A DNA stretch of 64,000 nt. Origin: Heptranchias perlo (lineage: Eukaryota). A model generated the notes under the pieces. The model saw only the letters and a program-made list of their open reading frames with translations, did not search any database and was not told the origin of the DNA. A program made the position numbers and the translations under genes. The stretch's first letter is position 1. Each line of letters opens with the position of its first letter. Positions 1 through 64,000 of the stretch are shown one piece after another. Location: NCBI RefSeq assembly GCF_035084215.1, contig NC_090364.1:4092001-4156000 (forward strand), read 5' to 3'.

Positions 1-422
1 GATATACCCCCCCCCCCCACTGTAACACTCTCCGATATACCCCCCCCCCACTGTAACACTCTCAGATATACCCCCCCCCCTCACTGTAACACTCTCCGAT
101 ATACCCCCCCTCACTGTAACACTCTGATATACCCCCCCCTCACTGCAACACTCTCCGATATACCCCCCCCCCTCACTGAAACACTCTCCGATATACCCCC
201 CCCTCACTGTAACACTCTCCGATATACCCTCCCTCACTGAAACACTCTCCGATATACCCTCCCCTCACTGTAACACTCTCCGATATACCCTCCCCTCACT
301 GTAACACTCTCCGATATACCCTCCCTCACTGAAACACTCTCCGATATACCCTCCCCTCACTGTAACACTCTCCGATATACCCTCCCTCACTGAAACACTC
401 TCCGATATACCCCCCCCTCACT
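1..422. repeat. ~30-bp minisatellite (GATATACCCCCCCTCACTGTAACACTCTCC)n
   Basis: Direct tandem repeats with variable C-runs, truncated by the window edge. Confidence 0.95.
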
Positions 423-749
423 AAGTCTGTTCCAATGATATGAAGATTACTCTCCCCATTTAAGTGTCACATGTGGTGACATTTTATGTAAAACATCTGC
501 TCCCTGCGTGCCTGTAACCAGCAGCTGTAAACATAAGAAGGGCAGCCTGAGGACAATCATGGCAGACACATCTGCCTCTTAAGCATTGTACAGTCACTGA
601 GTGCATTATTTGCTTTGTTTAAAGACACTCTCAAAAAAATACAATCAGAAAGGCACAATTTGCAAATTATTTAGACAGTGTAGGCGTGAGGAATATCAGT
701 ACAGGTCACGGTTTATAAATGTAAAGTACTCGGGCTCAGCAAAGCTTAC

Positions 750-847
750 CTCCCACAGCCGCAGTATATCCGGGAAGGAGAACTCCCGTTTAAACCAGAT
801 GAGGAGCCACCGGAAGCAGAAACACAGGTTTCCAGACTCTCTGGAAT
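750..847 (-). CDS. TBC1D17: TBC1D17 exon 14 (DSRESGNLCFCFRWLLIWFKREFSFPDILRLWE); remaining exons lie left of the window
   Basis: 98 nt, phase 1/0, conserved CFRWLLIWFKREF. Confidence 0.96.
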
Positions 848-2995
848 CTGGTAAGAGAGAAGAGTCATCAGGAATACTGCTGCGCAAAGGGCAGGAACAG
901 CCCTCACCCATCAGAGGGCATCAGGAGCAACGCCTCCACCCAAGCAAAGGGCATCAGAAACAACAGCTCCCCCTACCCCCTAACCAAAGGGCATCAGGAA
1001 AAATACCACCCCCCCCACAGAACCAAAGTATATCAGGAACATCTACTACAAACAGAGGATAAATTAGCTAAAGGAGCCTCAGAAACAACATAAACACAGA
1101 GAGACATCAGCAAAACAGGGATTTGATGGCAGTCTGCATTGAAAGAAAGTTATTGCTAAATACACCAGGGGATTAAAAACTCTGGATAATGAGGTCTTTT
1201 TTTAAAAAAAAGTTCTTTTGAGTTTCTGCTCGTATCGTGGCGGGCTACAGTTCCAGAGCCCCTAGCAACCATCCAGGATCTCACCCAAATCGCCAGACAT
1301 CACGCACGGGCGTAGACAGCAAGTATCAGCAGGCCTATTCAGGCACGGAGCCTGAATCTGTCTCAATCCATGCCTAGGCGCACACAAGCAGTCTCCGGGA
1401 CACAGCCCGAGGCCTGGGAGCAGAGACAAAGTGGAAATGTGTATCTAAGGTTCTCTGGGGGAGAGGCTGAATGTTGCTAATGATAAAACATTCAGGGTAA
1501 ATTCTGTTCTGTGCGCTCATGCCCCCCATTGAATTGGATGGAGACTGTCCATACTGGTTTCAATTAACAGCTGTCAGAGCAGAGAATTATCTGCTCTATT
1601 TATGCTGCATTCAGGCTGAGATACAGAAGCTGATCGTGCTCCTAGATTTTGTTGAGCGTGTATGTGCGTACGCACATATAAATAAAAATCTGAGCTCTTG
1701 CTCGCGAGGGCAAGAGAGAAAGAGCAAAGACAAACACATGAGAGTCACAGACACACAGACAAAAAGCTCTCCAGTAATTTTTATTCCCTCAACAGTTTGT
1801 TTTTGTTTCTTTTTTTTTGAAGGCCGCAGCTTCTCGCTGGGGAATGGCTCCAAGGGCACTGTCTCTCTCTCTGGCATCTTGCGCACGCAACCAGTCTTCA
1901 TGCACGAGCATCGACAGCGAGTGTTGCCAGGCTATTCGACCGCAGTCAGCGTCACAGCTGATCCCGATCCCACCATCTCTCTCTCTCTCTCTCTCTCTCT
2001 CGAGGGGCAGCCGCTGGATGGTGATCGGGATTGGCTGACTTTTCCCTGCCTAGATCAGGGGTGCCCAATAACAGATTGACGTGCATCTATGTCGGGCCTT
2101 TAAGGTAGGCATGGGGATAATGGAGGTTGGGCCAAGAAAGTAGAGGTGAAAAGGCTTGGTTGAAGAGATGGGTTTTGAGGAGGGTTTTAGTGGAGGGGAA
2201 AGGTGACTGCAAGGTCAATTGTAGCAAAAACAACCGACCGAGCAGGGACCGGAGATCGAGCCCCAGACCTTCCAGGGTCTGCGAGACTCAGTTACTCATT
2301 GGATAAGCTGGCTGACCCATCGGCGGTGTCCGTCCACTCCAGCCATTTCATTAAAAATACTTTGGTTTAAACAATGAGCGTGGACGAGCTCATCAGAACA
2401 GCTGGCTGGCAGGACATCCTGAGCCCAATGGCGTGTGGGAACTCCATCAGCACGGGACTGAAGATGATCCCCAACTTACTGACTATACTGAACCAATAAT
2501 GAATAATAAATAATAGAAATAATAATAAATCCAATAGGGAATTCAGGAGAAACTTTTTTACCCAGAGAGTGGTGAGAATGTGGGACTCGGTATCACAAGG
2601 AGTAATTGAGGCGAATAGTGTAGATGCATTTAAGGGGAAGCTGGATAAACACATGAGGGAGAAAGGAATAGAAGGATATGGTGATAGGGTGAGATGAGGT
2701 AGGAGGCTCGTGTGGCGCATAAACACCAGCATGGACCAGTTGGGCCGAATGGCCTGTTTCTGTGCTGTAAATTCAATGTAATATGTAATGTATGAGCCCA
2801 TCTCCCTATAGGTATCAGGTTCTAAAGCCCCTCCCCCAGTGAAGTCAGCTGCACTTATAAAATACATAGGAAAAACAAACAATAGATGTTAAAAGTACCG
2901 ATTTAAGGAACAGTTGGAAAGTACAGCGCTTCCGATGGCAAGACAGTGTGGGGCAGCCATCAAAGTTGACACCAGATTTAGAACGCAGGGCTGTA

Positions 2996-3522
2996 GAGCC
3001 TTTGTTACTTCTAGACTTGACTATTCCAATGCTCTCCTGGCCTGCCACCCATCTTCCATCCTGCATAAACTTGAGCTCATCCAAAACTCTGCTGCCCGTA
3101 TCCTAACTCGCACCAAGTCCCGTTCTCCCATCACACACTGTGCGCGCTGACCTACAGTGGCTCCCGACTTGATTTTAAAATTCTCATCCTTGTGTTCAAA
3201 TCCCTCCATGGCCTCTCCCCCTCCCTATCTCTGTAATTTTCTTCAGCCCTACAACCCTCCGAGATCTCTGCGCTCCTCCAATTCTTGCCTCTTGCGCATC
3301 CCCGATTTCCATCGCTCCACCATTGGTGGCCGTGCCTTCAGCTGCTTAGGCCCTAAGCTCTGGAATTCCTTCCCTAAACCTGTCCACCTCTACCACTCTC
3401 TCCTACTTTAAGACACTCCTTAAAACCTACCTCTTTGACCAGGCTTTTGGTCACCTGTCCTAATATCTCATGTGGCTCGGTGTTTTACTAAGTTAAAGGC
3501 ACTATATAAATGCAAGTTGTTG
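2996..3522 (+). mobile_element. L2 LINE 3' fragment
   Basis: RT C-terminal remnant AFVTSRLDYSN...LIQNSAARILT...GRAFSCLGPKLWNS plus tail GCACTATATAAATGCAAGTTGTTG. Confidence 0.88.
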
Positions 3523-3563
3523 CAGTAGAGCCCAGAGGAGGGTGCTGGGGTTATCTCACTAAC

Positions 3564-3663
3564 CTAGGAAGTCGCAGAGGGCAGAGTCCAGCACTCTCAG
3601 CAGCAGGGCCAACTTCTCCAGCTGTTCCTTCATGCTCTCTTGACTCTCCTCGAAGTTACGGTG
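3564..3663 (-). CDS. TBC1D17: TBC1D17 exon 13 (HRNFEESQESMKEQL...LCDFL)
   Basis: 100 nt, phase 0/1. Confidence 0.96.
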
Positions 3664-4407
3664 CTGGAACAGAGATAAGAGACAGACGGTCACACTGCAC
3701 TGTGATGGGCAGGATTTACATGACCATAAACGTACAACCACAACCAGAGTTCAAATCTGTTCCCTCAGGATTGGTCTCGCACTTTATCAGAGGTGCTTCT
3801 AAAAATAAGACAGGTTAAAACATCACACAATGCCCACCAACTATATGGAACATCACACTACATACGAATATTGAGCCTTAGATCGCACACTGGCGATAGG
3901 AGCTCACAATCGTTAATCCTATGCCGTGTAACTCAACCCCGATGAGAACAAAACCAAAATGGAACAGAAACCTCCCAAAAATATCGTTAAATTACAAATA
4001 CCCAGGAGTGAGTTAAAAGCTGGAATCTAATTGAAAGGTTCAGAAGACAGTTATAAATGACTCCAGTTTGTTTTTTAAGTCATCTGTACGTCCAATGTTG
4101 CTTCCTATTTATCACCCTTAAACAGCGATTAATCACTGCTAAATGTGAGGGAGAGCGCCCAAACTGGTGGGATGCAAGTATTGGCCCCCTCTCTCTCTGA
4201 CGGAGGGGGTTGTGCTCTATTGTATACACTTATAGGGGACACATGCTAATCAGATACACGCAGGTGCAATGGACTTGTGGGAGGGGTGGCTCATTTTGGT
4301 GTGAAACGACAACAAACATTTGAGTAGAGCATATTCTTCCAACCTGCTCTGCTCAGTTCTGTTTATTCCTGGCGAAGCAGAATATTCATGATGTTCTGGG
4401 CACTCAC

Positions 4408-4508
4408 CACTAGCTCCATGAAGCCCGTGAAACACCAGAAGGAGTCGACTTCGTTCTGTGTAACGTACAGTATCGGAGAGAGGAGATCGCTCATTCCCTG
4501 CACGTAGC
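4408..4508 (-). CDS. TBC1D17: TBC1D17 exon 12 (GYVQGMSDLLSPILYVTQNEVDSFWCFTGFMELV), glutamine finger
   Basis: 101 nt, phase 1/0, YxQGM motif. Confidence 0.97.
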
Positions 4509-5567
4509 CTGCACAACAAACACAACAGGAACTATTTAAAATGTTCAGCTTGGAGAGGGTGCAGAGGAGATTTACTGGAATTATACCAGGGATAAGGGAC
4601 TTCAGTTATGTGGTGAGACTGGAGAAGCTGGGGTTGTTCTCCTTCGAACAGGGAAGGTTAAGGGAAGATTTAAATTAGACTTGACTTTATGAGGGGTTTT
4701 GATAGAGTAAATAAGGAGAAACTGTTTCCAGTGGCAGGAGAGTCAGTAACCAGAGGACACAGATTTAAGATAATTGGCAAAAGGACCAGAGGGGAGATGA
4801 GATGAGATGAGATCAATGTTTGCCTATATAACAATTTGCCTTTATGTGGTGCCTTTAACTTAGTACATGCTTTACAAACAGGTGAAAGTGGATACTGAGC
4901 AAAGATCAGTGAAGACCAGAGTGATAGGGGAGTTGGACCAAGTGCAAGATAGGATGTCTGGGAGCAGAGTTTTGGGTGAGTTGGAAGTTTACTTAGGTTG
5001 GATTGAGAGGGGGATTTGAACCTGAGCTCAGAGTCAAACAGCTCATCATAGGACTAGGGAGGGGAAGGACTAGTGAGCAGATTTTTTAGCAGGAGCCAAA
5101 TACTGTAGGGTGGATTTGATCTTGCAAGAATGTTGGAAAGAATTCTAGATCATTTCAGGATTTGATGTGGGATAATCAGTCGGACAGCATCGTGGTAGTT
5201 GCAGGGCTCGAGGGTGATGCTGGAGAGGTAAAGTGAACATCACCAGCACACATACGAAAGCTAACACCCGAGTCTAATGATGATACTGCTGATGGATAGC
5301 ATGTGGATGAGGAAATGGGGGGTGGGGCATGTAAGGAAGGAACCATGAGGCACTCCTGAGGTGGCCGTGCCAGAGTGGGAGGAAAAGTAATTGTAGGAAA
5401 TATGCTAGTTGTATTGGGACAGTTGGAAATGGAATTAAGAGAGGGGCAGTATCGAGTTAACAGAGTCACTGTATTTCACAGTAATTCATTATCGGTGAAG
5501 AGACATGAGGCACTATATAAATGCAAGCCTTTCTTTCAAAATAATTCTGAGTCTACAGGAGGTAATA

Positions 5568-6137
5568 AATGCTTTTGTTACCTTCAGACTCAATTATTCC
5601 AATGCTCCCCTGGCCGGCCTCCCATCTACCTCCTTCCATAAACTTAAGCTCTTCCAAAACTCTATTGCCCCGTCTCCTAACTCACACCAAGTCCCGTTCA
5701 CCCATCACCCCTGGGCTCGTTGACCTACATTGGCTCCCTGTCCGGCAACGCCTCGATTTTAAAATTCCTATCTTTGTGTTCAAATCCCTCCATGGCCTCT
5801 CCCCCTCCCTATCTCTGTAACCTCCTCCAGCCCCCACCCCCACTCCCAGAGATCTCTGCGCTCCTCCAATTCTGGCCTCTTGTGCGTGCCTGAATTCCTT
5901 CACCCCGCCATTGGCGGCCGTGCCTTCAGCTGCCGAGGCCCTAAGATCTGCAATTCCCTCCCTAAACCTCTCCGCCTCTTAGGTCGCTCCTTAAAACCTA
6001 CCTCTTGGTCCAAGCTTTTGGTCACCTGTCCTAATATCTCATGTGGCTCGGTGTCAATTTTTACCTGATTACGCTCCTGCAAAGCGCCTTGGGACGTTTT
6101 ACTGCGTTAAAAGCGCTATATAATTGCAGAGTGTTGT
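5568..6137 (+). mobile_element. L2 LINE 3' fragment
   Basis: Same family motifs. Confidence 0.88.
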
Positions 6138-6185
6138 AATTTGGGCTCAGCAACCTGTGCGGGGAGTCTGAAAGGGGGATCTTAC

Positions 6186-6302
6186 CCAGATCGAAGTTGT
6201 ACATGCAGTAAGTCATCAGCACGTCATTCAGCAGCACCAGGCCTGGGTTGTCGTTCCCCTCGTAGAACTTGTTACTGCGGTCGGTCCTGCTGACATCTCG
6301 CT
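6186..6302 (-). CDS. TBC1D17: TBC1D17 exon 11 (ERDVSRTDR...TYCMYNFDL), arginine finger
   Basis: 117 nt, phase 1/1, IxxDxxR motif; not in the ORF track, read directly from the sequence. Confidence 0.96.
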
Positions 6303-7053
6303 CTACGGATGAAAAGCAATTTCAGCGTTCGGTTAAAAGCACGACGAGAGGAAAGTCAGCTCTGACCTCCCCCACAATGGTTCAGCGGGTAAGCACACTG
6401 CTCAGTGTGGAACTATAAGCCACTCAGACCAGCAGGTCCCCAGACTGGATTTCCAGACTGTGTTGAGTTCCAGGCCTCAACCAGGGTGGACTTTGGGGTT
6501 CGACAACCAGCCTGGTGCGTAGATACCTCTGTGATTGGGAAATTCTAACTCATGGCTGACTAGATCTCCTCCTCAGTCTAGACCCCGTCGGCTCCAGTCA
6601 AACTGAGCGAGTCCTGTTCCACTAGGATATTTTCCTTATATTCCCCCCCCCCAACCCCTCGGAGAAGGTGCTGACTCTTACTGGGGGCTGGTTCCACCAG
6701 TGCCAGCTGTGGCTTAGTGGGTAGCGGTCTCGCTTCTGAATCAAAAGGTTGTGGGTTCGAGCCCCACTCCAGAAACTTAAGCCCGTAATCCAAGGACCCA
6801 CAGGTGTGCACAACGGCATTCGAGGCTAAAGGCTTAACCGCCCCTTCCCCAGCCACCAATTCTTTTTTTTCAATCCTATCCTCTCCTGAAAGTGTTGAGT
6901 GTCCCAAGCTTTTTGCTGGGATATGGTTTCATGGAGCCTGTTGCCCTCTGGTACTTCACCCAAGAGGCCATTATTTATAAGCCAGCCTTGGCAGTGAGCT
7001 ATTCAACAGTCAGGAAGTTCTAAAGCTGATGATTGATTTAAAAGTTCACTCAC

Positions 7054-7148
7054 CAATCAGACTCTTGTATGCCCGCAGCAGGGAATTCCGCAGTTCCTGA
7101 TCCTCGGTCACCGACTTCCACTGCAGTTTCATCCGGAAATACTCATCC
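7054..7148 (-). CDS. TBC1D17: TBC1D17 exon 10 (DEYFRMKLQWKSV...YKSLI)
   Basis: 95 nt, phase 2/1. Confidence 0.96.
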
Positions 7149-7579
7149 CTAAAGGAACCGCCAACGCGAGTTAGCAGAGGAAAACACAACCTCAGGCAGC
7201 GCAGGGAACGGAATGGGGAGGATGCTCGGTTCACTCTCGAGGAGCCAGGGGGTTTGAAACTTGCAGGTGCTGCTCACTTAATTGGCCGGAATGGGTTAAG
7301 CAAGGTACCCACAAGTCAAACGAACCACCGGTTGAGGGACTGAGGAGGCGATAAATAATAAACGCAGCATCCGAGCACTTCCGTGTCAGATACAATGCAG
7401 GTTAGAAAGAGAGGAAAAGCTGCTCCATCAAATAACAAGGACTCCCAGCTTATTTACAGCATGGGTTAGATTCACGGTAAACGTCTCTCTCTCTCTGCAC
7501 TGTTTCAACCGCAGGGGATCAGTCTTCCCTGCACTTCCACTTCCCACAGCCAGCATTCTTCTGGTTTCTGAATAAAATA

Positions 7580-7958
7580 TAAAATTCTCATCGTTGTGTT
7601 CAAATCCATCCATGGGCTCACCCCTCCCCATCTCTGTAACCTCCTCGAGCCCTACAATCCTCCCAGATCTTTGCGCTCCTCCAATTCTGGTCTCTTGTGC
7701 ATCCTCAATTTTAATTGTTCCACTGTTGGCAGCCGTGCCTTCAGCCATCTAGGTCCTAAGCTCTGGAATTCCCTCCCTAAACCTCTCCACCTCTCTCTCC
7801 TCCTTTAAGACGCTCCTTACAACCTACCTCTTTGACCAAGCTGTCCTAATATCTCCTTATGTGGCTCAGTGTCAAATTTTGTCCGATTACGCTCTTGTGA
7901 AGCACCTTGGGAAGTTTTACTATGTTAAAGGCGCTATATAAATGCAAGCTGTTGTTGT
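7580..7958 (+). mobile_element. L2 LINE 3' fragment
   Basis: Same family motifs. Confidence 0.88.
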
Positions 7959-8361
7959 AAAACCAACAAACCAGTGTCAATTTGTGCTAAACTCGGACGG
8001 CTGGGTGCTGTGGATTCACACCAGCTCAGAACTTAGTAGGGCTTACCCCAATCTCATTACCCCGTAGGATCTTTAGAGCCAGCTGAGAAAGGGGCGGGGC
8101 GATGGAGAACTTCCATCCCATCAACGTGGACTGGATTGAAACTCGGTCCTAAACTGAAGTCCCTTAACTAAATGCACTGCCCACAAACCCTCTCAACCCT
8201 CCAGGTAACTGCTCACCATGGGGACATCTACAAGGATACCCCTATGCACATGACCAACAGCTGAGCATCCACATATTAGCGATAACAGGCACACTGCTTC
8301 TCCCCCTCGGTTACAAACAATCCCCCCTTTCAACATGGGTCACAGTGGAATTGCTCCTTAC

Positions 8362-8465
8362 GTTTTTTGCTTCACCAAAGCTTTGCGTTCCTCGGCTGTA
8401 CTGTCCCAGGGGTAGTATCCCAGCAGGAATTTCCAGACTTCCCGACGGATGCTGTGGCACAGTCC
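8362..8465 (-). CDS. TBC1D17: TBC1D17 exon 9 (GLCHSIRREVWKFLLGYYPW...), start of Rab-GAP TBC domain
   Basis: 104 nt, phase 0/2, RxxxWxxLLG TBC motif. Confidence 0.96.
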
Positions 8466-9297
8466 CTGACAGAGGAGATCAAAGGAATAATGAGGGGTTT
8501 TTGATTTGAGAGGGGTGTTTAAAATTACGAAGGATTTTGATGGGAGTAAAATAAGAAGAAATTGTTCCCACTGACAGGAGGGACGGCAACCAGAGGACAC
8601 AGGATGTAAGACAATTGGGAAAAGAACCAGAGGGGAGATTCTACGACATTTGTGGACAGTTCCGAAATAACACCGACAGAAAATAAAAGTTAGACATACA
8701 AGAGGGTGCTGGCACCTCCTGGAGACAAATAAGAATTGCACCATGTTATGCCATCCCATAATAAATATGGCAACAATATAAGATGCCAATAGAGAACTAA
8801 CCTGTATTTATACAGCACTTTTCATATCCTCAGTACGTCCCAAAATGCTTCACAACCAATCAAGTGTAGTCACTGTTGTAATGTAGGAAATGCAGCAGCC
8901 AAAGGGGGCTGCTGGCCAGAGATCAGGACCGTGATGGTCTCCCTCTTTATACCAACAGGCGAGGCCAATTGCAGTGCCAACTCAGCACAAACTCACTCAA
9001 CTTGGGAACTGCCCTTCTATTATCTCCCACATATCTCAGGACTATACCATCCACATTCCTCTTAAGTGAGAACCCATTCACTGAACTATAGAACACATCC
9101 CCCCCCCCCATCCCATGGTCTGCTCCTCTGAATTCAAAGTACACGATAATACAATAGTTTTTTAAAAAACATTTTTTTATTTTGCCACATTTAAATTATA
9201 GGATCATCTGAATTATTAGTAGACTGTACTTCACATTAACAGCATGAACTGCTTTAGAAACAAACATATAAATAAGTGAATGAATGAATTCACCTAC

Positions 9298-9429
9298 TCC
9301 TTTGAAAATCTTTTTCTTCAGTTCTGCCGCATCCTGAACTCTTCCTTCTGGATCCAGATGTTTTGTCCACTCTGCAGCTGTTAGAGTCTCCTGCCTCTGC
9401 ACTGTGGGCCGCTGACCCAGATCAGCTTG
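9298..9429 (-). CDS. TBC1D17: TBC1D17 exon 8 (QADLGQRPTVQR...IFKG)
   Basis: 132 nt, phase 0/0, canonical splice sites. Confidence 0.94.
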
Positions 9430-9869
9430 CTGGAAAGAAGGTCAGAAAAACCTCTCTTTAAAAATTTAAAGAAAATGAAAACCACCATCGGGACCTATCA
9501 CAGAGAACTGTCATTATCCATCATTCCCCTGTTGCTATTCTTAGTAATACTGACTACTGAAGACATCATGGGAAATGTCAGGGAGAAGTTACCGAGCCTG
9601 GTGTGAGGGATCTGCAGTAACATCAGTAGAGATGCAATCAGCAATGCATGGTACTGGCTAGAATGAATTACTGAGCCAGTGTGAAGGATCTGCAGTAACA
9701 CTCTTTAAAAACTGCACCCTTGCTTCTGTTAACTCAGCTTTCTAACACCAGCAGGCTCAGTGGGCCATCCGAGATGATACCGGTATTAACAACAGGAACC
9801 AAGGGTGCCAAGAAATGAAAAATTCAAACTTGAATAGACTGTGTACGACCTTCACTCTCGATGCTTCAG

Positions 9870-10235
9870 CCTTCAGGCTGAGGGGTGACCTGATCGAGGG
9901 GTTTGATGGGGTAGACAGAGAGAAGATGTTTCCACTTATGGGGGAGACCAAAACTAGGGGCCAGAAATATATAGGACAGTCACCAATAATCCAATAGGGA
10001 ATTCAGTACCCAGTGAGAATGTGGAACTCACTACCACATGGAGTAGTTGAGGCGAATAGCATCGGTGCATTTAAGGGGAAGCTAGATAAACATATGAGGG
10101 AGAAAGGAATAGAAGGATATGCTGATAGGGTGAGATAAAGTCGGGGTGGGAGGAGGCTTGTGGGGAGCATGAACGGCAGCATAGCCCAGTTGGGCCAAAT
10201 GGCCTGTTTCTACTGTAAAATCTATGTAATTCTAT
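9870..10235 (+). mobile_element. CR1 3' fragment (related copies at 2525-2785, 4548-4800, 23056-23280, 56095-56415)
   Basis: RLRGDLIE...EKMFPL remnant and tail TTGGGCCAAATGGCCTGTTTC. Confidence 0.82.
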
Positions 10236-11012
10236 ATAACTTGGTGTTATTTTGTTTGTAAAATTGTTAACACAACATCATAAAGTTCTGATCTTTGCCA
10301 TCATTCACTGAACACAATTGTCTACTCCCAGATTGCCTCTCAGCAGCAGCTTTAAAGTATTAGAGCAAGGGGAAAATGAGTGACACAGATAAATGAATCT
10401 TCAGCAGAGAAGCCGCCTGTAAACACCTCCAGCATTTTCTCGACCGTCACTGCCGAGCAGACTGCAGGCTCTGCATTCCCACCCCAGCTGTGGAAAAGGC
10501 CACGGAACACAGACAGCCCCAAGGAGCTCAGCATCATATCTGCCACCCCAGCTGATCAGCAGATGGAGCCAGGCTGGGTTAGGACTGCACGGGAGGGAAG
10601 AAGGGTGGTGCAGTATCTCAACACAGCGATTTACTATTTACCTTCCATTTAAAAAACAAACATTAACCCACATCACTCTTTTAAACACTACGACCTGTGT
10701 GTGTGTAATATATGGCGGTTGGACAAATTGGATAGCTCTTTCAAAGAGGCATGACGGGCCAGATGGCCTCCTTCTGTGCCATATGATTCTATGATAATAT
10801 ATAGGAAGTGCTCTTGTGTCAACATTATAAATTGCTAAGTCAATACTTCCTGTTAAATTTTCCTATGTCAACTGTCACGGTGTAAGTGCAGGCTCTGACC
10901 CTTACATTTTCTACGCAGTGACTTTGAGGGCTCTCTGCCAACTCCCTCACCATATTGTGAATTCTATCCATCGACAGGCAACTGACGGTCAGTCCAGATA
11001 TCAGACACTTAC

Positions 11013-11186
11013 ACAGGTGATGACCTCGAAGCCCGGCTCGTCCTGCTGGTCCAAGTCCAGCCTGGTCGCCATCTCGCGCATGGGACGGTGGCGGGGACCG
11101 TCCTGGGGCCGCAGAGCTCCGCGCAGGAAGTTGGTCACTTTGGAGAAACTGCCGAATGTGGCAGCGTAAGGGTCTTGTATAAAACG
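11013..11186 (-). CDS. TBC1D17: TBC1D17 exon 7 (RFIQDPYAATFGSFSKVTNF...EPGFEVITC)
   Basis: 174 nt, phase 0/0, includes the conserved GFEVI motif. Confidence 0.96.
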
Positions 11187-11414
11187 CTGGGGAAATGGAG
11201 AAAGAAAGAAAAAAAGAGCAACGCTCAATAATCTGTATTTTGTATCCTGATAGTTCCTCTAGGACTTGCCCCTGAACAGGAACAGAAAGGGTTCAGGCAT
11301 AAACACAACCTGTGGGTGTAGGCAGGAGTGATGGAGATCTCTCCCCCCCCCACCTTCCCTTTACTTCTTCTGGCATTGATTATGGTCCCCCCTCCTAATC
11401 TTACAATTAGAATC

Positions 11415-12170
11415 AAAGAATCTAACAGCACAGAAGGAGGCCATTCAGCCCCTCGTGCCTGTGCCGGCTCTTTGAAAGAGCTATCCAATTTAGTCCCACG
11501 CTCCAGCTTTTTCCCAATAACCCTGCAAAGTACATGCCCAATTTCCTATTGAAAGTTCCCATGGAATCTGCTTCCATCACCCTCTCAGGTAGTGTGTTCC
11601 AAATCTTAACAACCCACTGTGTGAAAAACTTTCTCCTCATTTCCCCTCTCGTTCTTTTGTCAATTATTTTAAATAACCTCTGGTTATCGACCCACTTGCC
11701 AAAAGAGTTTCTCCCTACTTGCTCTATCAAAACCCTTCATTATTTTGAATACCTCTATTAGGTCTCCCATTAACCTTCTCTGCTCTAAGGAGAATAATTC
11801 CAGCTTCTCCAGTCTCTCCACATAACTGAAGTCCCTCATCCCTGGTACCATTGTAGTAAATCTCCTCTGCACCCTCTCCAAGGCCTTGACATCCTTCCTA
11901 AAGTGTGCTGCCTAGAACTGGCACTCAATACTCCAGCTGAAGCCTAACCAGTGATTTGTAAAGGTTTAGCATGACTTCCTTGTTTTTGTATTCAATGTCC
12001 CTATTTACAAAGCCAAGTATCCTGAACACTTTCTTAACTGCCTTATCAGATTGCCCTGCCACCTTCAAAGATTTGTGAATATACACCCCCCAAGTCCCTC
12101 TACTCTTGCACCCCCATCAAAATAGTACCATTGCCCCAGATAGTCCCCTGAATGTTTTCTGATGTGATTG
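11415..12170 (-). mobile_element. CR1 LINE 3' fragment
   Basis: ERVQRRFTTMVPGMRDFSYVERLEKLELFSLEQRRLMGDLIEVFKIMKG and FFTQWVVKIWNTLP = CR1 RT C-terminus. Confidence 0.9.
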
Positions 12171-12932
12171 TGTCTGAATAGTTTGTATTTCTGAAAACAG
12201 ACACAGGGACAATAAACAGCGGGAAGCAAAAGAAGTTTCATTTTTAGAGTTCTCCGAGTCAGAACACTGAAATTGAAGCTCGTGTTCACATAAATCTCTC
12301 TGTGCCAGCCGGAAGGGTCTGGTACGAAATGGGATTGGGGCCAGTCCCAGGCAGTTGCTAGTGGGCACAGATGCACAGCAAGCATCCCATCTTTCAGAAA
12401 CTGGCATTAAGTGGGCACTGGGGGACAGGGTTGAAATCGAATTGCCTGCTTGCTGCCTCACTGAATCACCCCATTCACACCTCAGAGAAGCTCCATAAAT
12501 CAACGTCAGAAAAAAAAAACACAAGAGCGGGCCCACACACTCTGACCACACTCGCCCAGCAATTTCCTCTAAAACCCACTCATCCAATTCTACTAGGCGA
12601 AACTAATTTAAAAACGTAGAACGTAACAAAATAGCTGGCCGTGTGTACTTAAAAAAGGTAGGATTGGTTGGAGCTGCTTTGCATACCTGAATTTGGCAGT
12701 GGCATCAACTATCCCTTTTTATACTGGTTGGACTCTGCTGGCCTCTCAGCCACTGACCACCTCTCCAGATGAGCCACAGTCACTCTGCAAATGGCCAGGA
12801 CCAGCTGTTTATAGGACTAACTGGAGTTAAACTGAGGTAGCTATAAGAGAAGGCCCAAGGATGGTCATACTGGTGCAGTAGGAGGTGCTCTTCTCAGGTT
12901 GAGGACAGAATAAAGGGAGCTTCATTCAGTCC

Positions 12933-13206
12933 CTAACCCGTGCTGTACCTGCCCTGGGAGTGTTTGATGGGACCGTGTAGAGGGAGCTTTACTCTGTATC
13001 TAACCCGTGCTGTACCTGCCCTGGGAGTGTTTGATGGGACAGTGTAGAGGGAGCTTTACTCTGTATCTAACCCGTGCTGTACCTGCCCTGGGAGTGTTTG
13101 ATGGGACAGTGTAGAGGGAGCTTTACTCTGTATTTAACCCGTGCTGTACCTGCCCTGGGAGTGTTTGATGGGATAGTGTAGAGGGAGCTTTACTCTGTAT
13201 CTAACC
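12933..13206 (+). repeat. 67-bp minisatellite, ~4 copies
   Basis: Unit TAACCCGTGCTGTACCTGCCCTGGGAGTGTTTGATGGGACAGTGTAGAGGGAGCTTTACTCTGTATC. Confidence 0.95.
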
Positions 13207-13481
13207 TGGAAGTATTTGATGATGACACTGGATCGACAATGTAGAAAAGGTCCCTTTATGAACATTGATAGCCTCATCTTGATGAGCAATAAATTTAACC
13301 AAAAATGATTTATTTTTAATAGCGAAACTGTGTACATGCAACATTGGTGCACACAGGACATATTATTAGGCACACAAACGATCCAATCTCCAAGTACACA
13401 GAATGTTGGAATGTGTCCACAAAGGTCTCATTAAAAGGATATTGATCATACCCAAAAAAAAGAGCAGAGAGAATTACTCAC

Positions 13482-13593
13482 AGACACCAAATCCGAGGAA
13501 TGCTCGTCGAACAGCTGCAACTCGTCAAAGGACTGGGACAAGGCGTGAGAATCATGGGAGTAAACCAGATAAAGGCGAGGGTCCTTCCTGGAC
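13482..13593 (-). CDS. TBC1D17: TBC1D17 exon 6 (SRKDPRLYLVYSHDSHALSQSFDELQLFD...)
   Basis: 112 nt, phase 2/0, canonical splice sites. Confidence 0.95.
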
Positions 13594-13869
13594 CTGCCAA
13601 GACAGGATCGATAACTGGAGTCAGTAAACAATTACACTGACTGCTGGCAGAACTATCAGAACTCATTATTTACAGACACCGAGACATTGTGGGGCAGACA
13701 GCAATTAAATCCAACATTCCCATTAAACTCCGACAGTAATCCTCTTCATCAACGGGAACGGTGCTGGGGCTGTTGGCAGGGATCAGGATACCTTGGAAAG
13801 CAACTGATTGCTACTTGGTAAATGAACCCTAATAATATCTGTCCCCACCCGGTGGGGAAAGAGACAATG

Positions 13870-14195
13870 TGGCACTTAACCATACAGACCAGATGGCTGG
13901 GAGGGTGATCCCTGGTCTGTGCTGAGTCACCCGACCTCAGTCACAGTGCTACAATCGGTCTCGAAACCAGGCAGGAATTGAAAAAATCTATCAACCCAGG
14001 CTTCTGCTCCTGAGACAGCTGCTACAAGTGTGTCTAAGTAGATTGTGGGTGAGGCCTGCCCTCTACTGTCAAATCACCTGCTGGCACTCACTGTCTAGGC
14101 TGATACCTTAACATTGGGCGAGGATACTGCTGGTGCCCGTTAAACCGTATCCCAGCAAGAATCAGTGCCTTCTGGAGGGTGGAGATGGGAGAAAC
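13870..14195 (+). mobile_element. Old, diverged SINE-like repeat (related diverged copies near 6375-6500, 38540-38870, 56450-56580 and on - near 6870-7020, 15375-15590, 29240-29440)
   Basis: Shared CAGACCAG...GGTCTGTGCTGAGT...CACTGTCTAGGC...CCCAGCAAGAATCA words across copies. Confidence 0.5.
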
Positions 14196-15008
14196 TTGGG
14201 GGGGGGGGGGGGGGGAAGAATTCCCAGGGATGCTACAGTCTGAATTTTAAACAACTTTATCACTTTGTAACCTGCTGACGAGCATTCAAAATTAGGATTT
14301 ATTTAAAGCCGCCTTACAGAGGGTAGAACAGATAGCAACTTCAGAAATTCAATGGGATGGATCATTCCAGCATCAGGAGCTAAGGATAAATGGGTCAATA
14401 TAAGGTATGGAACGACACACACCCGCACACACAGATAAAATAAATCTTTCATGACATGTATTACTTATTATGATGTGTATATGTTGTTATATTGCATCCC
14501 TTAAGTAAAGTAGCATACATGGATATGATGTATAGGGCCATTCCTTCTCCCCGCACCCCCCCACATTTCCCCCCCTGTTGAAGGTTCTGACACTTGCCAG
14601 TTCCTCAAGCACTGGCCGCCCTCTGCTATTATGTGCCTCTCGACAGCAAGAGCTGACAGGCTATTCCGCCATGAAAGTCATCGCAGCCCGAGCCCAATAC
14701 TCCGCCATCCACGCTTTCCAGCCGGGCAGAGGGGGTGTCACAAGGCAGCGGTCAGGAGTGGAAACCCTGTTCGAATGTCTCCTCTTCCTGTCACCAGCAC
14801 GTGCTGCTCTCTTGGGAGTGCTCCACAGTTAGCACGGACTCTACTCGGCAAACGTAGCACAGGCCCTGGATCGAAACAAAGGCGGCGCAGCAAAAACGGG
14901 AAGCGGCTCACACACCGTACGTTACGGTACTTGTTTGACTGCCAAAATGGTGCCCGCTTTTAATACCACGGTGGTGATTGCTCGAGCAGCACGCGGTTAT
15001 ATACTCAC

Positions 15009-15219
15009 GTGGCCAGGACCACATATTTGCACAGACACTTGAGTAAGGCTCTGGTGCCGCCGTCATGAAAGTGAAGAGCAGGGAAGGAGATGCCGTCCTT
15101 GCTGATGAAGATAAGATACGACCAGCCCAGGCCGGGCTTATTTTTCCGGATGGACTTGAGTTCGGACAGACTGAGAGAGAAAGCCCACTTGCTGTGTGCT
15201 CCGGAGCACTGGGCAGCAG
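15009..15219 (-). CDS. TBC1D17: TBC1D17 exon 5 (WAFSLSLSELKSIRKNKPGLGWSYL...PALHFHDGGTRALL)
   Basis: 211 nt, phase 1/2, N-terminal PH-like Rab-binding region of TBC1D15/17. Confidence 0.96.
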
Positions 15220-16184
15220 CTGAGGGACAAACCAAAAAAAAAAACCCCACACTCAACCAAGGACGGTTCGTCAAACAAAAACATGTAAAGCACAGAACAA
15301 GGAAAGACGCCATTCAGCCCATCGAACACAGAACATGTACAATTTTTTTTCTTTGGTCAACTTTCTTGCTTCCTCTTCTGAAGGGGTCAATTTTTTAAAA
15401 TACAGCTCAACGGGTTCCTGCAGGCATGTAATACCCTTAGTCTTCCCTCATGTACAAATCTAAACAGGAAGTGTTTGCAGGCAATTCAACTACATGGGGC
15501 CTCACAGCTCAGCTTGATCCCGTTTTCACCTGACCTCCACACATATACACTTTTTCATTAATGGGTGCCTGGACAAAATTCAGTCGCAGGTTCTGTGGCC
15601 AATTCTACTGGAACTGGGATCCTCTGGCCTGGGTGGCTCCGTTACACACTCCCCAAACCTTGTGCAAATCTCCCCTTTCATTAACACTCACCCAACTTAC
15701 TTGAACACCTGAGTCAGGTGAACAGTCACAATAAGAGAGAACTCTCGTGAAACTTCTGCCCGACATTTGAAGGTAACTGAATGAAAGCTCTTGTGTTATC
15801 CACCTCGGTTATCCGACCCTGGCTGGTGGCATTCCGTGCAGGACTCCCAGTGTCCCAACACAACGAGACCCTTCTGCATTCTAAGCAGTTATCAACTGTA
15901 CTTATAACCTGTAAAGCACATGAACTTTTAAATGAATAGATTACTCAGGCAATTATATCTTTGAGTTTCCATCCTTCTGCCTGTCAGATTTACAAAAACA
16001 CTGCCCTCACTAAAATGCTCTTGAAGATACTATTTCCTCAGAGAGAACATGTGTTTTCCCTTCTAACAGAGCTTCACGAATTTTACACACCCAGTTCCTA
16101 GTGGGCAATGCCCTACAGTACAAATTGCCCCTAATCTGTCATCAAATTAGCAGCCTCCTTCAGGGAAGCCAGAGGATGTCACAC

Positions 16185-16680
16185 TGGTGAGGGGAGATTT
16201 AATAGCGGTGTTTAAAATTATGAAGGGTTTTGATGGAATAAATAGAGAGAAATTGTTTCCACTGGCAGGAGAGTCGAAAACCAGAGGATACAGATTTAAT
16301 ATCTACTTACATGGCTCGGTGTCAAATTTTGTATTAACGCTCCTGTGAAGAGCCATTTCATTATGTTAAAGGTGCTATATAAATGAAAGTTGTAGCTGTT
16401 GAAGAAGATAATTGGGAAAAGATCTAGAGGGGAGATGAGGAGAATTTTTTTAATATAAATACAGTGCGTTATGATGATCTGGAATGCACTGCCTGAAAGG
16501 GCGGTGGAAGCAGATTCAATAATAACTTTCAAAACGGAACTGGATATATACTGGAATAGGAAAAATTTGCAGGGCTATGGGGAAAGAGCGGGGGGAGTGG
16601 GACTAATTGGATAGCTCTTTCAAAGAGCCGGCATAGGCACGATGGGCCGAATGGCCTCCTTCTGTGCTGTATGATTCTAT
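16185..16680 (+). mobile_element. CR1 3' fragment with a nested L2 tail (16297-16400)
   Basis: CR1 sequence resumes in register after the L2 tail. Confidence 0.8.
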
Positions 16681-16847
16681 GGTGCAGTCGGGGTGCTCGA
16701 GGTTGGGGGCAGCTGCATTGGATCTGTAACATGCCGGACCTCATTTTGCTTGGTGCTCAGCATGAACACTTCGTCTTGACGAGCACAAGATTCACACGCA
16801 AAAAAAAAATGAAGACATTACCGTAATAATGAGCCGCTCCCTCTCAC

Positions 16848-16968
16848 CTTGCACGTCCTCCAGTGGGCGCAACCTGGTTCCTACTGTGCTGATAACGGCC
16901 CAATCAGGCTCGTAACCAGGATCAAACATCTCCTCTTCGGTGTGACTGCCCCCATTCACAGTGGAATC
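16848..16968 (-). CDS. TBC1D17: TBC1D17 exon 4 (DSTVNGG...FDPGYEPDWAVISTV...)
   Basis: FDPGYEPDWAVISTV is characteristic of TBC1D17; 121 nt, phase 0/1. Confidence 0.96.
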
Positions 16969-17945
16969 CTGAGAAAGGTACAGGGTTGTGTCAAGGGCGA
17001 GATCAGGGACAAATAAATGAGAACCATGTGACATGGTGCAGTGCCAGGGTCACGAGGACTAAGCTGCTCTCTCCTCAAAAAATACCGAGCAGTGCTCTGC
17101 ACAAAACACTGGGCACCAAACTGTCTCCCTGAACACTTTTGCCTTGCTACCCCTCTCTCCTCCTTCAAGGCCTTCCTTAAAAGCCAACTCTTCGACAAAG
17201 CTTTTGGTCACCCCTCCTAATAGCTCCTTCTTTGGCTTGATTTCTCTCCCCCCCCCCCCCCCCCCGCCCTGCTCACCCCTGTGTGAAGCACCTTAGGGCG
17301 TTTATGTTGAAGGCGCTATATAAATGCAAGTTGGTGTGGTCATTGCTGGTTTGTTCTGTAATGCATTAGTTTCTGGAAGCATTTTTTTTTTGCATATAAA
17401 AGGCCAGTTATTTCCTGCTGGTTGTTCTGGCCTCTCCCCAACACCCCCCACAACTCTCCAAACAGCTGCTGAAGTTCGAGAAACCTCCAACAGCGACGAA
17501 CCTCTCTACTTGAGCTCAGGGTGTGCCTTTTTAGCCGACTTCCTCACCGATAGCGCCCCAACCAGCGATCTTAAAGGGGCAGGCCAAGTTAGCAGCTAAA
17601 CATCACACTGGTGCCCCGGGCGAGTGATGCCAGTCAGAATTAGCTGGTTTTTATACAGAATGGCTGGAAACGGAAAAAATAAAGGATAGTGCACTGGTGC
17701 AGAGTGGAAGGAGCTGCACTCTGCATCCAACCTGCGCTGTCGTGGACCTGGGAGCGCTTAGCGCTGACAACGGCTGTCTGACATGGGAAAAGTGTTCCAT
17801 TTCTCAGTGGCAACAGCCCTCGCTACTTTGATGAGCAGAAAGTTAACCAGGGAAAATGTTTGTATTAAAAGAAAAAATAATTAAAATCAATATTCATTCC
17901 AAACTGAACAGGCCTGTACTGCAAACACGAGCCCAAGAGAATTAC

Positions 17946-18020
17946 CTTCTTGGAGTACAGGAACCGAGTGTGTTCTCCGATCTCACCGATGGGAGTCCAA
18001 TCCACCACAGTATCGGGACC
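17946..18020 (-). CDS. TBC1D17: TBC1D17 exon 3 (GPDTVVDWTPIGEIGEHTRFLYSKK)
   Basis: AG/GT bounded, 75 nt, phase 0/0, ends in the conserved L(F/Y)SKK. Confidence 0.9.
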
Positions 18021-18071
18021 CTGGGGGGACAGAACAAGAGCAAATAATCCAATTAGGGGCTGAATGACTAT

Positions 18072-18265
18072 GGGGGTAATTTTAACCTAACTCGCCGGGC
18101 GGGAAACCCACAAGATCGTCTGGAACACCAGTTTTACACCCCTGCTCCCCTCAATATTACTCTCCACTGACTTCAATGGAGAGTGAAATTGGGAGGGGTG
18201 CAAAACCAGCGTTGCACCCGATTCCGTCAGTTTCCCGACGGGCTGGTTAGGTTATGATTTCCCCC
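18072..18265. mobile_element. Fold-back MITE (palindromic non-autonomous DNA transposon)
   Basis: TIRs GGGGGTAATTTTAACCTAAC / GTTAGGTTATGATTTCCCCC; internal symmetry centred on TCTCCACTGACTTCAATGGAGA. Confidence 0.8.
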
Positions 18266-19319
18266 TCTGTTTATTTGATACAAACGTGGCCGTGGCTCCC
18301 AGGCTGCTGTGCAAACTCTTCCTCTTTCCCACCCCACAACCCCCACAGGATTGCCACTGGCCATCTCACACACTGCACCACGGGGAAAGGGGTAGTGTAG
18401 TAGTTATAGTCATAAACTAGCAGCCCAGAGCTTGTGAGATCCGATCTCCTGGCAAGTTGTGGGTTGGAACCAGGAGGAAGGATAAACTGACCGTGAACAC
18501 TGCCGGGTTGTTGTAAAAACGCAACTGGGTCATTAATGTCCTTCAGGGAAGGGAAGGGAAGCTGCTGCCCATACCCGGTCTGGGCTACATGCGACTCCAG
18601 CCAAGCACTGCGTGATCCACTCTTAATGAAGGGGTGGGTAATAAATGCAGCCGTGCCAGTGTCACCCACATCTCAACAACAAATTAAAGAAAATGATTGG
18701 GATTCACTCTGCCTCTGGACCCAATCTTGTCCCTCTTATTCTGATGGTGCCCTTTTTTCCCCCAGGATAGTTCCACGGGTCCCAGCTCTCGCTGCTATTT
18801 CCCCAGGGTCATTTCTTCGTGTGCGAGTCCAGTCTGTTGGGCTATTCACCCACGAAGGCCATAATAGCTGGGCCCAATTCTATTCTCACGGTGTCCGCAA
18901 ACGCACAGTTTCCAGGAGAGCTCGCTACGTAGTGATTAGGAGCAGTGCCTAGCTGGTGTTTCCCCCTCTCTAACCCAGTGGCTCTGAAGCCAACTCCAGC
19001 ACTCTGGCTGCTGCCCCGGTGGAGATTGGCAAATCTGCGACCTTCGGATCTGTAAGGTTCAGCACTACACCGGGTGATGCCTTAACCTGTTGGGGAGTTT
19101 GGCAGTTTTTACAGTTGCGATTCCCACACAGGCTTGTGTATATATATTTTTTTTAAATGAGAAGGTTTTGTTACAAGTCACATGCAAAGAAAAAAACCTT
19201 CCTTCAAGCATTAAAATTAAAGAGTCATTCACTGACCTGGACAAAATGCCCATCATAAAGAATCATAAATACAATGCGGCACTTTGGCATCACACTGCTC
19301 CTGGTCCTTAAATTGGCTC

Positions 19320-19690
19320 TCCTCCGTGTTTTCAAATCCCTCCATGGTCTCGCCCCTCCCTATCGCTGTAACCTCCTCCAGCCCCACAGCCCTCCAAGAT
19401 CTCTGCGCTCCTCCAATTCTGGCCTCTTATGCATCCCCAATTTTCATCACCCCACCATTGGCGGCCGTGCCTTCAGCTGTCTAGGTCCGAAGCTCTGGAA
19501 TTCCCTCCCTAAATCTCTCCGCCTCTCTAACCTATTTTAAGACGCTCCTCAAAACCTACCTCTTGGTCACCTGTCCTAATATTTCCTTATGTGGCTCAGT
19601 GTCAAATTTTGTTTGATAATCGCACCTGTGAAGCTCCTTGGGACGTTGTGCTATGTTAAAGGTGCTATATAAATGCAAATTGTTGTCGTT
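19320..19690 (+). mobile_element. L2 LINE 3' fragment
   Basis: Same family motifs. Confidence 0.88.
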
Positions 19691-20419
19691 GAATCAGCAT
19701 CTCAGTTAATAAATATTGGAACAATCCAGCAGTTGTACCTGGAATATTATTTTGATTGGTGGGGATTAACAGTACCAGACATGTTAGCCACCAGGCCTGA
19801 TGTGTGACAAATCAACATTGCATGCGGCCCAATACAATTTAATAGTACGGTTGGAGGTGCCACCTCTCAGGTGAAATGTTAAACCAAGGTCCTGTCTGCG
19901 TGTTCACGCCGATGTTAAAGGTCCCATGACTACTCAAAGGAGGGCAGGGAGATCTCCTGGTGTTCCCGGCCAACATTTCTCCCCATCAAAAAGTAGATTC
20001 ATTGCTCATTTGTGTCATCACTGTTTCTGGGAGTTGGGTGTGTGGCTGCTTTGTTCATCCACGCATAAACTGTAACTGTGCTTAAAAAAATAATTCAGCA
20101 TACATGAAGTGCTTTGGGATGTCTGGTGATAAGGCTCTACCTAAATGCAAGTTAGTTTTTGTACGGTACTCCCACTACAAATCAAGTCACATTCGTACTA
20201 ATGGAGGCAGAGCTTACCCATAGTGCTCAGCAAGAGTGAAACAGCTCTATAACTTATAGTGACTCTAAAGCGCTTCACCCCAACTTGGGAGAATGGGCGA
20301 ATTCCTCCGCTATTAGCATAGGTAGAGATCCTAGTGACAGCTCTGGTGTAGTTCGCTGCCCCTCACTCCGTAATGCCCGCTGCCCCTCACTCCGTAATGC
20401 CCGCAGCGGAGCTACTCAC

Positions 20420-20518
20420 CTTCTCCAGGATCCGGATCACTCCGGGGATCAGCGTGTCCTGGTCATGATTCCGTTTTGTGCTCGTGTGCAGAAACACGCC
20501 CTCTTTCTCAAAGGCTAC
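20420..20518 (-). CDS. TBC1D17: TBC1D17 exon 2 (VAFEKEGVFLHTSTKRNHDQDTLIPGVIRILEK)
   Basis: AG/GT bounded, 99 nt, resembles human VVFEKGGVYLHTSAKKYQDRDSLIAGVIRVVEK. Confidence 0.95.
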
Positions 20519-20747
20519 CTGCAAGACAAATCACAGCCACAGACTATTAAAGGGGCAGTAATCCAACTCCCTGTTTGCGCCAGTAGGGCATCAAACCTTA
20601 AACGTGTACGTACAGCATCACACCTGAAGTGCAGCACCTCGTGTGCACGGCTTGGCTCAAATAATCACTGTCTGGTAAATTAACCATGCCAGTTGGCTCA
20701 AATATAGACAGGTAGGAAAAGCTACCAATCAACAACCTGCATAAAAC

Positions 20748-21160
20748 TGGTGTAGTGGTTCTGTTACTGGAGCAATAATCCAGGGAACATGAGTTCAAAT
20801 CCCAACATTGGCACTTCGAGAATTTGAATTCACTCTTTTAAAAATCTGGAAATAAAAAGCTGCTATCAGTAAAAAGTGACCATGAAGCTGTTGGAATTGT
20901 CATAAAAAACTGGTTCACTAACGTCCTTTAGAGAAGGAAACCTGCCGTCATTACTCGGTCTGGCCTCTATGTGACTCCAGTCCCACATCAATGTGGTTGA
21001 CTCTTAACTCTGAAGTGGCCAAGGAAGCCACTCAGTTGTATCAAATCACGACAGCGGTTAAAGGCAGCCCACCACCGCCTTCTCAGGGCAACTAGAGATG
21101 GGCAATAAATGTCGGCCTTGCCAGCAACTCCCAGATTCAGAGACTGAATATATAAAAAAA
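20748..21160 (+). mobile_element. Second tRNA-derived SINE family (other copies 18390-18690, 21690-21824 -, 37178-37392)
   Basis: A box TGGTGTAGTGG, B box GAGTTCAAATCC, shared body AACTGGTTCACTAA.GTCCTTTAG.GAAGGAAACCTGCC, tail GGGCAATAAATG..GGCCTTGCCAG. Confidence 0.75.
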
Positions 21161-22429
21161 AAATCAGGAACCAGCAACTTCTGCAAAAAAATGACTGCCT
21201 GAAAATCTTTTCTCCAACTGTTTCGAGTGGCCACCTTGGCCTAATGAAGCCCATTCTATACAGCTAAAAATAACATTTCCAAATAAAATAACTGAACAAA
21301 ACAGAACCATAAAGTCAATCGCTGTATCAGACTCCAGACTACTCTTGAGCAACACCATTCGAGATCAGCAAGTATATATTAACATGGTTTAAACATTGTT
21401 TGTAATAATGGGATCTCATCCGGAAAAGGTTCAGCACAGACTTGACAAACACTAAGGCTAATTTTCTCGATATGTAGGTGCCTGGATAGTTCTTAATCCA
21501 GAGACGGTACATCCCACTTAATTGCACGAAATTAATGTTTCTCCCAGAAATCCCAATCCACCACTGGATATGATGACTTGTATCAATTATTCACTTGTAA
21601 AGTTGCCCAGAGTGTCACAAGACTTGTGTAGTACACTGCCAACGAGTCCTTACCTTGCACTGTACAGTGCACTCAACCAATAGAAGGAACTTCTTTAACC
21701 ACTGTAGTGGTTTGATACAACTGAGGGGTTTGCTAGGCCACTTCCGAGGGCAGTTAAGAGCCAACCACGTTGGTGTGGGGCTGGAGTCATATACAGGCCC
21801 AGACCGGGTAAGGACGGCAGGTTTCAATTGTCAAATATTTTCTACCCTGCTCTCTTGAAGGAGATGAGCACTGCTGAGGCACAGGCTCATGGCAGCTCCA
21901 ACCCTCCAGTGACACTCCTAAATGGCCATCTTTCAAGTGTCTCCCCAGGGAGCCTATTCCATAGATTGACCACTCGTTCACTGAGATATTGTTTCCACAG
22001 ATTAGTTTTGAATTTATCCCCTTCAGGCGCAGGCTGTATCCTCTGGTTCTACTGTTCTGGAAAAGGAGAATTAGCTTGTCATGGTCTACATTGAAATGTT
22101 GGCCACCCTGGAATAGATGTTATATGTACACTTACATTAAAAAAAAATGGATTTCCCAAAACTATACACCACCCAAGCCCATAGACACGATGAAAGTCAG
22201 TACTCAGGTCTCTGAAAAGGATGCACTGAAATCAAGAGGAATTCGAGGCTGTTTGCAAATGATTCTTTTGCTGATTTTCTTCAGTCTCATGGAAAGGTGT
22301 CTGGCCTCAAAATAGCATGCAGCTGCTGGAGTGTACCTGTCACTGTCAAACTACAAATTACAACATTCCAGGGTGGCCAATTTTTCAAAGCTCAAGAGCC
22401 AGAAAAATAAATTGTATTCTGAAAAAGAG

Positions 22430-22765
22430 CCACAAGTGTTAACTACACATACACCAGTATACTCGCCAATACTCTCACTGCAACTACACCTATACTAGTA
22501 CACTCACCGACATTCTCATTGCAACTACACGTATACTAGAGTTAACATTTCAGGTCGATGACTGATTCTCACTAACTACACTCGTACTCACACCAACATT
22601 CTCATATTAGTACACTTACCAATATTTTCACTACATATATACTAGTGCTCACTGATGGTCTCTGTAACTACATATAAACTAGACACTCTCACTATTTTCT
22701 CACTGTAATTACACATATTCTCATACCATTGCTTATATTCCCATTGTAACTACAAGTATACTCTA
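22430..22765. repeat. Degenerate tandem repeat (ACTACACATATACTAGTACACTCAC-like)
   Basis: Recurrent ACTACAC/ATACTAG/CTCAC words with ~45-50 bp spacing. Confidence 0.6.
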
Positions 22766-22769
22766 CCAG

Positions 22770-24637
22770 TGACCCCATCCTTCACCGTATCAGTGTATTC
22801 CTGCGCTACAGTATATAAAGAACAAGTTATTACCTTGTAAACCTATGCGGGTGACCCCCATCCTTCGCTGTATCAGAGTACCCCGTGCTACAGTATGTAA
22901 AGAACAAGTGATTACCTTGTGACTGTCTGCCGGTGACCCTATCTTTCACTGTAGTTATATACCCCTGTACTACAGTATATAAAAGAACAAGTTATTACCT
23001 TGTAACCTATGCAGGTTATCCCATCTTTCACTGTATCAGTGTATCCCTGTGCTTATCACAGAATAATAGAAAGGTTACAGCACAGAAGGAGGCCATCGGG
23101 CCCATCGAGTCTGCGCCAGCTCTATGCAAGAGCAATTCAGCTAGTCCCACTCCCCTGCCCTATCCCCCTTTCCCTGCAAATTTTTGGCTTTCAAGTACTT
23201 ATCCAATTCCCTTTCGAAGGCCATGCTTGAATCCGTCTCCACCACTCCCTCGGGCAGTGCATTCCAGATCCTAACCACGAGCTTACAGTATATAAAGAAC
23301 AAGTTATTACCTTGTAATCTATGCAGGTGACCCTTTCCATCACTGTATCAGGGTATGCCTGTGCTACAGTATATAATGAACCTTGTAATCTATGCAGGTG
23401 ACCCTATCCTCCACTATATCAGTGTATTCCTGCGCTACAGTATATAACGAACCAGTTATTACCTTGTAACCTATGCAGGTGACCCTATCTATCACTGTAT
23501 CAGTGTATTCCTGCGCTACAGTATAAAATGAACAAGTTATTACCTTGTAGCCTATGCAGGTGACGCTATCCATCACTATAGCAGTGTATCCCTGTGCTAC
23601 AGTATTTAATGAACAAGTGATTACCTTATATCCTATGCAGGTGACCCCATCCATCACTGTATCACTGTACCCCTGTGCTACAGTATATAATGAACCTTGT
23701 AATCTATGCAGGTGACCCTATCCTCCACTATATCAGTTTATTCCACTACTACAGTATTTAATGAACAAGTGATTACCTTGTAACCTATGCAGGTGACCCT
23801 ATGCATCACTATATCAGTGTATTCCACTACTACAGTATATAATGAACAAGTGATTACCTTGTAAGCTATGCAGGTGACTCTATCCATCACTCTATCAGTG
23901 TATCCCTGTGCTATAGTATATAATGAACCTTGTAATCTATGCAGGTGACCCTATCCTCCACTATATCAGTGTATTCCACTACTACAGTATTTAATGAACA
24001 AGTTATTACCTTGTAGCCTATGCAGGTGACCCCATCCATCACTGTATCACTGTACCCCTGTGCTACAGTATATAATGAACCTTGTAATCTATGCAGGTGA
24101 CCCTATCCTCCACTATATCAGTGCATTCCACTACTACAGTATTTAATGAACAAGTGATTACCTTGTAACCTATGCAGGTGACCCCATCCATCACTATAGC
24201 AGTGTACCCCTGTGCTACAGTATTTAATGAACAAGTGATTACCTTATATCCTATGCAGGTGACCCCATCCATCACTGTATCACTGTACCCCTGTGCTACA
24301 GTATATAATGAACCTTGTAATCTATGCAGGTGACCCTATCCTCCACTATATCAGTGCATTCCACTACTACAGTATTTAATGAACAAGTGATTACCTTGTA
24401 ACCTATGCAAGTGACTCTGTCCATCACTAGATCAGTGTATCCCTATGCTACAGTATATAATGAACAAGTTATTACCTTGTAATCTATGCAGGTGACCCTA
24501 TCCTCCACTATATCAGTTTATTCCACTACTACAGTATTTAATGAACAAGTGATTACCTTGTAACCTATGCAGGTGACTCTGTCCATCACTAGATCAGTGT
24601 ACCCCTGTGCTACAATATTTAATGAACAAGTGATTAC
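22770..24637 (-). repeat. 81/71-bp minisatellite (~20 units) in TBC1D17 intron 1, derived from the exon 1/intron 1 junction
   Basis: Periodic CCTT anchors at 23381, 23462, 23543, 23624, 23695 ... 24475, 24556, in register with the true donor at 24637; interrupted by a CR1 fragment. Confidence 0.95.
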
Positions 24638-24664
24638 CTTCAGACTCTCTGCCGGTGATCCCAT
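24638..24664 (-). CDS. TBC1D17: TBC1 domain family member 17, coding exon 1 (MGSPAESLK)
   Basis: ATG in strong Kozak context (AGGATGG), followed by phase-0 donor AAG|GTAATC; joins exon 2 in frame; short first coding exon as in vertebrate TBC1D17. Confidence 0.82.
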
Positions 24665-24699
24665 CCTTTTCACTTCTCTTTTTTTCCCCCAAAACAAAC

Positions 24700-37132: not shown

Positions 37133-38949
37133 GTAAGGTGCATTCTCTCCAGCATTATAGTTGCGCTATAGGAGTGCGGTAGTGTAGTGCTGATGTTACT
37201 GGACGTGTAATCCAGAGAACGCGAGTTCAGATCCCACTGTGGCAGTTTGAGAATTTGAACTCGGTTTGGTGTCAGTAAAAGTGACCCTGAAGCTGTCGGA
37301 TTGTTGTAAAAACCCAACTGGTTCACTAATGTCCTTTTTAGGGAAAGGAACCTGCCGGCCTTGCCAGTGACGCCCACATCCCGAGAATGAATAGGGGGGA
37401 AAATATCTCCTCTTTAACCCCTCCCCCTTCAAACGGGGAATGACAACGAAAAGCCAGAGTGAAAGTGGAAGGGGTTGAACCTCGGATCCAATTCAACATT
37501 GTAACTTTCCCAAACTGGTCAACGAAAGGGCCATTTCTGGAAAAGGTGCCTAATTCCCACAGCCAAGCCACTGCTCAGTTATCTCGAGCTGCCTAGTGGG
37601 GTCAAAGCTGATGGGCTATCCTTACAGCTTGATCATGGCTTTGTTTGAATGGAGCCACTCCCACAAAACTGTACACTCTCTGCCCAGACAGTGAGTATAA
37701 CCTTTCGCAAAGTGCTTAGTGATTTTTTTTTTCTTTTAAAACCAAAGTTAACACGCTGACTGCTTGGGACTTTTGGACAATTGGGTGTGAATATCCCTGA
37801 CTACTGCCCTGTAAAATCACTTAAATTGTACAGTTACCCAGGTGGATGGTAGAATATTGTACCAGAAACGGTTCTAATTCAAGGAGCTCTGGACCAGGCT
37901 GCAGTGTTGCCCGCCTCTATGGATTTGCATTGTGTCTCTGACGGTTTACAAGGATACTCTTCAGAAAAGACCTGACACCATAGACTCCCACCCTCTCCTC
38001 TCTCTTCTGCCCTCTCCCAAGGTCACCAAAAACCTCCCAAATATTGTTTTTTGAGTCTTGGTGCTGTAAATGGGTTTGTTGTAAATGAGGGTCTGATTTG
38101 TTTTGGCCAGTTTTCCTTCATTGACCATACATTTCCAAAATAGCTGGGATATTTTTTGACAATTTGGGATTGATAATTCCACCTATTGTGCTGGCAGAGG
38201 ACTCAACGCCTGGACAAAGTGGTGGGGATTAGGATTCGGGCCATTAATCTATTGGGAACTGTCACACTCTACAATACAGAGGTGTTGCTGGAAGAATTAG
38301 TTATGTGCTTTGGAGTAAATGATTTTTAGAAATGATCTCATCTGGAATTCTGGTCAAGGGACTAGGAGTTTTTCACGCAAGTTTCTGATTTATTTGTAAC
38401 TCTGGTCTTGCTCGACTGTTAACTCACATCAGTGAGTGGATGTTGTGCTCTTTAAATTGCAAACAAGGCAGTTATCTGATCACCCAGTGCTGATTATAGC
38501 AGGAACTGTAGGATGAGTCTGAAATTTCAGACCCAAGTAGTACTGAGTCTTGCGGGCCAGAAGATTCCAAGCTTCATTCTCGATTTGTCCTGAGTCACCT
38601 GACCTTAACTGCAGTAGGAATAGAGATGCTGCAATTAGCCTCTAAGTTTCTGGGGCTACGGAGACTTGTAGGGAGGGGAGGGGAAATCGGCCTAGGCCCC
38701 TATTCTCTATTATCTAACGACCCCTGCTGGAAAATGTGGATGTTAGACAGGATTGGGCTTGGATTTGATGCCAAAGTCAAGAGCTTGTGTGCCAGCGTTC
38801 CCTGTCTAAACTAGAGTATAGCCACTTGACCAGGGCACCAGAGGGCTGCACACTAGTAGGAGTCGATCGTTCAGCAACAACTTGCATTTATATAGCACCC
38901 TTAACGTAGTAAAATGTCCCAAGGCGCTTCGCAGGAGCATTTATCAAAC

Positions 38950-39990
38950 TCCACTGTAGTTGACAGGGCCCTTTACCGTGTGCTATTTTCTGCACTTCTG
39001 CCCTGACCCCTCCCTCCCAGAACCATGATAGGGTCCCCCTTGTCCTCACCTTCCAACCCTCCACCATTTCCGTCACCTCCAGCATGATCCCACCACCAAA
39101 CACATCTTCCCTTCCCCTTTTCTGCATTCCAAAGGAACCTCTCCCTCCGCGAATCCCTGGTCCACTCTTCCATCACCCCCAACACCCGCTCTCCTCCCCA
39201 CGCCACCTTCCTGTGTGAGTGCAGGAGATGCAATACCTGTCCTTTCACCTCCTCCCTTCCCACCATCCAGAGCCCCAAACACTCCTTCCAGGTGAAACAG
39301 CAATTTACTTGTACTTCCAATTTAGTATACTGTATTGGCTGCTCACAATGCGGTCTCCTCTACGTTGGGGAGACCAAACACAGACTGGGTGATCGCTTTG
39401 CTGAGCACCTCTGCTCAGTCAGCAAGCCTGACCTTGACCTGCTGCTCACTTGCCATTTTAATTCCCCGTCCCACTCCCGCTCTGACCTCTCTGTCCTCAG
39501 CCTCTTGCACTGTTCCAATGAAGCTCAACGGAAGCTCGGGGAACAGCATCTCATCTTTCCATTAGGCACTTTACAACCTCCAGACTCAACATTGATTTCA
39601 ATAACTTCAGATCAGAACCACTGCACCCACTTTTTCTGACAGCAAGTGCTGGTAACGGTTCTGCTGCTGCCATTTATAGCTACTCCTGACCCACCTTTTG
39701 TTTCTTAACCTGTCCCATTACTGCCCTCCTCGCCTTGCACCATCATCCTTTTTGTCATTTAAACACTTCTGCCCTCTACGCTATCACAGTCCTTCCCTTT
39801 TGTTCTTTCCTCCCCTCCCCTTTCCCTGGCTCTGTACTTGCTTAAAAACTTTAACTCTTAACATCTTCCAGTTCTGACGAAAGGTCTTCGACCTGAAACG
39901 TTAACTCTGTTTCTTTCTCCACAGATGCTGCCTCACTTGCTGAGCTTCTCCAGCATTTTCTGTTTTTATTTGATTTCCAACATTTGATTT
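38950..39990 (+). mobile_element. 5'-truncated Penelope-like retroelement (degenerate GIY-YIG endonuclease plus 3' terminal repeat)
   Basis: ORF 39292-39639 FTCTSNLVYCIGCSQCGLLYVGETKHRLGDRFAEH = GIY-YIG/CCHH signature of Penelope elements; inserted into an L2 tail. Confidence 0.9.
39870..39906 (+). ncRNA. Minimal type I hammerhead ribozyme motif in the Penelope terminal repeat
   Basis: AGTT-CTGACGA-A-AGGTC-TTC-GACCT-GAAAC-GTT-AACT: core boxes, stem II, stem I AGTT/AACT, palindromic AACGTT stem III. Confidence 0.72.
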
Positions 39991-40289
39991 TGTGTTTATC
40001 CAACAAAATTTGACACCGAGCCACGTAAGGAGATACTAGGAGAGGTGACCAAAAGTTTGGTCAAAGAGGTAGATTTTAAGGAGCGTCTTAAAGGGGGAGA
40101 GAGAGGCGGAGAGGGTTAGGGAGGGAATTCCAGAGTTTAGGGGCCTAGCAGGGGAGAAAATAGGTGTTTTTTTTTAATGTACTTGTTCCCTCTGTCTCTT
40201 ACCCACCCACTTCCCCAAAAAGCCACAAACCTTCCCATTTAGTAGCCAGTGGGGGAACCTGACCTGAGCTGACCTGCAAAAGCGAAATA

Positions 40290-40375
40290 CGAAATGAAAA
40301 CAGAAGCGTCTGGATAAGGCTCAGCAGGTCAGGCAGCGTCTGTGGAGAGGAGAGACGGACAACGTTTCAGATCGA
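40290..40375 (-). mobile_element. Diverged Penelope terminal-repeat fragment (inverted relative to 39885-39970)
   Basis: Reverse complement reads CTGAAACGTT...CTCCACAGACGCTGCCTGACCTGCTGAG...TTCTGTTTTCATTT. Confidence 0.7.
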
Positions 40376-40502
40376 GGTGCTATTGTTGGATGCTGGGGTC
40401 TCGGTGAGGACCCTTGCTGTGCTGTTTACTAGACTGCAGGTGCCTCTCGCGGCGTAACGTGCTCTGCTGCCCACCGACCTAACTCTCTCTTTTTGTCTCC
40501 AG

Positions 40503-40646
40503 TTGCCTTCGCCAGACTTGGACAAGATTGCCGCCAGTATGAGGGCTTTGGCCATGAGTGTGACCGATGGCACCGAGATGTTCGGAGACCTGCCCCGACC
40601 CCGGCTCAATACCGGGGACTTTCAGAAGCCCTATCGGAAGTATTAA
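40503..40646 (+). CDS. AKT1S1: AKT1S1 last coding exon ([16 protein letters not shown]...[21 protein letters not shown])
   Basis: AKT consensus RPRLNT (Thr246 equivalent); TAA at 40644-40646; total CDS 855 nt = 284 aa. Confidence 0.97.
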
Positions 40647-41580
40647 AGCACTTTTCAACACCCCCCTCCCTCCTATATATATATACACACACACTACAGA
40701 GATGCTTCCCGCAAGGAAAGTCGTCACTGACCCAGGACTGTTCCAAGGTCCAAGCCCTTCATGTAGCATTAAGGTTGTATGACAAAAGATTGGCTCGCGA
40801 GTTGATTCTGTAACTTTTCATGTCAAAAAAAAAAACTTTATAGTATATTTTTCTGGTAAAACAATGTGTGAAGCAGGATTCCCAAGAATCTGCTTTTAAT
40901 ATTCCAACTTGTCCTTGTATGTCTTTCTCCTTCTAGCATGCGCTCACTGTTTTAAACACCTAATCGAGCCTCTTCATTGTATTGAGACAAGAACAGACTG
41001 CATGGTTCAAGAGTGGGTAAGGTTGGAGCACCAATTATTTTTAAAACCCTGATATTTCAGCCTCTGCAAGACCAGAGTTTTAACTGTTGTCCAGTTCCAT
41101 CCATTTTAAATAAAATACCTGAACTGTTGGGTGAAAGTGAAGGGAGGGGTAAAATCTACTCGGAGTATGACCACTCCCCCTCCACTGCCCCCCCCCCCCC
41201 AAAAAGCATAACCAGCAGATAAAGTCAGTCTTGCTCAAGACTGTTTTGTAAGCAATCCCAATCAGAATCGCCTGAGGTGGCAACAAGCTCATCCCTTCTG
41301 CCCTCCTCCTGCGCTAATGTGTTTTCATTTAAGTGTGCAGCCCGTTAACTGGCGATAAGCGAGCGACCCTGCTCCACGTTTCACTGTTTTGAGCGAGCGC
41401 TGATGTTGCTTTTTAAGGATCCGATTATTTTCTCCAAGAAATGGCTGACTCTGGGGCCCTCAGCCACTCCCCGTACGATCATTGTGCTTTTGTTTTAATA
41501 TTTTTTTTTAAACTGCAAGCTCCAGTGCACCTTGAAACCACGTGATTGCCATAAAGTGAGATTTATTTTACTATGACACT

Positions 41581-41763
41581 AGGGCTGAATTTTGAATGAT
41601 GAGCTTAAGGCAAATCAGCGGATTCTGAATGTCCAAATTTGCGTGGGGATCCTTTGCATTACAGCTCTTGCAAATATTTAACTGTTTATTCGAATAGTCA
41701 CTCTGGCACAGGATCTGCCTAGAGAGGCAAAATTAATAAGTGCTGATGTGTAAATCCAGCCCT
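41581..41763. mobile_element. Small MITE downstream of the AKT1S1 stop
   Basis: TIRs AGGGCTGAATTT / AAATCCAGCCCT (11/12 match). Confidence 0.6.
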
Positions 41764-44700
41764 GCTCGGCCTCTTGTGAGAAGTCCATTGGCCGCGTCTC
41801 CCGCAAGCACATGCATCGGAGGCTGCCGTGCCCAGCGTACGCTGGCTATTGTCCCGCATCCTGGGAGATGCCGCCTGCCTGCCATTGGGGGCACAAGACG
41901 GGCATTGCAGGTAACGAGGCGGCTTGTGGCAGCCGGTCAGAGTTTGCGTGTCTCATCGCCGACTTGGGGGGGTGGGGGTCTCTGCATCGTTGCCCCGTGA
42001 ACCCAAAGATACTGATCGACCCCACCCCCCAAAACCTAAAGATCGGGGTGGGACTACTCACTCTTGACGTGAGCTGCCTGCAGTGTTGGACAAGGGATGC
42101 TATGTGTCCGTTAGTTTCAACGTTGGCTTTCTAACCAGTGACTTTTTTTTGGGTCGAAGTACATGGTTCTTATGTGCTCTTTCATAACATTCGAAAATGG
42201 GTCTATTGGTCGATGCCAAGAGATTCAGCAACTCCAGTGCAAGGGGCTAACTCCGAGCTTGTTTAAATGCTCCCACTGCTTGAGTTGCCATAGGAACCGA
42301 ACGCTGTCTGGAGTTCACTTTGGAATCCCCCGGCCTGTTCAGTGTAATGATTGTCAACCTTCCCTGAAAGGTTTTGCTGGTTACTACAGAGGAATGACTT
42401 TGCAATGCAAATATCTGAATTGATTTCTTTTTTGGCTGGTTTGTTGCCTGGCTGCGCAAAGCGCCCTTTAGCCACCTGTTTATGGACCTAAATGGCTTGT
42501 TTCACAACACTCGGCGGATTGAAAGCCAGTGTTTTGTTTTTTTTTCCCCTCTCCGTTACGGACGTGCTATAATGCTCCTTTTGTACTGGCTCATGTAGTC
42601 AGTGAAACTTGTCAGCAGCTGGCCATCTATCAACTTGCTACAATCACACGTGCAGTCTAATGGCCTAATCTATCTCGTGTAATCTCGCACTGATATTGGG
42701 GTCGTTTTTTTTTCCCCTCTTCACCTGGGTGATTATCAGGTGGGACCGATCTCCCGACCTTGATTTGAAGCCGCTCGATTTTTCATTCTATTGATTTCTA
42801 GACTTGCAAAACTGGAAACCTGTTAGTTGCCAGTAAGAAGCTATTGGAAAATTTAAACCTGCCTTCTCTTGCGAGCCCTTCAGCGATGGAAGAATGGCTC
42901 ATTTTGCCCCTCTTATTAATTACACTAACAGAGCGTTAAAATGTCGCTGAATTACAGAAGGACCCATCTGTTTGGTATAGATCAAAGTTCGACCAAGCTC
43001 GTATTTGTTCCCACGATAGCTAAGGTTGATCTTTGCTTGGGCGGCCAGCGTTCTTTTATACAGTTTGCAACTAAAAGGATTTGGAGAAGATGGAACCAAG
43101 GATCAGCAGTTTCCAGTCAGGATCAATTGTCTCTCTGTGATGAGCCACAGTCACTGAGCTCATTCTCTGTCCCCTTTTTAATGACCCCCCTAGGTAGGGT
43201 CAGATGGAATGAAAATCGGGGTGGTTCGACTACAGGCAATCTGCTCCTCCCTGCCAGCTTACCACCCAGGTGACAAAGTTGCAGATTCCCCCCACTGAAT
43301 ACTGTTTCCATAAACTGACCAGTTGAGGCTGTAGGAGCAATGGTTTCTGAGCATGAACGGGGTTCTCAGTCGCACTTGAACACTCCCACGTAGGCAACTG
43401 GAGGTGACCTCTCTTGCTGCCCCTGGCCATAGGACTCGTGACCCAGTTCTGTATTGGGAGAGTAACCAGGAGTAAATGTTTCCCCAATGAACTTCTGTTG
43501 AACTTGCAATCGAGGCTCTGGTTTTTAAGACGTGCTGTAATAACTGAAAACCTCTTCTAGCACATCGAAATGGCCTAACTGAGCTACAGACCCTAGCTGA
43601 CAGGGCTGAGCAGTGCTCACCCCTGCCCTATGTGTGGAAATAGGGTACAGGTGAGATAATAATTGCCCCATTGTCCCAAAAGGAATCCTGTGCATGTGAC
43701 ATTAACCTTGACCCTGGATTCAGCTGGCTAAAGAGCTCCCATTTCCCTGTAACCTCCCAATTGGGATGATTTGTGTTAACTACCTGCCTAGCTCGATATT
43801 TTTGGCCATCTCAGAGTAAGTAGCAAGTATGGCCAGTTCATCACCACTTTCTCCTTTTTCTGCCCTTCCTTCCCCTTTAATCGATAGGCATTCAGATACT
43901 GAGGCACCACACCATAATCTCTCCTTTCTCTCTGGCGACTCCAGCTGCCCGTCACCTGTCAAGTGTGAGGTGCTGACCCTTGTGCTTTCCACGCTCGCAG
44001 TGCCTGGATTTGCACATCCATTTTGTTCACGTGCACCGTTGCGCGTCCCGCAGCCTGACCGACTGCACATACGTTGCCTCTTAACCACCAGTGTGTAGTT
44101 TTCAAATCCCCCACCCCTTTTCAAAAGGCTCCCTCGTAGAAGCATGTTCCTGTACAGAGTAAGGCTGCTCTGCACTGGTTCTGGGATTGGGTTGATGGGC
44201 TAAAATTAGACATCTTGGAGCTGCAGAAGAGATTTTTTTTTAAAAATGAAATGCCAGCTTTTTAAACATGATTCTGGCAGCCTGTGGCATGGTCCAGGGT
44301 ACTGTGTGTGTGTTTATCATTTCACATCTGCCCTGCTTGGGTTATGATTTTTTTCAATAAAAATCCTGACTTGCTTATTTGGGGAGGGGAGGTAATGGAT
44401 TCAGCAACTGGAAAACGCCATTCCCAGCTTTCCAGTTAAAAGCTGTTGAATGCCCCCCTGCCCCCTCTCAGATTGGGACTTGGGCTACATTTACACTGGT
44501 TGGTGTGTTGTTGGAATGAGACTGTTCACCTCAGCACCAGGTGCTTAGAAACCTGGAGTCCGGGTCTGATCTGACTGGAGCAAAGCGATTTTCAGACTTC
44601 CAGGGAGTCCTCGCTCTGCTCTGCTTCCAAGAGTCCGATCCGGTCCCGACTCCAGATTTACACTGCAGCTTGGCATCGTCGCAAAGTGAGACTGCTGGTA

Positions 44701-47700
44701 CTCTTGACGCTGCACTTGTAGTGTTCAGTGTAGCCCATGGTCAATAGCTTGAGCTACATTCACCATTCACTCTTGGCTGCTTATCCCCCGGGCCGCTACA
44801 GCATGCAGCTGAAAATGTTCCCGACCCAGACCCTGCTGTATTGTGGGCGGAGCCTATTTCTTAACACTAAGTTATCGTGCAATGCACCACAACGTGCAAT
44901 TTTTTAAATCTTCGGGGTGCGGCGTTTTTTGCTTGTCTCCCTCTTTATTTTTCCCCACCCCTGGGTGCCGCAATTGGCTCGTACACTAGGTGGCAGCGGC
45001 CACCCCAAGCGGAGAAGCTGCAGGATGACGAGGAAGAGGGGCTATTGGTGCGCCCGTGAGCTTTGGGTGGGGGAATTTGGGCAACAAGTCCCACCTGGGC
45101 ACAAGTGAGGCCCCGCCTTGTCGACCAGCTCTGTGAGGCGGTGGCTGTAACCTGCATGTTTGAGGTTTAGTCTGGGCACACGGTGGGACCTGCAGAATTC
45201 TTTCTGTACAGCTGCTGCTGTGTTCAGTTTGAGTATTAGTGGGCGGAAGGGGGCAATGCCATCTTGGGTGCAGCTCAGGACCTGATGCCTGTGGGGGAGG
45301 GGTTATGTTTTTTTTAACCACTTCGTGTCCAGAGACGATTTATGTAATTAATAACCATGTTGGTCAATGTTTTAGTCCATAATTTTTTTAATGGAAATGA
45401 ATAAGCTATGTGAATGGTGGAATTGTGCCGCACAGACCCTTTAACTGGTGGGGGGGGTTAGGTGCTTCTGAAGGAGCAGCCCTCCCCCTCCCCCTCCCCC
45501 AATTAGTGACGTTTGACATTGAGCTGGAGGAAGTGGAAAACTGGGCTTAAAAGCCAGAATATGGCACTGTTCAGCTGGCATCTCCCTTGGCGCTTTGCTC
45601 AGATTGCCGTCAGGTGGGCAGACTTCGGTCGCGACATATCTCAATGATGCCCTAGTGCCGTTGATCGGGGATTGGGTAAATCCACACCGTTTGGTCAGTG
45701 CGACGTTTAAGAGTTGTGAAATTTGAAGTTTAGCTTCACGATGGGAAACTGGCCCCTTCCAAAGAGTAAACGCAACCTCCGTTGCCCAGAGGGGTCCAGG
45801 TCCCGGTAGCTGCTGTCTGAAGCTGGCCACTGGCTTTTAACCACTTCCAATTTACACTGCACTGCTGGCGCTGTGGCTGACTCCTCCCTCTATGAAGGTG
45901 TGGAAGAGTTTGGCGATGGTGCTTCTTGCCACAGTGACCCAGGACAGCTACTGGCTATAATCCAGTTGTGGAGCTGGCCAAGAGAAAGGGGTGGGCTGGG
46001 CTGTATTATTCATTTTGCACTAAACACTCGGGGGTTGCAGGCATTTAAATCGTGTAAGGTCTGGGTGCATGAGGGTGGCTTGTGATGGGAGGGAAAAGAG
46101 AGAGAAAGAGGGACAAGAACGGGTGGACTGACTCCACAGTTACTGTGGCCATTTTGAAGCCTCATTTCTCTCGAGGCTCTTTAAAGATGTGATTCTTTGC
46201 CCCAATTAGCTATCCCAGATGAATCTTTGTTTAAATCCTTGAAACAAAAGCTGTGACCCACTCCACATCCTACTGCTGATTTTTTTTTTTATTGGCAGAT
46301 TATTTTAAGCACTTGTGGGGAGGGTTCCTTTTGCCTCCAGTAATTTGGAAATAAAATAAATAATGCATAGCCAGTGTTTTGGACCTCCCGAGGCTCGTCT
46401 CCGTGAAAGATCAGGTGCAGGCGTGATGTCTCGTCTTCTCTCGCTCGCTCTCCCTCCTTTTTTCTTTCCTCCAGTGTTCACACGTGGTGTTCAGCCTCCC
46501 GCAGAGAGTGGCCACCTGAGGGCAGTAGTGGGGGGGTGGTGAGCAGAGCCTCCCAAGCCACTGCCCTCTTATGGTGGGGGGGAAAGGGAAGGGAAGGGGA
46601 GAAAGTTGGAGAAGTTTTTTAAAAAAAAACATCACTTTTTTATCCTGTGACAAAATTGCAGAGCAGGTGGGGATTATTCAAACTTCAGTGTTAGATTCCT
46701 ATAATGAGGGCTCTTGCAGTTTTCAATGGGGAAAAATAGAGCTCAAAACACAGACTGCTACTTAAAATTCCAGTAGTGCTAGGTCATAAAAACTGAATTT
46801 AACTTCATTCACAAAACCACTGGCTCGGATGATCTATTGCTCCTCGTGCTGCAATTTTTTAAAGCTGTAAAACCCACTGGTTAGGAGTGAGCTTCAGATG
46901 TCTGGCTTGGGAGCGTTAACCTGTCTTTCAGCTGCTGCCTGATCTGTGTGTTTCCAGCATTTTGTTTCATTTTCAGCTTGCTAACTTTTTTTTTCCAATG
47001 CTTTTTATTTCTGGAGTAAACTTGGAGTGGGCAGGACTGTCCATTATAAGTCTTTAAAGTTCTTCGCCGTCTGTGACGTAGAATTTACAGCACAGAAACG
47101 GGGCCACTCGGCCCAACTGGTCCATGCCGGTGTTTGTGCTCCACACGAGCCTCCTCCCACTCCCTACTTCATTTCACCCTTTTCAACATATCCTTCTATC
47201 TTTAGATCACCTCTAACCAGCAAGTTGAAGGGCTTTTGGCTAGGAGTGAGGTGCAATAAACGTTTTACGATTGCATCAGTATTTAGAACACTTTGTTTTT
47301 GTTGATGTGGAGTGGGCTCCTGTTTCTGGATGCACTGCCCCTAAGCCTCTGTCCCCACGTCTACTTGGAGTACTCCCCCCACAAGAGCAACGTTCCTTAA
47401 AAAGGAGAAACCGTACATTAAATTGACATTGAGTCTGTGGGCAATGCTGTAATTTCTGCTGCTCCTGTCAGGGAGGGAGAGAGAGAGAGAGAGTCTGTAG
47501 GCGATTTGTTCATATTGAATCTCTGTCACTGCAGAGGTCTTTAGGCTTCTTTCCGTAAACTAAGTTGCTTTTGGGATATTTAACTAACAGCCTGTAGAGA
47601 TCCGGACAATCGGTGCTGGAAATGTGAACAAAATGATGAGAAACTGACAAAGGAACGACTAATCTTTTTTTCTAAGAATAAAGTGGATTGATTGTTACAA

Positions 47701-47924
47701 CCGTGGTGACTCTTCTTTCCTCCCTCTCACTCCCCTCCCTCTTCTGAAGGAGCTGACCCGTGCAGCCATGTGTTCCTTTGTGGACCTCCCCACTCCCTGG
47801 CACCTCAACCAAGTGATCGTTCTTTACAGCTGAGTTTAGAATGAGCGTGGGCCAGCTTGCTGGCTGGACTGAGACTGATGTCCCAACACCTGCATTTTCT
47901 AATTGGGTTACTGGATATAAAGAA

Positions 47925-48266
47925 CAAGTTTGCCTTTATACAGTGCCTTTCCTTACACTTCAAAAATACTTAAATTGGATGTAGTCACTTTTGTAATGTA
48001 GGAAATGCAGTGGCCAATTTGTGCACAGCAAATCCCACAAAGAGTATCGTGATAATGACCAGATAATCTGTTATAGTGATGTTGGTTGAGCGAGAAATAT
48101 TGGAAGAATTCCCCTGCTCTTCTACGAATAGTGCCATGGGATCTTTTACATCCACCTGAGAGGGTAGATGGAGCCTCGCTTTAACATCTCATCTGAGCAT
48201 TCCCTCCACTGCACTGGGAGTGTCGGCCGCGGGGAGAGCGTGCTCCCCACTGAGCCGTGGCTGACG
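47925..48266 (-). mobile_element. Deu-domain SINE (internally deleted)
   Basis: Family motifs, reverse strand. Confidence 0.75.
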
Positions 48267-48997
48267 CCTCGTGGTCCAAATTGTGCTGTCAGGGTAGTCG
48301 GTGGAACAGTTGGGATAACACGGGGCCTATAAACCACCTTTTAATGTGTAGATTCAGGATTCGGAGTGCTGGGTCTTTACAGAGTGTCGGCCCATGCCAG
48401 CTGTGGACAGCGATCACCCTGCTGTCAACTTCCTTTACAAACAAGAGCTTGTCTCCTTGCCATTTGGTCGAGGACCAAAGCTTCTTGTATACTCACTAGT
48501 GTCTCACGTACTGCAGGCCTGGGGATTACATGGAACCAAGCATAAAGTCCCTTACCCGAGGATTAGTGCTTTCGGATTATAGTTAATGTCTGACTTCAGA
48601 TCTTTACATGGATTTATAAATATTTAATTTTAAAAACTGGCAGATTAAATGTCCCATCCTGATTTTTTTTTAACCTATCCAGTGATTTAAGGCTGTAAGC
48701 TTCCCGCTTACAATTGTCTATCGATGTTGTGATTTGATCCTCTACTTTCCCCCAGCCCCCTGTGAGGCCCCAGTTCGGTTTGAGCCGAGGTCTGATGCCA
48801 GTGATGGATGAGCTGAAAACAGTACAGGCTGAGCACGTATTCGGGTCCCTCTCAGTCAGGCTCAGTAACTCCTTCCCGTCCGTGGTCCTGCTGGTCAAAC
48901 TCGCTGATTTAAACACAAATATTCAACAATGAAAAGCAACAGAAATGTGACTGAAAAGCGTAAACCCTTACTGGGCTGGACTCCAGCACAGGTCCTT

Positions 48998-49822
48998 GCA
49001 GGGAGCAGGGCCTAGCTGTACACGGGTACACGCGGGGAGCAGGGCCTAGCTGTACACGGGTACACGCGGGGAGCAGGGCCTAGCTGTACACGGGTACACG
49101 CGGGGAGCAGGGCCTAGCTGTACACGGGTACACGCGGGGAGCAGGGCCTAGCCGTACACGCGGGGAGCAGGGCCTAGCCGTACACGCGGGGAGCAGGGCC
49201 TAGCCGTACATGGGTACACGTGGGGAGCAGGGCCTAGCTGTACACGGGTACATGCGGGGAGCAGGGCCTAGCTGTACACGGGTACACGTGGGGAGCAGGG
49301 CCCAGTTGTACACGTAGGGAGCAGGGCCTAGCTGTACACGGGTACACGCAGGGAGCAGGGCCCAGTTGTACATGGGTACACGCAGGGAGCAGGGCCCAGT
49401 TGTACACGGGTACACGCAGGGCCTAGCCGTACACGGGTACACGCGGGGAGCAGGGCCTAGCCGTACACGGGTACATGTAGGGAGCAGGGCCCAGTTGTAC
49501 ACGGGTACACGTGGGGAGCAGGGCCTAGCTGTACACGGGTACAGGCGGGGAGCAGGGCCCAGCTGTACACGGGTACGTGTAGGGAGCAGGGCCTAGCTGT
49601 ACAGGCGGGGAGCAGGGCCCAGTTGTACACGGGTACGTGTAGGGAGCAGGGCCCATTTGTACACGGGTACGTGTAGGGAGCAGGGCCTAGCTGTACACGC
49701 AGGGAGCAGGGCCCAGTTGTACACGGGTACGTGTAGGGAGCAGGGCCCATTTGTACACGGGTACGTGTAGGGAGCAGGGCCCAGTTGTACAAGGGTACGT
49801 GTAGGGAGCAGGGCCTAGCTGT
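48998..49822. repeat. ~34-bp minisatellite (GGGAGCAGGGCCTAGCTGTACACGGGTACACGCG)n with 25-bp deletion variants
   Basis: Direct tandem repeats. Confidence 0.96.
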
Positions 49823-50580
49823 GGCTGATCAAATTTTTAGAAGTAATTAAATGCATATTCACACACATGAAATGCTCCTAATCTCGGACTAATTTGGCTG
49901 TATTTAATATTAGAATCCAATCTCTCCTGAGAAGGTGTGCCGGAGTAAAACCCACCCTGGACAATAGGATTTAATGTTCTAATTAATGGCCTTTTCAATC
50001 CCATTCGCAGGGTAACCGTGTATTCATAATTCTAAATTTGAAGATTTCTTCCTTTCCTTTCAACCCTGGGTGCCCTCTCCTTCCTGTAGGCTGTTGGATA
50101 ACTGGTCCAAACCTCTAGGGTGTGTCTTTTGGGGAAGTATCTGGTGTTTACAGTACATTCAACGATGGGAGATTACTCTGCTTAATCTGCTTTGCAGCCT
50201 GCTCTTGTTGTACAGGAGCCTCGATCCACTCTGATGCTTGGAGCAGATTATTTCTTCTTTCGCTTTAATTTGTAACCAGTTAAGAATAAAAGCCGAGTCG
50301 TTTAGGGATTGGTGAGACCATTTCCAGTTGCCTTCAATGACCGAAGAATCACTTCAGCCCCCAGTGACCTAATCATCAGTTTTCATGGACTGTAAACTCG
50401 TGTTTCACTGCAATACCGTACAATTACTCAACAACTTAAAGCATTTATTTGGAGCCTTTATTGTAGAAAAACCTTCCAAGGCTCCCGAGAAGTGTCAGTA
50501 AAACCAAAATGCCAAGTGTCGTCCGAGATTTTGTGCTCAAGCCTCTGGAGTGGGATTTGAACCCATGACCTTCTGACTCA

Positions 50581-62070: not shown

Positions 62071-62639
62071 TCTGTAATGTATCTCAACCCCAACCTCAGA
62101 ACAGCGAACCCTAATGAACCAATGTGACATTTCCATTTCCCACACTAACTAACCTCCTGACCTCTGTGAGAAGTCAGTGCTGAATTCTATGCACTTTTGT
62201 GCTTTGGACTGATAGCTCAACCAAGAACAGAGCTGGAATCTCCAAATTCATTACATAAAGGGACTGTTATCGCCAGCAGAGAGGGGAGGCTCATCGCATC
62301 AGTCTGGGCTGGGTTTCAAAGGTGAAAGGTCAAGGCTTGGAGTATCCCTGATCCCATTGCTTTGTACACCTGTACTTCGAGCAGTCGATTTTATCATGGG
62401 AGCTCTACCTGCGGAGTTTTGACAAACGAGGAGGGCTAATGGGTATTTCATGCAGCTGAATTCTTCCTTGTTTTTTCAGGGAAGCTAAAACTCCACAAAC
62501 AAGACTTCCTCCTGGGCTAGCCCACTTCCCTCTGTGAAAGGGTAGCACCTGGCGCTGTGGCACCTGGTGTCACAGGTCACCCCGAATGTTTAAAGCTTTT
62601 CTGTCAGTCCCATGTCAGCTTAGTGAGCAATGTCAAATA

Positions 62640-63280
62640 CAAAGAAAGAACTTGCATTTATATAGCATCTTTTACAACCTCAGGACGTCCCAAAGCCAAT
62701 GAAATACTTTTGGAGTGTAATAAGAACGTACGAAATAGGAGCAGGAGTAGGCCATTCGGCCCCTCGAGCCTGCTGCGCCATTCAATAAGATCATGGCTGA
62801 CCTTCGAACTCAACTCCACTTTCCCGCCCATATGCCTTGATTCCTTTAGTGTCCATAAATCTATTGATCTCAGTCTTGAATATACTCAACGACTGAGCAT
62901 CCACAGCCCTCTGGGGTAGAGAATTCCAAAGATTCACAACCCTCAACAGTTATAATGTAGCAGTCAATATGTGTACAGCAAGATGCCATAAGCAACAGGG
63001 AGATTATTGACCAGATGATCTGTTTTTTTTTTAAAAGGGATATTGTCCAAGAAACCAGGGAGAACTCCACTGCTCTTCTTCAAATAGTGCTGTGGGATCT
63101 TTTAGGTCCACCTGAAGGGGGCAGACGGGGCCTCGGTTTAACGTCTCATCTGAAAGATGGCATGTCCAACAATGCTGCACTCCCTCAGTGTCAGCACTCC
63201 CTCAGTGGGAGTGTCAGCCTAGATTTTGTGCTCAAGACTTTGGAGAGGGATTATGAACCCACAACCTTCTAACTCAGAGC
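62640..63280 (-). mobile_element. Deu-domain SINE split by a CR1 3' fragment (62718-62945)
   Basis: SINE tail at 62640-62715, body at 62945-63280; CR1-type tail GGCCATTCGGCCCCTCGAGCC between. Confidence 0.75.
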
Positions 63281-63533
63281 TGTGGCAGACATCGGAAAGT
63301 GACCTCTAGGGAATGAATATTCTCATGATTTGGAGAGCATTCCTACTTCCCAATAGGAGGCACTGGATATGTGGAAAAGTTGAGAATTTCAGTTGTGGGA
63401 CGTTCAGAGTCTTGAGCAGCACCAACAGGGGCCTGGGGATTGATCAGAGCGTCGAACTCCTGAGGTGGTTTCAAGAGGGCGAAGAGTTCGGAGCTGGAGA
63501 GGAGATCACTCAAAGTAACAATGAAAACATTCA

Positions 63534-63851
<318 letters not shown>

Positions 63852-64000
63852 TTAATCCCTCTCCCTCACACTGTCACTCTGTAACCTCTCTCCCCCCAGC
63901 GCCCTGTGTTACTGACTGTATCTCTACTGATGTTAATCCCTCTCCCTCACACTGTCACTCTGTAACCCCTCTCCCCCCAGCGCCCTGTGTTACTGACTAT
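63852..64000. repeat. 81-bp tandem repeat (truncated by window end)
   Basis: TTAATCCCTCTCCCTCACACTG... at 63852 and 63933. Confidence 0.85.

Follow-up and report, generated by a model that had tools for sequence, protein, structure and literature searches.

A minisatellite spanning the first exon-intron junction of TBC1D17 in the shark Heptranchias perlo

The locus and its junction array

The window, a 64-kb stretch of the Heptranchias perlo genome, carries TBC1D17 on the minus strand. Residues 1-524 of the H. perlo isoform P0025, which contains PH_RBD and RabGAP-TBC domains, are placed by tblastn on successive exons from 24664 down to 744, and exons 1 and 2, translated together, agree exactly with residues 1-42 of both H. 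perlo isoforms, P0022 and P0025. The coding part of exon 1 begins with an ATG at 24664 and comprises 27 nt up to the donor at 24637 (Table 1). Intron 1 is 4,119 nt long, has GT..AG boundaries and ends at the acceptor at 20518. RNA evidence was taken from assembled contigs of three runs (X1-X3) of one sample, recorded as RNA by guess, in which rare forms are dropped; these extend the transcribed 5′ part of exon 1 to at least 24962 (run X2 contig 24635-24962; run X3 contig 24635-24866). None of the runs contains half of the words of the window, which has no bearing on expression. P0022 and P0025 have 606 and 607 residues and unrelated short C-termini, compared with ~664 residues in other sharks; the affected exons lie beyond the left end of the window. 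Other loci of the PH_RBD family in this genome (L010, L011 and L013-L015; G000 C31, C28 and C21) are presumably TBC1D15 and SGSM-type genes.

On the plus strand, AKT1S1 (PRAS40) is arranged head to head with TBC1D17. Contig coverage of this gene at 25402-25761 leaves less than 450 nt between the contig-covered 5′ ends of the two. Its non-coding first exon is spliced to an exon extending from near 31512 onward, the frame of which matches PRAS_NT.

Table 1. Features of the TBC1D17 5′ region in the window (a slash marks a splice boundary)
Feature	Position	Strand	Evidence or remark
TBC1D17 exon 1, coding part (9 codons, phase 0)	24638..24664	-	Contigs, protein identity
Authentic 5′ splice site AAG/GTAATC, first array element	24632..24640	-	Run X2 and X3 contigs join here to exon 2
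TBC1D17 exon 2, 99 nt, start of PH_RBD domain	20420..20518	-	Contigs, tblastn, domain match
Proximal array of 17 complete units (81 nt in 12, 71 nt in 5) plus the start of an 18th	23284..24637	-	
First unit, sole stop-free in-frame extension (27 residues) were donor 24556 used	24557..24637	-	Putative use
In-frame TAA, codon 49, met by all longer exon 1 extensions	24518..24520	-	
Interspersed-repeat insertion of ~230 nt splitting one unit, limits approximate	23052..23283	-	312-nt spacing; many divergent contigs pile up
Distal, less homogenized copies, donors 22998, 22915 and 22833, and last partial copy without donor	22769..23051	-	
54-nt pseudo-exon TAG/ ... AAG/GTAATC, copy closest to exon 1	22916..22969	-	

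The initial annotation took this short segment as the start exon of the gene, and the N-terminal protein comparison agrees. A first segment of 7-10 residues precedes the exon-2 motif in shark, ray, coelacanth, gar, turtle and frog proteins (50 proteins examined, 44 of them parsed by that motif). The short first segment is thus older than sharks, making exon 1 the source of the adjoining repeat and not its product; an origin of exon 1 from the array is rejected on the same grounds.

Tandem Repeats Finder reports periods of 81, 152 and 233 nt over 23284-24640 and a period of 82 nt over 22769-23053. The unit consists of the last ~37 nt of exon 1 (~10 nt of 5′ UTR and the 27 coding nt) followed by the first ~44 nt of intron 1, and the homology of the copies to exon 1 extends ~10 nt into the 5′ UTR and no further. 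When the array is cut at each AAG/GT, it resolves into the true donor and 20 copies, with donors running from 24556 to 22833. Seventeen of these sites (24556-23310) follow the true donor within the proximal array, which shows a higher-order 152/233-nt structure. The proposed homology between array and ATG exon is clearest for the copy at 22942-22916, which shares 22 of 27 nt with the coding exon in an ungapped alignment. When the terminal AAG is left out, 19 of 24 nt still agree, a value that none of 2,000 shuffles of intron 1 attains (best 18). The other 19 copies match exon 1 at 16-20 nt, each with one 1-nt gap, and because typical units carry this 1-nt deletion relative to the exon, only the 22915 copy keeps the exon 1 reading frame up to its donor. 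The corresponding 54-nt segment, 22916..22969, contains two in-frame stops, and its start codon has changed to ATA. Since the unit is homologous to both the exon end and the intron start, the evidence supports amplification of the exon 1/intron 1 junction as the origin of the array.

The array was first described as holding about 20 in-register decoy donors. Twenty AAG/GT sites do exist, but just four of them (24556, 24475, 24394 and 24313) lie at multiples of 81 nt from the true donor; the other 16 are out of register because five units are 71 nt long and one is split by the ~230-nt insertion. Eight of the 20 lie at multiples of 3 from the true donor, all except the first past the TAA. The true donor and donor 24556 have the same sequence from -3 through +22, and use of the latter would add the 27-residue in-frame insert that had been predicted. 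The TAA at 24520-24518 is likewise in frame, as codon 49. Messages from later donors would therefore contain the premature stop, as proposed, but their decay is less certain, given that codon 49 may be too near the start. A preprint on mammalian genes places the end of the start-proximal zone of NMD escape between codons 22 and 100 (PMC12776119). Codon 49 falls within this range, and half of the copies (10 of 20) provide an ATG of their own 30 nt ahead of the donor, in the reading frame of exon 2, so that transcripts using later donors would not surely be degraded.

Three donor variants are present among the 20 copies: AAG/GTAATC in eight, AAG/GTAATA in seven, and AAG/GTTCAT, which follows a 10-nt deletion, in five. 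The GTTCAT donors have lost the bases at +3 to +6 and retain five rather than seven matches to the 5′ end of U1, whereas the remaining 15 copies have an intact donor core and a U1 match equal to that of the true donor. Because the five copies with the deletion belong to higher-order blocks that recur, they probably go back to a single event. Units 2/12, 4/7 and 5/13 form identical pairs, which suggests recent block duplication or expansion. A weak acceptor-like site also lies 28 nt downstream of the donor in each unit. Selection for retaining or eliminating donors was considered and rejected, as there is no clear sign of it and many columns are invariant anyway (40 of 82 among the 20 copies). 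Recursive splicing at the AG/GT sites was rejected as well, because no pyrimidine tract precedes them (9 of 20 at the two sites scored).

The repeat was found at this locus only. All nine BLAST places in the 3.25-Gb assembly fall in the array (BLAST scores the best candidates only), as do all 10 assembly matches to an exact 24-nt pattern covering one unit variant, with none for the control. A dispersed-repeat origin of the array is rejected on these results. A metagenome scan with the unit core returned 12 matches, none longer than 34 nt, which we treated as chance.

Donor choice in transcripts

One contig in run X2 (861 nt) and one in run X3 (1,973 nt) continue directly from exon 1 into exon 2, their record positions being consecutive and free of intervening letters, and the loose ends of contigs beside exon 1 in both runs consist of exon 2 sequence. 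The apparent 3-nt offset at the junction arises because GTA occurs at the start of the intron and also at the start of exon 2. From the GT..AG join we infer that these contigs represent spliced RNA. The donor used in the spanning contigs (two of three runs, one sample) is the most upstream one, and both contigs skip the distal 54-nt copy. Junctions from 24557, 24476 and further copies to 20518 had been anticipated; the contigs, which drop rare forms, display the first-donor join and no splicing at the second or third donor. At 85% likeness no contig from runs X1-X3 falls on 23285-24589, and at 90% none falls on 22744-22977; contigs being evidence of presence and not of absence, this does not weigh against minor isoforms. 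At the protein level, the two listed H. perlo isoforms begin with the 9-residue exon, and a search for the 48-residue read-through of exon 1 and the first units gave no hits among one candidate (cluster representatives only).

The run X1 contig over exon 2 (20419-20520; 359 nt) starts with 34 letters that match neither exon 1 nor the array, nor anything else in 19000-26000 or 23285-25890. They may derive from exon 1, as a short or variant part of it, or from a different first exon.

We consider it likely that the array is a locus-specific minisatellite past which transcripts join the first donor to exon 2, and that its 20 copies are near-silent pseudo-sites derived from a tandem duplication of likely ancient date. 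Such an array could have formed in a few steps. A single duplication over the exon-intron boundary would have produced a second exon end, to which the present copies are homologous. Unequal exchange or slippage may then have expanded and homogenized the proximal copies into the 81- and 71-nt units with their higher-order repeats, while the distal copies, cut off by the insertion, would have kept an older state. The spliceosome would take the most upstream of the equal donors, a mechanism carried over from human F7 that agrees with the junction in the contigs, perhaps aided by the cap-proximal definition of first exons, which is general knowledge.

A low, constant and unregulated use of donor 24556, and perhaps of 24475, would yield a minor isoform 27 residues longer with no selected role. 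The identity of donor 24556 with the true donor from -3 to +22 would permit this, and human genes provide precedents. Among minisatellites in which the first monomer lies on an exon-intron boundary, those of F7, LMNB2 and PDGF are reported to use only the true donor, and in intron 2 of IFI6 (6-16) and intron 13 of CBS two proximal pseudo-sites are also used (PMC1557585); that is, two of the five use proximal copies. Skate models with a donor 24 nt into intron 1 further imply that the 5′ splice site can be flexible. Against such leakage, both intron-spanning contigs take the first donor and the two listed H. perlo isoforms start with the 9-residue exon. The proximal pseudo-site use described for IFI6 and CBS (PMC1557585) is not seen in the TBC1D17 contigs, which could miss it, and we regard leaky splicing as unlikely here.

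The distal copy and the age of the duplication

The initial annotation expected related sharks to retain a single-copy state. Protein evidence points instead to an old, shared duplication, and centers on P0024, a predicted RefSeq protein (isoform X1) of the basking shark, Cetorhinus maximus. It begins with a 9-residue exon, continues with 17 residues that end like exon 1, and then enters exon 2. The 17-residue insert was fitted to intron 1 by the fewest base changes, allowing one codon gap and imposing no splice-site constraint. The best of 4,063 positions is 22969-22916 (cost 15; 0 of 500 shuffles), a segment that starts after TAG and ends at a donor, neither of which the scoring required. 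By comparison, each of 28 control tiles of equal size costs 19-22. Nor is the fit due to the exon-like tail, since shuffling only the first nine residues of the insert reaches the score in just 16 of 20,000 trials. Scored against the array units, those nine residues need a mean of 8.05 changes compared with 16.0 for shuffles (0 of 5,000; 20 of 21 units, one with an indel and a cost of 17 being left out), and against the real 5′ UTR they cost 17. The first six codons of the insert correspond to intron-derived unit sequence, and the basking-shark insert thus appears to span the junction created by that duplication. Intron 1 was selected as the search space after the likeness had been noticed, although any exon placed between exons 1 and 2 has to come from it. 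Across the full 64-kb window, a 10-residue test is significant (0 of 200), and 9-residue (35 of 200) and ungapped 17-residue (26 of 100) tests are not. A search for short fragments carrying the P0024 N-terminus gave one hit among three candidates and no new N-terminus.

In the basking shark, one of the copies has likely been taken up as an exon, judging from one predicted protein rather than from the DNA of that species. A weak acceptor inside the repeat would allow a copy to become a mini-exon, and the database model suggests that this is likely what happened in Cetorhinus; in H. perlo the segment that matches at the protein level carries two stops. Heptranchias is a hexanchiform and Cetorhinus a lamniform. 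Because the P0024 insert fits the distal copy including its intron-derived half, the duplication likely predates the split between these orders, as far as one predicted isoform can tell. In a preprint, the hexanchiform split is placed at 233-344 million years by one tree, and a Triassic age is cited for the traditional tree (10.64898/2026.02.13.705779).

One base complicates this picture. An identical base in exon 1 and in every copy specifies Pro in this shark, at a position where most other elasmobranch exons compared specify Ser; a later His-to-Leu change is found in exon 1 only and is absent from the copies. The shared Pro base fits a lineage-specific duplication, or a later exchange between exon and array, better than a simple old duplication. 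There was either a younger, independent duplication at the same breakpoint or exchange between exon and array after an old one, and one base cannot decide between the two. A broader scenario would have a single junction duplication, Triassic or earlier and preceding the split, serve as an exon nursery that grew into the 20-copy array here, supplied the basking shark with an in-frame cassette exon and provided carpet sharks, and perhaps a skate, with alternative N-termini, with array and coding exon still exchanging sequence. We offer this as a tentative proposal that is less likely than not.

A second exon-1-like N-terminus is found in models of five elasmobranch species among the 17 seen (Cetorhinus, Rhincodon, Stegostoma, Chiloscyllium punctatum and Amblyraja; incomplete listings). 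These are predicted proteins, and in the main cluster 15 of 38 members were seen, with H. perlo isoform X1 not among them. For isoforms X1 of Rhincodon, Stegostoma and C. punctatum and X3 of Amblyraja, the best fit is again the distal copy, weakly so: unconstrained, the score is reached by 389, 220, 49 and 65 of 1,000 shuffles, respectively, and with GT required next by 31, 24, 2 and 8 of 1,000. Four unrelated N-termini used as controls gave no significant fit to intron 1.

These fits raise the question of whether the distal 54-nt copy is a conserved alternative exon, acting as coding sequence or an alternative start in galeomorph sharks and as a poison exon here, and kept as a switch. It is the copy closest to exon 1 and has an intact donor, and its acceptor tract, with 14 of 20 pyrimidines (12 of 20 for exon 2), is one of the two best among the TAG sites of the array. 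All five species with a second exon-1-like end fit it best within intron 1. However, any exon 1 homolog would fit the most exon-like copy best, so that only the Cetorhinus insert tests the junction. Moreover, the two spanning contigs skip this copy, and its stops, at codons 14 and 17 of the spliced message, fall in the start-proximal zone where NMD is weak. Slow evolution in sharks can also preserve such likeness without selection. A maintained switch is quite improbable.

In skates, models P0016, P0030, P0031 and P0033 have an 8-residue insert starting with Val after exon 1, as would result if splicing used a donor lying 24 nt inside the intron. A GT occurs at that offset (+25) in the window too; comparison of the skate inserts with the first 24 nt of the intron was not significant (453 and 414 of 5,000).

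Comparison with known systems

The TBC1D17 array is most likely one more junction-spanning minisatellite of a kind known from human and amphioxus genes. Its closest counterpart is the 37-bp VNTR in intron 7 of human F7 (Borensztajn et al. 2006, PMC1557585), which as described there shares with it a first monomer that spans the boundary, identical pseudo-sites, and use of the most upstream donor. The TBC1D17 array differs from F7 in its 81/71-nt unit, its 20 copies with higher-order structure, and its position after the first coding exon, so that the start-codon region is included; five copies have a broken donor, and each unit holds an acceptor-like site. For F7, polymorphism and the competence of the pseudo-sites are documented in that study, whereas the TBC1D17 array is known from one assembly. 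The human IFI6, CBS, LMNB2 and PDGF minisatellites are reported to contain 10-25 repeated donors, and that of PDGF intron 4 consists of 16-18 copies of an 81-bp monomer (PMC1557585), the same unit length as in TBC1D17.

The amphioxus 'mirages' of Adh3 and the globins BflGb6 and BflGb9 are likewise tandem duplications of exon-intron boundaries, homogenized except at their edges, and are said to leave splicing undisturbed (PMC3087553). Their edge units escape homogenization, as does the 22915 copy here. The same source proposes mirages as a source of new exons and introns, with recruitment as a hypothetical model; for TBC1D17, a predicted isoform from another shark resembles a recruited unit. 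According to that source mirages are unstable and young, whereas the TBC1D17 junction appears to be shared across the deepest split among sharks. The layout of the array has therefore been described before, and the basking-shark insert is its new element. Literature searches retrieved no paper combining shark, minisatellite, exon-intron and tandem repeat, and none combining exon-intron boundary, tandem duplication, exonization and minisatellite; judged by titles, none of the 14 papers listed for TBC1D17 splicing concerns fish.

The initial annotation went further and viewed the copies as competing U1 sites, such that array length would tune the isoform ratio or level of TBC1D17 as a regulatory splice-site VNTR. 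Although 15 of the 20 copies equal the true donor in U1 match, the first extension is in frame and free of stops, the insert would sit just before the PH_RBD domain, where proteins of other species vary in length, and a 31-bp CBS VNTR has reportedly been linked to enzyme activity, this is the least probable of the readings considered, since two contigs join at the first donor, the F7 pseudo-sites are reported not to compete even when strengthened to a consensus value of 91 (PMC1557585), 16 of the 20 copies are off the 81-nt register, and nothing links array copy number to expression. The length of intronic repeats can alter splicing, as reported for the ABCA7 intron 18 VNTR and for repeats in GTEx (PMC5954066, PMC10078293); those cases rest on associations between genotype and splicing, and the likeness to TBC1D17 is one of idea only.

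Read as a minisatellite with near-silent copies, the TBC1D17 array constitutes a natural test of whether upstream-first donor choice extends to sharks and to donors of first exons. Provided that the basking-shark isoform is genuine, a duplicated junction would have lasted for more than 200 million years and become an exon in one lineage, and the repeat-to-exon model could then be tested across existing shark genomes and RNA-seq data. Should the exon-nursery scenario hold, it would provide a vertebrate case of the proposed route from mirage to exon.

The window also contains other repeats. A degenerate 41-nt repeat at 22441-22770 directly follows the array and shows no significant likeness to the unit (228 and 126 of 500 shuffles). 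Two perfect 24-nt copies at 20354-20404 lie ~15 nt past the exon 2 donor, with a unit that excludes the donor. Further tandem arrays are found at 9-422, 49001-49822, 58370-59018, 12903-13206 and 61140-62070 (31, 34, 23 and twice 67 nt), of which the 31-nt array lies ~320 nt into the intron following the exon at 744-848.
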